A stretch of DNA of 64,000 bases from NCBI GenBank assembly GCA_040302145.1, contig JBEORG010000021.1; one strand, given 5' to 3'. The notes under the pieces were generated by a model. That model was not told where the DNA came from. It saw only the letters and a program-made list of their open reading frames with translations, and ran no database searches. This document shows positions 1 to 64,000 of the stretch, in pieces (within the stretch, counting starts at the first letter, position 1; the number at the start of each line of letters is the position of its first letter). A program made the position numbers and the translations under genes. The DNA comes from Spirillospora sp. NPDC127506 (GTDB lineage: Bacteria; Actinomycetota; Actinomycetes; Streptosporangiales; Streptosporangiaceae).

Positions 1-310
1 GGACGCCGTCGTCGCGGACGAGCCACTCCTGCACGACCGAGCCGTCCGGCGCCATCATGATCTCGAAGCGGAGGCCGGGCCACAGCGGCAGCGGCGGCCA
101 CCACGCGGTCTCGCACGCGACGTCGCCGATCCGCCGGCCGGCGGCGCCGGCGGGCGGGCCGAGGACGGCCTCGTAGCGGCGGCGGCCGCGCGGGAACGTC
201 CGGGACCGCAGGATGCGCTGCCAGCGCGCGTTGACCTCCCGCATCTCGGTGCGGGACGCGCCGAGCGCGCGCATCGCGTCCTCGACGAGGCCGGGCTGGT
301 AGTCGGCCAT
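1..310 (-). CDS. Hypothetical protein, 3' part of the gene lies outside the window (N-terminal ~103 aa seen: MADYQPGLVEDAMRALGASRTEMREVNARWQRILRSRTFPRG...)
   Basis: Reverse-strand ATG at ~310-308 followed by an open frame to the window edge. Third-codon positions are strongly G/C (gcc gac tac cag ccc ggc ctc gtc gag gac...), typical of real coding in this genome. It is not in the ORF track because it is truncated. Confidence 0.45.
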   Translation of the reverse strand, partial: MADYQPGLVEDAMRALGASRTEMREVNARWQRILRSRTFPRGRRRYEAVLGPPAGAAGRRIGDVACETAWWPPLPLWPGLRFEIMMAPDGSVVQEWLVRDDGV

Positions 311-469
311 GCGGCGGAGCAGCACGAGCTGGAACTCGCGCCGCGCGAACCCCTTCACCCCGGCCACGCTACCCGGCGCGCCCCGAGCCGGGCCGGGCTG
401 TGCAGGAACGGGCCGTGCGCGGCCACCGCCCGCCGTCCTCCTCGGCGGCGAACCGGGCCGGCGGCCCGG

Positions 470-1723
470 TCAGGACTTGCCGGCGCCGATCGTGGCGGCG
501 ATCTTCGGCCAGCTCGCGGCCAGCTCCCGCTTCCAGTACTTCCAGTTGTGCATGCCGGGCCCGTACAGGTGCGCGGTGACCGGGATGCCGGCCTGCTTCG
601 CGGCGGCGACGAAGTTCTCGTTCATCGTCCCGGCGAGCTGCTCGCCGATCCGCCCCGCGTCCAGCGGCGGGGTGTCGGGGTTGTCGAAGGGGCCGGGCTC
701 GCCGTTGCCGGACGAGACGTAGACGCCGATGCCCTTCAGCTTGGCGACGTTGACGGTGGCGTCGTGCGCCCGCCAGTTCGCCCGCGCGGTGATCGGGTCG
801 CCCCAGATGGCCGTGCCCGCCTGCCGGTTCATGGACGTCAGGATGACGGGCATGCCCGGCGCGGTGATGTTCAGGGCGCCGCTGTAGGACGCGGCGTACT
901 TGAACGTGGTGGGGTGCCGTTCGGCGTAGGTGATGGCGCCCTGCCCGCCGGACGACAGGCCGATCGCGGCGCGCACCGACCCGGCGTGGAAGTTGCGCTC
1001 CATCAGCGGGATGACCTCGTCGATGTGGAAGGTCTCCCACTTGGGGATGCCGCCCTTGCCGCCGTTCCACCAGTTGGTGTACGAGCCGTTCCAGCCGCCC
1101 TCGGGCATCACGACCATCGCGTTGTACGGGCCGATGACCTGCTCGATGTCGGAGTCCTTCGTCCAGGACGTGTAGTTGTTGTTGCCGCCGTGGTAGGCGT
1201 ACACGACCGGCCACGTCTTGGTGGTCTTGGACTTCCAGCCCTTGGGGATCATCACCCGGGTCTTCACGGCCGCGCCGAGCGCGGGCGAGGCGATCGTCAC
1301 GTCGAAGATGCGCGAGTTGACCTTCTTCACGCCGGTGATCGCGGCGCCGTCCGGGGCCTTGGCGTACTTGCTGGACGTCGTGCCCGGCGGCATGTGCGGC
1401 TTCTTGCCGTGGCTGCCGCTGTCGGTGTCGGGGTTGCCGGGGCTCGGCGAACCGCCGCCCGTCTTGAACGGGTTGGTCCCGAGCGGGACGCTCGGCAGCT
1501 TCGCCGGCTTGGGCGACCCGCTGGGGGACGCGGAGCCCGCGGGCGCCGACGGCTGCGTCGCCGGTCCGAACGAGGGGATCGCCTGGGAGTTGCCGGACGC
1601 CTCCGACTTGCCGGTCGGCACGCCGATGCCGGCCTGGGCGAGGCCGACCATGACGGTGGGCAGCACCACGGCCGCCGCCGCGGTGCCCGCAATGGCGATC
1701 TTCCTGTCGGTACGCTTCTTCAT
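470..1723 (-). CDS. Secreted esterase-family protein (antigen-85/ tributyrin-esterase-like alpha/beta hydrolase) with N-terminal signal peptide and Pro/Ser/Gly-rich linker
   Basis: 417-aa ORF. N-terminus MKKRTDRKIAIAGTAAAAVVLPTVMVGLAQA is signal-like. It has TWPVVYAYHGG, KGGIPKWETFHIDEV and a GLSSGG nucleophile-elbow-like motif. It is a paralogue of the ORF at 8540-9532. Confidence 0.8.
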   Translation of the reverse strand: MKKRTDRKIAIAGTAAAAVVLPTVMVGLAQAGIGVPTGKSEASGNSQAIPSFGPATQPSAPAGSASPSGSPKPAKLPSVPLGTNPFKTGGGSPSPGNPDTDSGSHGKKPHMPPGTTSSKYAKAPDGAAITGVKKVNSRIFDVTIASPALGAAVKTRVMIPKGWKSKTTKTWPVVYAYHGGNNNYTSWTKDSDIEQVIGPYNAMVVMPEGGWNGSYTNWWNGGKGGIPKWETFHIDEVIPLMERNFHAGSVRAAIGLSSGGQGAITYAERHPTTFKYAASYSGALNITAPGMPVILTSMNRQAGTAIWGDPITARANWRAHDATVNVAKLKGIGVYVSSGNGEPGPFDNPDTPPLDAGRIGEQLAGTMNENFVAAAKQAGIPVTAHLYGPGMHNWKYWKRELAASWPKIAATIGAGKS

Positions 1724-1845
1724 GGACTCCCCAGCCGCCCGGGCCGCCCCCGGCCCGACGCTCTGCTCGTCCGGTAGAAACTACTGTCCCGGGCGTCACA
1801 GCCGCAAGTATTGGCAACGAATGCAATAAAGGTGAGACAAGGCGT

Positions 1846-1863
1846 CCGCGACCGGCGTCGCGG
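1846..1863 (-). terminator. Short GC hairpin (ccgcgac-cggc-gtcgcgg) just downstream of the BBE-like oxidase stop
   Basis: Perfect 7-bp inverted repeat with a 4-nt loop. It lies between the stop of the 1870-3405 gene and the start of the esterase gene. There is no U-tract, which is common in high-GC actinobacteria. Confidence 0.35.
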
Positions 1864-1869
1864 CCCTGC

Positions 1870-3405
1870 TCAGGGGCGGATCGACTGGGCGTGCCGGAAC
1901 ACGTTGCACGGGTCCCAGCGGCGCTTGACCTCCTGGAGTTTCGCGTAGGCGTCCTTGTAGTAGAGCGTCTCCCACGACTGACCCGACTCGTTCCAGCGGC
2001 GATCACCGAGATCGGCGTCCGGATAGCCGATGTAGCAGCCGTCCGTGGTCTCGCCGCCCGCGACGGGCACACCGCCGGTCGCCGCGAACGTCGCCTTGTA
2101 GGCGTCGCGTATCCAGGCGATGTGCGCGTCCTCCCCGCCGTCCTGCTCCGCCCAGTAGACCTGGTACTGCACTTTCAGAATGGAGTCGCGCTGCCTCGCC
2201 GCGGTCGGGTGCGGCGGCCTGTTGACGGCGCCGCCGTACGAGTCGACCTGAATGAGGGCCTGCCGATTGGCGTAGTCGGTGTACCGCTCATTTCCGAGAT
2301 AAGCCCACATCGCATCGATCTGCTCGACCGTGAACGGCTTCCGCAGATAGGCGGACTTGTACTTGCCGCAGCGGTTCCCGCCGCCGGAGCCGAGCGCCCG
2401 CGCCGCCGTCAGCCACGGCATCGCCCGCGGAACATCGAGGTGGACGAAGTGCTCCCCCATCACCGACCGCATCTTCGTCGCGGCGGGCCCGATCCGCCCG
2501 TCGACGGCCGCGATGAACTCCGCCATCGCCCGCGGGCCGTCCGGGTCGTCCGCGTCCACCTGCGCCAGGAGCCCGATCTGCCCGTTGCTCACGTGGTTGA
2601 GCTTCAGCATCGCGAACAGCTTCCCCGCCGCGGTCGACGGGTTCTGATGGTCGCGGAAGTACTCCCCGAACGCGGTCACCAGCGCGGCGAACTCGTCCTT
2701 GGTGAAGTCGCTCCAGTCCCACGCCAACGCCGCCAGGAGCACTTGTCCCGGCGGCTGCGGAAGCCCCCGGAACCAGAACCGGGTGACCAGCCCGAAGTTC
2801 CCTCCCCCGCCCCCGGAATGGGCCCACCACAGCCCGCACAGCTCAGAGTCCCGGTCGTCGCGCCGGGCCACCACCAGCCTGACGTTCCCGTCCTCGTCGG
2901 CCACCGCCACCTCGACCGCGTAGAGGTAGTCGACGGTCAGCCCGTGCTGCCGCGACAGCAGCCCGAACCCGCCCGCCGGGACGTGCCCGCCGAGCCCCAC
3001 CGAGAAGCACGCCCCGCCGGGCAGCGCCTTCCCGCTGACCGGATACAGCCGGCCGTACACATGCCAGTTCGTCGCCCCGGCCTCGACGCAGTACGCCTTC
3101 ATGGACTCGTCGTAGGACACCCCGCACATCGGGCTGACGTCCAGGATCACCCGCACGTCCTCACCGCACACGAAGTCCTCGTAGCAGTGCCCGCCGGACC
3201 GAACCGTGATCCGCGTCCGCGCGGGGTCCGCCGGCTCCTCGCCGACCGCCTCCGCGAGCGCCGCCCTGGCCTCTTCGGGCGTCCGCACGAGCCGCACGTA
3301 CTCCGGCGCGGCGACCCACCGCTGGTTGAACCCCCGGCTGAGCGCCGGATACCGCTTGTCCCCGCCCCTCACGACCGTGGCCGGCACCGCCGAAAGCCCA
3401 CTCAT
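1870..3405 (-). CDS. FAD-linked oxidase, berberine-bridge-enzyme (BBE)-like / FAD-binding PCMH-type oxidoreductase
   Basis: The long ORF 1870..3813 contains VRSGGHCYEDF, GGGGGNFG and a C-terminal BBE-like region (YLNF-type). The likely start is the ATG (MSGLSAVPATVV...) at 3405. The upstream part of the ORF is Arg-rich and non-protein-like. Confidence 0.8.
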   Translation of the reverse strand: MSGLSAVPATVVRGGDKRYPALSRGFNQRWVAAPEYVRLVRTPEEARAALAEAVGEEPADPARTRITVRSGGHCYEDFVCGEDVRVILDVSPMCGVSYDESMKAYCVEAGATNWHVYGRLYPVSGKALPGGACFSVGLGGHVPAGGFGLLSRQHGLTVDYLYAVEVAVADEDGNVRLVVARRDDRDSELCGLWWAHSGGGGGNFGLVTRFWFRGLPQPPGQVLLAALAWDWSDFTKDEFAALVTAFGEYFRDHQNPSTAAGKLFAMLKLNHVSNGQIGLLAQVDADDPDGPRAMAEFIAAVDGRIGPAATKMRSVMGEHFVHLDVPRAMPWLTAARALGSGGGNRCGKYKSAYLRKPFTVEQIDAMWAYLGNERYTDYANRQALIQVDSYGGAVNRPPHPTAARQRDSILKVQYQVYWAEQDGGEDAHIAWIRDAYKATFAATGGVPVAGGETTDGCYIGYPDADLGDRRWNESGQSWETLYYKDAYAKLQEVKRRWDPCNVFRHAQSIRP

Positions 3406-3596
3406 GCCCCACGCCCCCGCGCACCTGGAAGAAAGGCCCCGGAAGAGCCTTCCCCGCCGCGCACCCGCGTAGTCGATCAGCAACACACAGTTAACGCCCC
3501 GGAAAGGGTCGCCCCCGGCGGCGGGGCCGCCGGGGGCTCGGGTGAGGGACGGCCGGTGACGTCGGGCCGGCCGGTTCTCGGGGGTCGGTTGCGGGG

Positions 3597-4118
3597 CTAC
3601 GCCGCGGTGAAGTCGTAGGTGGCGGTCACCGTGGCGGAGCCGGGGCAGAGCCAGCCGCTGGTCTTGGCGACCGTCTGCTCGGTGAAGGTGGCGCTGACCG
3701 GAAGGTCGGTCCCGGTGAAGCTGCCGGTGATGTCGCCACCGTAGGTGCAGCCGATGGCGCTCATCGAGAACCCGTCGATGGAGGCGGTGCCGTTGTCGAG
3801 CTTGCCGCTCCACGGCAGGTTCTTGGGCGTGACCGTGACGCCGCAGCCGCCGACGGAGGCGGAGGTGATGGTGAGGTTGCCGGCGGCGTCGACGGTGCCG
3901 GACAGGGTGGAGCTCGTGCAGGAGGCGGGGATCCCCGCGTCGATGACCATGGTGCCGTTGAGGTCGGCGGTGAAGGGACCGGCGGTCCAGGCCAGGGCGG
4001 GGGTGGCCGTCAGGGCGACGGCGAGGGCGGCCGCGGCCGAGGCGGAGGCGATCGCGGCCGGCTTGCTGATGCGGGACAAGGGAGTCCTCATTTCGGACGG
4101 CGGGCGTCGCGCCTGCAC
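3597..4118 (-). CDS. Small secreted hypothetical protein (signal peptide, Thr/Ser/Gly-rich, 4 Cys)
   Basis: ORF with a signal-like segment (AAIASASAAAALAVALTATPALA) and codon bias consistent with coding. The start is uncertain: GTG at 4118 or the internal ATG at ~4091. Confidence 0.55.
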   Translation of the reverse strand: MQARRPPSEMRTPLSRISKPAAIASASAAAALAVALTATPALAWTAGPFTADLNGTMVIDAGIPASCTSSTLSGTVDAAGNLTITSASVGGCGVTVTPKNLPWSGKLDNGTASIDGFSMSAIGCTYGGDITGSFTGTDLPVSATFTEQTVAKTSGWLCPGSATVTATYDFTAA

Positions 4119-4578
4119 CCGGGGGACGGGGTGGGTGGTGGTCCCGAGCCGCGCGCGCCGCGCCCTTGGCCGGAGGGCGGCGGGACGCCGGGAATCGGGG
4201 ACCGGGAGCCGGAGCCGTCTCGCATCATCGCCCAGGGACTCGGCGGCTCCAAGTAGAACGCGTTCTATGAAAGACGGTAGGGAAAACTTCTTGTACGGTC
4301 AATGATCCAGAGGACATCTTCTGTGGATATGTTTCCCGGTCGGGCCGCAAATCCCGGTTTCGACCGTCCTTTAGCTGGTGCATCACATGTGTGCAGGCTG
4401 CATCATTTGCCGGGCGACGATCACCGCCCATGCGTCGCCAACAGCGGAGATGACAGCCCCACCGGAGATGAGAACGCGTTATATATTGTGCTCGCCGAGC
4501 CAATCCCCGCGCCGGGGAATGGCCGCGATTCGGACGACGGGTCGCCCTGTCTTTCGGATGAGCGAAACGGGTTCCCGG

Positions 4579-5547
4579 TCAGCCGAAGCGTTCGCGGAGG
4601 GCGGGCAGGAGGTCCGCCTCCGCCCAGGTGCGGAAGTCCTTCTGGCGGTCCGCGCCCGACTGGCAGAACGAGATGTGCGTGAAGCCCGCGTCCGCCCACT
4701 GCTGGACCGCCCGGACGTAGTCGCCGACGTCGTCGCCGCACGGGACGGACTCGACGACGTCCTCGGGACGGACGGTCTTCGTCGCCGCCTCGAAGTTCAC
4801 CGGCCCCGGGAGCTCCGCCATGACCTTCCAGGAGGGCGCCGAGAACCTCCAGACGCGGTGGGCGCGCCGCTCGCACTCCTCGTAGTCGTCGCCGAACGCG
4901 ACGGGGATCATCCCGTAGGCGGGCCTGCCCTCGCCTCCCTCGCGGCGGAACAGCTCGGCGACCTCGGCGACGGGCTGGTCGGAGACCAGGATGTCGGCGT
5001 GCCGCGCGGCCAGCCGCCCGGCCCGGGGGCCGAACGCGGCCATCCCGATCGGGACCGGGCGGTCGGGCACGTCGTAGAGCTTCGCCGAGTCCACCCGGTA
5101 GTGCCTGCCCCGGTAGTTGACGTAGTCGCCGCCGAACAGCGCCCGGATGATCTCCACGGCCTCCTCGAACATCTCGTGCCGGACGTCGGCCGGGGGCCAG
5201 TCCCGCCCGACGACGTGCTCGTTGAGGTTCTCGCCCGCGCCGAGCCCGAGGATGAACCGGCCGTCCGACAGGACGCCCATCGTCGCGGCCTTCTGCGCCA
5301 CCACGGCGGGGTGGTAGCGCATGGTCGGGCAGGTCACCAGCGTCATCAGCGGGACGCGCTGCGTGGCGTGGGCGAGCCCGCCCAGCACCGACCACGCGTA
5401 GGCCGAGTGACCCTGGTCCTCCAGCCACGGGAAGTAGTGGTCGGAGACGGTGACGTAGTCGAAGCCGGCCTCCTCGGCCTCCACGCCGTCGGTGATGAGC
5501 TGCTTGGGCGGTGTCTGCTCGCAGAGCAGCGAGTATCCGAATTCCAT
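4579..5547 (-). CDS. LLM-class F420-dependent oxidoreductase (luciferase-like monooxygenase family, G6PDH-like subgroup)
   Basis: 322 aa, MEFGYSLLCEQ...DHYFPWLEDQGHSAYAWSVLGGLA...ILGLGAGE. This is a typical LLM / F420-dependent architecture. Confidence 0.8.
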   Translation of the reverse strand: MEFGYSLLCEQTPPKQLITDGVEAEEAGFDYVTVSDHYFPWLEDQGHSAYAWSVLGGLAHATQRVPLMTLVTCPTMRYHPAVVAQKAATMGVLSDGRFILGLGAGENLNEHVVGRDWPPADVRHEMFEEAVEIIRALFGGDYVNYRGRHYRVDSAKLYDVPDRPVPIGMAAFGPRAGRLAARHADILVSDQPVAEVAELFRREGGEGRPAYGMIPVAFGDDYEECERRAHRVWRFSAPSWKVMAELPGPVNFEAATKTVRPEDVVESVPCGDDVGDYVRAVQQWADAGFTHISFCQSGADRQKDFRTWAEADLLPALRERFG

Positions 5548-5581
5548 GCGGCTCGCATACCCGCCGGGCGGGCCTGAACCG

Positions 5582-6118
5582 TCACTGCCCGAGGAGGTCC
5601 ATGAGGTCGTCGGCGTGCTCCTCCTCCTCGGCGAGGATCTCCTCCATGATGCGGCGCGTGGTGACGTCGCCGTCGCCGAGCCACCGGATGATCTCCTGGT
5701 AGGACTCGATGACGATCCGCTCGGCGACGAGGTTCTCCTGGAGCATGCCCTTCAGGTCGTTGTCGTCGAAGGTCGCGTAGGCGGTGTGGGAGCGCTCGGC
5801 GAGCGTCTCCGGGTCGAAGTCGGGGTCGCCGCCGAGCTGGCTGATGCGCTCGGCGGCGCGCATCGCGTGGTCGCGCTCCTCGTCCGCGTGCTCGCCGAAC
5901 TCCGCGGCGACCTGCGCCCGGTCGATGCCGGTGGCGCTGATCGCGTGCTGCGCGTAGCGCATCCAGCAGACGATCTCGGTGGCGAGGACGTCGTTGAGGA
6001 CGCCGATGACCTCCTCGGGACTCCTGCCGTAGTTCTCGGTCACCGGGCCGTCGGCCATCTTCGCGCGGGCGCGCTCCCGGATCGCCGCGACGTCGATGCT
6101 GAAGCTGCTGCCGTCCAT
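5582..6118 (-). CDS. Ferritin-like (bacterioferritin/Dps-rubrerythrin superfamily) protein
   Basis: 178 aa with a ferritin-like di-iron motif pattern (E...EERDH...ENLVAERIVIESYQE...EEEEHADDL). Confidence 0.65.
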   Translation of the reverse strand: MDGSSFSIDVAAIRERARAKMADGPVTENYGRSPEEVIGVLNDVLATEIVCWMRYAQHAISATGIDRAQVAAEFGEHADEERDHAMRAAERISQLGGDPDFDPETLAERSHTAYATFDDNDLKGMLQENLVAERIVIESYQEIIRWLGDGDVTTRRIMEEILAEEEEHADDLMDLLGQ

Positions 6119-6346
6119 GCCGCCTCCTCCTGATCATGCGCCTGGACGTAAGGCGTCCTACCTCGGATCGGCGGGCGCATGCGCCGGCCCGCGAAACGGC
6201 GTGAGACGACGTCTGCCGACCCCATACTTGGCCACGGTCCGTAACACGTGCTATACGTAGAGCTACCTCGCTACGACCTGTGGCGAGGAAGGGACATCCG
6301 GTATCCACCTTGAGATCCGGGCGTGACAAGGAAGAAAAGGAACCAC

Positions 6347-6643
6347 ATGAAGTCCTTCAGCTACACCGAGCTGGACCTGCTGGCCGGCGAGGTCCTGCCG
6401 GAGCGCGCCGTGCTGTCCACCCTCCTCGTTGGGGGCGGCGACGACACCGACAACCACAACTTCAACCTCAACGCCGGCCACGGCGGTGGCGACGACGACA
6501 GCACCGTCCTCTCCCAGCAGTCCTGCTCGGTCGTGAACAACCAGCAGAACGCCGGGCTCCTGTCGGCCCTGGGCGTCGCGTCCCAGAACCCGACCAGCAC
6601 CCACAGCTGCCTGCCGGGCACGGCGATCGCCAACAACGGCTGA
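6347..6643 (+). CDS. Small leader-bearing peptide A (98 aa), putative RiPP-precursor-like / secreted signalling peptide
   Basis: ATG preceded by a good RBS (aaaaggaaccacATG). N-terminal motif MKSFSYTELDLLAGEVLPERAVLS is paralogous to the next ORF. It has a Gly/Asp/Asn/Gln/Ser/Thr-rich body with 2 Cys (SQQSCSV...THSCLPGT). Confidence 0.6.
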   Translation: MKSFSYTELDLLAGEVLPERAVLSTLLVGGGDDTDNHNFNLNAGHGGGDDDSTVLSQQSCSVVNNQQNAGLLSALGVASQNPTSTHSCLPGTAIANNG

Positions 6644-6678
6644 GTCGCCTCGACGTAACGGCGGGCTCCGGCCCGCAA

Positions 6679-6712
6679 GGGAAGGGCTGGCGATCTCCTG
6701 CCAGCCCTTCCC
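6679..6712 (+). terminator. Strong GC hairpin (12-bp perfect stem gggaagggctgg / ccagcccttccc, 10-nt loop) between the two peptide genes; candidate intrinsic terminator/attenuator
   Basis: The inverted repeat is seen directly in the sequence, preceded by a second small hairpin gcgggc-tccg-gcccgc. It lies immediately 3' of peptide A. Confidence 0.5.
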
Positions 6713-6742
6713 CCTTCTTCCCGTCCACGCGAAAGCTGTCAC

Positions 6743-6988
6743 ATGAGCCACGAAAACCCTCAGAAACTCAGCTACGCCGACCTCGACCGGCTCGACGCGG
6801 AGGTCCTGCCGCCGCGGCTCGCCATGTCGGCGCCGCGCGGCGACGGCCACGGCTCCACGGTCGTCATGTACGCGTGCCAGGCCACCTACTCGCCGGGCAC
6901 CACCGGCCTGCTCGGGACGGGCCTGCTGGCGCAGCCGCCGCACTCCACGCTGACCTGCGTCCCGGCGACCGTGGTCGACCACCACTGA
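6743..6988 (+). CDS. Small leader-bearing peptide B (81 aa), paralogue of peptide A
   Basis: MSHENPQKLSYADLDRLDAEVLPPRLAMS shares the motif S-[YF]-x-x-L-D-x-L-x-x-E-V-L-P-x-R with peptide A. C-terminal HSTLTCVPAT resembles THSCLPGT of A. Its TGA stop overlaps the ATG of the downstream gene (ATGA). Confidence 0.6.
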   Translation: MSHENPQKLSYADLDRLDAEVLPPRLAMSAPRGDGHGSTVVMYACQATYSPGTTGLLGTGLLAQPPHSTLTCVPATVVDHH

Positions 6989-8331
6989 TGAGCACTCCAG
7001 CGATGCCGGACCTGGACGGCGGGGAGCCCCGGGCCCTCGTCCTGCCCGCGCTCACCGAGGGCGCCGAACTCGTCGGCGAGTTCAAGAACTCCGGCTACCG
7101 GGAACCGCCCCAGCTCGTCTGCCTGCCGAACCGGCAGCTCGTCCGGCTGCCGCCGCTGCTGTTCGGCGTCGCCAAGGCGCTGCACGAGCACCGCGACCTC
7201 GCGGGCGGCGACGTCCAGGAGGCGCTCGACCGGGTGGCGGACGCGGTGAGCGAGGAGGCCGGCGCCCGGCTGACCGCCGAGCAGGTCGTCTACCTCGTCG
7301 ACCGCAAGCTCGCCCCCCTCGGCGTCACCACCTACAGCGACGGCACGCCGGCGCCGCTGGTGAAGTCCGACCCGTGGCTGGCGCTGAAGTTCAAGGTCGC
7401 GGTCTTCCCCGAGTCGTTCACCTGGTTCATCGGCGGGCTGTTCGCCCGGCTGTTCCAGCCCCTGGTGATGGCGGTCCTCATCGCCGCCTTCCTGGTGAGC
7501 GAGGGGTGGCTGCTCACCTCCCGGTCGATGTCGGACGCGCTGTCGCTGGCGATCCTGAACCCGGTCAGCATCCTGCTGGTCATGGGGCTCGGGGTCGCCT
7601 CGTGCGCGTTCCACGAGGTCGGGCACGCTTCCGCCTGCCGGTACGGCGGCGTCCGGCCGGGCACCATGGGCTGCGGGATCTACCTGGTGTGGCCGGCGTT
7701 CTACACCGACATCACCGAGTCGTACCGGCTCGGCCGCGGCGGCCGGCTGCGCGCCGACCTCGCCGGCGTGTACTTCAACGCGATCTTCGTGGTGGCGCTG
7801 ACGCTGGTGTACCTGCAGACGGGCTTCGAGCCGCTGCTCGTGGCCGTCCTGTACGTCAACATCGAGATGATCCAGCAGCTGCTGCCGACGCTGCGGTTCG
7901 ACGGGTACTACATCATGTCCGACCTGGTCGGCGTCCCCGACCTGTTCAAGTACATCGGGCCGATCCTCAAGCGGGCGCTGCTGCGGCGCCCGGCCGACGC
8001 GCGGCTGAACGACCTCAAGCGCTGGCCGCAGGTCTTCGTCACCCTGTGGGTGCTGACCGTCATCCCGATGCTGGTGTTCCAGATCGGCCTCATCACCACC
8101 CAGATCCCCGCCCTGGTCGCCAAGGACTGGTGGATGATGCGCCGGCTCGCGGCGGAGGCGTCGGCGGGCGCGAGCCCGCTGGAGCTGATCACGTCCGGGC
8201 TGCAGATCATGCTGCTCGTGCTGCCGCTGGCCGGGCTGGCGCTCATCTTCTACGGGATCGGCCGCCGCCTCGTGCGGTGGGCCGTCCGCTACGTCCAGGG
8301 GCCCGCGCCGCAGCCGGTGGCGGACGCCTGA
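6988..8331 (+). CDS. Membrane zinc metalloprotease, M50/site-2-protease-like (HExxH in TM helix), with ~150-aa cytoplasmic N-terminal domain
   Basis: 447 aa with multiple hydrophobic segments. HEVGHASACRYGG matches the M50 HExxH motif and there is a downstream Asp-containing TM segment. It is translationally coupled to peptide B. Confidence 0.7.
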   Translation: MSTPAMPDLDGGEPRALVLPALTEGAELVGEFKNSGYREPPQLVCLPNRQLVRLPPLLFGVAKALHEHRDLAGGDVQEALDRVADAVSEEAGARLTAEQVVYLVDRKLAPLGVTTYSDGTPAPLVKSDPWLALKFKVAVFPESFTWFIGGLFARLFQPLVMAVLIAAFLVSEGWLLTSRSMSDALSLAILNPVSILLVMGLGVASCAFHEVGHASACRYGGVRPGTMGCGIYLVWPAFYTDITESYRLGRGGRLRADLAGVYFNAIFVVALTLVYLQTGFEPLLVAVLYVNIEMIQQLLPTLRFDGYYIMSDLVGVPDLFKYIGPILKRALLRRPADARLNDLKRWPQVFVTLWVLTVIPMLVFQIGLITTQIPALVAKDWWMMRRLAAEASAGASPLELITSGLQIMLLVLPLAGLALIFYGIGRRLVRWAVRYVQGPAPQPVADA

Positions 8332-8539
8332 GCACGCCCGGACGGACGCCGGATGCCCGCCGGGGCATCCGGCGTCCGCACGTCCGGCCCATCCCGCGGC
8401 GGCACCGCGGAAATGCATTTTATACGCTTTTTGCTTTGCGCTTTCCCGGCACATCCGGCGGGAACCTACTCGGAGTAGGGAGAGAAATAGGCCGTATCAC
8501 GGCGCTCCCCTTTCTCCACGGCCGGCACCACCCCTGCCG

Positions 8540-9532
8540 GTGTTTCCGGAAGGCCCCGCATTGCTCCGTCGCATCACCCCCGCCGCCTGGCTGGGGGCCT
8601 TCGCCATGCTCGTCCCGACCCCGCTCGCGGCCCATTCCGCCGCGCTCGCCGGCACGGGCGCGCGGGTCGTCGCCGAGGCGCCCGTAGCGTCCCGGACGGT
8701 CGACCTGACGATCGACTCGCCGGCCGTGGACGGCCGGCAGAAGGTCCGCCTCCTGCTCCCCCGCGGCTGGTCGAAGGACGCGCACCGCACCTGGCCCACC
8801 CTGTGGCTGCTGCACGGCGGCGTCGACGACTACACCGCCTGGACGCGCGACACCGACGTCGCGCGGCTCACCGCCCGCAGCGACGTGATCGTCGTCATGC
8901 CGGACGCCGGCCGCTGCGGCAACTACTCCGACTGGTGGAACTACGGGAAGGGCGGCTCCCCGCGATGGGAGACGTTCCACATGACCGAACTCCGCCGCAT
9001 TCTCGAAGACGGCTACCGCGCCGGATCCGAACGCGTGATCGCGGGCAATTCCATGGGCGGTCTCGGCGCCATGCTCTACGCGGCCCGCTTCCCCGGCATG
9101 TTCAGGGCCGCCGCGTCGTTCAGCGGCTACGTCGACACCCTCCACGGCCACGAGCCGGGCGACGACTCGATCGGCTGGGGACCGTCCTTCGCCTGCCCCG
9201 GCACCGACTGGCGGCGGGTGTGGGGCGACCCCGACGACCAGTCCGACGTGTGGCGCGCGCACAACCCGACCGACCTCGCCGGGCGGCTGCGCGGCGTCCG
9301 GCTGTGGGTGGCGAGCGGCAACGGCGAGCGCGGGCCGCTCGGCCGGCTGCCGTTCACCGACCCGGTGGAGGCCGCCGCCGCCGGCAACGCGCACGCGTTC
9401 GTGGACCGGCTGCGCGACCTCGGCGTGCCGGTGACGGCCCGGTTCTTCGACGGGCAGCACGACTGGCCGTACTGGCAGCGCGACCTGCACGAGGTGTACC
9501 CGATGCTGATGGACGCCCTCGGGACGCGGTAA
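8540..9532 (+). CDS. Secreted esterase-family protein (paralogue of 470-1723)
   Basis: 330 aa. TWPTLWLLHGG, KGGSPRWETFHMTEL, GNSMGG. The N-terminus is signal/TAT-like (RRITPAAWLGAFAMLVPTPLAAHSA). Confidence 0.8.
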   Translation: MFPEGPALLRRITPAAWLGAFAMLVPTPLAAHSAALAGTGARVVAEAPVASRTVDLTIDSPAVDGRQKVRLLLPRGWSKDAHRTWPTLWLLHGGVDDYTAWTRDTDVARLTARSDVIVVMPDAGRCGNYSDWWNYGKGGSPRWETFHMTELRRILEDGYRAGSERVIAGNSMGGLGAMLYAARFPGMFRAAASFSGYVDTLHGHEPGDDSIGWGPSFACPGTDWRRVWGDPDDQSDVWRAHNPTDLAGRLRGVRLWVASGNGERGPLGRLPFTDPVEAAAAGNAHAFVDRLRDLGVPVTARFFDGQHDWPYWQRDLHEVYPMLMDALGTR

Positions 9533-9572
9533 GAGGTCGCGGGTAGGGGGCGCGGGGGTCGCGCGGTGGTGG

Positions 9573-10787
9573 TCAGCTCCGGCCCGCCGCCGGCAGGTCC
9601 CCCTGCCCCGGCCAGCCGTGCCATTCGACGAGGAGGACGGTGGCGTCGTCGTCGAGGCGTCCGCCGTGGTGGTCCAGGATCCTGTGGATGAGGCGCCGCA
9701 GGGTCTCGGGGGCGGGCAGCCCGTCGGCCTCGTGGCGGATGACGAAGTCCACGAAGCGGTGGAGGCCGAACTCCCGCTTGTCCGGGTCGCGCGCCTCCAC
9801 GATGCCGTCCGTGTAGAACAGGACGCGGTCGCCGGGTTCGAGCTGCTCGATGCACAGCTCGGGCGGGACGCCGAGGCCGGTGCCGAGCGGCGTCCCCGGC
9901 GGGCAGTCGAGCACGGTCACCCAGCGCCCCTTGCGGATGACGACCGGCGCCGGATGGCCGTGCGAGATCCACGACATGATGCCCGAGCGCAGGTCGAGCT
10001 CCGCCATGACCGCCGTCACGAAGCGCCCGCTGCCGTCCTGCTCGGCCAGCACCTCCTCGATCCCCTGCCCCGCCTCGACGAGCCCGGCCCGCTGCACCCG
10101 GCAGTTGCGGAAGGCCGCGATGGCGAGGCTGGAGGTGAGCCCGGACCTGGTGTCGTGCCCCATCGCGTCGAAGACCCCGAAGTGGACGGTGTCCCCGGCC
10201 AGCGCGTAGTCGAAGGTGTCGCCGCCCAGCTTGTAGGCCGGTTCCAGCGCGGCGCTGATGACCACCTGGTCGTTGGCGAAGGACAGCGGCGGCAGCAGCC
10301 GCCACTGCATCTCCGCCGACACCGTCATGTCCCGCGTGCGCACCAGCCGGGAGAGCGAGTCGCTGTAGGGGCCCTTGCTGATGATGATGAGCGCGGCCAT
10401 CCCGGCGAGGTACTCGGCGTCGTCCCTGGCCCGGGGGTCGTCCTTGCGGATGGTGGCCCTGATCACCCCGATCCGCTCGGAGCCGTCGAGGATCGGCAGC
10501 CAGTACTGGCAGGTGCCGTCGTCGAACGAGTGCCCGACCACCGGCGTCATGGTCTGGAACGCCCGGCCCGCGATCGTCCCCTCGATCTTGAGTTCCGGGC
10601 TCTCGTCCCCGGGGTCTCCCCCGGCGTCCACGCCCTTGCCGGTCAGCAGCCGCAGCACCGTCTGCTGAAGGTCGGAGATGTAGATCACGACATCGTGCAG
10701 GCCCACGTCCGCGGCGTACCGGGCCGCCGCGCCCGGCAGCTGCTCCATGGACATCAGGTGGCTCGCCGCCACCAGCTCTCTCAGCAT
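9573..10787 (-). CDS. PP2C-family (SpoIIE-like) protein serine/threonine phosphatase with N-terminal GAF-like sensor domain
   Basis: 404 aa. The C-terminal half has the PP2C/SpoIIE pattern (GDTFDYA...GVFDAMGHD...FYTDGIVEAR...DDATVLLVEW). Confidence 0.8.
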   Translation of the reverse strand: MLRELVAASHLMSMEQLPGAAARYAADVGLHDVVIYISDLQQTVLRLLTGKGVDAGGDPGDESPELKIEGTIAGRAFQTMTPVVGHSFDDGTCQYWLPILDGSERIGVIRATIRKDDPRARDDAEYLAGMAALIIISKGPYSDSLSRLVRTRDMTVSAEMQWRLLPPLSFANDQVVISAALEPAYKLGGDTFDYALAGDTVHFGVFDAMGHDTRSGLTSSLAIAAFRNCRVQRAGLVEAGQGIEEVLAEQDGSGRFVTAVMAELDLRSGIMSWISHGHPAPVVIRKGRWVTVLDCPPGTPLGTGLGVPPELCIEQLEPGDRVLFYTDGIVEARDPDKREFGLHRFVDFVIRHEADGLPAPETLRRLIHRILDHHGGRLDDDATVLLVEWHGWPGQGDLPAAGRS

Positions 10788-10836
10788 CGGTCCGGTGCCT
10801 CACGCTTCCGGCTGCGCACCCCCCTACTCCCCGTCC

Positions 10837-11325
10837 CTACCCTCCTGCTCCCGCCTCATGTGACGTGCGGTCCGAGGACGGCCAGACGTACGGGAGATCG
10901 TCCGGGACGCCGGGGAACAGAGGGCCGTAGAAGGCGGGGTCCTTCCGGACGAGCGCCGACCGGTGGCTGAGGTGGAAGTCCGGGTCGCCGAGCCAGGGCG
11001 GCAGCTCGCCGGCCGCGGCCAGCCGGTCCTGCGGCCGCGGCCGCCCGAGGCCCGTCGCCCCGGCCAGGTCGGCGACCAGCGTCCCGGCGCAGGTGTCGGC
11101 GTGGCCGAGGGCGCACCAGCGATCGCACATCTCCAGGCCGTACCGGACGAGCGCCTCCGCGTAGCCGGTCCACATCAGCGCCGCCGGGTGGCGGCGCCAG
11201 CCGTACCCGGGCACGGTGAGCGCCCGGAGCACCTGGATCGTCTCGACGCGCTGCTTGCCGAGCCTCCGCCGGTCCAGCACGCGGGCCGTTTCCGTGAAGT
11301 CCGCATACGGCAGGAATGTCTGCAC
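10837..11325 (-). CDS. MSMEG_6728-like / pyrimidine-dimer DNA glycosylase-like small protein
   Basis: 162 aa. MQTFLPYADFTETARVLDRRRLGKQRVE...HPAALMW resembles the conserved N-terminus of that family. Confidence 0.45.
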   Translation of the reverse strand: MQTFLPYADFTETARVLDRRRLGKQRVETIQVLRALTVPGYGWRRHPAALMWTGYAEALVRYGLEMCDRWCALGHADTCAGTLVADLAGATGLGRPRPQDRLAAAGELPPWLGDPDFHLSHRSALVRKDPAFYGPLFPGVPDDLPYVWPSSDRTSHEAGAGG

Positions 11326-11566
11326 AACCGCCCCCTCGTTCCCCCGTGTCCCCCCCGGTACCTACCCACCGCCGTGCGGGGCGGGCCGGCGGGTGAGATG
11401 GGACACACCGGCGGCGGCGCCCGCGCGGCTTCGGGACCGTTCAAAAGCACAGGTCACGGGCGGGGCTTATCGTTTTCTGACAAACCGCACCGGAAAGGCG
11501 GGCCATGAATTCCCGGAAGGACTGTGCTAAAACCCGTCTGGGGTTCGGCGAAGCGGAGGGAACGCT

Positions 11567-12430
11567 ATGGGCGCGGCGGAGGCTCTCGCACAGGTGGCCG
11601 ACACGGACCGTTATCCGCTGACCGACCTGGACGGCGCCCGCCGGCGCGAGATCGTTTCCCGGACCCGGGACGAACTGGCGAAATCGGGGTGCTGCGTGCT
11701 GCCCGACTTCATTCGTCCCGCATTGCAGGAGGCGCTGCGCGCGGAATGCGCGGCGATCGCCCCGTCCGCCCATTATGACGTCGAAACGGTGAACGCCTAC
11801 AACATCGATGTCGGCACCCCATTGCCGGACGGCCATCCCGGGCGTATCACCGTCCAGCGGGGCAACGCGTTCGTCGCGCGCGACCGCATCCCGGCCGGGT
11901 CCATCGTGCACCGGCTCTATTCGAACGAGCTGTTCCAGCGGTTCGTGGCGAGCTGCTTCGGGCTGCCGCGCGTGCACGAGCTGGGCGACCCGCTGTCGGG
12001 GCTGGTCCTGAACGTGGTCAGGCCGGGGATGGAGCATCCCTGGCATTTCGACACCAACGAGTTCACCGTCAGCCTGCTCACGCAGGAGCCGGAGGAGGGG
12101 GGCGTCTTCGAGTACTGCCCGAACATCAGGACGGCGGAGCGGGAGAACTTCGCCGACGTCCGGGACGTGCTCACCGGGCGCGGCGACCGGTTCGTCCAGC
12201 GGCTCACGCTGCGGCCCGGCGACCTGCAGCTGTTCAAGGGGCGGTACTCGCTGCACCGGGTGAGCACGGTCCGGGGGGACACGGCGCGGCACACGGCGAT
12301 CTTCGCCTACAGCGAGCGCCCGGGGGTCATCGGCAGCGTCGCGCGGACGAGGCAGCTCTTCGGCCGCGTGCTGCCCGAGCACCTGGCGGCGGAGGGGCGC
12401 GCCGTCCGGGTCGACCGGTTGCTGGACTAG
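11567..12430 (+). CDS. Putative Fe(II)/2-oxoglutarate-dependent oxygenase (cupin fold, HxD...H)
   Basis: 287 aa. HPWHFDTNEF (HxD) and a distal His (LHRV), plus an Arg-containing C-terminal strand. Family assignment is by motif only. Confidence 0.5.
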   Translation: MGAAEALAQVADTDRYPLTDLDGARRREIVSRTRDELAKSGCCVLPDFIRPALQEALRAECAAIAPSAHYDVETVNAYNIDVGTPLPDGHPGRITVQRGNAFVARDRIPAGSIVHRLYSNELFQRFVASCFGLPRVHELGDPLSGLVLNVVRPGMEHPWHFDTNEFTVSLLTQEPEEGGVFEYCPNIRTAERENFADVRDVLTGRGDRFVQRLTLRPGDLQLFKGRYSLHRVSTVRGDTARHTAIFAYSERPGVIGSVARTRQLFGRVLPEHLAAEGRAVRVDRLLD

Positions 12431-12443
12431 GAGAGGCCGTTTC

Positions 12444-13253
12444 TTGCGCGTCGACACGACTGGGAAGATCTCGCTCGACCACATCTACACGCGGCCCGAC
12501 CCCCGCGCCTATTTCAGCACGCTCCGCGATCTCGACTACAACATCCCGGAACTGGCGAAACCGCATTTCCTGCGGCTCATCGCCGAATACCGGGAGGCGC
12601 GCCGGGTCGCCGTCCCGACCGTGCTCGACATCGGCTGCTCGTACGGCATCAACGCGGCCCTGGTGAAGCACGGCGCGACGATGGCCGAGCTGTACGATCG
12701 CTACAGCGGCCGCGACGCCCACCGGCGGACGCGCGCCGAACTGCTGGCCCGCGACCGGGAGCTGGTCCGTTCCGGTGAACCCGCGAACCGCGTCCGCTTC
12801 CTCGGCCTGGACGCCTCGGACGGCGCCCTTTCCTACGCGCTCGAGGCCGGTTTCCTCGACGGCGCCGTGCACGCCGACCTGGAAAGCGGCGAGCCGACCG
12901 GCGAACAGCGCGCGCAACTCGCCGCGACGGACGTGGTCATCTCCACGGGCTGCCTCGGCTATGTCACCGAACGCACCATTTCCCGGATCGTCGGCGCCTG
13001 CGCGGCCCGGCCGCCGTGGATGGCGCATTTCATCCTGCGCATGTTCCCCTTCGACCCGATCGCGGACGCCCTGGCCGCCGCCGGATACGAGACCGTCCGC
13101 CGCGACGGGCTGTTCCGGCAGCGGAGGTTCGCGACGCCGGAGGAGCAGGCGTCCGTCCTGGAGCGCCTCGCGGAGCTCGGGGTCGACCCGTCCGGCCTGG
13201 AGACCGGCGGCTGGTACTACGCGCAGCTCTACATTTCCCGCCCGCGCGGCTGA
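12444..13253 (+). CDS. Class I SAM-dependent methyltransferase
   Basis: 269 aa with a glycine-rich SAM motif (VLDIGCSYGINAA). It follows 11567-12430 with a 13-bp gap, suggesting an operon. Confidence 0.65.
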   Translation: MRVDTTGKISLDHIYTRPDPRAYFSTLRDLDYNIPELAKPHFLRLIAEYREARRVAVPTVLDIGCSYGINAALVKHGATMAELYDRYSGRDAHRRTRAELLARDRELVRSGEPANRVRFLGLDASDGALSYALEAGFLDGAVHADLESGEPTGEQRAQLAATDVVISTGCLGYVTERTISRIVGACAARPPWMAHFILRMFPFDPIADALAAAGYETVRRDGLFRQRRFATPEEQASVLERLAELGVDPSGLETGGWYYAQLYISRPRG

Positions 13254-13277
13254 GGCACCGACACAACGAGGAACGAA

Positions 13278-15071
13278 GTGAACGCCAGCGAAGAACTCTC
13301 GTCCCGCACCTTCGGCAACGAGGCGAGCCTGCCGCGCGTGCCGCTGCCCACGCTCGACGCGACCTGCGAGCGGTTCATGGAATGGTGCGGGCCGCTGCTG
13401 ACCGACGACGAGCGCGCCGAGACGGAGGCGGCGCTCGCCGAGTTCGCCCGCCCGGACGGCCCCGGCCGCGTGCTGCACGCGGAGCTCGAACGCTACGACG
13501 CGAGCGAGGGCGTGCACAGCTGGCTCGACACGTTCTGGCCGTACCGGTACCTCGGCCGCCGCGACCGGATCGCGTTGAACGCGAACTTCTTCTTCCTGTT
13601 CAAGGAGTCGCCGGAGGGCCAGGTGGAGCGCGCCGCCGGGCTCATCGCCGGGGCGCTGGACTACAAGCTGCGGCTGGACGAGGAGCGGATCCCGCCGGCC
13701 GTGCAGCGCGGCCGCCCGCTGTCGATGGCGCAGAACCGGTTCCTGTTCTCCACGACGCGCATCCCCGGCGCCGAGCAGGACACCGTCCGGGCGCCCTACA
13801 CCGACGCGTGGCCCGGCCCGTCCCGCGCCCGGCACATCGTGGTCTTCTTCCGCGGCAACATGATCCGGATGGACGTGCTCGGCCCGGACGGCCGCCCCCA
13901 CACGCTGGACGAGCTGCGGGCCGGTCTGGGCACGATCCTGAAGGCGGAGCCGGCCGCGGAGCCGTCCACCGGGCACCTCACGACCAAGGCCCGCGCCGAG
14001 TGGGCGGCGAGCCGCGACGCGCTGCTGGCCCTCGGCAACGAGAAGGCGCTCGACGAGGTTGAGACGGCGCTGTTCTGCGTCTGCCTGGAGGACTTCGCCC
14101 CGGTGAGCGCCCTCGACGCCTGCGACCACCTCCTCCACGGCGACAGCGGCAACCGCTGGTTCGACAAGGCCGTGTCGTTCATCGTGTTCGGCGACGGGAC
14201 GGCGGGCGTCAACGTCGAGCACTGCGGCCTGGACGGCACCACGATCCTCGGCTTCGTCGACACCCTGCTCGGCACGTCCCCCGAGGAGGCGTCCCGGCGT
14301 TCGGGCGCCGCGCCGCAGGGGCTCCCCGCCATCGAGCCGATCGAGTTCGCCCTGGACGGCGCCATGCGGCGGGACATCGAGGACGCCGCGGCCTCGTTCG
14401 CCGCCTACGCCGCCGCGACCGCGACGACGACCGTGTCGTTCGACGACTTCGGCGCCGACGAGGCCAAGCGCCTGAAGACGTCGCCGGACGCGTTCGTCCA
14501 GATGGCCTACCAGCTCGCCCACAAGCGGGCGAAGGGCCTCACCGGCGCCACCTACGAGTCGATCGCCACCCGCCAGTACCGGCACGGGCGCACCGAGGCG
14601 ATGCGCGTCGTCACCCCCGAGGTGCTCGACTTCGTCGCGGCCATGGACGACCCGGCGGCCGGTCCCGAGGCCCGCCGGGACGCCTTCCGCGCCGCCGCCG
14701 AGGCCCATGTCCGCCGCGCGAAGGAGTGCCAGGCCGGGCAGGCGCCCGAGCAGCACCTCTGGGAGCTGCAGCTGATCGCGAAGCGGCGCGGGGCCGAGCT
14801 CGGCGTCACCGAGCCGCTGCCCCTCTTCGACACGCCCGGCTGGCTGAAGATGCGGGACGACTACCTCAGCACCAGCTCGGCGCCGTCCGCCAACATCCGG
14901 TACTTCGGGTTCGGCTCGACGAGCGAGCAGTGCATCGGCGTCGCCTACGTCCTCCTCCCGGACCGCTTCAACCTGTACCTGAGCACCCCGCGGCCGGTCG
15001 CCGGCGCGATGCACGTGTTCGCCGACAGGCTCCGCGAGGCCGTCCGGGAACTCCGCGACCTCCTCTCCTGA
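13278..15071 (+). CDS. Choline/carnitine O-acyltransferase family protein
   Basis: 597 aa. VNVEHCGLDGT matches the catalytic His motif (EHSxxDG) of carnitine/choline acyltransferases. The length and the C-terminal STPR region fit the family. Confidence 0.65.
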   Translation: MNASEELSSRTFGNEASLPRVPLPTLDATCERFMEWCGPLLTDDERAETEAALAEFARPDGPGRVLHAELERYDASEGVHSWLDTFWPYRYLGRRDRIALNANFFFLFKESPEGQVERAAGLIAGALDYKLRLDEERIPPAVQRGRPLSMAQNRFLFSTTRIPGAEQDTVRAPYTDAWPGPSRARHIVVFFRGNMIRMDVLGPDGRPHTLDELRAGLGTILKAEPAAEPSTGHLTTKARAEWAASRDALLALGNEKALDEVETALFCVCLEDFAPVSALDACDHLLHGDSGNRWFDKAVSFIVFGDGTAGVNVEHCGLDGTTILGFVDTLLGTSPEEASRRSGAAPQGLPAIEPIEFALDGAMRRDIEDAAASFAAYAAATATTTVSFDDFGADEAKRLKTSPDAFVQMAYQLAHKRAKGLTGATYESIATRQYRHGRTEAMRVVTPEVLDFVAAMDDPAAGPEARRDAFRAAAEAHVRRAKECQAGQAPEQHLWELQLIAKRRGAELGVTEPLPLFDTPGWLKMRDDYLSTSSAPSANIRYFGFGSTSEQCIGVAYVLLPDRFNLYLSTPRPVAGAMHVFADRLREAVRELRDLLS

Positions 15072-15109
15072 GCGTGCCCTCCTGAACGTTCTCTCCTGAG
15101 CGCGGCCGG

Positions 15110-15685
15110 TCAGCGGCCCGGCCGGGCGGGCCGGTGGGTCCGCCCGGCCGGGTACAGCCAGCGGCGGAGCAGGCGGCTGAGCGCGGGCATGATGACCACG
15201 GTGAGCAGCGGGATCACGATCACCGGGAAGGTCAGCGCCTGCAGCGGCACCGGCCACGCCTTCGTCAGCGGCGTCGCGAACGCGTTCAGCAGCAGGCTCA
15301 GCGGATAGACCGCGCAGAACGTCACAATGATCATCTTCGCCTTGGACGGCGCCGGGACGGACTCCCCGGGCAGGTTGAACCACGTCTCCAGCCCGGTGGT
15401 GTCCTGGTGGTGCTCCTCGGCGATGCCGCGGAGCCGGCCGATCCACTCCTCGCGATCGGGCGACTCCAGCCACCGGTCCAGGCTGTCCTGGCCGGAGAAG
15501 TGCACGACCGTGTAGTAGCGGTGCCGGGACCCCTCGGCCCGCAGCCACGTGGCGCCCCGGTGCCCCGGGTGGCTCGTCGCGACCCGGTGGAGCCCTTCGG
15601 CCCACTCCTCGAAGTCGCGCTCCCGGCCGGGTTTCACGTCCCACGTGACCACGAGCGTGACGGCCTCGGCGTCCGTTTCCGTCAT
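15110..15685 (-). CDS. ABM (antibiotic-biosynthesis-monooxygenase)-like domain fused to a C-terminal two-helix membrane segment
   Basis: 191 aa. The N-terminal ~100 aa are ABM-like (VTLVVTWDVKPGRERDFEEWAEGL...YYTVVHF). The C-terminus is hydrophobic. Confidence 0.45.
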   Translation of the reverse strand: MTETDAEAVTLVVTWDVKPGRERDFEEWAEGLHRVATSHPGHRGATWLRAEGSRHRYYTVVHFSGQDSLDRWLESPDREEWIGRLRGIAEEHHQDTTGLETWFNLPGESVPAPSKAKMIIVTFCAVYPLSLLLNAFATPLTKAWPVPLQALTFPVIVIPLLTVVIMPALSRLLRRWLYPAGRTHRPARPGR

Positions 15686-15733
15686 GTCCGAGGTGTCACC
15701 CGTCCCGGGCCGTCCATGCGCCGGCCGCCCGGG

Positions 15734-16942
15734 TCAGGTGGCGGCGAGCGCCTCGGTGGGGCTGAGGCGGGACGCCCGGATCGCCGGGTACAGGCCGGCC
15801 ACCGCGCCGATGAGGAGGGTGGCCGCCATGCCGCCGAGCACCGCCCACGCGGGGATGACGACCGGCCACCCCTGGTAGGCGGCGTACCCGGCGGTGACGA
15901 GCGCCCCGGCGAACGCGCCGCCGATCCCGCCCAGCAGCGACAGCAGCAGCGACTCGGCGAGGAACTGGGTGCGGATCTGGCCGCGGGTCGCGCCCAGCGA
16001 GCGGCGCAGCCCGATCTCCGCGCGGCGCTCCAGCACCGAGATGACCATGGTGTTGGCCACCCCGACGCCGCCGACGAGCAGCGCGACCGCGCCGAGGCCG
16101 AGCAGCAGCCCGGTGAACGCCTCGCCCGCCGCCTTCTTCGCGGCGAGGGCGTCCGACGGCCGCGACACCTCCACCTCGTTCGGCGCCGCCGGGTTCGCGG
16201 TCGCGCCGAGCACCGCCCGGACGTCCTCGACCCGCGCGTCCGCCGACCGGGTGTAGATCGTCGTCGGATGCCCGTCGAAGCCGAGCCGCGACTGCGCCGC
16301 CGGCCAGCCGACCAGGGCGGCGGTGTCCAGCTCGGGGGCCAGCGGCACCGGCTCCAGGATGCCGATCACCGTGAAGAGGCGGCCCCCGACCAGCACCTGG
16401 ACGTCGGGCGCCGCGTGGCCGATGCCGAGGCGCTCCGCGGCGGCCGACCCGAGCACCACCGCCGGGAAGCCGCCGGTCGCGGTGTTCAGCCAGACGCCGT
16501 GGCTCAGCTCGGCCCCCGTCGCGTCGCGCAGGTCCGTGCGGGCCGCGTAGACGGCGATCCCGTTGGTCTCGGTCTTCGGGATCTTCGACGTCCGGTAGAC
16601 CTTCGCGTCGTCCACCAGGCCGATCGCCGACACCCGCCGCACCGGCGCGATGCGGGCCACCATGCTCTCGGCCTCGACCGGAAGCTGCGCCTTCTCCCCG
16701 GTGAGCGTGCTGCCGGGCGAGACCGTCAGCAGGTTCGTGCCGAGCGCGGCGAGCGCGCGGTCCAGGTCGGCGCGGGAGGACGAGGACACGCCGGCGACGG
16801 CGACCATCGCGGCGATCCCGATCGCGATGCCGAGCGCGGACAGGAAGGCCCGCAGCGGGCGGGTCCGCAGGCCGACCGCGCCGACCTTGACCACGTCGCC
16901 CGGCCGCAGCCGCGCGGGCCGCAGCGTGCCCGGCGCCGTCAC
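15734..16942 (-). CDS. ABC transporter permease, FtsX/MacB-like
   Basis: 402 aa. N-terminal TM, large periplasmic domain and C-terminal FtsX-like 3-TM bundle. Overlaps the ATPase gene by 4 bp. Confidence 0.85.
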
Positions 16943-17619
16943 GTCGCCGCCCCGGCCGGGACCGAGTCGGCGACGACGCGGCCGTCCCGCATCCGGACGC
17001 GGCGCGGCAGCCCGGCCGCGATCTCCCGGTCGTGCGTGATGATCACGACGGTGGTCCCGGCCGCGTGCAGCTCGCGGAGCAGCGCCATCACCCCGTCCCC
17101 GGACGCCGAGTCGAGCGCGCCGGTCGGCTCGTCCGCGAGCAGCAGCGCGGGGTCCCCGGCGACGGCCCGCGCGATCGCGACCCGCTGCCGCTCCCCGCCG
17201 GACAGCTCGTGCGGCTCGTGGTCCAGCCGGTGGCCGAGCCCGACCCGCTCCAGCGCCGCGGCCGCCCGGCGGCGCCGCGCCGCCGCGCGCAGGCCGGTGT
17301 AGAGGAGGCCGTCGGCGACGTTGTCGAGCGCCCGCGTGCCGGCCGCCAGGTGGAAGTGCTGGAAGACGAACCCGATCCGGGTCGCGCGCAGCGCCGACAG
17401 TTCGGCGTCCGAGAGCCGCCCCACGTCGTGCCCGCCGATGCGGACGACGCCCGAGGTGGGGCGGTCCAGCGTGCCGAGGACGTTCAGCATGGTGGTCTTC
17501 CCCGAGCCGGACGGCCCGGCGATCGCCACCAGCTCGCCCGCCGCGATGTCCAGCGACACCCCGGCGAGGGCGTCGACGCCGCCGGGATACCGCTTCGTCA
17601 CGTCCCGCAGCTCGATCAT
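16939..17619 (-). CDS. ABC transporter ATP-binding protein (MacB/LolD-type)
   Basis: [11 protein letters not shown]...GPSGSGKTT (Walker A)...[14 protein letters not shown] (signature)...[12 protein letters not shown] (Walker B). The start ATG overlaps the stop of the upstream gene (ATGA). Confidence 0.9.
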
Positions 17620-18680
17620 TCCGGCACCCCCACGACCGTGCCCTCGGTGATCCCCGGGCCGGAGATCTCCACCTTCCCGTCCGCGAACAGGCCGGTCTCG
17701 ACCGGGACGTAGCCGGACGTCGCGCCCTTCACGACCTCCACCCCGAAACCGCCCTCGCTCAGCGCGACCAGCGCGGTGACCGGGACCGCCAGCACGTTCT
17801 CGCGCGTCCCGGCGGTGAAGGCGACGTCGACCGAGGCGAGCGCGTAGCGGGCGGCGGCCTTCTTCGCCTTTGCGGAGTCGAGCCAGATCGTCACCTCGAC
17901 CTTCGTCGTCGGATCCTGGCCCTGCTCCCCCGGCTCGATCACCGTCGCGACCTCGTCGATCTTCGCGGTGACGGTCTCGTTCTCCGGCAGCGTCACGGCC
18001 ACCTCGGCGCCCTTCTTCGCCAGGCGCTGGTCGGCGGTGTCGAGCTCGACGGTGACGGCCTTGCGGGTGCCCGTGCAGGACAGGATCTTCTTGCCGGGCG
18101 CGACCGGTTCGCCGGGATCGGCCTGGACGCTGTCGATCCGGACGGGCCCGTCCGCGAACGCGACCCGGCCGAGCTCGACGACACCGGTCTCCGGCACGCC
18201 GATGTCGTCCTGCCATTCCCGGACGGCCTCGGCCGTGCCGGACGTGTAGTCGTCGTCCACCGTGAAGCCGCCGTAGCCGAGCGCGCTGAGGTTCTTCTCG
18301 AACCGCTTCACGTCCGAGCCCTCGGTGCCGACCGTCAGCGCCCGGTAGGACGGCTTCGACCCGTACATCAGCACGACCGGGTCGCCGTCCACCTCGTAGA
18401 GCTCGTGGCCCCGGGTTATCTTGTCGCCGCTGTCCGGGACCTTGGTCAGCGTGCCCCTCAGCTGGCTCGTCACCGTCGACGCGGGGCCGTAGCCGAGCCG
18501 CCCGTCCTCGGTCTGCGTGTCGTGGAGCGTCTGCCGTTCGACCTTCGCGGTGCCGGGCGGCAGCGCCGACGCCGCCGCATCCCCGGGGCGGGAGCCGCCG
18601 CCGAGCGCGGCCACCGTCGCCGTTCCGCCGGCCGCGACGACCGCGCCGACCGCGAGCGCGACCGCGAGGCGCGACCTCAT
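17616..18680 (-). CDS. Efflux periplasmic adaptor / HlyD-MacA-like protein with peptidoglycan-binding-like domain
   Basis: Real frame starts at [18 protein letters not shown] (signal/anchor) within the long ORF 17616..19397. It has a beta-rich adaptor-like sequence and is in an operon with the ABC genes. Confidence 0.65.
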
Positions 18681-19183
18681 CGCCCGCCGCCCTGGAGGAT
18701 CTTCTGGCACTCCTGCTGGGCGGCCTCGAAGTCGGGGTCCTCGCCGACCTTCGCGTCGATGCGGATGCCGCGCCGGCCCGGCTCCGGGTCGGGGAACGCC
18801 TCGACGCCGTGCTGCCGCATGCACTCGGCGTGCTTGCGGGCCCGCTCCTGCATCTGCGGGTCGGGGGCGCCGGTCGCGTTGGCCATCGGGTTGAGGTCGC
18901 GGCACGCCTCCATGGCCTTGTCGATCGTCTCCTTCTTGCCCTTGGCCTTGATCTGGATGCCCTGGCCGGGCTTGGGGTCGTCCATCGGCACACCGTGCTC
19001 CCGCATGCACTGGGCGAACTTCACGCCCATCTCGTCCCGGTCGGGCTTCGCGCCGCCCGCCGCGCCGGTCTGCCGGGCGCCGCCCGCCGACGCCACGCCC
19101 GGGTCCTCGCCGCCGCCCGAGCCGCAGGCGGTCAGCGCCAGCGCCAGCGCGAGCGGCAGCGCCGCCAGGATCCGCAGTCGCAT
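18677..19183 (-). CDS. Lipoprotein with two tandem Cys/His-containing repeats (hypothetical)
   Basis: Lipobox LALTACGS. It has internal duplication ([19 protein letters not shown]... / [20 protein letters not shown]...). Its stop overlaps the adaptor start. Confidence 0.6.
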
Positions 19184-19326
19184 GTCTCCTCCTCGTCCCC
19201 CGGCCGGAGCGGTTCCGGCCGGACGAGGAGCGATGGAACCCGGCCGGACGTTTCCCCCGCGTTTCCGCGTCCCGGGGGCCGCGCCCTAACGGAAACGAAA
19301 CACGGCCTCGGGCACCATCACGGTCC

Positions 19327-19983
19327 ATGAGAGTGCTGGTGGTGGAGGACGAGCGGCTGCTCGCCGACGCGATCGCCGAATGGCTGCGGGACGGCACGCA
19401 CGCCGTCGACCTCGCCTACGACGGGGCCGCGGCGCTGGAGCGCGCCTGCGTCAACGACTACGACGTGATCGTCCTGGACCGCGACCTGCCGCTCGTCCAC
19501 GGCGACGACGTGTGCCAGGAGATCGTGCGGGGCGGGGCGGCGGCGCGGATCCTGATGCTGACCGCGGCCGCCGAGGTCACCGACCGGGTCGACGGGCTCG
19601 GGCTCGGCGCGGACGACTACCTCACCAAGCCGTTCGCGTTCCCGGAGCTGGCCGCCCGCGTCCTCGCGCTCGGCCGGCGGTGCCGCCCCGCCGCGCCGCC
19701 GACGCTGCGGCGCGCCGGCATCGCCCTGGACCCGGCGCGCCGCGAGGTGTTCCGGGACGGGCGGTACGTCCCCCTCGCGAAGAAGGAGTTCGCCGTCCTC
19801 GCCGAGCTGCTGCGCGCGGACGGCGCCGTGGTGTCCGCCGAGCAGCTCCTGGAGAAGGTGTGGGACGAGAACGCCGACCCGTTCACCGGGGCCGTCCGCC
19901 TCACCGTCCTCAAGCTGCGGCGCAAGCTCGCCGGCCCGCCCGTCATCGAGACCGTCAAGGGAGCGGGGTACCGGATCCCATGA
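19327..19983 (+). CDS. OmpR-family response regulator
   Basis: MRVLVVEDERLLADAI...DVIVLDRDLP (receiver) plus a winged-helix C-terminus (YVPLAKKEFAVLAELL...GAGYRI). Confidence 0.9.
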   Translation: MRVLVVEDERLLADAIAEWLRDGTHAVDLAYDGAAALERACVNDYDVIVLDRDLPLVHGDDVCQEIVRGGAAARILMLTAAAEVTDRVDGLGLGADDYLTKPFAFPELAARVLALGRRCRPAAPPTLRRAGIALDPARREVFRDGRYVPLAKKEFAVLAELLRADGAVVSAEQLLEKVWDENADPFTGAVRLTVLKLRRKLAGPPVIETVKGAGYRIP

Positions 19984-21158
19984 GGCTGTCGCTGCGCGCC
20001 CGGCTCACGCTCACCTACGGCGGACTGTTCCTCGTCGCCGGCGTGGTGCTCCTCGGCGCCACGTACGCCCTGTTCGACCAGCAGCTCTCCCGGTCGAGCA
20101 CGAAGGTGCTCGCGACGCGCGTGGACCCCGCCCCGGCGTCCACGGCGCCGCCGGTGCAGCGCCTCCCGGACGACCGGCTGATGAGCGAGACCGAACGCTG
20201 GATGGTGAAGCAGCGCGCCGAGCTGCACGACGCGGCCGTCACCTCCCTGGTCACCCAGGGGTCGATCGCCCTGCTCGTCGTCGGCGGCGCCGCCGCGGCG
20301 TTCGGCTGGCTCATCGCCGGACGGGTCCTGTCCCCGCTGCACCGCGTCACCGAGACGGCCCGCCGCATCGCGGGCGCGCCCGCCGCCGACCGGAGCCTGC
20401 ACGAGCGCATCGCGCTGCGCGGCCCGCACGACGAGGTCAAGGAGCTCGCCGACGCCTTCGACACGATGGTGGAGCGCCTCGACCGCTCCTTCGACGGGCA
20501 GCGTCGCTTCGTGGCCAACGCGTCCCACGAGCTGCGCACCCCGCTCACCCTCGGCCGCGCCCTCGTCGAGGTCGCGATGCACCGGGGGTCGGCGTCCCCG
20601 GACGTCCGGCAGCTCGGCGAGACGCTGCTGCAGATCAACGCGCGCCACGAACGCCTCATCACCGGGCTCCTGCTGCTCGCCCGCTCCGAGAACGAGATCA
20701 CCGACCGCGCCCCCGTCGACTTGGCGGACGTCGTCGCGCACGTCGCGTCCCAGACCGCCGCCGAGGCCGAGGAGTCCGGGATCACCGTCGAGACCGACAC
20801 CGCCGAGGCGGTGACCACCGGGGACGCCCTCCTCCTCGAACGCGTCGTGCAGAACCTCCTGGAGAACGGGCTGCGCCACAACACCGAGGGCGGCCGGGTC
20901 GCCCTCTCCTGCCGCACCGACTCCGGCCGCGCCGTCCTGGAGGTCGCCAACTCGGGACCGGCCGTCCCGCCCTACGAGATCCCGGCCCTGTTCGAACCGT
21001 TCCGCCGCCTCGACGCCGACCGCGTCGTCACCGCCAAGGGGGCGGGCCTCGGGCTGTCCATCGTCCAGTCGATCGTGCGTGCCCACGACGGCACCGTGGC
21101 CGCCGTCCCCCGCGACGAGGGCGGCCTGACCGTCACGGTCACCCTCCCCGGCGGCTAG
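19980..21158 (+). CDS. Sensor histidine kinase (HAMP + HisKA + HATPase_c)
   Basis: MRLSLRARLTLTYGGLFLV... Two TM segments, H-box (ASHELRTPLT) and N/G boxes (LENGLRHN...GAGLGLSIV). Overlaps the RR stop. Confidence 0.9.
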   Translation: MRLSLRARLTLTYGGLFLVAGVVLLGATYALFDQQLSRSSTKVLATRVDPAPASTAPPVQRLPDDRLMSETERWMVKQRAELHDAAVTSLVTQGSIALLVVGGAAAAFGWLIAGRVLSPLHRVTETARRIAGAPAADRSLHERIALRGPHDEVKELADAFDTMVERLDRSFDGQRRFVANASHELRTPLTLGRALVEVAMHRGSASPDVRQLGETLLQINARHERLITGLLLLARSENEITDRAPVDLADVVAHVASQTAAEAEESGITVETDTAEAVTTGDALLLERVVQNLLENGLRHNTEGGRVALSCRTDSGRAVLEVANSGPAVPPYEIPALFEPFRRLDADRVVTAKGAGLGLSIVQSIVRAHDGTVAAVPRDEGGLTVTVTLPGG

Positions 21159-22393
21159 CCGCGCGGGAAGAGCGCGTCCACGAAGGGGTTGCCGAACTTG
21201 CCGGCGGGGTCCAGCTCGCGTGCCAGCCGGGCGAAGTCGGGCGCGCGCTCGTACCTCCCGACGACCTCCGAGGCGGGCGTGGTGCTGACCTTCCCCCAGT
21301 GCGGGCGCGCGCCCAGCGGGACGAGCCGCTCCTGCAGCGCGCCGACCACGGGCAGCACGCCGTCCGGGTCGTCGCGCCAGGTGAAGTGCAGCGTCACCGA
21401 GTCGCGGCCGTGGGCGGGGCTCAGCCAGAGGTCGTCGCCGCGGACGGTCCGGATCTCGGAGATGTGCAGGACCGGCGCGATCCGCCCGGCGAGCCCCCGG
21501 ACCCGCGCGATCGCCTCGGCCGCCGCCTCCCGGGGCAGGAACCACTCGGACTGCAGCTCCTGACCGGCGCTCGGCGTCAGATCCGGCCGGAAATGGGGAA
21601 GGCGCTCGTGCCAGGGGCCCGGACGGTCCAGCTGCTCGGTGCAGAACGCCGGGTCCATGCCGGGCACGGGATGCACCGGGCCTTCCGCCGCACGTCCGCC
21701 GCTCCACGCCGGGCGGGGCGCGTCGGTGCGGCGCTTGAGCCAGACCGCGGCCTCGCCGCTGCGCCAGTCGGTGAACGCGCTGACGCTGTAGGCGGCGCCG
21801 AAGACCTCGTCGAACCGCCCCGCCACCTCGTCGAGCGGGACGCCGACCCGGACGCTCTGCGCCACCTCGAACGCGGGCTCGACGTCCAGTGTCAGCCGCG
21901 TCACGACGCCGAGCGCCCCGAGCGCGACGACCGCACCGGGGAAGCCGTCGTCGCCCCGCCGGAGTTCGGCCAGTCCGCCGTCCGGGCCGACGAGTTCGAG
22001 CGCGACGACCGACGCGGACAGGCACCGCCGCCCGTCCCCCGACCCGTGGGTCCCGGTGGCGCACGACCCGGCGACGGAGATGTGCGGCAGCGACGCCATG
22101 TTCGGCAGGGCGAACCCGTTCCGGTGCAGCTCCGCGGCGACCTCCGCGTACCGCATCCCGGCCCCGACCGTCACGGTCGACCGCGCGGTGTCGATCTCCA
22201 CCAGCGGCGGCAGCCCGTCCAGCCGGACGAGATCCCCGGCGGTGTCGGCGACGAGGCTGAACGAGTGCCCGCTGCCCAGCGCCCGCACCCGCCGGCTGCC
22301 CGCGACGACGCGCCGCACCTCCTCCACGGACTCCGGCCGGTGCACGCGTACGGCCCCGTAGGTGACGTTCCCGGCCCAGTTGGTAAGACGCAC
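21155..22393 (-). CDS. FAD-binding oxidase of the D-arabinono-1,4-lactone / L-gulonolactone / alditol oxidase family
   Basis: LTNWAGNVTYGA...RALGSGHSFS, and a C-terminal ALO domain (HWGK). The probable start is the GTG before VRLTNWAGN. The upstream part of ORF 21155..22522 is a degenerate duplicated copy. Confidence 0.75.
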   Translation of the reverse strand: MRLTNWAGNVTYGAVRVHRPESVEEVRRVVAGSRRVRALGSGHSFSLVADTAGDLVRLDGLPPLVEIDTARSTVTVGAGMRYAEVAAELHRNGFALPNMASLPHISVAGSCATGTHGSGDGRRCLSASVVALELVGPDGGLAELRRGDDGFPGAVVALGALGVVTRLTLDVEPAFEVAQSVRVGVPLDEVAGRFDEVFGAAYSVSAFTDWRSGEAAVWLKRRTDAPRPAWSGGRAAEGPVHPVPGMDPAFCTEQLDRPGPWHERLPHFRPDLTPSAGQELQSEWFLPREAAAEAIARVRGLAGRIAPVLHISEIRTVRGDDLWLSPAHGRDSVTLHFTWRDDPDGVLPVVGALQERLVPLGARPHWGKVSTTPASEVVGRYERAPDFARLARELDPAGKFGNPFVDALFPRG

Positions 22394-22593
22394 GACCTCA
22401 CTCTGATCCACACCGGCACCGTACTTCCCCGGCCGACTGGTAAGGCGCAGGGCCATACGCTGATCCACACGGGCGCCGAATTCCTCACGACGGCCCGCGA
22501 CCGATACCCGCCACTTGTGCATTTGTCCATATTTTTCTTGACAAGTCAGGCGTTACCGTGGGCGAAGGTCCGTCTATCCGTGGAGGGACGGGC

Positions 22594-25368
22594 ATGACGA
22601 CCTATCTCGGCGGGGCGAGCATCGGGGGCGACTCCGTCTCCGGAGACAAGATCGTGCACATGAGCGCGGCGGCGCCGGAGGCCGACCCCCCGCCCCGCCA
22701 GCTTCCGCCGGACGTTCCCGGGTTCACCGGCCGCCGGGACATCCTGGACCGTCTGGGTTCCCTCGTCGACGCGGGCGGCCCCGCCCCGGTGATCATCGCG
22801 CTGACCGGCATGCCGGGCATCGGCAAGACGGCGCTGGCAGTGCACTGGGCTCATCTGGTGTCGGACCGCTTCCCCGACGGCCAGTTGTTCATCGATCTGC
22901 GCGGCTACTCCAAGCGCGGCGCGCTCACGTCCAGGGAGGCACTCGGCCAGGCGTTGCGTACCCTCCGCGTCCCGGACAGCAGGCTCCCGGTCGACGAGGA
23001 CGAACTCGCGGCGCTCTACCGGTCGCGGCTCGCCAACAAGCGCATGCTGATCGTCCTGGACGACGCCGAGGATCCGCGGCAGGTCTATCCGCTGCTCCCG
23101 GGAACGTCCTCATGCGTCGTCATCGTGACCGCCCGCCTGAAACTCACGGCCCTGGTGGCGAGGTACGGCGCGCGTGCGATGGCACTGGATCTGCTGTCGG
23201 AGGCGGAGGCGCTCGACCTCGTCAGCGAGGTCGCCGGACGCGAACGGACCCGGCAGGAGCCGGACGCCGCGGCGGCGCTCGTCCAGATCTGCGCCCGGCT
23301 CCCGCTCGCGCTCCGAGTGGCCGCCGCGAACATCGCCACCCGTCCACAGCAGTCGGTGGCCGACACGGTGCACGCCCTCGCCGAGGGAGACCGGCTTTCC
23401 AAACTGGCCCTGGGCGAAGACCCCGGCGAGGCCGTCGGAGCCGCGTTCGACCTGTCCTACCGGGGGCTCGTCCCCGAGACGCGGCGCGCGTTCCGGCTGC
23501 TCGGACTCGTGGAGGGACCGCATGTCGCGCCGGAGGCGGTCGGCGCGCTTCTCGGAGCGACGCCGGAGGCGGCCCGCCGACTCCTCTACCTGCTGGAGAC
23601 GGCCGGTCTCGTCCAGGCCGTCGGCGGCGGCCGCTACCACCTGCACGAGCTTCTCCGCGAATACGCGCAAGGACGCGCCGCCGAGGAGGACACACCGATC
23701 GTCCAATCGGCGGCGATCAAGCGGCTCGCGATGTGGTACCTCACCACGGCCCAGCAGGCGGGACGGTTCCTCGATCGCTACCGCCGGACCATCCGCCAGG
23801 AGCTGACCGCGCCGCCGGTGAACGCGGACCCGGCCGAAAGGGCCCGCCACCTCGACTGGTTCGCCTCCGAGCAACCGAACCTGATCGCGCTCATCCGACA
23901 GGTCGCCCGGCTGGGCTGGGACCAGCTCACCTGGGAGCTCGCCGATGCCGTCTACGACTTCTTCGAGTTGCGCCGCCACTGCCACGAGAACCTGGAAGTC
24001 CACCGCCTCGGCCTGGAGGCGGCGCGGCGGGGATCCGACCCGCTCGCCTGCTTCTTCATGCACCATCACATCTCGGTCAGCCATCGCGAACTGGGCCAGA
24101 CGGAGGAGGCCCTCCAGGGGGCCGAGGCGGCGCTCCAGCTCAGCATCCAGCTCGAGGACCGCTACGGCGAAGCCGCCGTCCTGGACAACATGGCGAGGAC
24201 GCATCTCCAGGTGAGCGACTACCGCACGGCCCTCGACCTGGGCAAGCAGGCCCTGGAGATCCGCCGTGACATCAGCGACCGGCACGCGGAGGCCACCACT
24301 CTCGACACGTTGGCGCGCGGTTACCAGGGACTCAGCAAGTACACACGGGCCTACGAGTGCGCCGACGGCGCGCTCAAGATCCGCAAGGAGATCGGAGACC
24401 TGCGGGGCGAGGCGGAGACGCTCGACAACCTCGCCCGGATCTACTACGGGACGGGGCGGATCAAGGACTCGCTCACGGCCACGGAGAAGGCGCTGAGAAT
24501 CCGCAGCGACATCGGTGACCGCCACGGCCAAGGCGAGACACTCGCCTTCCTCGCTTACCTCCACATGCGGATCGGCCGGCACGAACAGGCCTGCGAGCAC
24601 ATCGAACACGCCCTCGCCATCCGGCGCGGAATCGCCGATCCGCAAGGGGAAGGCCAGGCGCTGGTCCATCTCTCCACGATCTGCCGACGGCTCGGCCGGT
24701 ATGAGAGCGCCCTCGCGGCCGGCCTGGAGGCCCTCGACATCTTGCAGCAGTTGCGTGACAGGCACGGCGAGGCGGAGGCCCTCGATAATCTGAGCCGCTG
24801 CTACCGCCGACTGGGCCTGTACGAGCGGGCCAGGGAGGACGTGAACCGCGCGCTCACCATCCGCAGGTCGATCGGCGACCGCCTCGGCGAGGCCAACACG
24901 CTGAACGCGCTGGGACTCGTGGAACTCCACGCCGGACGGCTCGGCAGGGCACGGCGGGCGGCGAAGCTGTCGCTCCGGCTCTGCCACTCGATCGACGACA
25001 AGCGCGGCATCGCCGGCTCACTCGATCTGCTCGCCAAGGTCTACCTGGACATGGGGCTGTATCAGAAGGCACGGCGCACCGCCGAAAAGGCTCTCAACGT
25101 GGCCGGAGACATAGGGCAGCGCTACGGGCAGATCATCACGCTGAGTGCGCTCGGCGAGATCCTCCGGCGGCTGGGGCACCCCGACGAGGCCCTGGCCCAC
25201 GCACGGGCGGCGAGAGAACTCGCCAAGCAGGCGGGCGACCTGCACGAGGAGATCAATATCCTCCGGCTGCAGGCGAAGATCCACATTGATCTGGGACAGG
25301 TCGACGAGTCTCGGATCATCACTGCACAAGTCGCGAACATGACACGGGATCTTGGACAACTCCCGTAG
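22594..25368 (+). CDS. STAND NTPase: NB-ARC (AAA+ P-loop) domain followed by ~12 TPR repeats; short Gly/Asp-rich N-terminal motif
   Basis: ALTGMPGIGKTALA (Walker A), MLIVLDDAED (Walker B), then repeated TPR units (...AEAL.N.A..Y...G.Y..A.....AL.I...). ATG at 22594 has RBS ggaggga and TTGACA at ~22537. Confidence 0.85.
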   Translation: MTTYLGGASIGGDSVSGDKIVHMSAAAPEADPPPRQLPPDVPGFTGRRDILDRLGSLVDAGGPAPVIIALTGMPGIGKTALAVHWAHLVSDRFPDGQLFIDLRGYSKRGALTSREALGQALRTLRVPDSRLPVDEDELAALYRSRLANKRMLIVLDDAEDPRQVYPLLPGTSSCVVIVTARLKLTALVARYGARAMALDLLSEAEALDLVSEVAGRERTRQEPDAAAALVQICARLPLALRVAAANIATRPQQSVADTVHALAEGDRLSKLALGEDPGEAVGAAFDLSYRGLVPETRRAFRLLGLVEGPHVAPEAVGALLGATPEAARRLLYLLETAGLVQAVGGGRYHLHELLREYAQGRAAEEDTPIVQSAAIKRLAMWYLTTAQQAGRFLDRYRRTIRQELTAPPVNADPAERARHLDWFASEQPNLIALIRQVARLGWDQLTWELADAVYDFFELRRHCHENLEVHRLGLEAARRGSDPLACFFMHHHISVSHRELGQTEEALQGAEAALQLSIQLEDRYGEAAVLDNMARTHLQVSDYRTALDLGKQALEIRRDISDRHAEATTLDTLARGYQGLSKYTRAYECADGALKIRKEIGDLRGEAETLDNLARIYYGTGRIKDSLTATEKALRIRSDIGDRHGQGETLAFLAYLHMRIGRHEQACEHIEHALAIRRGIADPQGEGQALVHLSTICRRLGRYESALAAGLEALDILQQLRDRHGEAEALDNLSRCYRRLGLYERAREDVNRALTIRRSIGDRLGEANTLNALGLVELHAGRLGRARRAAKLSLRLCHSIDDKRGIAGSLDLLAKVYLDMGLYQKARRTAEKALNVAGDIGQRYGQIITLSALGEILRRLGHPDEALAHARAARELAKQAGDLHEEINILRLQAKIHIDLGQVDESRIITAQVANMTRDLGQLP

Positions 25369-25382
25369 AATGCCTGTAGTGC

Positions 25383-26504
25383 GTGAGTAAGTGCGATTTT
25401 GGGACGACCACCTCCCGGGTCTCCGGCAAGGCCCGACCACGTTATCGAGGACGCGCTTTGCTCGAACCAGACGACCGATTTCTCACCTGCCGCGAAGTTC
25501 TGCGCTGGTATTACGGGCACCGGGATCCGCTGTTTCTGGGCCCTCCTCGGCGCCACTACAGCCTGCACTACACGTATTGGCACGAGGGGCGGCCATACGT
25601 GGCCTCGAAGGTGCGCAAGGAACGTGGACGAGTCCCTTTTAATCGACAATTCGCCATAATTCGGGCACTGGAGACAACCGCGGCGGGATCCATCGTGCGG
25701 TCTCCGATCACGACGCGGGACGGCCACCAGTGGGTCACCGGCCCTCGCAACCAGTGGTTCGTCCGCCCCTACACCGAGCACGACAGCGCACCGAATTGGC
25801 TGTCCGCTCAGCTGGTCGAGGACGCCGCGCGGAAACTGGCGCTCACGCATCGCACGTCCGGCGTCATCGACCCCGGCGTATTGCGCCATCCCGCGCACGG
25901 TCTGCGAATCTACGACTGGGGGATGTTCGACGTTCTCCGGCATCCCGACGCCATTGTCGTGGACATGCGCGCCCAGGGACGGCCTCCCGAGCACATCCTG
26001 ACCGTCCACGCGGGGCTCACCCGGCTGCGCGCCGCGAGAAAGGGGCTGGATCTCGGCCCTGAAGGGCTCACCCACCACGATGTGCACAAGGAGAACCTGC
26101 TCGTCAAGGACGAGAAAGTCGTCGAGATCGTCGACTGGGATCGCGCACATTGGGACGTCCAGTGGTACGACGTCACGCTGGCCGCCCTGCATATCGCACA
26201 TTGCCGGCAGGCCACCCTGCGCTGGGATCTGGCCGACGCGTTCGTCGACGCCTACCAGGCCGAATCGGGGTACGAAATCAAGCCGGATGCGCTGGGGTGG
26301 TTGTTCCGGTTCACGGCGGTGCGGAATCTGGCGGTTTCGCGGTCGCCGGGGAAGTGGGCGCGGCTCGTGCGCGGGGTCGAGGAGCGGTGGGGGGACGTGC
26401 CGTCAGTGTTCGTGGGTGATCTTGTTTCCGAGGACCAGGTCGCCGCGGACGTGGACGTCGCCGCTGAAGACGGTGGTTCCCTGGGGGCCGTCGGGGTCGG
26501 GTGA
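25383..26504 (+). CDS. Aminoglycoside-phosphotransferase-like (APH/CotS/HSK-II) small-molecule kinase
   Basis: Brenner/catalytic loop HHDVHKENLLV followed by VDWD. The 3' end overlaps the convergent 26403-27194 gene by ~100 bp, so the true C-terminus is uncertain. Confidence 0.55.
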   Translation: MSKCDFGTTTSRVSGKARPRYRGRALLEPDDRFLTCREVLRWYYGHRDPLFLGPPRRHYSLHYTYWHEGRPYVASKVRKERGRVPFNRQFAIIRALETTAAGSIVRSPITTRDGHQWVTGPRNQWFVRPYTEHDSAPNWLSAQLVEDAARKLALTHRTSGVIDPGVLRHPAHGLRIYDWGMFDVLRHPDAIVVDMRAQGRPPEHILTVHAGLTRLRAARKGLDLGPEGLTHHDVHKENLLVKDEKVVEIVDWDRAHWDVQWYDVTLAALHIAHCRQATLRWDLADAFVDAYQAESGYEIKPDALGWLFRFTAVRNLAVSRSPGKWARLVRGVEERWGDVPSVFVGDLVSEDQVAADVDVAAEDGGSLGAVGVG

Positions 26505-27194
26505 GCGGCGGGCCGGGGCGGGTCGGTTCTGGGCGCCCGCCAGGTACATCCACGCTTCGGTCGCCGTCTCCTTGACCTTGAGGGTCACGTGCTCGAAGGC
26601 GTCCGGGGCTATCAGGCCGTCCAGGTGGGTCACGAAGGCGTCGTAGACGAACGGCGAGACGATGAAGCCCAGGTCGGCGCCCGTCTCGGCGAGGGCCGTC
26701 TTGAGGACGGGGGCCTCCATGAGGCGGGCCGTCTGGATGATGACGTGGCCGTTCAGGCCCTCGGCGTCGGCGGTGACGGGGCCGACGTGCAGGGCCGCGC
26801 GGAGTTGGACGCGGACGGCGGCGCTCGCGATCCGGTTGTGCCGGTGGAGCGCGACGGCCAGGTGCCCGGCGAGCGGGTCGATGAGGGACGCGGTGCGGAC
26901 GGCCGGCGAGGCGATCACCAGGGCGCCGTCGCCGCGGTCCTCGCGGTAGATGTCGGCGGCCCCGACGCCCGACGCCTCCAGCGCTGACAGCAGGACGCGG
27001 TAGACGACCTCGCGGACGAGCCGGCGGTCCTCGTCGGTGCGGGACGGGTCGCCGAAGCCCGCGACGTCGCAGAACAGGACGGAGCAGTTCAGCCCCGACC
27101 AGGGCGCTAGGGCGCCGGCGGGCGCGCGGTCGAGTGGTGCGTCCACAGCACGAGTGAACGCCCCCGGCGGCCGGTTGTCCATGTCACCGGGCAC
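26403..27194 (-). CDS. Small class-III nucleotidyl-cyclase-like (CHD-like) protein with conserved C-terminal Gly/Asp motif
   Basis: SVLFCDVAGFGD resembles the metal-binding start of adenylyl/guanylyl cyclase catalytic domains (LFADIVGFT). The C-terminus TTVFSGDVHVRGDLVLGNKITHEH is similar to the N-terminus of the NB-ARC protein. Confidence 0.5.
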   Translation of the reverse strand: MPGDMDNRPPGAFTRAVDAPLDRAPAGALAPWSGLNCSVLFCDVAGFGDPSRTDEDRRLVREVVYRVLLSALEASGVGAADIYREDRGDGALVIASPAVRTASLIDPLAGHLAVALHRHNRIASAAVRVQLRAALHVGPVTADAEGLNGHVIIQTARLMEAPVLKTALAETGADLGFIVSPFVYDAFVTHLDGLIAPDAFEHVTLKVKETATEAWMYLAGAQNRPAPARRSPDPDGPQGTTVFSGDVHVRGDLVLGNKITHEH

Positions 27195-27204
27195 AAAGCG
27201 CGGG

Positions 27205-27996
27205 TCAGCGGTGCGCGGTCCGGCGGCGCAGCTCGCGCGGGCTGATCCCGAAACGCTGCCGGAAGGCGTGGCTCAGCGCGCTCGCCGAGGAGAAGCCCGT
27301 CGCGTGCGCGAGGTCGGTGATGGTGACGTGCCGGTAGAGCGGGTTGCGCAGCCGGTCCCGGACGAGCCGGAGGCGCTCCTCGCGGATCAGCTCGCGCGGC
27401 GTCGTCCCGGCGCGCTGCAGGGCGAGCTGGATCTGCCGCAGCGACCAGCCGAGGTCCTGCGCCATCGCGGTGCCGGTGAGGCCGGGGTCGGTGGCGTGCT
27501 CGCGGACGTACCGGCGCACGACCGCCTCCACCTCGGCGAGATGGCCGGGCGAGGGCGGGCGGTGCCGGCCCGCGACGGCCAGGCACAGCAGCTCGGTGAT
27601 CCGGTCGCAGGCGGCGTCGAACTGCGGCTCGGAGAGGGTGTCGCGCTCCTCCCCCACGGCCCGCACCATGTCGGCGACGACGCGGCCGAGGCCGGCGGTC
27701 AGGTCGAGGCCCGTCACCGGGCGGGGCGGCAGGTCCAGCCGCCCGTCCACCTCGTGCACCGGGATCGTCATGACGAGGGCGCGGGCGGGGCGCCGCTGGA
27801 CGACCCGGAGCGGCGCGGCGGGCGGGACGAGGCCGCCCGTGCCGGGGCCGAGCCGCGCCTCGCGGCCGTCCTGGAGCATGAGGAGCTCGCCGTGCAGCGG
27901 CAGCAGGAACCGGTAGCCGCCGGCGGTGAACGGCTCGGCGCGGTCCGCCGTGCAGAGGACGAGCCGGTAGGCGCCCGGCCCGCCGAGGTCGTCCAC
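27205..27996 (-). CDS. AraC/XylS-family transcriptional regulator
   Basis: C-terminal dual HTH (TITDLAHATGFSSASALSHAFRQRFGISPRELRRR). Confidence 0.8.
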   Translation of the reverse strand: MDDLGGPGAYRLVLCTADRAEPFTAGGYRFLLPLHGELLMLQDGREARLGPGTGGLVPPAAPLRVVQRRPARALVMTIPVHEVDGRLDLPPRPVTGLDLTAGLGRVVADMVRAVGEERDTLSEPQFDAACDRITELLCLAVAGRHRPPSPGHLAEVEAVVRRYVREHATDPGLTGTAMAQDLGWSLRQIQLALQRAGTTPRELIREERLRLVRDRLRNPLYRHVTITDLAHATGFSSASALSHAFRQRFGISPRELRRRTAHR

Positions 27997-28293
27997 CGCA
28001 GGCCCTTCCGCCGGTCCGTCCCGAGCCGGCCCCGTCCCGGCACGGTGATCGCTTGCGGAGCCGAGGGTAGTACGATCACCGCCGCCGAATCAGGTGAATC
28101 CAGCGGAAAGTAACGCGATTCAGACTGTGGGTGATCTTGCGATGCGCCCACCGGCAAGTTCCTTGCGCGCGAGCACAAGCACACCTGCGCGAACGGCCTT
28201 ACGGTGCCGAATCTGTGGCGTGTTCTGCGCCACCCCACTCCCGGCCGTGCGGCCGGTCCACCTCGCCCGAAACCCCCTGCATCCGAGGATCTG

Positions 28294-29574
28294 ATGGAGC
28301 AATTCCTCCTGGCGGCGGCGTTCGTCATCGTGGCGGGCGCCGGCATCGCCGCCGGCGTCCTGCTGGTACGCCAGCGGCAGGCGACCGCCGAGCTCCGCGC
28401 GCAGAACGCCGCGCTGGCCCGCGGCCTCGACCTGCGCGAGAAGGAGCTGCGGCACCTCGCGGACGTCCGGCTGCCCGAGCTGATGGAGTCCCTCACCAAC
28501 CCGGGCGTGCGCGTCACCGGCCCGCTGCACGACCTGGACCGCGAAGCGCCCGCCTACGGGCAGGCGATGCAGACCGTCCTGGACCTGTTCGCCGGGTCCG
28601 CCGCCCGCGTCCGGGAACGCGCGGACAAGTCCGCGAAGTCGACGCTGCGCGCGATGATGCGCGCCGTGCAGAGCCTCGCGAACGAGCAGCAGCTGGCCAT
28701 CTCGCACATGCAGGAGCGCCACGACGACCCCGACGTGCTGGAGGGCCTGCTCCGCATCGACCACATGAACGCCCAGCTCGGCCGGCGCGCCCAGGCCACC
28801 GCCGTGCTGTGCGGGTCGTGGCCGGGGCAGCAGCGCTCGGCGTCGTCGCTCACCGACGTGGTGCGCGGCGCGACCTCCCGCATCCGCGACTACCTGCGGA
28901 TCAACCTGGAGGGGACGCCGAACACCGCGGTGACTAGCCGCGCCGTCGAGCCGGTCGTGCTGACGCTCGCCGAGCTGCTGGACAACGCCGCGCGGCACTC
29001 CCGCCCCGACACCGCCGTCGAGGTCAACTTCCGCTCCGCGCACAACGGCGTCGCCATCACGATCGACGACGCGGGCGTCGCGATGGACGCCGACGAGCTG
29101 AAGCGCGCGGCCGAGCTGCTGTCCGGCGACGCGTCGGTGGACATCCACCGGCTCGGCGACCCGCCCCGCGTCGGGTTCGCGGTCGCGGGCGTGCTCGCCG
29201 CCCGGTACGGGTTCCGGGTGTCGGTCGACAGCCAGTCCCCCTACGGCGGCGTGCGGGCCGTCGTCTTCGTGCCGAGCGCGCTGCTGACGTCCCTGCCGGA
29301 CGAGCGCGCGCCCGAACCCGCGGCCGCGCCCCGCACGGCCGACGCCGCCGCCACGGCGGGCGGGCTGCCGAAGCGGAGCCGCGTCGCCGTGGCCGAACGT
29401 CCCGCCGAGCCCGACGCCGGCGACGGCGCGGCCGGCGCCGGGGAGCGGCCGCAGGCCCGCCCGGCGCGGGAGACCGCCGCGGGCCTCGGCGCCTGGCAGC
29501 GCGGGACGCGGTCCGGCCGCGCCGCCACACCGCCCGACGGCGAGGGCACCGACAGCAAGGACCTGCGGCCATGA
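28294..29574 (+). CDS. cvnA: Conservon CvnA-like sensor histidine-kinase-like ATPase (nitrate/nitrite-sensor-like N-terminus, HATPase_c)
   Basis: MEQFLLAAAFVIVAGAG (TM), then an HATPase-like region (LAELLDNAARHS...DDAGVAMD). It is followed by cvnB/C/D homologues in canonical order. Confidence 0.75.
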   Translation: MEQFLLAAAFVIVAGAGIAAGVLLVRQRQATAELRAQNAALARGLDLREKELRHLADVRLPELMESLTNPGVRVTGPLHDLDREAPAYGQAMQTVLDLFAGSAARVRERADKSAKSTLRAMMRAVQSLANEQQLAISHMQERHDDPDVLEGLLRIDHMNAQLGRRAQATAVLCGSWPGQQRSASSLTDVVRGATSRIRDYLRINLEGTPNTAVTSRAVEPVVLTLAELLDNAARHSRPDTAVEVNFRSAHNGVAITIDDAGVAMDADELKRAAELLSGDASVDIHRLGDPPRVGFAVAGVLAARYGFRVSVDSQSPYGGVRAVVFVPSALLTSLPDERAPEPAAAPRTADAAATAGGLPKRSRVAVAERPAEPDAGDGAAGAGERPQARPARETAAGLGAWQRGTRSGRAATPPDGEGTDSKDLRP

Positions 29575-30020
29575 ACTCTGCGGCCACGAACAAGGGGTGG
29601 GACGGCGCGATGGACGACGGTACGAACCGGCTCGGCTGGATGCTGGACGACGCGCTGCGGATGCCGGAGACCCGCTACGCGATCCTGCTGTCGGCCGACG
29701 GCCTGCTGATGGCGCACTCCGAGCGGATCAGCCGGGACGAGGCGGAGCGGCAGGCGGCCGGCATGGCGGGCCTGCAGTCGCTCGCCCGCAGCACCGCCGA
29801 GTTCTGCGGCGACGCGGGCACCACGTGGCGGCAGACGGTGAACGAGTTCGACGACGGCTACGTGTTCCTCGTCGCGGCCGGCCCCGGCGCCTACCTCGCG
29901 GTGTCGGCGACGCAGCACGTCGACATGGAGACCGTGTCGTTCCGCCTCCAGGAACTCGTGCAGCGGCTGGGCAAGGAGCTGACCACCCCGCCGCGGCCGG
30001 GCGCGGGCAGTCCCGCATGA
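29571..30020 (+). CDS. cvnB: Roadblock/LC7 domain protein (CvnB)
   Basis: 149 aa, LGWMLDDALRMPETRYAILLSADGLLMAHS. ATGA overlap with cvnA. Confidence 0.85.
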   Translation: MNSAATNKGWDGAMDDGTNRLGWMLDDALRMPETRYAILLSADGLLMAHSERISRDEAERQAAGMAGLQSLARSTAEFCGDAGTTWRQTVNEFDDGYVFLVAAGPGAYLAVSATQHVDMETVSFRLQELVQRLGKELTTPPRPGAGSPA

Positions 30021-30373
30021 CCCCGCGCAGGAACGAGCGCGCGCTGGTGCGCCCGCACGTCGTCACCGGCGGCCGGGCGCACCCCACCCGCAACGTGTTC
30101 GACCTCGTCACGCTCGTCATCGCCACCGGCGACCTGCCGCGCAAGGGGCTGTCCCCGGAGAAGCTCCGCATCCTGGGGCTGTGCCGGGGCGGCGCGCTGT
30201 CGGTCGTCGAGATCGCCGGGCACCTCGGGCTGCCCGTCGGGGTCGTCAAGGTGCTGCTCTCCGACCTGGTCGACAGCGGGCACCTCACCACCCGGGCCGC
30301 GGCGCCCGGGGCCCAGAAGTCGAAGGCCCGGCTCCTTCAGGAGGTGCTCGATGGACTCCGCGCTCGCCTCTGA
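30017..30373 (+). CDS. cvnC: DUF742 protein (CvnC)
   Basis: MTPRRNERALVRPHVVTGGRAHPTRN...ALSVVEIAGHLGLPVGVVKVLLSDLVDSGHL. This is the conserved conservon third gene. Overlaps cvnB. Confidence 0.8.
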   Translation: MTPRRNERALVRPHVVTGGRAHPTRNVFDLVTLVIATGDLPRKGLSPEKLRILGLCRGGALSVVEIAGHLGLPVGVVKVLLSDLVDSGHLTTRAAAPGAQKSKARLLQEVLDGLRARL

Positions 30374-30947
30374 CGCGGCCTACGTCCGCGACAGCGTGCG
30401 GACCGCCGTCAAGATCCTCATCGTGGGGCACTTCGCCGTCGGCAAGACCACCTACGTCGGGACGCTGTCGGAGATCCGCCCGCTGCGCACCGAGGAGCGG
30501 ATGACGCAGGCCGGCGCGACCGTCGACGACCTCGCCGGCATCCGCGACAAGACGACCACCACCGTCGCGATGGACTTCGGCCGCCTCACGCTCAGCGACG
30601 ACCTCGTCCTGTACCTGTTCGGCGCGCCCGGCCAGGAGCGCTTCACCCGGCTGTGGGACGACCTGGCGCGCGGCGCGCTCGGCGCGCTGGTCCTCGTGGA
30701 CACGGCGCGGCTCAAGGAGTCGTTCGCCGTCATGGACCTCGTGGAGAAGCAGGGCCTGCCGTACGCGGTGGCCGTCAACCACTTCGAGGGCTCGCCCGTC
30801 TTCCCGGACGCCGAGGTGCGCGAGGCCCTCGACCTCGCCCCCGCGACCCCGCTGGTCACCTGCGACGCCCGCGACCGCAGGTCGTCCACCGAGGCGCTCA
30901 TCTCACTCGTCGACCACCTCCTCACCCTGGATGGGGAACCCGCATGA
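30351..30947 (+). CDS. cvnD: Small Ras-like GTPase / ATP-GTP-binding protein (CvnD)
   Basis: VKILIVGHFAVGKTT (P-loop), DFG..., LFGAPGQERF, VAVNHFEG. Overlaps cvnC. Confidence 0.85.
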   Translation: MDSALASDAAYVRDSVRTAVKILIVGHFAVGKTTYVGTLSEIRPLRTEERMTQAGATVDDLAGIRDKTTTTVAMDFGRLTLSDDLVLYLFGAPGQERFTRLWDDLARGALGALVLVDTARLKESFAVMDLVEKQGLPYAVAVNHFEGSPVFPDAEVREALDLAPATPLVTCDARDRRSSTEALISLVDHLLTLDGEPA

Positions 30948-32128
30948 CCGAACCGCAGCGCTTCCCGCTGTACGGCCCCGAGTACGCGCAGGACCCGGCC
31001 GCGACCTACGCCCGGATGCGCGCCCACGGCGACCTCGTGCCCGTCGAGCTGGCCCCCGGCGTCCCGGCGACGCTGGTCATCGGGTACGAGGCGGCGCTGG
31101 AGATCCTCCGCGACCCGGACACGTTCCCGCGCTGCAGCGAGGTCTGGGAGGAGGAGGTCGGCCCGCACTGCCCGGTGCTGCCGATGATGATGGCGCGGCC
31201 GAACGCGCTGTTCACCAACGGCTCCGTCCACGCGCGGCTCCGGTCGGTGATCGTCGACAGCCTGGACCGCGTCGACCCGGCGTCGCTGCGCGAGCACGTC
31301 GAGACCAGCGCGGACACCCTCATCGACCGGTTCGCCGACGACGGCAAGGCCGACCTCATCGGCCAGTACGCGCGGACGCTGCCGCTGCTGGTGTTCAACG
31401 AGATGTTCGGCTGCCCCCGCGACATCGGCGACAAGCTCGTCCGCGGCATGAGCGCGATCTTCGACGCCGAGGGCGCCGAGGAGGGCAACGCGCTGCTCGC
31501 CCAGGCCACCGGCGAGCTGGTGGCGTACAAGCGGCAGCGGCCGGGCGCGGACGTGACGTCGTGGATGATGCGCCATCCCGCCGGGCTCGACGACATGGAG
31601 ATGGCGCACCAGCTGACGCTGCTGGTCGGCGCCGGCACCGAGCCGGAGCAGAACCTCATCGCCAACGGCATCCTGCTGCTGCTGTCGGACGACCGGTTCG
31701 GCGGCGACCTGTCGGGCGGCAGCATGCCCGTCGAGGACGCCCTGGACGAGATCCTGTGGACCGACCCGCCGATGGCCAACTACGGGACGACGTTCCCCCG
31801 CCAGGACGTCGACTTCCACGGGCACACGCTGCCCGCCCACCAGCCGATCCTGATCAGCTACGCCGCGGCGAACACCGACCCGTCCCGGGCGACGGCCGAC
31901 CGGAAGGGCAACCGCGCGCACCTGTCCTACGCGGGCGGGCCGCACACCTGCCCGGCCAAGAGCCACTCGCGGCTGATCGCGTCCGCCGCGATCGAGGTGC
32001 TCCTCGACCGGCTGCCCGACCTGGACCTGGCCGTCCCGAGGGACGCGCTGGAGTGGCGGCCCGGCCCGTTCCACCGCGCCCTCGTCGCGCTGCCGGTCAC
32101 CTTCCCGCCGGCGGGGAGGCGTCACTGA
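30944..32128 (+). CDS. Cytochrome P450 (conservon-associated, CvnE-like)
   Basis: 394 aa. ATGA overlap with cvnD. I-helix-like AGTEPEQN, and a Cys-ligand loop YAGGPHTCPAKSHSRL (a degenerate FxxGxHxCxG). Confidence 0.75.
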   Translation: MTEPQRFPLYGPEYAQDPAATYARMRAHGDLVPVELAPGVPATLVIGYEAALEILRDPDTFPRCSEVWEEEVGPHCPVLPMMMARPNALFTNGSVHARLRSVIVDSLDRVDPASLREHVETSADTLIDRFADDGKADLIGQYARTLPLLVFNEMFGCPRDIGDKLVRGMSAIFDAEGAEEGNALLAQATGELVAYKRQRPGADVTSWMMRHPAGLDDMEMAHQLTLLVGAGTEPEQNLIANGILLLLSDDRFGGDLSGGSMPVEDALDEILWTDPPMANYGTTFPRQDVDFHGHTLPAHQPILISYAAANTDPSRATADRKGNRAHLSYAGGPHTCPAKSHSRLIASAAIEVLLDRLPDLDLAVPRDALEWRPGPFHRALVALPVTFPPAGRRH

Positions 32129-33524
32129 CCGACCCGTCCGCGGCGGCGCGCAGCGCGCCGATCACCGCCGACAGCTGGGCGATCAGGCCCGCCACGCTGG
32201 TCTGGTCGGCGCCGTTGACGGTGACGGTGCGCAGCTCGTCCGGCTTGGGCAGCTTGGCCATGATCTCCGGAAGGGCGGCGATGAGCCGCGCCTGCACGGC
32301 GGCGGGCGTCCGGCCGTTCTCGATCGCCGCGCGGGCCGTCTCCCGCTCCAGGTCCAGCAGCGCCTGCTCGTGCCGGGACCGCGCGCGGGACTCGGCCAGG
32401 GCCAGCTCGCCCTCGGTGCGCAGCCGGGCCAGCTCGTGGTCGCGCTCGATGCGCAGCCGTCCCGTCTCGGCCTCCTCCGCGTGGCGCTCCCGCTCCATCC
32501 GCAGCGCGTGCCGCGTCGTCTCGGTCTCCAGCTCGGCGACCTCGCGGGCGTCGTCGTGCTCGCGCCGGGCGCGGCGCAGCTTCTCCGCCGCCTCCGCCTC
32601 GAACAGCCGCGACTCGTTGGCGGCGCGCAGCTCGGCCAGCTCCCGCTCGTGGTCCAGCCGCTGCGACTCCTTGGTCCGCGCGGCCGCCATCTCGCGCTGC
32701 GCGACGACCTCCGCGGCCTCCAGCTCGGCGAGCCGCGCGACCTGCTCCTGCTGCGCCCGGTAGGGCTTCTGCAGGTTCTCCCAGAGCTGGGACGAGCTGA
32801 CCACGGCCTCCTTGATCTGCACGGTGACGATCCGCAGCCCGAGCCCCTGGTCGCTGTTGTCCTCGCCCTCGGCCACCGCGCGCAGCCGGGCCGTCAGCTC
32901 CTCGATGATGGGCTGCTTGTCGCTGAGGACGTCCCGCACGCCCATCGTGGAGACCTTGTCCTTGATCGCGGCCTCGGCCTGCTCGCGGAGCTGGAGGTTC
33001 ACCAGCCGCATCGGGTCGTCGGCGTCGCCGAAGTCGAGCTTGCGGTACGCCGTCGCGAAATCCTGGATGATCCACTGGACGTAGCCCTGGACGAGCACGC
33101 CCTGCAGCTCCCGGCAGATGCAGTACGCGTTGATGAGGATCGTCTGCGTCGCGCCCGGCACCACGATGAACGAGTCGGTGGACGGGTTGAACCGGAACGA
33201 CACCCCGAGCCCGATGTGCAGCGGCTCGGCCCGGCCGCGCCGGGTGTGCACCACGAACGCGTTCGGCGGGACGAGCACGTTCTTCCACCGCCAGAACCCG
33301 GTGATCCGCACGTCCACGGGGCCGGGGCCGGTCTGGTCGCCGCCGGGCGCGCCGCGGCCGAGGGCGCGCTCCCGCTTCGCGAGCGGGCCGGGCGCCGGGA
33401 CCGCGCCCGGCGCGCCGGGCGCCGCCTGCGGGGCGCGGCGGCTCTTCAGGTCGTCCGCCAGCACCGCCTGCTGCGCGACGACCTTCTCCAGATACGTGTT
33501 GCTCCCCGGCTGCTGGGCGCTCAT
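32097..33524 (-). CDS. SPFH/band-7 (flotillin-like) domain protein with long coiled-coil C-terminus
   Basis: The N-terminal half is SPFH-like (FVVHTRRGRAEPLHIGLGVSFRF...RIVTVQIKE). The C-terminal E/R/A-rich segment is a coiled coil. Likely start MSAQQPG. Confidence 0.7.
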   Translation of the reverse strand: MSAQQPGSNTYLEKVVAQQAVLADDLKSRRAPQAAPGAPGAVPAPGPLAKRERALGRGAPGGDQTGPGPVDVRITGFWRWKNVLVPPNAFVVHTRRGRAEPLHIGLGVSFRFNPSTDSFIVVPGATQTILINAYCICRELQGVLVQGYVQWIIQDFATAYRKLDFGDADDPMRLVNLQLREQAEAAIKDKVSTMGVRDVLSDKQPIIEELTARLRAVAEGEDNSDQGLGLRIVTVQIKEAVVSSSQLWENLQKPYRAQQEQVARLAELEAAEVVAQREMAAARTKESQRLDHERELAELRAANESRLFEAEAAEKLRRARREHDDAREVAELETETTRHALRMERERHAEEAETGRLRIERDHELARLRTEGELALAESRARSRHEQALLDLERETARAAIENGRTPAAVQARLIAALPEIMAKLPKPDELRTVTVNGADQTSVAGLIAQLSAVIGALRAAADGSVSDASPPAGR

Positions 33525-33679
33525 CTCGCTCCTCGGCGGGATCGGGCGGCCGGGCGCGCCGGCCGGTCTGCGGTCTGGCGGAAACAGTATTGAACTTTCC
33601 ACCGGTTGTACGCGTATTTCCGGCCGTGACGACACATGAGGCGACCCCGGATCGGCCTTCGGCCCGGACCGACCGGGCG

Positions 33680-35623
33680 ATGCTCGTCATCGGGGCCGCC
33701 GCGCTCGCGCTGGTCGTCCTCGCGTTCGTGCTGCGGGTCGGCGGCGCGTTCACCGCGAGCGCGACGCCGGGGCTGTCGCAGGAGGGCGCGCTGACCAAGA
33801 TCGGCCTGTCGGTCGCCAAGCTCGGCGGCGACGTCGCGGCCGTCCTCACGGTCGGCTGGCTGCTCGTCGCGGCCGCGTTCGTGCCGGGGGCGTCCCCGCT
33901 CGGCCGCCGCTGCCTGCGCGCCGCGTCGCTGACCGCGCTGCTGTGGGCGCTGTGCACGCTCGCGCTGATCGTGTGCACCGTCCTCGACCTGTTCGGGGTC
34001 GGGCTCGCGGGCGTCACCGGCGACATGATGCGGACGCTCCTCGTCGAGCTGCCGCAGGGGCGGGCGCTGCTCATCGTCCTCGCCGCCGCGGTCGCCATCG
34101 CGGTCGCGGCGAGCCTGCCGCGCGCCGCGGGCGGCGCCGGGTACCTCCTCGCGGGCGCGCTCGCCGGCATGCTGCCGCCGCTGTTCACCGGGCACGCCGC
34201 GAGCGCCTCGAACCACGCACTCGCCGTCTACAGCCTCGCCGCCCACGTGCTGGGCGTCGCGCTGTGGGTCGGCGGGCTCGTCGCCCTGGTCACCGTCGCG
34301 CCGGACGTCCGCGGCGGGCTCCCCCGGGGCGCCGGGCACCACCCCTCCCCGGACGGCCCGGACGGCGCGCGGGGCGGCCTCGTCCGGGTCGTGGAACGCT
34401 ACAGCTCCCTCGCGCTCGTCGCGTTCGCCGTCGTCGGGGTCAGCGGCGCGGTGAACGCGTGGGTGCGGCTCGGCGGCGTCCACCTCGGGTCGCGGTACGG
34501 GATGCTGGTCGTGGCGAAGGGCGCGGCGCTCGCCGCGCTCGGCGCGTTCGGCTGGTGGCACCGCCGCACCACGATCCCGGCGCTGCGGGACGGCACGGGC
34601 CCGCGCGCCTTCCTCCGGCTCGGCACGGCGGAGACCCTCGTGATGGCGGCGACGATGGCGCTCGCCGCCGGGCTGTCCAGGACGCCCACGCCCGAGAACG
34701 CCCCCGGCACCCTCGACGTCACCGCGCTCCGGCTCGGCTTCCCGCTGCCCGGCCCGGCCGGGGCGGGCCCCTACCTGCTGGACTGGTGGGTCGATCCGCT
34801 GTTCTTCGTGCTGATCGCCGCCGGGGCCGTCCTGTACGGGCTGGGCCTCGTGCGCGTCCGGGACTGGCCGCTGCGGCGGTCCGCGGCGTGGGCCGCCGGG
34901 CTGCTCGTCCTGCTGCTCGGCACCGCGAGCGGCATCTCCCGCTACAGCATGGTGCTGTTCAGCGCGCACGCGATCCAGCACGTCCTCGTCGGCGTGGCCG
35001 CGCCGGCGCTGCTGCTGTACGGCGCGCCGGTGCGGCTGGCGCTGCGGGCGATGCGCGGCGAGGGCCGGACGCTGCTCGCCGCGGCCGCCGGCAGCCGCGG
35101 CCTGCGGGCGCTCGGCCACCCGGTCGCGGCGTCGGCGCTGCTGCTGCTCACCCTCTACGCGTGGTACGCGTCGCCGCTGTTCCCGCCGTCGCTCAGCAAC
35201 CACGCCCTCCACTCGCTCGCGATGGTCGTGTTCGTCATCGTCGGGCTCGCCTACTACCGCGGGACGGCCGGGACGCTCGTCCCGCTCGCCGTCCTGCCGC
35301 TGCACGCGCTGGCCGGGATGGCGCTGACGCGGTACGGGACGGTGCTCGGCGGCGACTGGTACGGGAGCCTCGGCCGCCGCTGGGGTGCGTCACCGCTGGA
35401 CGACCAGCACCTCGGCGCCCTCCTGCTGTGGACGTCCGCGGCGGCGATCACGGCCGGCGTCGCGGCGGTGCAGGCCCGCTACGGGCGGGGGCGCCGGTCC
35501 AGCACGCGGCTGAGCGCCTCCACGACCGCCGGGTCGTACTCGGCGGCCGAGTCGAGCCTGAGCCGCTCCAGCACGGCGGCGCCCCGGTCGCGGTCGGCGG
35601 AATCGCCCACCAGGTCGTCGTAG
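33680..35623 (+). CDS. Fused copper-resistance CopD-like / cytochrome-c-oxidase assembly CtaG-like (caa3-type) polytopic membrane protein
   Basis: It has >14 hydrophobic segments. The N-terminal half is CopD-like and the C-terminal half is CtaG-like (HAIQHVLVGVAAPALLL...LHSLAMVV). The start and exact 3' end are uncertain, and the 3' end overlaps the convergent gene. Confidence 0.55.
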   Translation: MLVIGAAALALVVLAFVLRVGGAFTASATPGLSQEGALTKIGLSVAKLGGDVAAVLTVGWLLVAAAFVPGASPLGRRCLRAASLTALLWALCTLALIVCTVLDLFGVGLAGVTGDMMRTLLVELPQGRALLIVLAAAVAIAVAASLPRAAGGAGYLLAGALAGMLPPLFTGHAASASNHALAVYSLAAHVLGVALWVGGLVALVTVAPDVRGGLPRGAGHHPSPDGPDGARGGLVRVVERYSSLALVAFAVVGVSGAVNAWVRLGGVHLGSRYGMLVVAKGAALAALGAFGWWHRRTTIPALRDGTGPRAFLRLGTAETLVMAATMALAAGLSRTPTPENAPGTLDVTALRLGFPLPGPAGAGPYLLDWWVDPLFFVLIAAGAVLYGLGLVRVRDWPLRRSAAWAAGLLVLLLGTASGISRYSMVLFSAHAIQHVLVGVAAPALLLYGAPVRLALRAMRGEGRTLLAAAAGSRGLRALGHPVAASALLLLTLYAWYASPLFPPSLSNHALHSLAMVVFVIVGLAYYRGTAGTLVPLAVLPLHALAGMALTRYGTVLGGDWYGSLGRRWGASPLDDQHLGALLLWTSAAAITAGVAAVQARYGRGRRSSTRLSASTTAGSYSAAESSLSRSSTAAPRSRSAESPTRSS

Positions 35624-36810
35624 GCGTTCGCGACCTTGATGATGCGGCCCGCGAGCGGCGGCGGGATCGGCCGCTCACCGGAGTCGCCGACGGGTTCGCG
35701 GCCCGCCCGGTAGGGGTGCGAGGACAGCTGCACGATGTGCGCGACCCGGTCCAGCACCCCGGTCTGCTTGATCACCTCGGCGCCCAGCTCGGCGATGCGG
35801 CGCTGCTCGGCCGGGGACGCCAGCACGGTCGCGCCGCCGGGGATCGGGTCGCCGAGCGACAGCTGCCCGATGTCGTGCATCAGCGCCGCGTACTCCAGTT
35901 CGAGCAGCTCCTCCTCGGTCATGCCGAGCTCGCGGCCCATCGCGACCGCGAGCCGCGCCACGCGCCGCGAGTGGCCCGCCTCCACGTAGCCGCCGACCTC
36001 GGTGACCCGCGACAGCGCGCGGACCGTCTCCAGGTAGGTGGCGCGGATGCCCGCGTACCGGCGGAACGCGAACTGCGTCACCAGGATCGGCACCGTGAAG
36101 ATCAGCAGCGCGGCCTCGCCCATCGCGGTCGTGGCGACCGCGATCAGCATGGCGGTCGCGCTGGTCGCGGCGCACAGCGCCATCTTCGCGCTGATCTCGT
36201 CGCGCAGCGCGATGCCGAACCGGGCCCGGACGGTCTCCGCCCGGATCATCGCGGCGATCAGCACGTCGGTGAAGCACGACCCGATCACCACCACGCCCAT
36301 CACGGCCAGCAGCAGGTACCAGGCGAGGTCGAGGCCCAGCACCGGCCGGAAGCAGAGCGCGATGACCGCGACGGTGAACAGCCGGCGCGCCATCGCGTCC
36401 GGGCGCGGCGTGCGGCCGACCGCGATGTGCGGCAGCGAGCCGACGAGCATGCCCACCGCGGTGACCGCGACGACCTGGAGCGCGGAGTGCTCGGCCGGGA
36501 CGACGCCGAGCGGCGCGTCCGGCGGGGCGCCCTCGGGGCCGACGCCGACCAGCAGCGCGTACCCCATCGCACCGGCGCTGGCGATCGGCGCGACCTCCCG
36601 GTTGCCGGGCATCACCATGCGGAACAGCTCGCCCAGCGCGATCAGCACGCCGAAGATGATCGCGACGTTGGGCTGGTGCAGGCCGACGGCCGCGACCTGC
36701 GTGACCGCGACGACGACGAACAGCCCGGCGGTGGCGATCAGCAGCAGCTGGCCGGAGTCGATGGTCTGCCACGCGGCCCGCTCGCGGGCGGGGATCCGGC
36801 TCGTCGTCAC
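35479..36810 (-). CDS. Polytopic membrane protein with C-terminal HD (HD-GYP-related) domain
   Basis: Real frame starts at the GTG (VTTSRIPARE...) overlapping the upstream stop (GTGA). Seven TM-like segments, then an HD domain (ALMHDIGQ...). The rest of ORF 35479..38223 upstream is wrong-frame. Confidence 0.65.
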   Translation of the reverse strand: MTTSRIPARERAAWQTIDSGQLLLIATAGLFVVVAVTQVAAVGLHQPNVAIIFGVLIALGELFRMVMPGNREVAPIASAGAMGYALLVGVGPEGAPPDAPLGVVPAEHSALQVVAVTAVGMLVGSLPHIAVGRTPRPDAMARRLFTVAVIALCFRPVLGLDLAWYLLLAVMGVVVIGSCFTDVLIAAMIRAETVRARFGIALRDEISAKMALCAATSATAMLIAVATTAMGEAALLIFTVPILVTQFAFRRYAGIRATYLETVRALSRVTEVGGYVEAGHSRRVARLAVAMGRELGMTEEELLELEYAALMHDIGQLSLGDPIPGGATVLASPAEQRRIAELGAEVIKQTGVLDRVAHIVQLSSHPYRAGREPVGDSGERPIPPPLAGRIIKVANAYDDLVGDSADRDRGAAVLERLRLDSAAEYDPAVVEALSRVLDRRPRP

Positions 36811-38159
36811 TGGTGCCGCACCTCGTCGCCGCCGGTGACCCGCAGCGGCCGGCTCGGGTCGTCGTGGTCCTGCTGGGTGGTCTCGGCGACGGCGTCGTCC
36901 GGCAGGACGACCGGCCGCGGCGGCTCCCAGCCCTCCCGGTCGAGGGCCCGCAGGAACGCCTCGACCATCTCCGGGTCGAAGTGGTCGCCCATCCCGCGGC
37001 GGAGCTCGGCCACGGCCTCCTCGATGCTGCGGGCCGCCCGGTAGGAGCGGGTCGAGGTCATCGAGTCGAAGGCGTCCGCGACCGAGATGACCCGGGCGAA
37101 CTCGGGGATCTCGTCGCCGGCGAGGCCCATCGGGTAGCCGCGGCCGTTCATCTTCTCGTGGTGGTGCATGATCCCGGCGAGCGCCTCGTCCAGGAACCCG
37201 ATCTCCCGGACGATCTCCAGCCCGCGCATCGGGTGCAGCTGGATCGCGGCGAACTCCTCCTCGGTCAGCGCGCCCGACTTCTGCAGCACCTTGGTGGGGA
37301 CGCCGAGCTTGCCGACGTCGTGCAGCATCCCGGCGTAGCGGATCGCCTCGACCCGGTCGGCGCGCATCCCGATCTCCTGCGCGATCATCACCGAGCCCCG
37401 GGAGACCCGCTCGGAGTGCCCGCGGGTGTAGAAGTCCTTGGTCTCGACCGCCTGGCACAGCGCGGCGAGGGTCGCGGCGTGCGCCTGCTGCTGCGCGTAC
37501 GCCTGGTCCATCGCCCAGCGGGCGATGAACAGCGGGAGCAGGACGAGCACGGCGGCGAACGGCCCGACGCGCGGCCACAGCCCGGCGATCAGCAGGCCGA
37601 CCATGCCGTAGCCGAGGCAGCCGACGGCGAGCTGGCCGCTCTCGTGCAGCCATTCGCGCGGCGTCGTCTGCCGGCTGAGCAGCAGCACCCCGCCCATCAG
37701 CGTCAGGTTGACCAGGACGAAGGTGACCAGCGCGCCGAGGAACGGCCCGATGACGTTCTCCACCCAGCGGGCCTGCTCGGGGTGGAAGCGGGCGCCGCCG
37801 AGCAGGTCGAAGACGGTCCCGGCGATGAAGCCGCTGAGCGCGAACTGCGCACCGTTGAAGATCCGCTTGACCGGGGCGAAGAACCGCTGCCCGGTGACGA
37901 CGGCGACCAGGCCGAGCAGCGCGGCGCCGACCGGGCCGAGCAGCACCACCGAGGCCAGGCTCGCGGCGAAGCTGAGCGACACCCGGGCGCGCGCGATGTT
38001 CAGCCGCGCCGGCGCCGAGTCGCAGACGAGGAACAGCAGGGCCAGCACGGCCAGCTTGCTCCAGTCCAGCTCCGCGAAGGACGACGTCGCGATGAGCCCG
38101 GCCGCGAGGGCCACCACACCGCATACGTACGCCCAGGCAGCGAGAGGTAGTCCACGCAT
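36807..38159 (-). CDS. Membrane-anchored HD-GYP phosphodiesterase-family protein (7TM receptor + HD-GYP)
   Basis: 450 aa. MLHDVGKLGVP...HHEKMNGRGYP is the HD-GYP signature. The N-terminal half is hydrophobic. Confidence 0.75.
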   Translation of the reverse strand: MRGLPLAAWAYVCGVVALAAGLIATSSFAELDWSKLAVLALLFLVCDSAPARLNIARARVSLSFAASLASVVLLGPVGAALLGLVAVVTGQRFFAPVKRIFNGAQFALSGFIAGTVFDLLGGARFHPEQARWVENVIGPFLGALVTFVLVNLTLMGGVLLLSRQTTPREWLHESGQLAVGCLGYGMVGLLIAGLWPRVGPFAAVLVLLPLFIARWAMDQAYAQQQAHAATLAALCQAVETKDFYTRGHSERVSRGSVMIAQEIGMRADRVEAIRYAGMLHDVGKLGVPTKVLQKSGALTEEEFAAIQLHPMRGLEIVREIGFLDEALAGIMHHHEKMNGRGYPMGLAGDEIPEFARVISVADAFDSMTSTRSYRAARSIEEAVAELRRGMGDHFDPEMVEAFLRALDREGWEPPRPVVLPDDAVAETTQQDHDDPSRPLRVTGGDEVRHQ

Positions 38160-38846
38160 TGCCGCCCCTCGGGGAGTGACGAGATGGCGGGCCGCCGCCG
38201 GGGTGCTGTGCGCCTGCCGGCACCTAGACCCAGGACACGCCCTTGGTCAGCATCAGCGACGACGCCGCGGCGCTCGGGCGCCCGCCGTGTCCTGCCGGCG
38301 ACACACGCTTGAGCATGGCTCCTTGCCTCCCCCCGCCGAACCGGGCCGTCCCGGCCTCGCGGCCGACCTCCGTCCGGGGCCGGGCGCGGGCCCGGCTTCC
38401 CGGGCGAGCACATACCCCGAATTGCATCGGCGCGCACGTGCTCCCGTCGCTGATTTCGGCACAAGCTTAACGCGAACTGCCCAGGTCACACAGGCGTGAG
38501 GGAAAAACTGAGCAAAGCGTGAACCGACCGTCACCATAGGTGATCAATTGCCCCGGCGAATGCACCCAACGTAAGCGCACAACCCGATTGCACAACAGAA
38601 TGCACGTGCATCGGCGAATGCACCGGCGACCCGCGCCGAATGCGCCGGCGGCCCCGCGCCTTTTCGCCTCGGCGACCCGCGGGGTACGACGTACCGTACC
38701 TCTCGGATCAAAAAGACTCACCCCAAGGAAATGGCTACAATACGACAAGCCCGTGTTTTGGGGTATGCAGCCGAATTCTGCCGGGCGTGCGCGCGTTCTG
38801 CCGCGCCCAGACGTGTTCAGGCGTGTTCTGCCGTGTCCAGGCGTGT

Positions 38847-39794
38847 TCAGCGGCGCCCTGCGGCCCGCGCGGGATCGCGCTCGCGCGCCCAGGCGACGGT
38901 CTCGGCGATCCCCTCGGCGAGGCCCACCTTCGGCTCCCAGCCGAGCACCTCCCGCGTCGCCCGCGGGTCGACGGCCATCGCGGGCAGGTCCCCCAGCCGG
39001 GGCGGCGCGAACTCCGGGTCGTCGGGCGCGCCCGCCGCCTCGGCGACCAGCGTGTGCAGGTCGCGGTCGGTCGTCTGCACGCCGGTGCCGACGTTGAAGC
39101 GGCGCCCGCCGCCCGCGTCCCCGGCCGCGCGGGCGAACGCGTCCACGACGTCCAGGACGTAGACGTAGTCGCGGGTCTGCGTGCCGTCGCCGTAGACCTT
39201 GGTCGGGCGGCCGGACAGCAGCGCGTCGGTGAAGATGGAGACGACGCCGGCCTCGCCCTCGGGGGTCTGCCGGGGCCCGTAGACGTTCGCCAGCGTCAGG
39301 GTCGTGAAGTCGATGCCGTGCAGCCGCCGGTACATGCCCGCGTAGACCTCGCCGGAGACCTTGGAGGCCGCGTACGGCGACGCGGGCCGCAGCTCGGCGT
39401 CGGCGGGGACGGGCAGCGCGTCCGGCACCCCGTACACCGCGCAGCTGGAGGTGAACACCACCTTCCGCCCGCCGGCCGCGCGCGCGGCCTCCAGCACGTT
39501 GGCGGTGCCCAGCACGTTGGTGCGGGCGTCGGCGAGCGGGTCGGAGACGCTGGCGCGGACGCTGACCTGCGCGGCGAGATGGCAGATCACCTCGGGCCGC
39601 CGCACCGCCGCCTTCTCCACCAGCGCCGGGTCGGCGACGTCCATCTCCCACAGCTCCACGCCGGGGCGGACGTTCGCGCCGGACGTCATGTCGTCCACGC
39701 CGATGACCTCGTGGCCGTCGGCGAGGAGCCGGTCGACGAGATGGGATCCGATGAATCCGGCCGCGCCGGTGACGAGTGCGAGCACCCGCAGCAC
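38847..39794 (-). CDS. NAD-dependent epimerase/dehydratase (UDP-glucose 4-epimerase-like SDR)
   Basis: VTGAAGFIGSHLVDRLL (Rossmann), YAASK (YxxxK), ~315 aa. Confidence 0.85.
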   Translation of the reverse strand: MLRVLALVTGAAGFIGSHLVDRLLADGHEVIGVDDMTSGANVRPGVELWEMDVADPALVEKAAVRRPEVICHLAAQVSVRASVSDPLADARTNVLGTANVLEAARAAGGRKVVFTSSCAVYGVPDALPVPADAELRPASPYAASKVSGEVYAGMYRRLHGIDFTTLTLANVYGPRQTPEGEAGVVSIFTDALLSGRPTKVYGDGTQTRDYVYVLDVVDAFARAAGDAGGGRRFNVGTGVQTTDRDLHTLVAEAAGAPDDPEFAPPRLGDLPAMAVDPRATREVLGWEPKVGLAEGIAETVAWARERDPARAAGRR

Positions 39795-39828
39795 GATACC
39801 GAAGGGGCGGCGGGCCGGAGCGGCGCCG

Positions 39829-39915
39829 CGGCCGCTCCCGGTCGGCCGCTCCCGGTCGGCCGCTCCCGGTCGGCCGCTCCCGGTCGGCCGCTCCCGGTCG
39901 GCCGCTCCCGGCCAG
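39829..39915. repeat. Tandem 15-bp repeat (ggccgctcccggtcg) x ~5.5 in the rsrA-epimerase intergenic region
   Basis: Read directly: gccgctcccggtcg repeated head-to-tail. In one frame it translates as (SRSAAPGRPLPVGR)n, but it lies between two well-defined genes. Confidence 0.8.
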
Positions 39916-39939
39916 GCGCTCGCGGCCGAGCGCCCGGGG

Positions 39940-40236
39940 TCAGGCGCTCTCGGTCTTCTCCGCGCCGCCCGTGGCCTTGATCTCGCCGCAGATCTCCTCG
40001 ATCCGGCCGAGCACCTTGGACCGCAGGTCGCTCGGCGCCTGCTCGCAGCCGCAGGACTTGTTCACGAGCTTCTTGACGGCCTCTTCGAGCCCGTACTCGC
40101 GCAGGCACGGCCCGCACTCGTCGAGGTGCTGCCGGACCTCGCTGCAGCCGCCCTGGTCGAGCTCGCCGTCGAGATAGGTGTAGACGCGGGCCAGGACCTC
40201 GTCGCACGGCGTTTCGTGGTGGTTGCCGCAGCTCAT
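39940..40236 (-). CDS. rsrA: Anti-sigma factor RsrA (ZAS family, redox-sensing)
   Basis: 98 aa. HxxxCxxC ZAS motif ([12 protein letters not shown]) plus additional Cys (CGC). ATGA-coupled to sigR. Confidence 0.85.
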
Positions 40237-40997
40237 GATGACCCCCTGCCGGCGCGGGTGAGCCCGCGGTCCTCAGCGTAGTCCTCCAGCATGCCGCGGA
40301 GCTGGCGCCGGCCGCGGTGCAGGCGGGACATCACCGTACCGATGGGCGTGCCCATGATCTCGGCGATCTCCTTGTAGGCGAAGCCCTCGACGTCGGCGAG
40401 GTACACGGCGATGCGGAACTCCTCGGGGAGGTCCTGCAGCGCCCGCTTCACGTCGCTGTCGGGCAGGTGCTCCAGCGCCTCGGCCTCCGCGGACTTCAGC
40501 CCGCTCGAGGTGTGCGACTCGGCGCGGTGGATCTGCCAGTCCTCGATGTCCTCGGTGGCGGCCTGCTGCGGCTGGCGCTGCTTCTTGCGGTAGGAGTTGA
40601 TGAACGTGTTGGTCAGGATGCGGTAGAGCCACGCCTTGAGGTTCGTGCCCTCCTTGAACTGGTGGAAGGACGCGAACGCCTTGGCGAAGGTCTCCTGGAC
40701 GAGGTCCTCGGCGTCGGCCGGGTTGCGCGTCATGCGCAGCGCGGCCGAGTACAGCTGGTCCAAGAACGGGAGCACGTCGCGCTGGAACCGCTCCTGGCGC
40801 TGCTCCACGGTCTCCGTGGTGCCCGGTACCTGACCCACCCCCTCGGCTGTGGCGCCCTTGGCCCCGACTGGGCCGGCGGCGTCGTACCCCACAGACGATA
40901 TCGGTCCGCGCGGCCTTCCGATGCGGACGGGTGCGCGTGCGTCGCCCCGGATCGCCGTCCCGGCTCTCCGCTGCCCATCGGCGACGGCTGTGGTCAT
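40233..40997 (-). CDS. sigR: ECF sigma factor SigR/SigH (thiol-oxidative stress); long ORF from ATG 40997 with probable shorter isoform start near 40838 (VGQVPGTTE...)
   Basis: [36 protein letters not shown]... (region 2) and a region 4 HTH ([15 protein letters not shown]). A GGAAT-N18-GTT promoter lies just upstream of the 40997 ATG. Confidence 0.85.
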
Positions 40998-41034
40998 CGG
41001 CTTGCACCTCCGTGTTGCTCGCTGTGAGACGGTG

Positions 41035-41060
41035 CAACACCGGAACGGCCCCGCCGATTC
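41035..41060 (-). promoter_or_regulatory. SigR/SigH-type promoter (GGAAT-N18-GTT) upstream of sigR
   Basis: The reverse complement reads GGGAATcggcggggccgttccggtGTTgca. This is an exact match to the sigmaR consensus with an 18-nt spacer, ~40 nt upstream of the 40997 ATG. Confidence 0.7.
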
Positions 41061-41117
41061 CCGGAGCGGCCCGCCGGCGGGTCACTCAGGGTGATGACCG
41101 GCCCCGGACGGGGAAGG

Positions 41118-41951
41118 ATGTCACATACACGCGGAGAACAGGAGCAATCGGTGCACTCCGTGCCTTCGGCGCGACCTTCCGAGCCCACCATCGCCAGCCT
41201 GCGCGACGGCTCCGGAGCCGCGTCCGGGGAGTCCCTGGCGCGCTACTGGACGTTCTACCGGGCCGTGGCCGACGCGCAGCTGGCCCGCTGGCTGCCGCGC
41301 AGGCCGTCGCGGGTGCTGGACATCTCGGGCGGGCACGGGCGCAGCGCCGGCCACGCCGCCGCGGCCGGCCACGCGGTGCTGGAGGTGCGCGACCCCGACC
41401 GCGCCGGCCGCTCGGCCCGGGACGAGACCCGCCGCCCCGTGCGGGGCACGATCCCGCTGGTGGGCGACTCTGGAACGCTCTCCTACCTGGTCGACGCCTC
41501 GGTGGACGCCGTGGTCGCGGAGAACCGGGTGCTGTCCCGGCACCTGGCCACCGAGGCCACCATCGCCGAGATCGCCCGCGTGCTGCGCCCCGGCGGCCGC
41601 GTCCTGCTCTGCGTCGACTCCCTCACCCTCGGGATGGCGCTGCTCGCCGAGCGGAACTACTGGGCGCACCTGTCGGACGTGCCGAGCGCCGAGGTCGTCC
41701 TCGTCCCCTGGCCGGACGGGACGATCACGCGCTCGTTCTCGTCCCACCAGCTGCGCGAGCTGCTCGGCGACGCCGGCCTTGAGGTCGAGTGGATCAGGCC
41801 GCGCACCGTGCTGTCGCCCTCGACGGTCGAGCACGTGCTGGCCGAGTCGCCCCGCGCCCTGCCCCGCCTCGTCCGCACCGAGCTGAACGCCCCGCAGGGG
41901 GACGAGTCGCTGGGCGTCCACCTCCTGGCGAGCGCACGCCGCGCGGGCTAG
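41118..41951 (+). CDS. Putative SAM-dependent methyltransferase-like protein
   Basis: 277-286 aa. RVLDISGGHGRSAGHAA (motif I-like), RPGGRVLLCVD. The start is uncertain (ATG 41091/41118). Confidence 0.5.
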   Translation: MSHTRGEQEQSVHSVPSARPSEPTIASLRDGSGAASGESLARYWTFYRAVADAQLARWLPRRPSRVLDISGGHGRSAGHAAAAGHAVLEVRDPDRAGRSARDETRRPVRGTIPLVGDSGTLSYLVDASVDAVVAENRVLSRHLATEATIAEIARVLRPGGRVLLCVDSLTLGMALLAERNYWAHLSDVPSAEVVLVPWPDGTITRSFSSHQLRELLGDAGLEVEWIRPRTVLSPSTVEHVLAESPRALPRLVRTELNAPQGDESLGVHLLASARRAG

Positions 41952-42289
41952 CGCCTGCGGTCGCGGCGCGCCTGGCAGGTGATGCAGCGGGCGGCGTCGG
42001 GACGGGCCTCCAGGCGGCCCTCCGGGACCGCCTCACCGCAGTCGACGCACCGGCCGTAGGCGCCGGCGTCGATGCGCTCCAGGGCGGCGGCCACCCCGCC
42101 GCGATGGCGCTCCAGGGATTCCAGCGCCGCCTCCACGCGGTCGTGCGCGGTGAGGCCGGCGCCGGCGTCCGCCGCGGAATTGTCGTGCTCGGGCGTCTCG
42201 CCGCGGAGAATGGCGATGGACCGCTCCAGATCGGCGAGCATGACCTCAAGGCGGGAACGGGCGGCGGCGATGTCCACGATGGTGCGCAC
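41948..42289 (-). CDS. DksA/TraR-family C4-type zinc-finger protein
   Basis: 113 aa. CVDCGEAV...CITCQ, a four-Cys zinc finger after a coiled-coil region. Confidence 0.75.
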   Translation of the reverse strand: MRTIVDIAAARSRLEVMLADLERSIAILRGETPEHDNSAADAGAGLTAHDRVEAALESLERHRGGVAAALERIDAGAYGRCVDCGEAVPEGRLEARPDAARCITCQARRDRRR

Positions 42290-42312
42290 TCCCTCCCCCG
42301 AGGCGGCGGCGG

Positions 42313-43107
42313 TCAGAACAAACTGTCGGACGGATTACCCGGACTATCCCCAGAAATCAGCGGTTCTATGAGTTCGGGCCCGTTGTTTCGCACGCTGTTG
42401 ACCGCCTTTGACACCGGGTAGGCGTCCATTGTCCCGGCCATGGCGGGGACCAGGAGCCCGCGCACCCGCTCGGTGTCGGTGAGTTCCGGATCGAGCCAGG
42501 CGTCCCAGCGGTCCGGTTCGACGATCATCGGCATCCGGTCGTGGATGCGGCCGAGGTCGTCCGGCGCCTCGGTGGTGATGACGGTGCACGTCCACACCCA
42601 CTCGTCCTCCGGCGACTTCCACAACTCGTACAGCCCGGCCATCGCCATGACGGAGCCGTCGTTCGGGCGGATGAAATAGGGCTGCTTCTGCGGCTTCTTC
42701 TTGGCCTTCTTCTCGCCTTCGGCCGGGTCCGGCGCGTCGCCCTGGTTCTGGAGCGTGTACCACTCGAAATAGCCGTCGGCCGGCAGCAGGCAGCGGCGGC
42801 GGGCGAACGCCCGCCGGTAGGACGGCTTCTCGTGCACGGTCTCGAACCGGGCGTTGATCATGCGCGACCCGATGGACAGGTCCTTGGCCCAGGAGGGGAC
42901 GAGCCCCCAGCGCACCGTCCGCAGCTGCCGGACGGCGGGCTCCTCCTCCGGGGCGTCCTTCGGGCGCCGGTTCAGGACGACCGGAACCTGCTTCGTCGGG
43001 GCGACGTTGTAGTCAGGCTGGAGATCCCCGTCGACGGCGTCGAGCTGCACCTGGAACTCGTCCAGCAGCTCCTGACGCGCGCGGGTGGTGGCATAGCGTC
43101 CGCACAT
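42313..43107 (-). CDS. SOS-response-associated peptidase (SRAP/YedK/HMCES family), abasic-site processing protein
   Basis: Begins MCGRY (catalytic Cys2) and has conserved WGLVPSW and H...FEW motifs. The ATG is at 43107 within the longer ORF. Confidence 0.85.
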   Translation of the reverse strand: MCGRYATTRARQELLDEFQVQLDAVDGDLQPDYNVAPTKQVPVVLNRRPKDAPEEEPAVRQLRTVRWGLVPSWAKDLSIGSRMINARFETVHEKPSYRRAFARRRCLLPADGYFEWYTLQNQGDAPDPAEGEKKAKKKPQKQPYFIRPNDGSVMAMAGLYELWKSPEDEWVWTCTVITTEAPDDLGRIHDRMPMIVEPDRWDAWLDPELTDTERVRGLLVPAMAGTMDAYPVSKAVNSVRNNGPELIEPLISGDSPGNPSDSLF

Positions 43108-43183
43108 GCGTCCCATGACACCACGAGCCTGGGACACCGGCCGGTCGCGCTTGAGGTGCGGCGCGCTGGGCATGGAGAGGGTC

Positions 43184-44227
43184 ATGCGACCCTTCACGAC
43201 CCTGGCCCGCCCCCTCGTGGCGGCGCCCTACATCATGACCGGCCTGGACGCCATCCGCGATCCGCGGGAGCGCGCCGAGCAGGTCGGCCCGGCCGTCAAG
43301 CCGGTCGCCGACCGGCTCGACTGGATGCCGAAGGACCCGGAGACCCTCGTCCGCATCGAGGGCGCGCTGAGCCTCGGCACGGGCGCGCTGCTGCTGACCG
43401 GCAAGCTCCGCCGGCTGACGACGCTGATGCTCGCCGTGGAGCTGATCCCCGCGCTGGCGACCGAGCACCGCTACTGGACCGAGAGCGACCCCGAGCGCCG
43501 CGCCGATGAGCGCTCCCACCTGCTGAAGAACGCCGCGCTGTTCGGCGCGCTGCTGATGTCGGCGACCGAGCCGCGCCGCCCGCCCCGCACGGCGGAGCTG
43601 CGGCGCGCGATGCGCGAGTCGCAGATCAGGACCGGCGCCGAGGCCAAGGCGATGCGCAGGGAGGCGGCCGCCACGCTGCGGGACGCCCGCCGGGAGGCCG
43701 CGCGGCAGATCCGGATCGCCCGCGCGGAGGGCGGGCGCAAGGCCGCCCAGAAGGCCGCGAAGGCGGCCAGGGCGAAGCCGGCCGCCAAGCGGGGCGGCGG
43801 CCTGTTCAAGGCGGGCAAGGCCGGCGGCGGGCTCTTCAAGGCCGGAAAGGCCGGCAAGGGCGGGCTGTTCAAAGCCGGAAAGGCGGGCAAGGGCGGCCTG
43901 TTCAAGAGCGCCAAGGCGGGCGGCGTGCTGGGCAAGGCCGGTGCCGCGGGCACGTTCAAGGCGGGCAAGGCGACCGGCGCGCTGAAGGGCCGCCTCGGGT
44001 CCCGCGGCCGGTCCAGGGGCGGCCTGTTCTCCCAGGGCGGCAACCCGGACATCCGCGAGATGGCGGCGCTCCGCGCCGGGCGGGCCGCGAAGGCCGGCAA
44101 GGCCGCGGGCAAGACCGTGAAGGCGGGGACGGCCACCCAGGCGGCGAAGGCGGTGAAGGCCGGCCGGACCGTGAAGGCGGGCACGGCGGCCCAGGCGGGG
44201 AAGGTCAGGGAGGCGGTCAAGCGCTGA
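43184..44227 (+). CDS. DoxX-family membrane protein fused to a Lys/Gly/Ala-rich repetitive C-terminal tail
   Basis: The N-terminal ~150 aa are DoxX-like 4-TM. The C-terminus has (GGLFKAGKAGK)x4 and many AGKA/KAGT repeats, histone-H1/HU-tail-like. Confidence 0.6.
   Translation: MRPFTTLARPLVAAPYIMTGLDAIRDPRERAEQVGPAVKPVADRLDWMPKDPETLVRIEGALSLGTGALLLTGKLRRLTTLMLAVELIPALATEHRYWTESDPERRADERSHLLKNAALFGALLMSATEPRRPPRTAELRRAMRESQIRTGAEAKAMRREAAATLRDARREAARQIRIARAEGGRKAAQKAAKAARAKPAAKRGGGLFKAGKAGGGLFKAGKAGKGGLFKAGKAGKGGLFKSAKAGGVLGKAGAAGTFKAGKATGALKGRLGSRGRSRGGLFSQGGNPDIREMAALRAGRAAKAGKAAGKTVKAGTATQAAKAVKAGRTVKAGTAAQAGKVREAVKR
43790..43925 (+). repeat. 33-bp tandem repeat x4 (encoding GGLFKAGKAGK) inside the DoxX-tail gene
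   Basis: ggcctgttcaaggcgggcaaggccggcggc... repeated with minor variation. Confidence 0.75.
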
Positions 44228-44391
44228 CTTCCCGAAGAAAACCTTAAAAGAGCCTCAAGGCCGTTGAACCGCGGAGCGGCGCGGTCCCGTACTGCCAGGT
44301 GACCGCATACCGTCCTCCAGCCCCGCCCGCGACCGACCAGTCGGCGAGCCCCGCTCGGCGACCGCCCCACCTCAACGGAGACGCCCCGGCC

Positions 44392-44985
44392 ATGGCCCTT
44401 CCCGGATCGACCGGTCGCCCGACCGGCGGGCTGCGGAGCCTGCTCCGCCGCCCCGGCACGGCGCGGCCGCCATCGGCCGCGAGCGACGAGGAGATCGTCG
44501 CGGAGCTGTACCGCGAGTACCATCGGCCCCTCCTCGCGTTCGTGCTCCGGCTCACCGGCGGTGACCGCCAGTGGGCCGAGGACGTGGTGCAGGAGACCAT
44601 GATCAGGGCGTGGCGCAGCGCGGACCGGCTGGACGACCGGACGTCCTCGCTGATGCCGTGGCTGGCCACGGTCTCCCGGCGTATCGTGATCGACAACCGG
44701 CGGCAGCGCGAGGTCAGGCCGCCGGAGGTCGGCGACGGCCCCCTGGAGAACCTCCCGATGGCGGACGAGATGGACGGCCTGCTGCGCAAGGTCGTGGTGA
44801 CGGAGGCGCTGGAGTCCCTCTCCCCCGCGCATCGGCAGGCGCTGACGGAGACGGTGCTGCGCGACCGTACGGTGAACCAGGCCGCCGAGTACCTCGGCAT
44901 CCCGGTCGGGACGGTCAAGTCCCGCGTGTACTACGCGCTGCGCGCCCTGCGCGTCGCCTTGGAGGAGAGGGGGGTGACCTCATGA
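44392..44985 (+). CDS. ECF (sigma-70 family) RNA polymerase sigma factor
   Basis: Region 2 (EELYREYHRPLLAFVLRLTG...AEDVVQETMIRAW) and region 4 (VNQAAEYLGIPVGTVKSRVYYALRAL). Confidence 0.8.
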   Translation: MALPGSTGRPTGGLRSLLRRPGTARPPSAASDEEIVAELYREYHRPLLAFVLRLTGGDRQWAEDVVQETMIRAWRSADRLDDRTSSLMPWLATVSRRIVIDNRRQREVRPPEVGDGPLENLPMADEMDGLLRKVVVTEALESLSPAHRQALTETVLRDRTVNQAAEYLGIPVGTVKSRVYYALRALRVALEERGVTS

Positions 44986-45704
44986 GCTCCCAGATCGAGC
45001 ACACCGACGTCGGCGCCTACGCCCTGGGCCTTCTCGAAGACGCCGACCGGCGGGCGTTCGAGGCGCATCTGCACGGGTGCGGCCGCTGCCAGGCCGAGCT
45101 GGGCGAGCTGTCCGGGGCGGCCGGCGCCCTCTTCGAGCTGGCGCCCGGCGCGGCCGAGCCCGGCGCGGAGGCGGCCGCCGAGGAGGACGAGCCGTCCACA
45201 CCCCCGGCGCCGGTGATCGACATGATGCGCCGGCGGCGGAGGGCGGACCGGCGCTTTCGCCGCGGCGCGTACGCGGTGGGCACCGCCGCCGCGGCGGTGG
45301 CCCTCGGCGCGGGCATCGCGGTGGGGGCGGCGCTGGGCGACGAGGGCGCCGGCCAGAAGCAGCCGCCCGCGGCGCAGTCGGTCATGGGCGAGCAGTTCAG
45401 CGCGAAGGACGCGGGCACGGGCGTGTCCGGGACGGTCGGCCTGGTCGACAAGGGCTGGGGCACGCAGGTGAGCCTGGAGCTGCGCGGCGTCAAGGGGCCG
45501 CTGCGGTGCCACCTGGAGGCCGTGTCGAAGGCGGGCGAACGCAGCGTCGTCGCCGGCTGGCGCGTCCCCGACGAGGGCTACGGCGTGCCCGGGCAGCCGA
45601 AGCCGCTGGTCATGCAGGGCGGGACGGGCCTCGACCGGCAGCAGATCGAGAGCTTCGCGGTCAGGCTCGACACCGGCGGGACGCTCCTCACCATCCCCCT
45701 CTGA
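44982..45704 (+). CDS. Anti-sigma factor (ZAS/RskA-like) with C-terminal extracytoplasmic domain
   Basis: ATGA-coupled to the sigma gene. HLHGCGRCQAEL zinc motif, then a TM segment (AYAVGTAAAAVALGAGIAVGAAL) and an anti-sigma-K-like C-terminal domain. Confidence 0.75.
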   Translation: MSSQIEHTDVGAYALGLLEDADRRAFEAHLHGCGRCQAELGELSGAAGALFELAPGAAEPGAEAAAEEDEPSTPPAPVIDMMRRRRRADRRFRRGAYAVGTAAAAVALGAGIAVGAALGDEGAGQKQPPAAQSVMGEQFSAKDAGTGVSGTVGLVDKGWGTQVSLELRGVKGPLRCHLEAVSKAGERSVVAGWRVPDEGYGVPGQPKPLVMQGGTGLDRQQIESFAVRLDTGGTLLTIPL

Positions 45705-45730
45705 TCCGGCCGGCCCGATAACCTTGGGGC

Positions 45731-47002
45731 ATGCCCTCTCCGCATTGGTCCGCCCCGGTCGCGCACGCCCCGGTGGACGCCACGGTGCCGCTGCCCGGTT
45801 CGAAGTCGATGACCAACCGGGCGCTCGTGCTGGCCGCGCTCGCCGCCGCGCCGGGCCGGGTGGTCCGGCCGCTGCGCAGCCGCGACACCGACCTGATGGC
45901 CGCCGCGCTCCGCGCGCTCGGCACGGGGATCGCCGAGGACGGCGGGGACTGGCGGATCGTCCCGGGTGAGCTGCGCGGCCCGGCGGACGTCGACACGGGC
46001 CTGGCCGGGACGGTGATGCGGTTCCTGCCGCCGGTCGCGGCGCTCGCGTCCGGCGAGGTGTCGGTGGACGGCGACCCCCGCGCGCGGGAGCGGCCCATGG
46101 GCCCGCTCATCACCGCCCTGCGGGCGCTCGGGGCCGTCGTCGACGACGGCGGGCGGGGCGCGCTCCCGTTCACCGTCCGGGGCGCGGGCTCGGTGGACGG
46201 CGGCGGGGTCGTGATCGACGCGTCCGGGTCGTCCCAGCTGGTGTCGGGGCTGCTGCTGGCCGCGCCGCGCTTCGAGAAGGGCGTCGAGGTCCGGCACGAG
46301 GGGCCGCCGGTGCCGTCGGCGGCGCATCTGGCGATGACCGTCGGGATGCTCCGCGAGGCGGGCGCGGTCGTCGAGACGGAGGAGAACCTCTGGCGCGTCG
46401 CCCCCGGCCCGCTGCGGGGCCGCGACTGGGTGATCGAGCCGGACCTGTCGAACGCGGCGCAGTTCCTCGGCGCCGCGCTCGTCACCGGCGGCCGGGTGAC
46501 CGTGCCGGGCTGGCCGGCGGAGACGACCCAGCCGGGCGACGCGCTGCGCGGCCTCCTCACCGCGATGGGCGCCGAGGCGTCCCGCGGTCCGGACGGGCTG
46601 ACGGTGCGCGGCCGGGGCGGGTTCTCCGGCCTGGACGCCGACCTGCACGAGGTCGGCGAGCTGACCCCGGTGCTCGCGGCCCTCTGCGCGCTCGCGGACT
46701 CCCCGTCCAGGCTGACCGGCATCGCGCACCTGCGCGGCCACGAGACCGACCGGCTCGCCGCGCTGGCCGCGGAGATCAACGGGCTCGGCGGCGACGTCAC
46801 CGAGCTGCCGGACGGGCTGGAGATCCGCCCGCGCCCGCTGCGCGGCGGCGTCTTCCGCACCTACGACGACCACCGGATGGTGATGGCGGCGGCGGTGCTG
46901 GGCCTGGCCGTTCCCGGCATCGATGTGGAGAATCCGGGCACCGTGGGCAAGACTCTTCCGAACTTCACTCGGCAGTGGGCGTCGATGCTGGCGCCCGCCT
47001 GA
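45731..47002 (+). CDS. aroA: 3-phosphoshikimate 1-carboxyvinyltransferase (EPSP synthase)
   Basis: [18 protein letters not shown], ...GTVMRFL..., [19 protein letters not shown] are canonical EPSPS motifs. Confidence 0.9.
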
Positions 47003-47059
47003 CGGCAGGGGCGGACACTGGCTCGACGAGTACACGACTACGACGAGGACGACGTCCGG

Positions 47060-48025
47060 GTGCGGCCCGGGCGCCGCGGGTCGCGGCCGCGCACCCGCCG
47101 CCGTCCCGCGCACGAGGACGCCTCGCCCGGCTTCGTCACCGCGGTGGACCGCGGCCGGTACCGCTGCCTGGTCGACCCGGGCACCCGCGACGAGCGTCCC
47201 GTCACCGCGATGCGCGCCCGCGAGCTGGGCCGCAAGGGCGTCGTCGTGGGCGACCGGGTGGCGCTCGTCGGGGACGTGTCCGGCGACCCCGACACGCTCG
47301 CCCGCATCGTCCGGGTGGAGCCGCGGACCTCGGCGCTGCGCCGCACCGCCGACGACACCGACCCGTTCGAGCGGATCATCGTCGCGAACGCCGACCAGCT
47401 CGCCATCGTGACCGCGCTGGCCGACCCCGAGCCCCGCCCCCGCCTGATCGACCGGCAGCTCGTCGCCGCCTACGACGCCGGGATGGACCCGCTGCTCTGC
47501 CTCACCAAGGCCGACCTCGGCGACCCGGACGCCCTCGTCGCCGAGTACGCGCCGCTCGGCGTCCCCTACGCGGTGACCCGGCGCGGCGGCGACCTGGACG
47601 AGCTGCGCGCCCACCTGGCCGGCCGCACCACCGTCCTCGTCGGCCACTCGGGCGTCGGCAAGTCGACGCTGGTGAACGCCCTCGTCCCGGACGCCGAACG
47701 CGCCGTCAGCGACGTCAACGCGGTCACCGGCCGCGGGCGGCACACCTCGTCGTCCGCGATCGCGCTCGAACTCCCCGGCGGCGACGGCTGGATCATCGAC
47801 ACCCCGGGCGTCCGCAGCTTCGGGCTGGCGCACGTCGACCCGGAGAACGTGATCAACGCGTTCGACGACCTCGCGGAGGGCGCCGCCGAGCGCTGCCCGC
47901 CGCACTGCGACCACTTCCAGGAGGACTGCGGGCTGGACGGCTGGGTCGCCGAGGGCCGCGCGTCCCGGGCCCGCCTGGACTCGCTGCGCCGCCTGCTCTC
48001 CAGCCGCGAGTCCGACGCCGAATAG
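47060..48025 (+). CDS. rsgA: Ribosome small-subunit-dependent GTPase A
   Basis: VGHSGVGKSTLVNAL (G1), DTPG, and a C-terminal Zn-finger (CPPHCDHFQEDCG). The start is uncertain: GTG at 47060, but the conserved YDEDDVRVRPGRRG is in frame upstream without an ATG/GTG. Confidence 0.85.
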   Translation: MRPGRRGSRPRTRRRPAHEDASPGFVTAVDRGRYRCLVDPGTRDERPVTAMRARELGRKGVVVGDRVALVGDVSGDPDTLARIVRVEPRTSALRRTADDTDPFERIIVANADQLAIVTALADPEPRPRLIDRQLVAAYDAGMDPLLCLTKADLGDPDALVAEYAPLGVPYAVTRRGGDLDELRAHLAGRTTVLVGHSGVGKSTLVNALVPDAERAVSDVNAVTGRGRHTSSSAIALELPGGDGWIIDTPGVRSFGLAHVDPENVINAFDDLAEGAAERCPPHCDHFQEDCGLDGWVAEGRASRARLDSLRRLLSSRESDAE

Positions 48026-48063
48026 CCCGCGACGGCCGCCGCGCGCGTCGGTAGGGTCGCTGC

Positions 48064-49587
48064 ATGCCTCAGATGATCGCGGCGCGCTACGAGCTTCTGG
48101 AGCTGCTGGGCCGGGGCGGCATGGGCGCGGTGTGGCGCGCCCGCGACCGCACCCTCGACCGCGAGGTGGCGGTCAAGGAGGTGTCGCTGCCGCACGGCCT
48201 GGACGACGCCCAGGTCGAGCGGCTGTACGCGCGGACGTTCCGGGAGGCGCGGTCGGCGGCCCGGCTCGACCATCCGGGCATCGTGACGGTCTACGACGTC
48301 GTCGAGGAGGACGGCCGGCCGTGGATCGTGATGCGGCTCGTCCGGGCGGAGGGGCTCGACAAGGTCATCTCGCGGGAGGGGCCGCTGCCGCCCGCGCGGG
48401 TCGCGGCGATCGGGCTCGACCTGCTGGACGCGCTGGGCGCCGCGCACGCGGCCGGGGTGGTGCACCGCGACGTCAAGCCGGGGAACGTGCTGATGGCGCC
48501 GGGGCGGGCCGTCCTCACCGACTTCGGCATCGCGACCGTGGCGGGCGACGAGACGCTCACCCAGGCGGGCGCGATCATCGGGTCGCCCGCGTACGTGGCG
48601 CCCGAGCAGGCCCGGCACCAGAAGGCGACCCCGGCGTCCGACCTGTGGTCGCTGGGCGCGACGCTGTACGCCGCCGTCGAGGGCCGCCCGCCGTTCGGGC
48701 GCCCGGACGTGTGGGGCGTGATGGCCGCCGTCCTGTCGGACGAGCCGGACCCGCTGCGCCTCGCCGGCCCGCTGGCGCCCGTCCTGCACGGGCTGCTGCG
48801 CAAGGACCCCGGCGAGCGGATGGGGCGGGACGAGGCCGAGCGGCTGCTGCGCCGGGCCGCGCAGGGCTCGCCGGCGCCGTCGTTCGCCCCGGCGCGGCCG
48901 CCGCAGGACATCACGCTGCCGCCGCCCGAGCCCGCCCCGACGGTGCCGTCGCCCCCGCCCCCGGCGCCGCGGCGGGTGCCGTGGCAGCTGATCGTGCCCG
49001 CCGGGATCTTCGCGGCCGCGCTGGCCGTCGCCGTGGCCGCGGTCGTGCTGTTCACCCGGACCGGCGACGACGCCCCGGGGAGCCGGCCGGGCGCGTCCTC
49101 GTCCGCGACCGGCTCGTCCCCGGCGGCGCGGGGCTCCGCGCCGCCGGGGTACCGCCTCTACCAGGGCTCCTCGTTCACGGCCGCCGTCCCCCAGGGCTGG
49201 AAAGAGGAAGCCGAGGGCGACGACGTGACGTTCACCGACCCGGCGGACGGGGTCACGCGGGGGCTGGCGTTCCAGCGCCTCGGCTCGTCCTTCCAGAACC
49301 CCGGGGAGGGGCTCGCATCCGCCATCGGCCAGATGAAGAACGACAAGGACGCCTACCCCGACTTCAAGCAGGAGAAATTCGACCGGGGCGTCCCCTACAA
49401 GTACGCGCCGGCGGCCGAGCTGCAGTTCACCTTCACCAAGAACGGCACGCCGGGCCGCACCCGGGTGCGGGTGTTCGAGGCCGGCGGCGTCCTCTACCAG
49501 GTCCTGCTGGCGACGGACCGGGCGCACTGGGACGAGAGCGTCGAGTACTACGAGCAGTTCCTGCGGAGCCTGACCATGAGGTCCTAG
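48064..49587 (+). CDS. Serine/threonine protein kinase with TM segment and extracellular C-terminal domain
   Basis: LGRGGMGAVWRA...VAVK, HRDVKPGNVL, DFGIA, APE motifs. Pro-rich linker and a TM (LIVPAGIFAAALAVAVAAVVLF). Confidence 0.9.
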   Translation: MPQMIAARYELLELLGRGGMGAVWRARDRTLDREVAVKEVSLPHGLDDAQVERLYARTFREARSAARLDHPGIVTVYDVVEEDGRPWIVMRLVRAEGLDKVISREGPLPPARVAAIGLDLLDALGAAHAAGVVHRDVKPGNVLMAPGRAVLTDFGIATVAGDETLTQAGAIIGSPAYVAPEQARHQKATPASDLWSLGATLYAAVEGRPPFGRPDVWGVMAAVLSDEPDPLRLAGPLAPVLHGLLRKDPGERMGRDEAERLLRRAAQGSPAPSFAPARPPQDITLPPPEPAPTVPSPPPPAPRRVPWQLIVPAGIFAAALAVAVAAVVLFTRTGDDAPGSRPGASSSATGSSPAARGSAPPGYRLYQGSSFTAAVPQGWKEEAEGDDVTFTDPADGVTRGLAFQRLGSSFQNPGEGLASAIGQMKNDKDAYPDFKQEKFDRGVPYKYAPAAELQFTFTKNGTPGRTRVRVFEAGGVLYQVLLATDRAHWDESVEYYEQFLRSLTMRS

Positions 49588-50423
49588 CCGCGCGGCTCCT
49601 CGAAGAGGGTGCGGGCCTTGGCCTCGGCCTCGTTCAGGGCCTTGAGGTGGCGGGGCGCGAGTTCCTCCACGCACCGGGTCATCTCCTCGGTGACGTGGCT
49701 GAACGCGCTCTCCTCCGCGCCGCGCAGCGCCGCCCGCACGGTCGCCGACCGGGCGCCCAGCGCGGACCACTCCAGCTCCAGCCGCGCCACGGCCTCGTCG
49801 AACGCGCGGGACGTCTCGGCGCCCGCGTCCTGCAGCTCGTCGGGGACGGGCCCCCGGCCAGCCTTCCGGGCGTGGCCGGACAGGGCCGAGATGCGGCTGG
49901 CCAGCGTCAGGCCCTCGCGGGCGAGCGGCAGCACGTCGTGGATCAGGTCGGTGACGGCCCTCGCCAGCTCCTCCACCCGGGTGAGCAGCGTCTGCGTCGC
50001 CTCCTCCAGGGCCTCCGACGTGCGCCGGGCGACGCGTTCGGCGACGTCCCGCTGCTGCCTGGACAGCGCGGGGACGACGTCGCGGTCCAGCAGGCGGCGC
50101 AGCTCCCGCTCCCGGGCGCCGTGCTCGCCGGGCCCGGCGTGCTCGGCCCAGACCCGCTCGATGCGCTCCTCCCCGGACGCGGCGATCTCCGCCGTGATCT
50201 CGTCCAGGGCCTCGCCCACCCGGGCCTTCAGCCGCTCCACGCGGCCGTACAGCGCCTCGCGCTTGAACGGGTCGTTGAGCTCGTTGAGCTGCGCCTGCAA
50301 TCGGCGGGACACGTCGATGGCGTGCTCGGCCAGCGGGACGAGGCGGTCGGCGAGCTCGTCGAGCGTCGCGGCCCGGCGCGGGTCGGTCAGCTCGGCCACC
50401 CACGCGGGAAGGTCGTGCGGCAT
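49584..50423 (-). CDS. Hypothetical coiled-coil protein
   Basis: ~280 aa, helical (E/R/A/L-rich) and in a consistent frame. Real start MPHDLPAWVAEL within ORF 49584..50510. No recognisable domain. Confidence 0.45.
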   Translation of the reverse strand: MPHDLPAWVAELTDPRRAATLDELADRLVPLAEHAIDVSRRLQAQLNELNDPFKREALYGRVERLKARVGEALDEITAEIAASGEERIERVWAEHAGPGEHGARERELRRLLDRDVVPALSRQQRDVAERVARRTSEALEEATQTLLTRVEELARAVTDLIHDVLPLAREGLTLASRISALSGHARKAGRGPVPDELQDAGAETSRAFDEAVARLELEWSALGARSATVRAALRGAEESAFSHVTEEMTRCVEELAPRHLKALNEAEAKARTLFEEPRG

Positions 50424-50557
50424 GGCCCCATGCTGCCACTGCCGGTCCCGCGGCACCGGCGTTCGCGCCCGGCGTGCCACGTCCGGCCGACCGAAAAGCC
50501 GGATCGGCACGGGTAAGTGTGTCTGGACAGGCGGTGATCAGGGTAGCGTTGCACGCC

Positions 50558-51361
50558 GTGGCGGGCTATTCCGATGACCTGCGTCTCGCGCACGTGCTGG
50601 CGGACGGGGCCGACGACATCACGACCAGGCGTTTCCGCGCCCTCGATCTGGCCATCGAGACCAAGCCGGACCTGACGCCGGTCAGCGACGCCGACCGCAG
50701 CGTCGAGGAGCAGATCCGCGGCACGCTGAAGCGGGCCCGCCCGCGCGACGCGGTGCTCGGCGAGGAGTACGGCAAGACCGGGTACGGGAACCGCTGCTGG
50801 ATCATCGACCCGATCGACGCGACGAAGAACTTCGTGCGCGGCGTCCCGGTGTGGGCGACGCTGATCGCGCTGATGGAGAACGACGAGATCGTCGTGGGGG
50901 TGGTGTCGGCGCCGGCCCTGAACCGGCGCTGGTGGGCGGCCCGGGGCGGCGGCGCCTGGACGGGCCGCAGCCTCACCCGCGCCGCCCGGATGACCGTGTC
51001 GTCGGTCGGCGACCTGTCGGACGCGTCCCTGTCGTTCTCCAGCCTGAGCGGCTGGGAGGAGCAGGGGCGCCTCACGCACTTCCTCGACCTGACCCGCTCG
51101 GTGTGGCGGACGCGGGCGTTCGGCGACTTCTGGTCGCACATGATGGTCGCCGAGGGCGCGGTCGACATCTCCGCCGAGCCCGAGGTGTCGCTGTGGGACC
51201 TCGCCGCGCTTCAGGTCATCGTGGAGGAGGCCGGCGGGATGTTCACCGACCTGTCCGGCGTGCCGGGCCCGGACGGCGGCAGCGTCGTGTGCACGAACGG
51301 CAGACTGCACGCCGACGTCCTGCGGACCCTGGGCGGCGGCCAGCTCTCCCTCCGCATCTGA
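50558..51361 (+). CDS. hisN: Histidinol-phosphatase HisN (inositol-monophosphatase family)
   Basis: DDLRLAHVLADGADDITTRRF...ETKPDLTPVSDADRSVEE...LGEEYG...WIIDPIDATKNFVRGVP...W.DLAAL is an IMPase fold with the HisN-type N-terminus. Start options are GTG 50534/50558. Confidence 0.8.
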   Translation: MAGYSDDLRLAHVLADGADDITTRRFRALDLAIETKPDLTPVSDADRSVEEQIRGTLKRARPRDAVLGEEYGKTGYGNRCWIIDPIDATKNFVRGVPVWATLIALMENDEIVVGVVSAPALNRRWWAARGGGAWTGRSLTRAARMTVSSVGDLSDASLSFSSLSGWEEQGRLTHFLDLTRSVWRTRAFGDFWSHMMVAEGAVDISAEPEVSLWDLAALQVIVEEAGGMFTDLSGVPGPDGGSVVCTNGRLHADVLRTLGGGQLSLRI

Positions 51362-51539
51362 GGATCCGCATCTGAGGATCCGCGCGTCCGGCGCGCATCC
51401 GATCGTCCCGCGCCGGGCATACCGACCCCGAGGCGGGATCGATCCCCATGGCCAACCGCGCGACTCGCGACATATCGTGGAACAGCGGTCGCGGGACGGC
51501 CGTTGTACAGGATGGGCGGCCCGTAAACGGAGGTACCAG

Positions 51540-51731
51540 ATGTCGACCCAGACCAAGCTAGTGATCGGCGGCGTCGTCGTCGGCTTCCTGACCCTGTTCG
51601 TCTTCCCCTGGTGGCTGAGCGCACTGATCATCCTCGGCGTCATCGGCGCACCCCTCGTGGGGTACATGATGCTCGACCCGTCCCAGCGCAGGCGGCTGCG
51701 GGCGCAGGGGCGCAAGCGCCTCGGGAGCTGA
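51540..51731 (+). CDS. Small (63 aa) two-TM membrane protein
   Basis: RBS ggaggtaccagATG. Hydrophobic LVIGGVVVGFLTLFVFPWWLSALIILGVIGAPLVGYMML followed by a basic tail. Confidence 0.45.
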   Translation: MSTQTKLVIGGVVVGFLTLFVFPWWLSALIILGVIGAPLVGYMMLDPSQRRRLRAQGRKRLGS

Positions 51732-51769
51732 CCCGCGGGGCGTCTCCGGGCGCCCGCTAGGGTGCGGGT

Positions 51770-52957
51770 GTGGCGGAGACACGGGTCGGCGTGGTCGGCG
51801 CGGGGATCCTCGGGCTGGCCATCGCGCGCCGGCTGACCGAGACGCGCCCTGACGTGACGGTCACGGTCCTCGACAAGGAGGACCGCGTCGCGGCCCACCA
51901 GACGGGCCGCAACAGCGGCGTCGCGCACGCGGGCCTGTACTACGCGCCGGGATCGCTGAAGGCGACGCTGTGCAGGCGCGGCATCGCGCTGCTCAAGGAA
52001 TACTGCACCGACCGGAACCTCCCCTACGTGGAGTGCGGCAAGGTCGTCGTCGCCCGCGACGCGTCCGAGGTGGCCGCGCTGGACGAGATCGAGCGGCGCG
52101 CCGCGGCCAACGGGGTTCCGGGGTTGCGGCGCCTGCCGGGCGGCGGGCTGCGGGAGATCGAGCCGCACGCCGCCGGAGTCGCCGCGCTGCACTCCCCCAC
52201 CACCGCGATCGTGGACTTCCCGGCGGTCGCCCGCGCGCTCGCCGGCGACGTCGCCGAGGGCGGCGGAGAGGTGCGGCTCGGCTTCGAGGTCGTCCGCATC
52301 GGGCGGTCCGGCGACGGCGTGGCGGTCGCGTCGGCGAGCGAGGAGCTGCGGTTCGACAGGCTCGTGGTGTGCGCCGGGCTCCAGTCGGACCGGGTGGCGC
52401 GGCTCGCCGGCGACTCGCCCGCTCCGGCGATCATCCCGTTCCGGGGCGAGTACTACCGGCTCGTCCCGTCGCGGACCGGCCTGGTCCGCGGCCTCATCTA
52501 CCCCGTGCCCGACCCCCGCTACCCGTTCCTCGGCGTGCATTTCACGCGCCGCGTGGACGGCGGCGTGGACGTCGGCCCCAACGCCGTCCTGGCGCTGGCC
52601 AGGGAGGGGTACCGGCGCCGCGACGTCCGCCCGGCCGACCTGTGGGAGACGATCCGCTGGCCGGGCTTCCGGCGCCTGGCGGTGCGGCACTGGCGGACGG
52701 GCGCGAAGGAGCTGTGGGGGTCGGCGGTCAAGCGCGCGTTCGTCGCCGAGGCGCGCGGTTTCGTCCCGGAGCTGGCGGCGGCGGACGTCGTCGCGGCTCC
52801 CGCCGGGGTCCGCGCGCAGGCGGTGGACCCCGACGGGTCGCTCGTCGACGACTTCCGCATCGGGCGGGTCGGCCCGGTGGTGACCGTCCGGAACGCCCCG
52901 TCCCCGGCGGCGACGTCCTCGCTCGCCATCGCCGAGCACGTCGTCGAACGGCTCTAG
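51770..52957 (+). CDS. L-2-hydroxyglutarate oxidase/dehydrogenase-like FAD-dependent oxidoreductase (LhgO family)
   Basis: VGVVGAGILGLAIARRL (FAD Rossmann), HQTGRNSGVAHAGLYY, ~395 aa. Confidence 0.75.
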   Translation: MAETRVGVVGAGILGLAIARRLTETRPDVTVTVLDKEDRVAAHQTGRNSGVAHAGLYYAPGSLKATLCRRGIALLKEYCTDRNLPYVECGKVVVARDASEVAALDEIERRAAANGVPGLRRLPGGGLREIEPHAAGVAALHSPTTAIVDFPAVARALAGDVAEGGGEVRLGFEVVRIGRSGDGVAVASASEELRFDRLVVCAGLQSDRVARLAGDSPAPAIIPFRGEYYRLVPSRTGLVRGLIYPVPDPRYPFLGVHFTRRVDGGVDVGPNAVLALAREGYRRRDVRPADLWETIRWPGFRRLAVRHWRTGAKELWGSAVKRAFVAEARGFVPELAAADVVAAPAGVRAQAVDPDGSLVDDFRIGRVGPVVTVRNAPSPAATSSLAIAEHVVERL

Positions 52958-54429
52958 TCCCAGAGCTTGCGGACGTCCCCGCGCGGGTCGTGGACGGTCG
53001 CGTCGGACGGCCCGTCGAACAGCCGCACCGCCCGCGTGGACGGGTCGAAGGGCGTCCAGCCGGGGTCGCCGGTGGCGGCGAACCGCACCCAGTGGCGGTG
53101 CATCCGGTCGGCGAGCGGCTGCGGCGGGTTCGGCCCGGTCAGCCCGTCGGGCTCGGCGGTCAGGTTGTCGAACACGAAGCCCAGCTCCAGGGCGTGGCAG
53201 GCGCCGAGGCCGTGGTTCGGGGACCGCCACGCGAACTCGTACATCCAGGTGCGCCCGCCGGACGCGGTGTGCCCGGCGGCGGCCCGGTTCGCGGGGATGC
53301 GGAACAGGTGGTCGGTGATGATCGTCGCCATCAGCTCGCCGGGTGCCATGCCGGGGTGCCGGTCGCGGTAGGCGGCGGGCAGCCCGGACGGGACGCCCAT
53401 GCCGCCGGCGACGAAGTCCACGACCTCGTCGGTGGCCTGGGCCGCGATGCCGGTCGGCATCAGGAAGAAGCGGAACTCCTCGGAGGTGTAGCCGATGAGG
53501 AGGTCGACGTCGCGCCCGGCGCCGGCGGCGATGGCGTCCTCGGGGCGGCGCGTGATCAGCTCGCCGTCGAGGACCGGGGTGAGGGACATGCCGCCCGCCG
53601 CGGTGGTGGCGCCCCAGCGGACGGGGTCGGGCGTCATCGAGACCTCGGCGGCGACGGACGCCTGCGCGGGGATGATCGCGGCGGGGTCGAGCGCGGCGAA
53701 CGCCTCCGCGGTCGGCTCGATCCCGAGCCGGGCGGCCATCTCCCGGGTGACGAGCATGGCGTCGTCCGGGTCCTGCGCGATGCCGCCGGCGCCGCTCTGC
53801 GCGATCGCGCGGCGGAACAGCCCGAGGTCGAGGGAGAGCAGCGTGGTGACGCTCATCCCGCCCGCGGACTCGCCGAAGACGGTGACGTCGTCCGGGTCGC
53901 CGCCGAATCCGGCGATGTTGTCGCGCACCCACTCCAGCGCGGCGATCTGGTCGAGCAGCCCCCGGTTGAGCGGGGCGCCGGGCAGGTTGGCGAAGCCCTC
54001 CACGCCGAGCCGGTAGTTGATCGTCACGCAGACGACGCCGTCGCGGGCGAAGTTGCGGCCGTCGTAGACCGGCACGGCGCCGGACCCGTTGCGGAACGCG
54101 CCGCCGTGGATCCACACCATGACCGGCAGGCCCGCCCCTCCCGCGCCGGTGAGGCCCGGCGTCCAGACGTTCAGGTTCAGGCAGTCGTCGCCGGGGATCA
54201 CGGGGTCGGGCAGCAGCGCGGCGAACGGCGGCGGGTAGCCGGGCTTGGGCGCGGTCGGCCCGTACTCGAAGGCGTCGCGGACGCCGTCCCACGGCTCGGG
54301 CGGGCGCGGCGCCCGGAAGCGGCCGGGCCCGAACGGCGGCGCGGCGTAGGGGATGCCGAGGAAGGCGGTGACGCCGTCCCGTGTCCTGCCGCGCACCTTC
54401 CCGTAGGACGTCTCGACGACCGGCTCCAT
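52954..54429 (-). CDS. Carboxylesterase type B (para-nitrobenzyl-esterase-like)
   Basis: PVMVWIHGGAF...GSG, and a nucleophile elbow FGESAGG. Confidence 0.85.
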   Translation of the reverse strand: MEPVVETSYGKVRGRTRDGVTAFLGIPYAAPPFGPGRFRAPRPPEPWDGVRDAFEYGPTAPKPGYPPPFAALLPDPVIPGDDCLNLNVWTPGLTGAGGAGLPVMVWIHGGAFRNGSGAVPVYDGRNFARDGVVCVTINYRLGVEGFANLPGAPLNRGLLDQIAALEWVRDNIAGFGGDPDDVTVFGESAGGMSVTTLLSLDLGLFRRAIAQSGAGGIAQDPDDAMLVTREMAARLGIEPTAEAFAALDPAAIIPAQASVAAEVSMTPDPVRWGATTAAGGMSLTPVLDGELITRRPEDAIAAGAGRDVDLLIGYTSEEFRFFLMPTGIAAQATDEVVDFVAGGMGVPSGLPAAYRDRHPGMAPGELMATIITDHLFRIPANRAAAGHTASGGRTWMYEFAWRSPNHGLGACHALELGFVFDNLTAEPDGLTGPNPPQPLADRMHRHWVRFAATGDPGWTPFDPSTRAVRLFDGPSDATVHDPRGDVRKLWD

Positions 54430-54525
54430 GCCCCGCCTCCGATTCTAGAACGAGATTCAATGAGCCGAGCGTACGGGACGGAGGCGGCCGGCGGAACGCC
54501 GCTCCACCTCCTTCCGCACGGCCTT

Positions 54526-55173
54526 CTACACGCCCCCGGGCGCGGGCTGGAGCATGCGGGTGAGGTAGCCGCGGGCGAACGCGCGGATCGCGTCCTCGTC
54601 GTCCAGCCGCAGCCCGCCGCCCGGGAGCAGCAGCAGCGACACCGCGAGCCGCAGCAGCACCTCCGCGACGGTGTTGTGGTCCTCGGCGTCGCCGGGGCGC
54701 GCGCGGCGCAGCCGGTCGGCGAGGATGTCGCGGGCGGCGATCATCACCGCGCCGCCGTTCATGCTGAGCTGCGGGAGGAACGCCTCCGGCTCGCTCTCCA
54801 GGACGCGCGTCATCAGCGGGTGCGTGCGGGCGCTGCGCAGGCCGACCACGAACCCCTCCACGACGGCGTCCTCGGCCGACTCGAGGTCGTCGGTGGCCTC
54901 GGCGATCGCGGTGAGGAACCGGTGGCACTCCCGCAGGATCACCGCCTGGAGCAGCTGCTCCTTGTTGCTGAACCGGCGGTAGATGGTGGTGCGCGCGACC
55001 CCCGCGCGCTTGGCGACGTCCTCGACGCTGACCCTGCGCAGCCCGTAGGTCTCGAACTCCGCGAGCGCGGCGTCCAGGATGCGGGTGTCGAGGTCGTCGG
55101 CACCGCTGTCCGGCGCGGCGAGCCGCGCCAGCAGCGCGTCCGAGGCCGTGGCGTCCGTCGTCATGACCAGCAC
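54526..55173 (-). CDS. TetR/AcrR-family transcriptional regulator
   Basis: N-terminal HTH (RVSVEDVAKRAGVARTTIYRRFSNKEQLL). Confidence 0.85.
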   Translation of the reverse strand: MLVMTTDATASDALLARLAAPDSGADDLDTRILDAALAEFETYGLRRVSVEDVAKRAGVARTTIYRRFSNKEQLLQAVILRECHRFLTAIAEATDDLESAEDAVVEGFVVGLRSARTHPLMTRVLESEPEAFLPQLSMNGGAVMIAARDILADRLRRARPGDAEDHNTVAEVLLRLAVSLLLLPGGGLRLDDEDAIRAFARGYLTRMLQPAPGGV

Positions 55174-55329
55174 CCTAACCGGATCCGGCGTCCGGCTCGC
55201 GGCGGCGGTCCGGGCGGGGAACCGGGTGCGGCCGCTGCTGCCCGAGGCCGTCCGCCACCTGCCGCAGGCCCGCCGCGCCTGCCGGAAGGCGCGGAAGGCG
55301 CGGCGGGGCTGAGCGGCGGGGCCGAGGGG

Positions 55330-56139
55330 TCAGCCGCCGGACCGGATGCGCGCGTCGTACTCCTTGCGCGCGTCGGGGTCGTACTCCAGGAAGATCTTGT
55401 CGAGCCCGAGCCGGCGGGACGTCGCCTGCCGGAACCGCTCGGGGAGGAGCGCGCCCAGCTTGATCTGCGTGCCGAGCTTCTTCGGCACCGCGACCTGCGG
55501 GCGCGGCCTGCCGATCAGCTCGACGATGGCGGCGGCGATCTCCTCCGGCTCGCAGTTCCTCTGCCCCTTGGGGCTGCGGGTGCCGGCGACCAGCTCGGTG
55601 TTGGTGAACGTCGGCAGGACGGCGCTGACGTGGACGCCCCGGTCCTGGACCTCCAGCCGGGTCGCCTCGGTGAACCCGACGACGGCGGCCTTGCTGGCGT
55701 TGTAGAGGGCGAGGCCGGGCGTGAACATGACGCCCGCGAGCGAGGCGATGTTGATGACGTGCCCCGACTCGCGCGGCAGCATCCGGCCGAGGGCGAGCTT
55801 GGTGCCGAGCATGACGCCGTGCACGTTGATGTCGATGCAGCGGCGGGCGTCGGCGTCGCTCTCGTCGGTGACCGGGCCGATCGGCATGATCCCGGCGTTG
55901 TTGATCAGGACGTCGAGCGGCCCGGCGGCCTCCTCGGCCCGGTCGAGGAACGCGGTGAACGACTCGCGGGACGTGACGTCCACCACGAGGCCGGTGACGC
56001 CGAGCGACTCGGCGGCGTCCTTGACGGCGGCCTCGTCGATGTCGCCGATGACGACGGTGGCGCCCTTGGCCTTCAGGGCGCGGGCCGTGGCGAGGCCGAT
56101 CCCCCGCGCGGCTCCGGTGATGGCGACGACCTTGCTCAT
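55330..56139 (-). CDS. SDR-family short-chain dehydrogenase/reductase
   Basis: MSKVVAITGAARGIGLATA (TGxxxGxG), NNAG, YNASK. Confidence 0.85.
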   Translation of the reverse strand: MSKVVAITGAARGIGLATARALKAKGATVVIGDIDEAAVKDAAESLGVTGLVVDVTSRESFTAFLDRAEEAAGPLDVLINNAGIMPIGPVTDESDADARRCIDINVHGVMLGTKLALGRMLPRESGHVINIASLAGVMFTPGLALYNASKAAVVGFTEATRLEVQDRGVHVSAVLPTFTNTELVAGTRSPKGQRNCEPEEIAAAIVELIGRPRPQVAVPKKLGTQIKLGALLPERFRQATSRRLGLDKIFLEYDPDARKEYDARIRSGG

Positions 56140-57491
56140 TTCTGCTCCAGGGGTTCGAGCCGGACGGGAAGCCCGTCCTTCGGCGAAGGGAGGGACGTGG
56201 TGTCCAGGGGCCATTCGTACCGCGCGGGGACGCTCCAGCGGTAGCGCTGGAGCACCTGGTGCAGGATCGTTTTGACCTGCATCCCGGCGAAGTGCAGCCC
56301 GATGCACTTGTGCGCGCCGCCGCCGAACGGGGCCCACGCGTACTTGTGGACCCTGTCCTCGCGGCGTTCCGGGGAGAACCGCCCGGGGTCGAACCGCTCC
56401 GGGTCCGGCCACCACTGCGCCATGTGGTGGTTGCTGAGCATCGGCACCACGACCATCGTGCCGGCCGGGACGTGGTAGCCGAGGATGGAGGTGTCCTTGA
56501 CGACCTTGCGGGGCAGCGCCGGGACGGGCGGCAGGATGCGCAGCGACTCCTTCATCACCATGTCGATGCCGGTGAAGGAGCCGAGGTCGTCGTAGGACGG
56601 CTGCGCCTTGCCGAGGCTCAGCGACTCCTCGCGCAGCCGCTCCTGCCATTCGGGGAACTTGGCCAGGTGGTAGGCCATCGTCGTCAGCGTGATGGTGGTC
56701 GTGTCGTGCGCCGCCATCAGCGCGAAGATCATGTGGTTGACGACGTCCTCGTCGGTGAACCGCGCGCCGTCGTCGGTCTCGGCCGCGCAGAGGGCGGCGA
56801 ACAGGTCGTCGCCGCCGTCGCGGCGCTTGGCGGGCAGGTGCCGGTAGAAGAACTCCTCCAGCGCCTTGCGGGCCTTCAGCCCCTTGTGCCAGCGCAACCC
56901 CGGGACGGGGAACCGCACGTACGCCGTCCCCGCCCGGACGGCGTCGATGAACGCTCCGTTGACCCGCGCGCGCTCGGCGTCGTCCAGTCGCACGCCCATG
57001 AACACGTCCACGGCGAGGTCGAGCGTGAGCTGCTTGATGCTGTCGTAGACCTTGAAGCCGGGGCCGGGCCGCCACGACTCGACGCCCCGGACGATGCCGG
57101 GCGCCATCGCCTCCATGTACGCGCGCAGCCGCGCCGGGGTGAACGCCTGCTGCATGATGCGGCGGTGGTGCAGGTGCTCCTCGAAGTCGAGCAGCATGAT
57201 GCCGCGCCGGAAGAACGGCCCGATGTAGTAGCTCCACGCGGGCCCGCTCGCGAACGCCTTGTCCCGGTTGACCAGGACGACCTCGGCGGCCTCCGGCCCC
57301 TGGACGGTGCAGGTGCGCTGCCCGAGCAGCCAGCCCCAGGCGACCGGCCCGTACTGCTCGTACCGCTTCCTGGCCATGCCGATCGGGTCGCGCATCACCG
57401 CGAGCGTGCTGCCGATGTAGGGCACACCGGGCACGCCGGGGACCGGTTTCAGGCCGCTGCCCTGCGGCGGCGGCGCGAGGACGCTGGTCAT
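56136..57491 (-). CDS. Cytochrome P450 monooxygenase
   Basis: FGGGAHKCIGLHFAGMQ heme-binding loop, ExxR (ESLR), 451 aa. ATGA-coupled to the SDR gene. Confidence 0.9.
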   Translation of the reverse strand: MTSVLAPPPQGSGLKPVPGVPGVPYIGSTLAVMRDPIGMARKRYEQYGPVAWGWLLGQRTCTVQGPEAAEVVLVNRDKAFASGPAWSYYIGPFFRRGIMLLDFEEHLHHRRIMQQAFTPARLRAYMEAMAPGIVRGVESWRPGPGFKVYDSIKQLTLDLAVDVFMGVRLDDAERARVNGAFIDAVRAGTAYVRFPVPGLRWHKGLKARKALEEFFYRHLPAKRRDGGDDLFAALCAAETDDGARFTDEDVVNHMIFALMAAHDTTTITLTTMAYHLAKFPEWQERLREESLSLGKAQPSYDDLGSFTGIDMVMKESLRILPPVPALPRKVVKDTSILGYHVPAGTMVVVPMLSNHHMAQWWPDPERFDPGRFSPERREDRVHKYAWAPFGGGAHKCIGLHFAGMQVKTILHQVLQRYRWSVPARYEWPLDTTSLPSPKDGLPVRLEPLEQK

Positions 57492-57570
57492 GGATCCCTC
57501 CGGACGCGCGCAACAAATAAGCGAAATCTGTTGCTTTGTTCTAACGCAGCGGACGCCCGTAAGTCCAGAC

Positions 57571-60500
57571 TTATCGCCGGTGACTTGCGCGTGAGCGCGT
57601 CTCGCGGGCCGCCGCGCCGCGCAGCAGCCGGCGCCGCGCGGTCTCGGTGAGCGGCCGGTACGCGCCCGACCGGTCGCGGTAGTAGGTCAGCCCGTCGCCG
57701 GCGGCGGGGACGCCCTCCTCGCGCAGCGGGGCGGTCCAGAGCCGCCGCCCGGCGGTGACGGGCACCTCGTCCACGACCCGGACGAGCGCGGGCCGCAGCT
57801 CCGGCTCCACCCGCAGCAGCGCCTCCGTCAGGTCGATCGCCTTGACCGTCTCCTCCGCGTCCCGCAGGCTCACGGCGGCGGCGGCCAGCTCGGTGTCCCC
57901 CGCGGGGATCCCGTAGACGGCGACGGTGTCGACGTACGGCAGGTCGCCGAGCGCGTCCCGGATCGGGCCGGGCGGGACGATGCCCTCGGCGGTGCCGATC
58001 AGTTCGGCCTCCCGCCCGACGAGCCAGTAGTCCCCGTCGGCGTCCCGGCGGAACAGGTCCCCGGTGATCGTCCAGGCGTCCTCGGGCCGGAACACGCCCC
58101 GCACGACGCGCGACGCGGAGCCGGCCGCCGACGGCCGGACCCGCGCGAGCAGCATGCCGATCTCCCCCGGCTCGCAGCGGACCGCGAATCCGTCGGGGCC
58201 TTCGGCGAGCCGCCCGTTCTCCAGGTCGTACCGGGCGAGCCGCACCTCGGCGCTGCCGGGCAGCGGCCGGCCCAGCGAGCCGGGCTTCTTGCCGCTCAGG
58301 TTGACCAGCACCGCCTCGCCCTCGGTCGAGGCGTAGAACTCCAGCACCCGCGCGGGCGCGAACCGCTCCTCGACCCGCCGCCACAGCCCGCGCGGCATCC
58401 CGGACCCGATGAACAGCCGGATCGCGTGGTGCCGCTCGGCCGGGTTCGGCGGCGCGTTCACGAGGTCGCGCAGCAGCGTCCAGGTGTAGGACGCGACGGT
58501 CACGCCGTAGCGGCGCGCCTCGTCCCAGAAGGCCTCCGGGTCGATGTCCCGGTGGGGGGACGACTCCCCGCCGGGGACCGCGGCGGAGGCGCCGGCCAGT
58601 GCGAGCCGCGCCCCGCCGGCGACGGCGCCGCCGAGGCTCATCAGCAGCGCGGACGGGTGCTGGAGCGGCGTGATGCTGTAGACGGTGTCGGACGGCGACA
58701 GGGCGGCCGACGAGGCGGTCCCGAACGCCGACAGGGCCCATCTGCGGTTCGTGATCCGGCTGGCCCGCAGGTGCTCGCCGTCTCCCCGGAACACCACGAA
58801 GGCGAGGTCGCCGGCCCGCCCCGGGTTGGGCCGGTACCACCCGGGCAGCTCGACCTGCGCGGGGTCGATGCGCTCCATGTCCATGAGCGTCCCGCGGTCG
58901 CCGCGCCCGGCGCCGCCGAGCAGGTACCCCTGGACGCCGTCCAGCTTCGCGGCCTCCGCCGCGTGCTCGGGGTCGGCGATGACCCGCGTGATCCCGCTGA
59001 GCCGCGCCTCGGCCGCGGGGTCCCCGTCGGGGCGCAGCAGGACCGCCACGGCGCCGAGCCGGCTCAGCGCGGCGACCAGGGCGAGCGCGGTGGGCCGGGT
59101 CCCCATCAGCACGCCGACCGCGTCGCCGTGCCGCACGCCGATGTGGATCAGCCCGCGCACGACGGCGTCGATGCGCCGCCTGGCCGCGTCGTGGGTGTGC
59201 CCGCGCCCCCGGTACAGGAAGAAGACCTCGCCGGGCCTGCGGCGGGCCTGCTCGTCCAGGAGCAGCCCCATCGACATGCGCGTGTCGGACTGGATGCGCT
59301 CCAGCCGCGCCAGCCGCGGCAGGTTCTGCGCGGCCTCCCCGGTCAGCTGCCGGCTTCCGCGGGCGACCCGCGCGGCCGTCCGCAGCGCGGACCGCGCGGC
59401 GCTCGTCCCGATGCCCGCGGCGAGCTGGAGCCCGTACCCGGCGGGGCCGCCGGGCAGGTCGGCGGTCTCGGCCTCCTCGTCCCCGGCGACCGGGGCGACG
59501 ATCTCGGGCAGTTCGCCCTCGCCCTCCCGCCACAGCGCCCACGACGCGACGGCGGGCCAGGTCTGCGCGATCGCGAGGCCGCCCACGACGAGCCCGAAGT
59601 GCCCGGCCCTGAGCGACGCCTCGTACACCTGGGCGCGCGGCGCCGCCCGCCTGATGCCGCGGACCATCGGCGGCGGCGCGATCTCGTCGACCTCGCCGAC
59701 GAACGTGAGCACGGGGCAGGTGATGTCGGCGAGCGTCACGAGCCGGTCGCCGATGACGAAGCCGCCGGTGAGCATCCGGTTGTGCTGGATGAACTGGCGG
59801 AGGAACTCGGCGAGCGCGGGGCCGGGCCACGACACCCACCCCTCCCGCTCCAGGAACCGCCGCTGCCGTTCCCTCTGCGCCAGCCGCTCCCGGTCGTGCA
59901 GCTGCAGGATGAAGTCGACCCGCGACCGCACCGACTTGACGGGGCTGAGGACCTGGAAGCCGAGCCGGGTGACCCATCCGGGCACGGCGAAGCCGCCGAG
60001 CACCCGGTCGGGGATCCGCTCGACGCCCTCGGACGCGAGCCAGCCGGGCAGCCCGAACGGGAGCCCCCGGCTGGTGTCGGCCGGGCTGCCGAACGTCACG
60101 ATCGACTCGATGCCGTCGCTGCGCCGGTACGCGGCCGCCTGGTAGACGAACATGCCGCCCTGCGAGTACCCGGCGAGGTGGACGTCGCGTCCGGTCGCCT
60201 TGCGGATCCGGTCGACGGCGTCGCTGACGGCCAGCACGTGGTCGCTGATGTTCCGCTCGAGCCCGCCGGGCTCCCGCTCGGGCGCCCCGAAGTCGACGAC
60301 CCACGGGTCGACGCCCAGGTCGTGCAGGACCTTCACCGCACTGACCCGCGAGGAGATGTCGTACACCTCCGCGGTGATCATCAGCGGCGGGACGAGCAGC
60401 ATCACGGGCCCGCCCGCCGCGTCCGGGAAGTAGTGCCGCAGCCGGTACACCCGCTGCTCGGTCACCACCTCGCACGGGGAGGCGTCCTCGTCGGTGTCGA

Positions 60501-60645
60501 ACCCCCCGAACCGGGCGACCTCCAGGGCGTTCTGGGCGGTGGAGCCCAGGCGGGCGCCCACCGAAACGAGCGAACCGAATCGGGGGGTGAGGGAGGTCGT
60601 CCCCCCTCGGACGGCTCGGAACAGCGTCTTGGCAACAGCCGGCAT
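57571..60645 (-). CDS. Fusion protein: N-terminal alpha/beta-hydrolase (PHA-synthase/PhaC-N-like) domain + C-terminal AMP-binding acyl-CoA synthetase/ligase domain
   Basis: The N-terminal half has an alpha/beta hydrolase fold (LAGYSQGG). The C-terminal half is an adenylate-forming enzyme (YRGRGHTHDA..., ITGDLFRRDADGDYWLVGR). An alternative start is 60673. Confidence 0.7.
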   Translation of the reverse strand: MPAVAKTLFRAVRGGTTSLTPRFGSLVSVGARLGSTAQNALEVARFGGFDTDEDASPCEVVTEQRVYRLRHYFPDAAGGPVMLLVPPLMITAEVYDISSRVSAVKVLHDLGVDPWVVDFGAPEREPGGLERNISDHVLAVSDAVDRIRKATGRDVHLAGYSQGGMFVYQAAAYRRSDGIESIVTFGSPADTSRGLPFGLPGWLASEGVERIPDRVLGGFAVPGWVTRLGFQVLSPVKSVRSRVDFILQLHDRERLAQRERQRRFLEREGWVSWPGPALAEFLRQFIQHNRMLTGGFVIGDRLVTLADITCPVLTFVGEVDEIAPPPMVRGIRRAAPRAQVYEASLRAGHFGLVVGGLAIAQTWPAVASWALWREGEGELPEIVAPVAGDEEAETADLPGGPAGYGLQLAAGIGTSAARSALRTAARVARGSRQLTGEAAQNLPRLARLERIQSDTRMSMGLLLDEQARRRPGEVFFLYRGRGHTHDAARRRIDAVVRGLIHIGVRHGDAVGVLMGTRPTALALVAALSRLGAVAVLLRPDGDPAAEARLSGITRVIADPEHAAEAAKLDGVQGYLLGGAGRGDRGTLMDMERIDPAQVELPGWYRPNPGRAGDLAFVVFRGDGEHLRASRITNRRWALSAFGTASSAALSPSDTVYSITPLQHPSALLMSLGGAVAGGARLALAGASAAVPGGESSPHRDIDPEAFWDEARRYGVTVASYTWTLLRDLVNAPPNPAERHHAIRLFIGSGMPRGLWRRVEERFAPARVLEFYASTEGEAVLVNLSGKKPGSLGRPLPGSAEVRLARYDLENGRLAEGPDGFAVRCEPGEIGMLLARVRPSAAGSASRVVRGVFRPEDAWTITGDLFRRDADGDYWLVGREAELIGTAEGIVPPGPIRDALGDLPYVDTVAVYGIPAGDTELAAAAVSLRDAEETVKAIDLTEALLRVEPELRPALVRVVDEVPVTAGRRLWTAPLREEGVPAAGDGLTYYRDRSGAYRPLTETARRRLLRGAAARETRSRASHRR

Positions 60646-60701
60646 CGTCGACCTCTCGCAGAGTCAACGACATGGTGTCCTGTCATCAGCGGCTTAAGCA
60701 A

Positions 60702-62348
60702 TCAGCCGACGACGCGCGCGCCCTCCATGCGACCGGCCTGGAGCCGCTCCCACATGTACCTGCGGCGCGGCTTGCCGCTGGACGTCCGCTGGATGAGCCC
60801 GGACCCGACGACGACCGTGATCTCCACGTCGTCCCCGACGCGGCGCCGCAGCGTCTCCCGCACGGCGGGCACCCATTCCTCGCTCTGCGTCTCGGCGAAC
60901 AGCGCGAGCCCCTTCCGCCCGGCCCCCGGCACGCCGACCACCACGACGCGCCCCTTGCCGAGCCCGCTCACCTCGGCGATCTTGGATTCGAGGTCCTCGA
61001 CGTAGACGGACCGGCCGCGGACCTTGATGCTGTCGCCCATCCGCCCGAGGACGAACAGCTGCCCCTCGTAGAAGAAGCCCGCGTCCCCGGTGTAGACCTT
61101 CCCGTCCATGAACCGCGTCGACTTGGCCTCGGCGCCCGCGTAGTACCCGGGACAGGCCGAGGCGCCGCCGACCACGATCTCCCCGAGCAGGCCCTCGCCC
61201 AGCTCGTTGCCGTCGTCGTCGACGATCGCGACGGGGACGTCGTCCTCCGGGGTCCCGCACCCGACGACCCACCCGGCCTTGGCGCCGATCGACCGGGGTC
61301 CGAGCCGGTGCTGCTCCAGGATGCGCACCGGCCGCCCGAACGACAGCGCCTCGGGGTCGGGCCGGACGGCGAGGGGTTCGCGCTGCTCGTTGTCCATGGT
61401 GACCAGCAGGGTCGTCTCGGCCATGCCGTAGGCGGGCTTGAACATCGCCCGGGAGAACCCGAACGGCTCGACGAGCTGCGCGAACACCTCCAGCGCATGC
61501 GGGTCGATCGGCTCGGCGCCGATCAGCGCCATCTTCCACCCGGACAGGTCGAGCCCTTCGAGCTGCTCCGGCTTGACCCGCCGCGCGCAGTAGGCGTACG
61601 CGAACGGCGGAGCCGCGGTGTGCTGGGCCTCGGCGAAGCACCGGATCCACCGTGCCGGGTCGCGGATGAAGTGGTCGGGCCGCATGAGCCGCAGCATCCC
61701 CTGCCGCGCGATCGGGGTGATGAACGTCCCGATGAGCCCCATGTCGTGGTAGAGCGGCAGCCACGTGGCCACCACGTCGCCGTCCTCGTACCCGGCCATC
61801 CGCGCGATCAGCTCGCTGTTGGCCTCCAGGTTCTCCCAGGTGACCATGACGCCGCGCGGGGCGCCGCTGGACCCGGAGGTGAACTGGAGCAGCGCCAGCT
61901 CGCCGGCGGGCTGCACGTCCGCCTCCGCGCCCTGGCACGGCTGCCACGGCTCACCGCTCAGCCCGGCCTGGTCCATGGCGCGCCCGGCGTACTCGTTCAG
62001 GTCCTTGGAGGCGACGACGAGCGCGGGCGACGCCTGCCGCAGGATCGCCGCGACGTGCGCCACGTAGTCGTCGCCGTCCTGGAACAGCGGCGGCGTGATC
62101 AGGCAGACGGTGGCCCCGGCGGCCCACACCCCGTAGTACGTCTCTATGCAGGTGAAGTCCGTGGGCAGGATGAGGCAGACGACATCGCCGGGCCGGACGC
62201 CCTCCTCGATCAGCGCCCCGGCGGTGCGCCGTGCGGCGGCCGCCAGCGCGCCGTAGTCGCGGAACTCCCAGCCGCCGTCGTCCGTCGCCAGGTGCACGCC
62301 GCGTCCGGTGTTCGGCTTCTCCAGCCATGCGCGCAGCGCAGATGCCAT
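60702..62348 (-). CDS. AMP-binding enzyme, fatty-acyl-AMP ligase (FAAL)-like
   Basis: LQFTSGSSGAPRGVMVTWENL (A3 core), YGMAETT, YTGDAGF..GRMGDSIKVRGR, ~548 aa. Confidence 0.8.
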   Translation of the reverse strand: MASALRAWLEKPNTGRGVHLATDDGGWEFRDYGALAAAARRTAGALIEEGVRPGDVVCLILPTDFTCIETYYGVWAAGATVCLITPPLFQDGDDYVAHVAAILRQASPALVVASKDLNEYAGRAMDQAGLSGEPWQPCQGAEADVQPAGELALLQFTSGSSGAPRGVMVTWENLEANSELIARMAGYEDGDVVATWLPLYHDMGLIGTFITPIARQGMLRLMRPDHFIRDPARWIRCFAEAQHTAAPPFAYAYCARRVKPEQLEGLDLSGWKMALIGAEPIDPHALEVFAQLVEPFGFSRAMFKPAYGMAETTLLVTMDNEQREPLAVRPDPEALSFGRPVRILEQHRLGPRSIGAKAGWVVGCGTPEDDVPVAIVDDDGNELGEGLLGEIVVGGASACPGYYAGAEAKSTRFMDGKVYTGDAGFFYEGQLFVLGRMGDSIKVRGRSVYVEDLESKIAEVSGLGKGRVVVVGVPGAGRKGLALFAETQSEEWVPAVRETLRRRVGDDVEITVVVGSGLIQRTSSGKPRRRYMWERLQAGRMEGARVVG

Positions 62349-62474
62349 CGGTGTTCCCCTTCAACATGATCACGGTCACCCACGTGACTCGCGGGTAACT
62401 TCACCAGGACCGGCGCGCAGTAGTCAACTGGTTGGATCGGTCAAAGAGACCGGGCGGTCATTTGACGGAAACGT

Positions 62475-62840
62475 TCATTTCTCCACGGCGGTCCGCCGTG
62501 CCGCCATCCGCCCGGCGGCGCGCCACCCGAGCAGCCCGGCTCCGAGGAACAGGGCGGCGACGACCGTGAACGCGACCGCGACACCCTGCCCGGACAGGGC
62601 CCGCAGCAGCATCCCCACCGCGACGGTCGCCGCCCAGACTCCCGCACCGGTCGGGACGAGCGCGTCGACCCGCCGCCAGGCCCGCAGGCCGCCCCATCCG
62701 GCCGCGAGCCCGACGAGGAACGGCCACGCGGTGCCGGCGAACCCCGCCAAGCCGCCCGCCTCGTCGTGCGCAGCGCGTCCGATGGCCACGAAGACGAGCA
62801 CCCAGCAGACGTCAAGCCCCGCACCCACCCAGTTCCGCAT
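62475..62840 (-). CDS. Small 4-TM membrane protein (DUF3054-like)
   Basis: 121 aa, hydrophobic with conserved Trp/Gly pattern. Confidence 0.45.
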   Translation of the reverse strand: MRNWVGAGLDVCWVLVFVAIGRAAHDEAGGLAGFAGTAWPFLVGLAAGWGGLRAWRRVDALVPTGAGVWAATVAVGMLLRALSGQGVAVAFTVVAALFLGAGLLGWRAAGRMAARRTAVEK

Positions 62841-62933
62841 ATCACCAGGCTACGCACCCCCGCGCCCATCCGGGGCAGGTGGACTGCGAGACGGGGGGTA
62901 TGGGACCCATCGACCGAGCCGAGTGGAGGCGTG

Positions 62934-63857
62934 ATGCACGATTGGCCGCGGTTGCGGGCGGCGGACTGGACGGCGACCCGCGAAACCCTGCACATGTGGG
63001 CGCAGATAGTCGGGAAGGTCCGGCTGGCCCATGCGCCGCTGCTCAACCATTGGTGGCAGGTCACGCTGTACGTCAGCCCGAGGGGCCTGACCACCTCGGC
63101 GGTCCCGTACCGGGACGGCGTCTTCGACATCGAGTTCGACTTCGTCGAGCACCTGCTGCGCATCCGCAGCAGCGACGGCGGCTCCCGCACGGTGGCCTTG
63201 GAGCCCAAGTCGGTGGCCGATTTCTACGCCGAGACCATGGCCGCCCTGCACGAACTGGACATCGAGGCACCGATCCAGGCCAGCCCGAACGAGGTGGAAC
63301 CAGCGATCCCGTTCGCCGAGGACCACCAGAACGCCTCGTATGACGCGGATGCCGCCCACCTGTTCTGGCGGCAGCTTCTCCAGGCGGACCGGGTCCTGGG
63401 CGAGTTCCGCTCCCGCTTCACCGGTAAGGTGAGCCCGGTGCACTTCTTCTGGGGTGCGATGGACCTGGCGTGCACGAGGTTCTCAGGCCGCCCCGCCCCG
63501 AAGCACCCGGGCGGCGCGCCGAACTGCCCGGACTGGGTGATGGTGGAGGGCTATTCGGGCGAGTTGTCGAGCGCCGGCTTCTGGCCGGGCGGTGGCGAGG
63601 AGGGAGCGTTCTACTCCTACGCCTACCCGGAGCCCGAAGGCTTCCCCGACCATCCGGTGGCCCCCAAGGAAGCCTTCTACAGCAGCGAGATGGGAGAGTT
63701 CGTCCTCCCCTACGAGGCCGTGGCGACCGCCGAGGACCCGGACGCGACCCTCACGGACTTCCTGCAAACCACCTACGAAGCAGCCGCAGAACTCGCCAAC
63801 TGGGACCGCGGCGCCCTGGAGGACACCCCCACCAGACTCAACACCCTGAAGGAATGA
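62934..63857 (+). CDS. Hypothetical cytoplasmic protein (DUF5996-like)
   Basis: MHDWPRLRAADWTATRETLHMWAQIVGKVRLAHAP... consistent codon bias, ~307 aa. No catalytic motif recognised. Confidence 0.5.
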   Translation: MHDWPRLRAADWTATRETLHMWAQIVGKVRLAHAPLLNHWWQVTLYVSPRGLTTSAVPYRDGVFDIEFDFVEHLLRIRSSDGGSRTVALEPKSVADFYAETMAALHELDIEAPIQASPNEVEPAIPFAEDHQNASYDADAAHLFWRQLLQADRVLGEFRSRFTGKVSPVHFFWGAMDLACTRFSGRPAPKHPGGAPNCPDWVMVEGYSGELSSAGFWPGGGEEGAFYSYAYPEPEGFPDHPVAPKEAFYSSEMGEFVLPYEAVATAEDPDATLTDFLQTTYEAAAELANWDRGALEDTPTRLNTLKE

Positions 63858-64000
63858 CCACACCCCCGAAAAACCTCAGCGAGCAGGGAGAGGCAGGAAG
63901 ACCGCCATCCGAACCCCGCACGGGGGCGAGGGGCGGAGCCCCAACGGGGGACAGGGGCGGAGCCCCGGGGGCGGGCGGGTGGGGGCGGGCGGCGGAACCC

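Follow-up and report, generated by a model that had tools for sequence, protein, structure and literature searches.

The hdgA-hdgB gene pair of Actinomadura, which by sequence is orthologous to genes already described in Streptomyces, was located in the 64-kb stretch of DNA analysed in this work (64,000 nucleotides, hereafter the window), where it would be expressed from a multi-layered control region of its own. The gene pair itself is known; the novelty lies in the upstream region, where a promoter block is followed by a very short reading frame (uORF). The best reading of this region, which we consider moderately probable, is a promoter controlled by BldD and by an activator, combined with a uORF whose peptide would gate the translation of hdgA-hdgB. 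The comparison set comprised 80 related loci; counts below refer to 73 syntenic and to 7 paralogue loci, and the search for the palindrome described below covered 86 loci.

Both genes lie on the minus strand, as do the features of the hdgA upstream region given below. The hdgA orthologue (36807-38159) encodes a protein of 450 amino acids with a polytopic membrane domain and an intact HD-GYP domain, and the hdgB orthologue (35479-36810, GTG start at 36810) a protein of 443 amino acids with a membrane domain and a degenerate HD-GYP domain. Approximately six or more hydrophobic segments were present in the first 220-240 residues or so of both products. The TGA of hdgA and the GTG of hdgB overlapped by 4 nt as GTGA, and the two genes very probably form one operon. 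The initial annotation had proposed tandem membrane HD-GYP and HD genes with this overlap, as was indeed found: the hdgA product matched the HD_5 profile (133 bits, E 9.5e-39, Pfam, cut-off 27.2) and the hdgB product the HD profile (47 bits, E 3.7e-12, Pfam). The match of the hdgA product to MASE9 was weak (19.3 bits, E 0.0012, under the Pfam cut-off of 24.3). The full HD-GYP signature previously read in the first protein was also present (MHHHEKMNGRGYP), and the second protein had an HD domain without GYP. When aligned with PmGH (4MCW) and V-cGAP3 (5Z7C), the hdgA product kept the H, HD, H, HHE, D, GYP and RxYR residues (motifs GH, LHDVGK, LHP, HHHE, GRGYP, ADAFD and RSYR); the extra N-terminal Glu of the trinuclear enzymes was absent from it in this alignment (DFYT at that place). 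The hdgB product, aligned with hdgA and the PDB chains, kept the HD motif and the first His and had lost HHE, GYP and most of the metal ligands: where the hdgA product has HHHE, GRGYP, a Lys following HD, and ADAFD, it reads SSHP, GR-EP, Gln and ANAYD. HdgA is accordingly a predicted membrane-bound HD-GYP c-di-GMP phosphodiesterase and HdgB its catalytically degenerate paralogue.

Gene identities and synteny were observed directly: hdgA orthologues were 58-97% identical in the 73 syntenic loci, and hdgA-hdgB followed sigR, rsrA and an epimerase gene in the window, the order sigR-rsrA-hdgA-hdgB being found in Streptomyces too. The S. venezuelae hdgA (vnz24090) and hdgB (vnz24095) genes and S. 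coelicolor SCO5218 represent the same two-gene unit, a membrane domain with an intact HD-GYP followed by a membrane domain with an HD-GYP lacking GYP, with the same 4-nt start/stop overlap. In Streptomyces, hdgA (6TM-HD-GYP) and the degenerate hdgB were described as one operon, and HdgA is among the least abundant proteins (PMC6205966); the pairing of a catalytically active with a degenerate protein, suggested in the initial annotation from sequence, corresponds to the architecture published for Streptomyces HdgA/HdgB (PMC6205966). Hydrolysis of c-di-GMP by S. venezuelae HdgA was reported as a personal communication only, in a preprint that also assigned MASE9 to this protein (10.1101/2021.11.05.467447). 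The two genera also differ. Streptomyces hdgA lies directly downstream of sigR-rsrA, whereas in the window rsrA and hdgA are separated by a gene for an NAD-dependent epimerase and by the 690-bp control region; the Streptomyces spacer before hdgA is 120-150 bp long, without the direct-repeat block and without the GVSW uORF; and the RxxK position reads RSYR in the window but RxxS in the S. venezuelae HdgA as reported (preprint 10.1101/2021.11.05.467447). Streptomyces is the only genus with hdgA experiments, and it is one in which the uORF and the promoter block are both missing.

The most widely conserved non-coding block upstream of hdgA was formed by three helically phased 11-nt direct repeats (38503-38535; GGTGACGGTCG, GTTCACGCTTT and GCTCAGTTTTT; GCTCACGATTC in relatives), recognisable in 70 of the 73 syntenic loci when up to 4 changes were allowed among the 13 core positions, and found in no paralogue or Streptomyces locus examined. 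Blastn searches with the 38535-38463 region matched distant genera, and the arrangement of direct repeats followed by a TANNNT -10 element was common to the Thermomonosporaceae and Streptosporangiaceae sampled. The predicted -10 element of the window, TAAGCT (38464-38469), had counterparts at the aligned position in relatives (TAGGCT, TAGCCT, TACCCT, TATCCT, TAGTCT, TACGCT, TAGCGT), with the T, the A and the last T fixed and the middle free. We infer a transcription start approximately 7 nt past this element, near 38457, which places the repeats at about -78 to -47. In four loci (L066, L068, L077 and L080; Nonomuraea) the uORF ATG was 7 nt after the -10, the spacing that a leaderless mRNA would show. 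A SigR promoter (GGAAT-N16-19-GTT) was not found upstream of hdgA, the sole match in the window (GGAAT-N18-GTT, 41036-41061) being located before sigR itself.

The 11-bp array is a putative site, and the likely one, for an activator of the winged-helix response-regulator type. MtrA and likewise AfsQ1, GlnR and PhoP are OmpR/PhoB-family regulators with direct-repeat sites in actinobacteria. The array resembles such sites in its 11-bp units in phase, its nT(G/C)AC core and its position upstream of the -35 region; it differs from them in that only repeat 1 (GTGACG) fits well the MtrA consensus, (G/T)T(G/A)ACC-N5-GT(G/T)ACN (PMC5650626). Repeat 1 was also the only one to fit the generic actinobacterial pattern GTnAC-n6-GTnAC, and the invariant part of the repeats (ACGCTTTGCT..CGATT) was outside every published consensus checked.

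A canonical BldD box, TCAC-CTATG-GTGA (TCACCTATGGTGA), was predicted at 38531-38543, overlapping direct repeat 1. It fits the 13-bp sequence 5'-TNAC(N)5GTNA-3', and its half-sites are identical to those of the crystallised box TCACGCTGCGTGA (PMC4151990). Three strict boxes were found in the window against 0.6 expected, and of the 29 strict boxes in 926 kb, 25 preceded HD-GYP genes, some of them being independent sites in front of paralogues. The half-sites were kept in 20 loci of the Actinomadura clade with 11 different spacers, the window adding a 12th; the left half of the box was present in this clade only. Like the bldM and whiG promoters of Streptomyces, which are repressed by BldD-(c-di-GMP), the predicted site is a 13-bp box with exact TCAC...GTGA half-sites and a free 5-bp spacer, and it fronts a c-di-GMP turnover gene; unlike them, it lies at about -80, over a putative activator site and not over the core promoter, a position unusual for a simple repressor. 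As the box overlaps direct repeat 1, BldD-(c-di-GMP) would shut the hdgA promoter or block the activator at high c-di-GMP, the contacts of both proteins with this DNA and the sign of the regulation being predictions. The bldD gene was not in the 64-kb window, and no publication naming hdgA among the targets of BldD was found. The direct-repeat/-10 block shared across genera and the uORF ending in GVSWx-stop had been missed in the initial annotation, as had the canonical BldD box.

What that annotation had emphasised was a region of about 690 bp upstream of hdgA, lower in GC and containing repeats, which it took for candidate operators or a small RNA of the HD-GYP genes (GAATGCAC/GCGC and CGTGTTC(A/T)G repeats). 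Every sequence feature it described was recovered where it had been placed. GC was 0.63-0.69 across 38250-38850 against 0.72-0.81 in the flanks, and the four-copy repeat, the perfect palindrome and the three CGTGTTC(A/T)G copies were all present upstream of hdgA. The four GYGCATTC copies (38558-38645) include the palindrome ATGCACGTGCAT; on the other strand they read GAATGCRC at 38558, 38598, 38616 and 38638, and they are four of the five copies in the 64-kb window, all inside 88 bp. This clustering, and not the GAATGCRC count over the whole window, was above chance. The 12-nt palindrome (38600-38611) occurred once in the window; its core was kept in 14 loci of the Actinomadura clade and nowhere else among the 86 loci, and the two GTGCATT copies flanking it were also kept in this clade. 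One clade-specific regulator site is therefore plausible, and the palindrome is a candidate for the site of a dimeric regulator. The operator proposal stands to this extent; it did not hold for the distal GAATGCGC copy (38638-38645) or the CGTGTTCWG array, neither of which occurred in L001, L005 or L019, the closest relatives. The loci of Actinoallomurus, Actinocorallia, Thermomonospora and the Streptosporangiaceae have the remaining control region in common with the window and lack the palindrome, which is placed some 150 nt before the inferred start.

The CGTGTTCWG copies (38812, 38822 and 38842; 0.7 expected over the entire window) belong to a 10-nt tandem array (38791-38850) that begins at the epimerase stop codon and for which TRF gave periods of 10 (4.3 copies) and 30 (2 copies). 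In L013 an unrelated tandem array occupied the same place, and the array of the window is probably a product of slippage. For a small RNA or a known riboswitch no support was obtained: Rfam covariance models gave no match at gathering score over the whole window and, with the E limit raised to 10, only chance-level ones within 37900-39100, and a separate small RNA would have no promoter- or terminator-like signal. Operators or a small RNA as the main function of these repeats are doubtful, and the BldD- and activator-controlled promoter followed by a regulatory uORF is preferred.

The uORF (MLKRVSPAGHGGRPSAAASSLMLTKGVSWV, followed by a stop codon) lies at 38224-38316, with GGAGG at 38326-38330, nine nt before the ATG. 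Its broad motif, G-[VITA]-[STAV]-W-x-stop, was found in 62 of the 73 syntenic loci and in none of the 7 paralogue loci, and all 61 matches to the strict motif, G-[VI]-S-W-x-stop, in 990 kb read in six frames were upstream of hdgA. Only the Shine-Dalgarno sequence, the ATG (with Leu-Lys or Leu-Arg often next) and the last residues, G-(V/I)-S-W-x before the stop, were conserved; the length varied from 8 amino acids (MRxGVSWA-stop) to about 60 codons. Selection at the codon level was observed directly: the codons for Gly and for Val/Ile varied in their third base (entropy H 1.28 and 1.60) with positions 1 and 2 fixed, the entropy at these two positions being partly circular because the loci had been chosen by the peptide pattern. 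The Trp was invariant, the stop (TGA in 35, TAG in 21, TAA in 1) always one codon past it, and alignment gaps were multiples of 3. Some lineages carried variants (GVVWGLP-stop, or the read-through GRVSWVR...), and the uORF was missing in Thermomonospora (L014, L026) and in L022, though the promoter block was kept. Its product matched no family in Pfam or NCBIfam and no paper describing it was found; it is probably an undescribed regulatory leader peptide.

The small reading frame might instead encode a micro-protein acting in trans, for instance a membrane peptide binding the MASE9-type domains of HdgA/HdgB. It always adjoins the genes of two polytopic membrane proteins, and in Actinocorallia, Nonomuraea, Sphaerisporangium and some MAGs a hydrophobic, transmembrane-like core precedes the PxGVSW tail (e.g. 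MLRYVSFVVLQAAAVAAVLLTEPMGVSWV). However, the Actinoallomurus peptide has 8 amino acids, that of Streptosporangium 16 without a hydrophobic stretch, and that of Actinomadura is polar. Conservation restricted to the last five residues and the stop position fits an action at the peptidyl-transferase centre or exit tunnel, and not a folded or membrane-inserted partner; together with the lack of a family match, this makes a micro-protein unlikely.

It is very unlikely that the GGNRTNTCCTGGNNNTRR stretch is conserved as an RNA or DNA element (a hairpin or a protein-binding site) in which the reading frame is incidental. UCCUGG was nearly invariant, and in many lineages a CCNGG just upstream can pair with CCUGG; TCC served as the Ser codon in 52 of 57 unique sequences, a uniformity beyond that of an unconstrained synonymous site, so that some constraint at the RNA level is possible. 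Against this, the Gly and Val/Ile third positions varied freely, all three stops were used in a fixed register, the same frame was always opened by an ATG, leaderless or with a GGAGG-type Shine-Dalgarno sequence, and distant variants kept the G and W and not the nucleotides (GGT ACA TCG TGG; GGC ACC GTA TGG). Pairing around the Ser-Trp codons (4.88 bp) was hardly better than in shuffled sequences (4.42 bp).

Leaders with Trp codons are known in actinobacteria. They are mentioned in PMC4833913. A classical attenuator sensing tryptophanyl-tRNA through the invariant UGG, two codons before the stop, is nevertheless extremely unlikely: there is one Trp codon only, the neighbouring Gly, Val/Ile and Ser are just as conserved although a tRNA sensor would not require them, no terminator-like hairpin with a U-tract follows the uORF, and a c-di-GMP phosphodiesterase has no evident tie to tryptophan supply.

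For the preferred leader peptide, we propose that the nascent chain would act in cis inside the ribosome, termination being slowed or arrested, and that the ribosome, once held up at the uORF stop, would govern how accessible the ribosome-binding site of hdgA is, which lies 16-64 nt further downstream. Such a ribosome could melt local hairpins, occlude the hdgA site, or act via termination-reinitiation; no single steric mechanism fits all lineages, since between the stop of the uORF and the start of hdgA there were 16 to 160 nt, depending on the locus. Gating of this kind would explain such weak expression of HdgA.

In peptide-dependent regulatory leader ORFs such as E. coli TnaC, SpeFL and the fungal arginine attenuator peptide, stalling takes place at the stop codon or close to it, and TnaC also has a functionally important Trp. 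The hdgA uORF is likewise a short 5'-leader ORF just upstream of the regulated gene, conserved at its C-terminal residues and with a stop codon in fixed register. It differs in having no sequence similarity to them and a minimal form of 8 codons; its stalling is a proposal, and no Rho or terminator element was identified. In leaders of the ErmCL/MifM type, the stalled ribosome remodels an mRNA hairpin hiding the downstream ribosome-binding site. Hairpins were similarly predicted directly past the stop of the uORF and around the Shine-Dalgarno sequence and the start codon of hdgA, and in some lineages the peptide begins with a hydrophobic N-terminal segment like that of MifM; unlike in those systems, the hairpins are weak and lineage-specific, the hydrophobic segment is missing in most lineages, and the genes downstream code neither for resistance nor for an insertase. 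The comparison with TnaC and the other leaders stalling near their stop codon draws in part on PMC8429421.

A structured 5' leader was predicted between the inferred start and the uORF (38317-38459). It includes GAAATCAGCGACGGGA, invariant across 15 Actinomadura loci, and a consensus hairpin with some AU/GC/GU exchanges, and has no Rfam family. One nt past the uORF stop, alifold of 17 Actinomadura sequences gave the hairpin GUGCC-GGCA-GGCGC (38210-38223), kept with changed pairs in relatives (GCGCC/GGCGC; longer stems in L009 and L025). Sequence and consensus folds of the hdgA ribosome-binding region (38161-38176) gave weak, lineage-specific evidence of pairing: CUCCCC (38171-38176) adjoins GAGGGG (38165-38170), and GGCGGC (38161-38166, which takes in the final two G of GAGGGG) can pair with GCUGCC in hdgA codons 8-10. 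In L021, CUCC/GGAG was found at the place of CUCCCC/GAGGGG.

An ECF sigma factor of the SigH/SigR family (40233-40997, minus strand; TIGR02947, E 7e-108) was followed by RsrA, the mycothiol-system anti-sigma factor (39940-40236, minus strand; TIGR03988, E 2e-30), an NAD-dependent sugar epimerase/dehydratase (38847-39794, minus strand) and, after a gap of 687 bp, two genes encoding HD proteins: hdgA (36807-38159, minus strand; 450 amino acids, with a strong HD-GYP-type HD domain) and hdgB (35479-36810, minus strand; 443 amino acids, with a weaker HD domain). The GTG start of hdgB overlapped the TGA stop of hdgA, both proteins had six or more hydrophobic segments within their first ~220-240 residues, and the best database matches identified the organism as an Actinomadura (97% amino-acid identity to Actinomadura sp. 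BRA 177). Eighty related loci of Thermomonosporaceae and Streptosporangiaceae were compared: 73 contained the hdgA-hdgB pair (hereafter syntenic loci), and the other seven had a lone HD-GYP paralogue from elsewhere in the genome (paralogue loci). Nearly all pair loci whose contig extended far enough upstream also carried sigR-rsrA, with or without the epimerase gene, and four Streptomyces loci, fetched via RsrA, had the same sigR-rsrA-hdgA-hdgB order and the same 4-nt overlap.

HdgA carried the HHEKMNGRGYP signature and, aligned to PmGH (4MCW) and V-cGAP3 (5Z7C), kept the GH, HD, H, HHE, D, GYP and RxYR motifs. In HdgB the HD motif survived along with the first His; HHHE had become SSHP and GRGYP had become GR-EP, the Lys following HD was changed to Gln, and one Asp to Asn. 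In S. venezuelae, hdgA and hdgB encode 6TM-HD-GYP and 6TM-degenerate HD-GYP proteins (PMC6205966); HdgA of S. coelicolor is SCO5218. The catalytic-motif alignments and this correspondence bear out the initial annotation, which had described an intact HD-GYP gene followed by a degenerate HD gene. A survey of HD-GYP proteins assigned the membrane part of HdgA to MASE9 and reported that HdgA hydrolyses c-di-GMP (10.1101/2021.11.05.467447); the MASE9 match of HdgA in the window was below threshold. Apart from this sub-threshold MASE9 match, the sequence features that define the HdgA/HdgB family were found, and the two genes are almost certainly hdgA/hdgB orthologues. The pair is thus already known rather than new, and its c-di-GMP enzyme activity here is a prediction from sequence. 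Streptomyces deletion mutants of these genes showed no developmental phenotype, and HdgA was barely expressed (PMC6205966).

The repeats in the gap had been proposed as operators or a small RNA. The listed features (HD-GYP signature, low GC, GAATGCRC, palindrome and CGTGTTCWG) were all present at the locus: GC in the gap fell to 0.63-0.69, GAATGCRC occurred four times inside 88 bp (five times in the whole window), the perfect 12-nt palindrome ATGCACGTGCAT lay at 38600-38611, and CGTGTTCWG had three copies (0.7 expected in the window). Their conservation was assessed by aligning the gap from 15 Actinomadura genomes and then comparing all 80 loci. The CGTGTTCWG copies belonged to a 10-nt tandem array beginning at the epimerase stop codon (38791-38850) and private to this genome. 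A. nitritigenes CA-153451 (locus L013, about 4290-4400) had another kind of tandem array at this position, made of roughly 16-nt CGCACCGCCTGACCGG-like units, so the site looks slippage-prone rather than like a signal. The repeats that come after the end of the epimerase gene, stop codon included, thus differ from species to species, and the site seems prone to recurrent slippage or duplication. The distal GAATGCGC copy was not conserved either, and the palindrome with its two adjoining GTGCATT copies was kept in 14 loci, all of the Actinomadura clade. Attempts to match the palindrome to a known regulator gave no assignment. The operator proposal is therefore left with the palindrome, in one clade. 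Rfam searches (whole window at gathering score; intergenic region with E up to 10) returned nothing meaningful to uphold a small RNA, nor any family for the hdgA leader. It is unlikely that these repeats are the main operators or a small RNA. The low-GC stretch at 38650-38790 (~140 bp), containing the inverted repeat GGTACG...CGTACC and the hexamer TATTGT, was common only to the window and A. formosensis.

A scan of 38000-39000 for sigma-70 promoters and intrinsic terminators gave zero matches, and the promoter was therefore deduced from conservation. A block of three 11-nt units, GGTGACGATTG, GTTCACGCTTT and GCTCACGATTC (38535-38503, minus strand; the third unit degenerate in the window), was recognisable, with at most 4 of 13 core positions changed, in 70 of the 73 syntenic loci, and was absent from every paralogue or Streptomyces locus examined. 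A T-A-N-N-N-T hexamer always followed ~33 nt past the repeats: TAAGCT in the window (38469-38464), and TAGGCT, TAGCCT, TACCCT, TATCCT or TAGCGT in relatives. In published transcription-start maps, the actinobacterial -10 element keeps T, A and T constant and lets the middle vary. In four Nonomuraea loci (L066, L068, L077 and L080) the ATG of a short upstream ORF (uORF) lay 7 nt after the hexamer, without a Shine-Dalgarno sequence, the geometry of a leaderless mRNA from which the leader peptide would be translated. The -10 pattern and this geometry place the predicted transcription start near 38457, with the repeats at about -78 to -47. Repeat 1 fitted the MtrA consensus (as quoted in PMC5650626), the remaining repeats only a loose nT(G/C)AC core. 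Position and 11-bp phasing suggest the site of a response-regulator-type activator, and the binding of a response regulator itself is a tentative assignment.

Upstream of hdgA, TCACCTATGGTGA (38543-38531, minus strand) agreed with the definition of a BldD box, 5'-TNAC(N)5GTNA-3', and its half-sites were identical to those of the box TCACGCTGCGTGA in the BldD-DNA crystal (PMC4151990). The strict pattern occurred three times in the window (0.6 expected) and 29 times in 926 kb of related loci, where 25 of the boxes were upstream of HD-GYP genes: 20 at the homologous hdgA site, four 48-91 nt before the starts of lone paralogues (L027, L033, L036 and L042) and one in Microtetraspora. The 20 homologous boxes had 11 different spacers with unchanged half-sites, and the window supplied a 12th spacer. 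The right half-site was within repeat 1; the left was found only in the Actinomadura clade. On these grounds we lean towards BldD binding at the predicted box (38531-38543). The four lone paralogues were not beside sigR and had no uORF; with boxes so close to their start codons, they look as if directly repressed by BldD.

No SigR-type promoter was found upstream of hdgA. Across the window a single such motif occurred, GGAAT-N18-GTT at 41036-41061 (minus strand), ahead of sigR, the position that autoregulation predicts. Some 20 nt upstream of this motif lay a second canonical BldD box (TCACTCAGGGTGA, 41082-41094), with a strict box at the matching position in loci L005 (A. formosensis) and L019, which suggests a candidate BldD input into sigR too. 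The third strict BldD-type box (TCACCGGCGGTGA, 44552-44564) was in a region under several overlapping ORFs.

The uORF, MLKRVSPAGHGGRPSAAASSLMLTKGVSWV-stop (38316-38224, minus strand), had GGAGG nine nt before its ATG. Its broad ending, G-[VITA]-[STAV]-W-x-stop, was found in 62 of the 73 syntenic loci, at 16-160 nt (in most cases 16-64 nt) ahead of the hdgA start; all seven paralogue loci lacked it. The stricter G[VI]SWx-stop gave 61 matches in 990 kb read in six frames, all at the hdgA-upstream position. Length ranged from 8 codons in Actinoallomurus (MRxGVSWA) through 16 in Streptosporangium (MLKETVTPVFPGISWT) to about 30 in Actinomadura, Actinocorallia and Nonomuraea, and conservation was confined to the two ends: the N-terminus, often MLK or MLR, and the five C-terminal residues. 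The Gly codon was GGC, GGG or GGT and the Val/Ile codon GTG, GTC, GTT, ATC or ATT; Trp was invariant, and the residue after it could be V, T, A, G, D or I; the stop, of any of the three types, always came exactly one codon past Trp; and the variable middle changed length in multiples of three. This variation looks like that of a coding sequence, and the uORF is very likely to be translated and under selection for its peptide. Two MAGs had the variant GVVWGLP-stop, two others the read-through GRVSWVR, and Thermomonospora and one Spirillospora locus had no uORF. Pfam and NCBIfam searches with eight versions of the leader peptide found nothing above chance, and gene callers, if they called it at all, named it “hypothetical protein”. 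The four Streptomyces sigR-rsrA-hdgA-hdgB loci had neither uORF nor promoter block, so published Streptomyces data cannot test these features, and no description of leader peptides or uORFs tied to HD-GYP genes was found in the literature.

Regulation of hdgA in cis is the probable function of the uORF. Its middle is hydrophobic in some versions, which suggests a trans-acting micro-protein partnering the membrane domains of HdgA/HdgB, but it is not so in most, and the 8- and 16-residue versions are hard to reconcile with such a role, which we consider unlikely. Less likely again is an element acting as RNA or DNA, in which the reading frame would be incidental; the pattern of codons, the register of the stops and the distant variants all speak against it. 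The pairing potential around the GVSW codons was close to that of shuffled controls, so a local RNA hairpin does not explain their conservation. The Ser codon was TCC in 52 of 57 unique sequences, which makes an added RNA-level constraint possible. Attenuation through the Trp codon is highly improbable, as there is a single Trp codon, its neighbouring residues are conserved as well and no terminator follows the uORF.

Between the predicted transcription start and the uORF, the structured leader measured ~140 nt in Actinomadura and ~25 nt in Streptosporangium, with an invariant 5' end (GAAATCAGCGACGGGA) and predicted GC-rich hairpins showing some pair exchanges. A hairpin at 38223-38210 began one nt after the uORF stop and was kept in relatives with altered base pairs. 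In Actinomadura, the hdgA ribosome-binding site was adjoined by its complement (CUCCCC/GAGGGG) and the start codon was spanned by a GGCGGC...GCUGCC pairing. A single conserved fold joining the uORF to the hdgA start in all genera was also sought, and only lineage-specific hairpins were found. In four Actinomadura/Spirillospora loci (L002, L003, L006 and L011) an insertion of ~70-95 nt with inverted ends (GAACA...TGTTC), which could be a small mobile hairpin element, stretched the uORF-hdgA spacer to 129-160 nt.

For the cis-acting leader peptide, the following mechanism is proposed. The hdgA-hdgB operon would be transcribed from its own promoter, aided by a factor on the three repeats; in Actinomadura, BldD-(c-di-GMP) would oppose this promoter by occupying the putative activator site, so that high c-di-GMP would keep the phosphodiesterase operon off and a fall would release it. 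The palindrome, at about -150, may be an additional clade-specific input. The nascent G-V/I-S-W-x would act at the peptidyl-transferase centre or in the exit tunnel with the stop codon in the A site, delaying release in the manner of TnaC/SpeFL, and the ribosome parked at the uORF stop would cover ~12 nt downstream. With the spacing of 16-36 nt in Nonomuraea, Actinoallomurus and Streptosporangium, this ribosome would contact the Shine-Dalgarno sequence of hdgA or expose it; the hdgA start is often TTG or GTG in these genera and may thus rely on termination-reinitiation. With ~63 nt, as in Actinomadura, the effect would go via RNA structure (the post-stop hairpin and the pairings at the hdgA ribosome-binding site). 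Stalling could switch hdgA on or off, and a leader with a mainly repressive effect would be consistent with the scarcity reported for HdgA. It is a distant prospect that the G-(V/I)-S-W-x-stop peptide and the exit tunnel sense a small molecule, with c-di-GMP or a breakdown product as the most appealing candidate, thereby setting translation of the operon; if true, a ribosome-based second-messenger sensor would sit atop BldD control of the same promoter.

From comparative sequence evidence, the uORF is proposed to work like the stop-codon arrest peptides TnaC and SpeFL or the hairpin-remodelling leaders ErmCL and MifM; it shared no sequence with any of them. As initially annotated, the locus amounts to a known gene pair of an ordinary kind, accompanied by some repeats that lack conservation; the predicted leader peptide and promoter architecture are well supported and apparently undescribed. 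No other c-di-GMP proteins of sporulating actinomycetes are as poorly understood as HdgA and HdgB, and a control region conserved in the sampled Thermomonosporaceae and Streptosporangiaceae offers testable handles on when they are produced: a probable activator site, a candidate BldD box through which c-di-GMP levels would bear on the phosphodiesterase gene, and a leader peptide marked by a signature of five residues. The last would add a new, very short family (8-codon minimum) to the few bacterial peptides believed to influence the ribosome that makes them, of which, to our knowledge, few come from actinobacteria.

An NCBI protein 95% identical to HdgA of the window was named [quoted passage not shown]; the name is very probably wrong and the assembly contaminated or mislabelled. 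Downstream of the pair, a convergent CopD/CtaG-family ORF (33590-35623, plus strand) overlapped the 3' end of hdgB (35479-36810, minus strand) by ~145 nt as listed; its Pfam match stopped ~50 residues short of the ORF end, and the true overlap may be shorter. The tblastn matches in the related locus L001 overlapped to a comparable extent.

Follow-up and report, generated by a model that had tools for sequence, protein, structure and literature searches.

The window, meaning the whole stretch of 64,000 nucleotides of Spirillospora sp. NPDC127506 DNA that was analyzed, contains a sigR-rsrA gene pair that we interpret, with a probability of about 0.8, as a thiol-oxidative-stress operon with layered control as in Streptomyces. 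Ahead of the conserved part of sigR lie, in order, a promoter motif of the type recognized by SigR itself, an ATG led by a Shine-Dalgarno (SD) sequence that opens an in-frame N-terminal extension, a candidate internal promoter, and a ribosome-binding site (RBS) for a shorter isoform. The promoter is conserved together with the SD-ATG and the in-frame extension in essentially all of the approximately 105 sigR loci examined, with Actinomadura, Actinocorallia, Thermomonospora, Nocardiopsis, Streptomyces and related MAGs sharing the layout, although these and the other conservation counts given below come from loci that are phylogenetically non-independent.

The two genes and the elements that accompany rsrA are as follows.

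40233-40997, minus strand: long sigR open reading frame (SigR'-type isoform), 254 amino acids including the extension, from the list of open reading frames.
39940-40236, minus strand: rsrA, zinc-binding anti-sigma factor with the HxxxCxxC motif as HLDECGPC; 104.5 bits to TIGR03988 versus a cutoff of 62.5.
40242-40247, minus strand: RBS of rsrA, AGGGGG, 5 nt before the ATG at 40236.
40354-40382, minus strand: counterpart of the internal rsrA promoter rsrAp, TTCGCC-N17-GATCAT, by comparison with Table S1 of Feeney 2017.

The 254-residue product matches TIGR02947 (SigH_actino) from residue 60 with 358.6 bits (cutoff 251.55) and has 92-94% sequence identity to the SigR proteins of Actinomadura (A. 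geliboluensis, A. madurae and others). The ATG of rsrA overlaps the stop codon of sigR (ATGA), and the two marks of membership in this class, an ECF12 sigma factor of the SigR/SigH type and an adjacent RsrA-type ZAS anti-sigma factor, are both present. Annotation of the orthologues in the databases is inconsistent, with forms of 250-255, 201 and 208-220 amino acids, and long forms of 243-261 amino acids are annotated in many genomes of Actinomadura and Spirillospora. The rsrAp promoter has been described with a -35 element TTGCC or TTCGC and a -10 element CATCAT (Feeney 2017, Table S1; PMC5472188); its counterpart in the window lies within a strongly conserved coding stretch, and its conservation is therefore weak evidence that is not independent.

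The promoter motif upstream of sigR is the following.

41035-41062, minus strand: predicted autoregulatory promoter of the sigRp2 type, GGGAATC-N16-TGTTG, with -35 GGAAT at 41061-41057 and -10 GTT at 41038-41036.

By direct reading of the minus strand, GGAAT and GTT are separated by 18 nt. The earlier note had reported an exact GGAAT-N18-GTT at 41035-41060, about 40 nt upstream of the ATG at 40997; the match is indeed exact, its coordinates need to be shifted by one base to 41036-41061, and the distance, at 38 nt from GTT to ATG, holds. The published SigR consensus GGGAAT(G/C)-16 nt-(C/G)GTTG (as quoted in PMC3489674) is fitted by GGGAATC-N16-TGTTG with a single departure, a T that is also found in 75 of 84 orthologous sigRp2 sites. 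The 84 distinct orthologous sites have a consensus of their own, ccGGGAAT(G/C)-N15-cTGTTG, to which the window conforms even in the flanking bases. Transcription would be expected to start a few nucleotides downstream of GTT, around 41030.

The exact motif GGAAT-N18-GTT occurs only once in the 64-kb window when both strands are scanned. Shuffled windows contain it 0.24 times on average and at least once in 21 of 100 shuffles, and so one exact match somewhere in the window is unremarkable. The significance of the motif comes instead from its position 38 nt upstream of an SD-led ATG, on the strand of sigR: a match that is both on the correct strand and within approximately 100 nt upstream of sigR has a chance of 0.24 x 100/128000, or about 2e-4. 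A search of the window for further SigR-type promoters found one-mismatch variants at chance level (13 observed versus 10.6 expected).

Conservation of the motif was assessed in 80 sigR loci from species-representative genomes (four Actinomadura, two Actinocorallia, three Nocardiopsis, Sporichthya, several MAGs and many Streptomyces), to which were added 26 Thermomonosporaceae loci obtained by exact-protein look-up and five sigR-type metagenome contigs; a metagenome scan with the RBS pattern gave 19 matches, five of them sigR and the others unrelated and due to chance. GGAAT-N17-19-GTT is found upstream of sigR in 79 of the 80 genome loci (77 of them with the N18 spacing), in all 26 of the additional Thermomonosporaceae loci, and in all three metagenome contigs that have enough upstream sequence.

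The frame that opens downstream of this promoter adds two further elements.

41005-41011, minus strand: SD sequence of the long isoform, GGAGGTG, 7 nt before the ATG at 40997.
40830-40997, minus strand: N-terminal extension rich in Arg, Ala, Gly and Pro, 56 codons before the GTA at 40829 or 53 before the GTG at 40838.

When ATGs downstream of the motif were located in 90 loci by their SD sequence alone, in a search that was agnostic to frame, all 85 that were found proved to be in frame with sigR and free of stop codons, at 30 different distances between 210 and 426 nt; the same frame-agnostic criteria located no SD-led ATG in the other five loci. When the first ATG is taken regardless of frame, it is in frame with sigR in 71 of the 80 genome loci. 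Among 14 Thermomonosporaceae sequences that were compared, the SD sequence lies 7-8 nt before the ATG in every one, and the N-terminus MTTAVA(D/E) is maintained by synonymous changes (GTC/GTT in a ratio of 7:7, ACC/ACG, ACA/ACG, GAT/GAC), with codons 2 to 7 of the extension varying only synonymously, so that selection at the N-terminus acts at the level of the protein. Insertions and deletions in the extension, of 3 and 15 nt in a comparison of Actinomadura species, keep all length differences at multiples of three. Because the frame is kept, the SD-ATG is kept and the N-terminal codons change synonymously, the comparison argues for translation of the extension as part of SigR. One A. madurae assembly (L107) lacks a single G compared with identical sister strains, which breaks the long frame; this reflects either a misassembly or a loss specific to that strain. 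An AlphaFold model, used solely for a disorder call on the tail since its overall pLDDT is 58.5 and its alignment shallow, gives residues 1-58 a pLDDT below 50 and no secondary structure, with the sigma2 and sigma4 helices at approximately 70-80, and is compatible with a flexible, disordered tail. Part of the amino acid conservation within the extension has another explanation: the peptides RGPISS and EGVGQV, which were considered as functional motifs and ruled out, overlie DNA or RNA signals that are invariant at the nucleotide level, and rare codons occur in both.

Three other readings of the promoter and the extension bear on this evidence. That the motif is a functionless chance occurrence draws on the 21% of shuffles in which one or more exact matches turn up, and is effectively refuted by the comparative data, in which position, strand and spacing to sigR are kept across approximately 105 loci and the flanking consensus bases are matched. 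Alternatively, a real promoter could serve chiefly a paralogous ECF sigma factor, so that sigR would not be autoregulated; ECF sigma factors are numerous in Actinomadura genomes, and close paralogues share the -35/-10 motif of the ECF12 type. Cross-talk between SigE and SigH in mycobacteria is an example of such overlapping ECF specificity. We consider this improbable, given that motif and sigR have been inherited together in at least five genera and that the sigRp2 transcripts of S. coelicolor vanish in a sigR mutant (PMC4921905). It is slightly harder still to credit that the p2 transcript is made but its upstream ATG is not productive, the extension being an open 5' leader and the short isoform the only one. 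Open frames are common in DNA of 72% GC, DNA signals underlie much of the conserved peptide, and the extension lacks the coding-type GC3 signal of the core (GC1/2/3 of 0.74/0.71/0.79 versus 0.67/0.42/0.97). Yet the validated Streptomyces extension, which is translated, has the same anomaly (0.64/0.67/0.72 versus 0.68/0.47/0.90 for the core in 66 loci); the odd GC3 is thus a property of the element and not evidence against translation, and GC3 or a frame plot was discarded as an uninformative coding test of the extension. An open leader also fits poorly with 85 of 85 SD-led ATGs in frame in 30 length classes, and with a strong SD sequence at ideal spacing in all the Thermomonosporaceae sequences, followed by seven codons that vary synonymously only. 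Autoregulation by SigR, together with translation of the extension, is the reading preferred here.

Within the extension, a second promoter is suggested by a block of nucleotide conservation.

40890-40904, minus strand: nucleotide-invariant block CCGATATCGTCTGTG with the TAnnnT hexamer TATCGT at 40900-40895, candidate -10 element of sigRp1.

The block CCGATATCGTCTGTG is invariant in five Actinomadura species, an invariance that extends to third codon positions and to ATA and TCT, two rare codons, and it aligns with CTATCCTCC of Streptomyces and GTATTCTCC of MAGs, the common core being the TAnnnT hexamer, where TATCGT is aligned with Streptomyces TATCCT. Counted from the GTG at 40838, the block spans -67 to -53 and TATCGT -62 to -57, which is inside the -125 to -34 region that was treated as sigRp1 by Yoo et al. 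(2016, PMC4921905). The conserved hexamer probably marks the -10 element of sigRp1, as judged from this alignment and position. The WblC/WhiB7-dependent sigRp1 of the same study likewise has a -10-like TAnnnT hexamer in the extension, at a similar remove from the RBS, but neither a -35 element for the candidate p1 nor the AT-rich tract of a WblC-type site beside it is recognizable in the window, and so control by WblC cannot be inferred. A generic scan for sigma-70 promoters and terminators between 39800 and 41200 gave no matches, so that p1 and the rsrAp counterpart have no independent confirmation from it.

The start of the short isoform depends on how two elements at the end of the extension are read.

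40836-40843, minus strand: internal RBS AGGGGGTG of the short isoform, of which the last three bases are the GTG at 40838-40836.
40827-40829, minus strand: GTA, candidate start (non-canonical) for a stable short SigR of 198 amino acids, lying 6 nt beyond the RBS.

Work on S. coelicolor placed the annotated GTG inside the RBS AGGAGGTG and traced initiation to a GTC two codons on: stop codons introduced at the next two codons are harmless to SigR, a stop at the fourth abolishes it, and Edman data agree (Feeney 2017, PMC5472188). The same study found the weak GTC to be repressed by IF3, and a swap to ATG, GTG or TTG to lead to overproduction of SigR relative to RsrA, and counted GTC in 32 and GTT in two of 34 Streptomyces start codons, with no evidence of a non-canonical start in other genera. 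A literature search located no later paper that extends the non-canonical sigR start beyond Streptomyces, and the literature searched contains no documentation of GTA as a natural bacterial start codon.

The window reads AGGGGGTG GGT CAG GTA (40843-40827), with the layout and spacing of S. coelicolor: an RBS that ends in GTG, then GGT, a variable codon, and a GTN codon 6 nt after the RBS. The RBS AGGGGGTG differs from AGGAGGTG by one A-to-G change, and the extended RBS that includes GTG is present as Feeney 2017 described it, but the fourth codon is GTA, not GTC or GTT. In 75 loci, again a tally of phylogenetically non-independent sequences, the RBS 9-mer is conserved, the next codon is always GGT (which accounts for 15% of Gly codons in these genes), and the fourth codon is GTC in 58, GTT in nine, GTA in eight and GTG in none, although 47% of all Val codons in these genes are GTG. 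The element RBS-GTG GGT NNN GTH is conserved across families. GTA occupies the fourth position in the window, in loci L001-L003, L005 and L006, and in nearly all Actinomadura and Actinocorallia loci (among them A. madurae, A. pelletieri, A. atramentaria and A. geliboluensis), as well as in all of a further 15 distinct Actinomadura regions and four of the five metagenome sigR matches. Other states are GTT in A. parmotrematis and GTC in A. craniellae and T. echinospora, and A. miaoliensis is an exception in which a 1-nt deletion places an in-frame GTG 5 nt after the RBS, ahead of an insertion of approximately 25 amino acids.

Since the GTG at 40838 is part of the RBS and the site is homologous to the S. 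coelicolor GTC start, this GTG, codon 54 of the 254-residue frame, is unlikely to be the start; short SigR probably begins at the GTA at 40829, with 198 amino acids and an extension of 56. The earlier note had placed the N-terminus of the short form at this GTG, with the residues VGQV, which is probably three codons too early, for the GTG is inside the RBS and its S. coelicolor counterpart is not a start. Its figure of approximately 54 amino acids added by the ATG at 40997 comes close to the 53 counted to the GTG and becomes 56 at the likelier GTA. The GTG at 40808 (V in TETVEQ) was also considered as the start of the short form and rejected, the codon being GTT or GTC in several relatives.

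The main alternative to a GTA start accepts the promoter but has the short form begin at the annotated GTG at 40838 (201 amino acids), with GTA as an internal valine codon. GTG is a canonical start codon, NCBI annotation assumes it, many database entries have 201 amino acids, and A. miaoliensis does have an in-frame GTG near the RBS. This alternative is nonetheless doubtful: the GTG is the 3' end of a conserved RBS (AGGGGGTG here, AGGAGGTG in Streptomyces) and would have no spacer, the stop-codon scanning and Edman data of S. coelicolor point to the fourth codon, and the retention of GGT at codon 2 and of GTH at codon 4, each in 75 of 75 loci, points to constraint at the level of nucleotides. 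Initiation at GTA is preferred for the window. The more general proposal, to which we give even odds, is that GTA initiates the stable short SigR throughout Actinomadura and Actinocorallia; in that case a weak, IF3-sensitive start would be ancestral to Streptomycetales and Streptosporangiales, its wobble position drifting among C, T and A while G was selected against.

A close precedent is the unstable SigR' isoform that is produced from sigRp2 of S. coelicolor (Kim et al. 2009, as summarized in PMC4921905, PMC5472188 and PMC7826278). The locus of the window, from a host that belongs to Streptosporangiales whereas SigR' is from Streptomyces, resembles it in having a SigR-type promoter upstream, followed by an in-frame, SD-led ATG, a second promoter region (here a candidate) inside the extension, and rsrA directly downstream with an ATGA overlap. 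The extension is 55-58 amino acids long in S. coelicolor and 53-56 here. The leader from GTT to ATG is 38 nt here versus approximately 58 nt in most Streptomyces loci, and the long form begins with MTTAVAD here but with MGSTxCP in Streptomyces. The alignment with the upstream region of S. coelicolor sigR that the earlier note had recommended accordingly shows a like layout but an extension of unrelated sequence, except where it overlaps p1 and the RBS. The claim of that note that the two-isoform autoregulatory arrangement is conserved is supported by the comparison, in which the motif, the in-frame SD-ATG and MTTAVA(D/E) are all kept. A long, unstable SigH isoform is also on record for M. smegmatis (PMC7826278, citing Kim 2009). 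The SigH-RshA systems of M. smegmatis and M. tuberculosis, compared by description, likewise couple a sigma factor of the ECF12 group to a ZAS anti-sigma factor and have an autoregulated promoter of the GGAA type, but the annotated start of mycobacterial sigH is a canonical ATG, unlike the GTA candidate here.

The proposed circuit would operate as follows. Under reducing conditions, RsrA would keep SigR inactive. A shorter mRNA would be made from the second promoter within the extension (candidate -10 TATCGT), on which the internal AGGGGGTG would be the sole usable RBS, and initiation at the weak GTA at 40829, 6 nt downstream, would yield a low level of stable SigR of 198 amino acids, leaving RsrA in excess. 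Upon oxidation of RsrA, free SigR would recognize its own promoter, GGGAAT-N18-GTTG (41062-41035), and the longer p2 mRNA, by means of the strong SD sequence and the ATG at 40997, would direct synthesis of the 254-residue SigR' with its disordered tail of 56 residues, in a positive feedback loop. If S. coelicolor and M. smegmatis are a guide, the tail may make this isoform a short-lived Clp substrate and so allow a later shut-off of the response.

A circuit of this kind is a known textbook mechanism, demonstrated experimentally for sigmaR of S. coelicolor and SigH of M. smegmatis, and in the window it is an ordinary conserved feature. The only point of mild novelty is the conserved, probable non-canonical GTH start outside Streptomyces, which is GTA in this lineage. 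For annotation, it is relevant that Actinomadura records are split over start calls and that probably none of them gives the true short form of 198 amino acids. The presence of RBS-GTG GGT NNN GTH outside Streptomyces would widen one documented case of a GTC start to a family of non-G wobble variants, which offer a natural test of how the strength of a start codon sets the ratio of sigma to anti-sigma factor. If the GTA start is real, a deliberately weak, IF3-sensitive start of sigR would be no peculiarity of Streptomyces.

Across Actinomadura and Thermomonospora the genes keep the order methyltransferase, sigR, rsrA, epimerase. The following genes of the window lie on either side of the sigR-rsrA pair:

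38847-39794, minus strand, NAD-dependent epimerase/dehydratase gene with a GTG start, downstream of rsrA
41948-42289, minus strand, DksA/TraR-type C4 zinc-finger protein of 113 aa, upstream neighbour
42313-43197, minus strand, 294-aa protein whose sole match is NCBIfam PRK09951, upstream neighbour

The only model that matches the 294-aa protein carries the label "hypothetical protein", and no SigR-type promoter was found ahead of either upstream gene.

The distance between the -10 element of sigRp2, the SigR-type promoter of sigR, and the Shine-Dalgarno sequence of the long isoform (SigR') varies among the sigR loci retrieved for comparison (L-numbers). In several Actinomadura species (A. napierensis, A. 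violacea, A. miaoliensis and relatives), approximately 70-90 nt of GC-rich sequence are inserted at this point (L002:1390-1470, L003:1390-1470, L104, L118-L125), by which the leader of about 38 nt is lengthened to about 108-128 nt. A second exact match to GGAAT-N18-GTT, GGAATCTTGAGGAGGTGGGTCCGGTT, is specific to a clade, namely the Streptomyces with the GTT start variant (L021, L046, L053, L054); it is located at about -200 nt from the anchor and spans the internal ribosome-binding site (RBS), its "GTT" being the start codon itself, and it is probably coincidental.

The region of the short-form start in A. miaoliensis (L104:611-1444) is unlike that of all other loci: deletion of one nucleotide after AGGGGGTG brings a canonical GTG into frame 5 nt past the RBS, and an insertion of approximately 25 aa separates this GTG from the conserved TETVEQ. 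Within the N-terminal extension, one assembly of A. madurae (L107:470-760) has lost a single G (CCGGCC to CCGCC) compared to the A. madurae strains of L108 and L112. This deletion would put the long isoform out of frame without affecting the internal RBS or the short form. The missing G reflects either an error of sequencing or a naturally occurring knockout of SigR'.

In the minus-strand gap between the rsrA stop codon and the epimerase gene, the window contains a perfect 14-nt tandem repeat, CGGCCGCTCCCGGT, of about 5.9 copies (39829-39911), with degenerate copies extending to 39953. The repeat was not found in the same intergenic region of 11 related Actinomadura and Thermomonospora loci, and therefore appears to be strain-specific. 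Immediately upstream of the epimerase/dehydratase GTG start, and extending into it, is a conserved sequence, GGTATCGTGCTG...GTGCTCGCACTCGTCACCGGC (39790-39830 in the window, with a counterpart at the corresponding place in 10 relatives), which contains a further TATCGT hexamer and is possibly the promoter of that gene.

The ATGA overlap of sigR and rsrA, present in the window, is not universal within the genus (loci concerned: L001, L002, L003, L101, L102, L103, L106). In several species the two genes are instead set 60-140 nt apart, and the spacer comes with an RBS of its own; in A. pelletieri the spacer is a tandem repeat of three copies of gagcgtggtttcgac. These arrangements imply that translational coupling between the two genes would differ from species to species.
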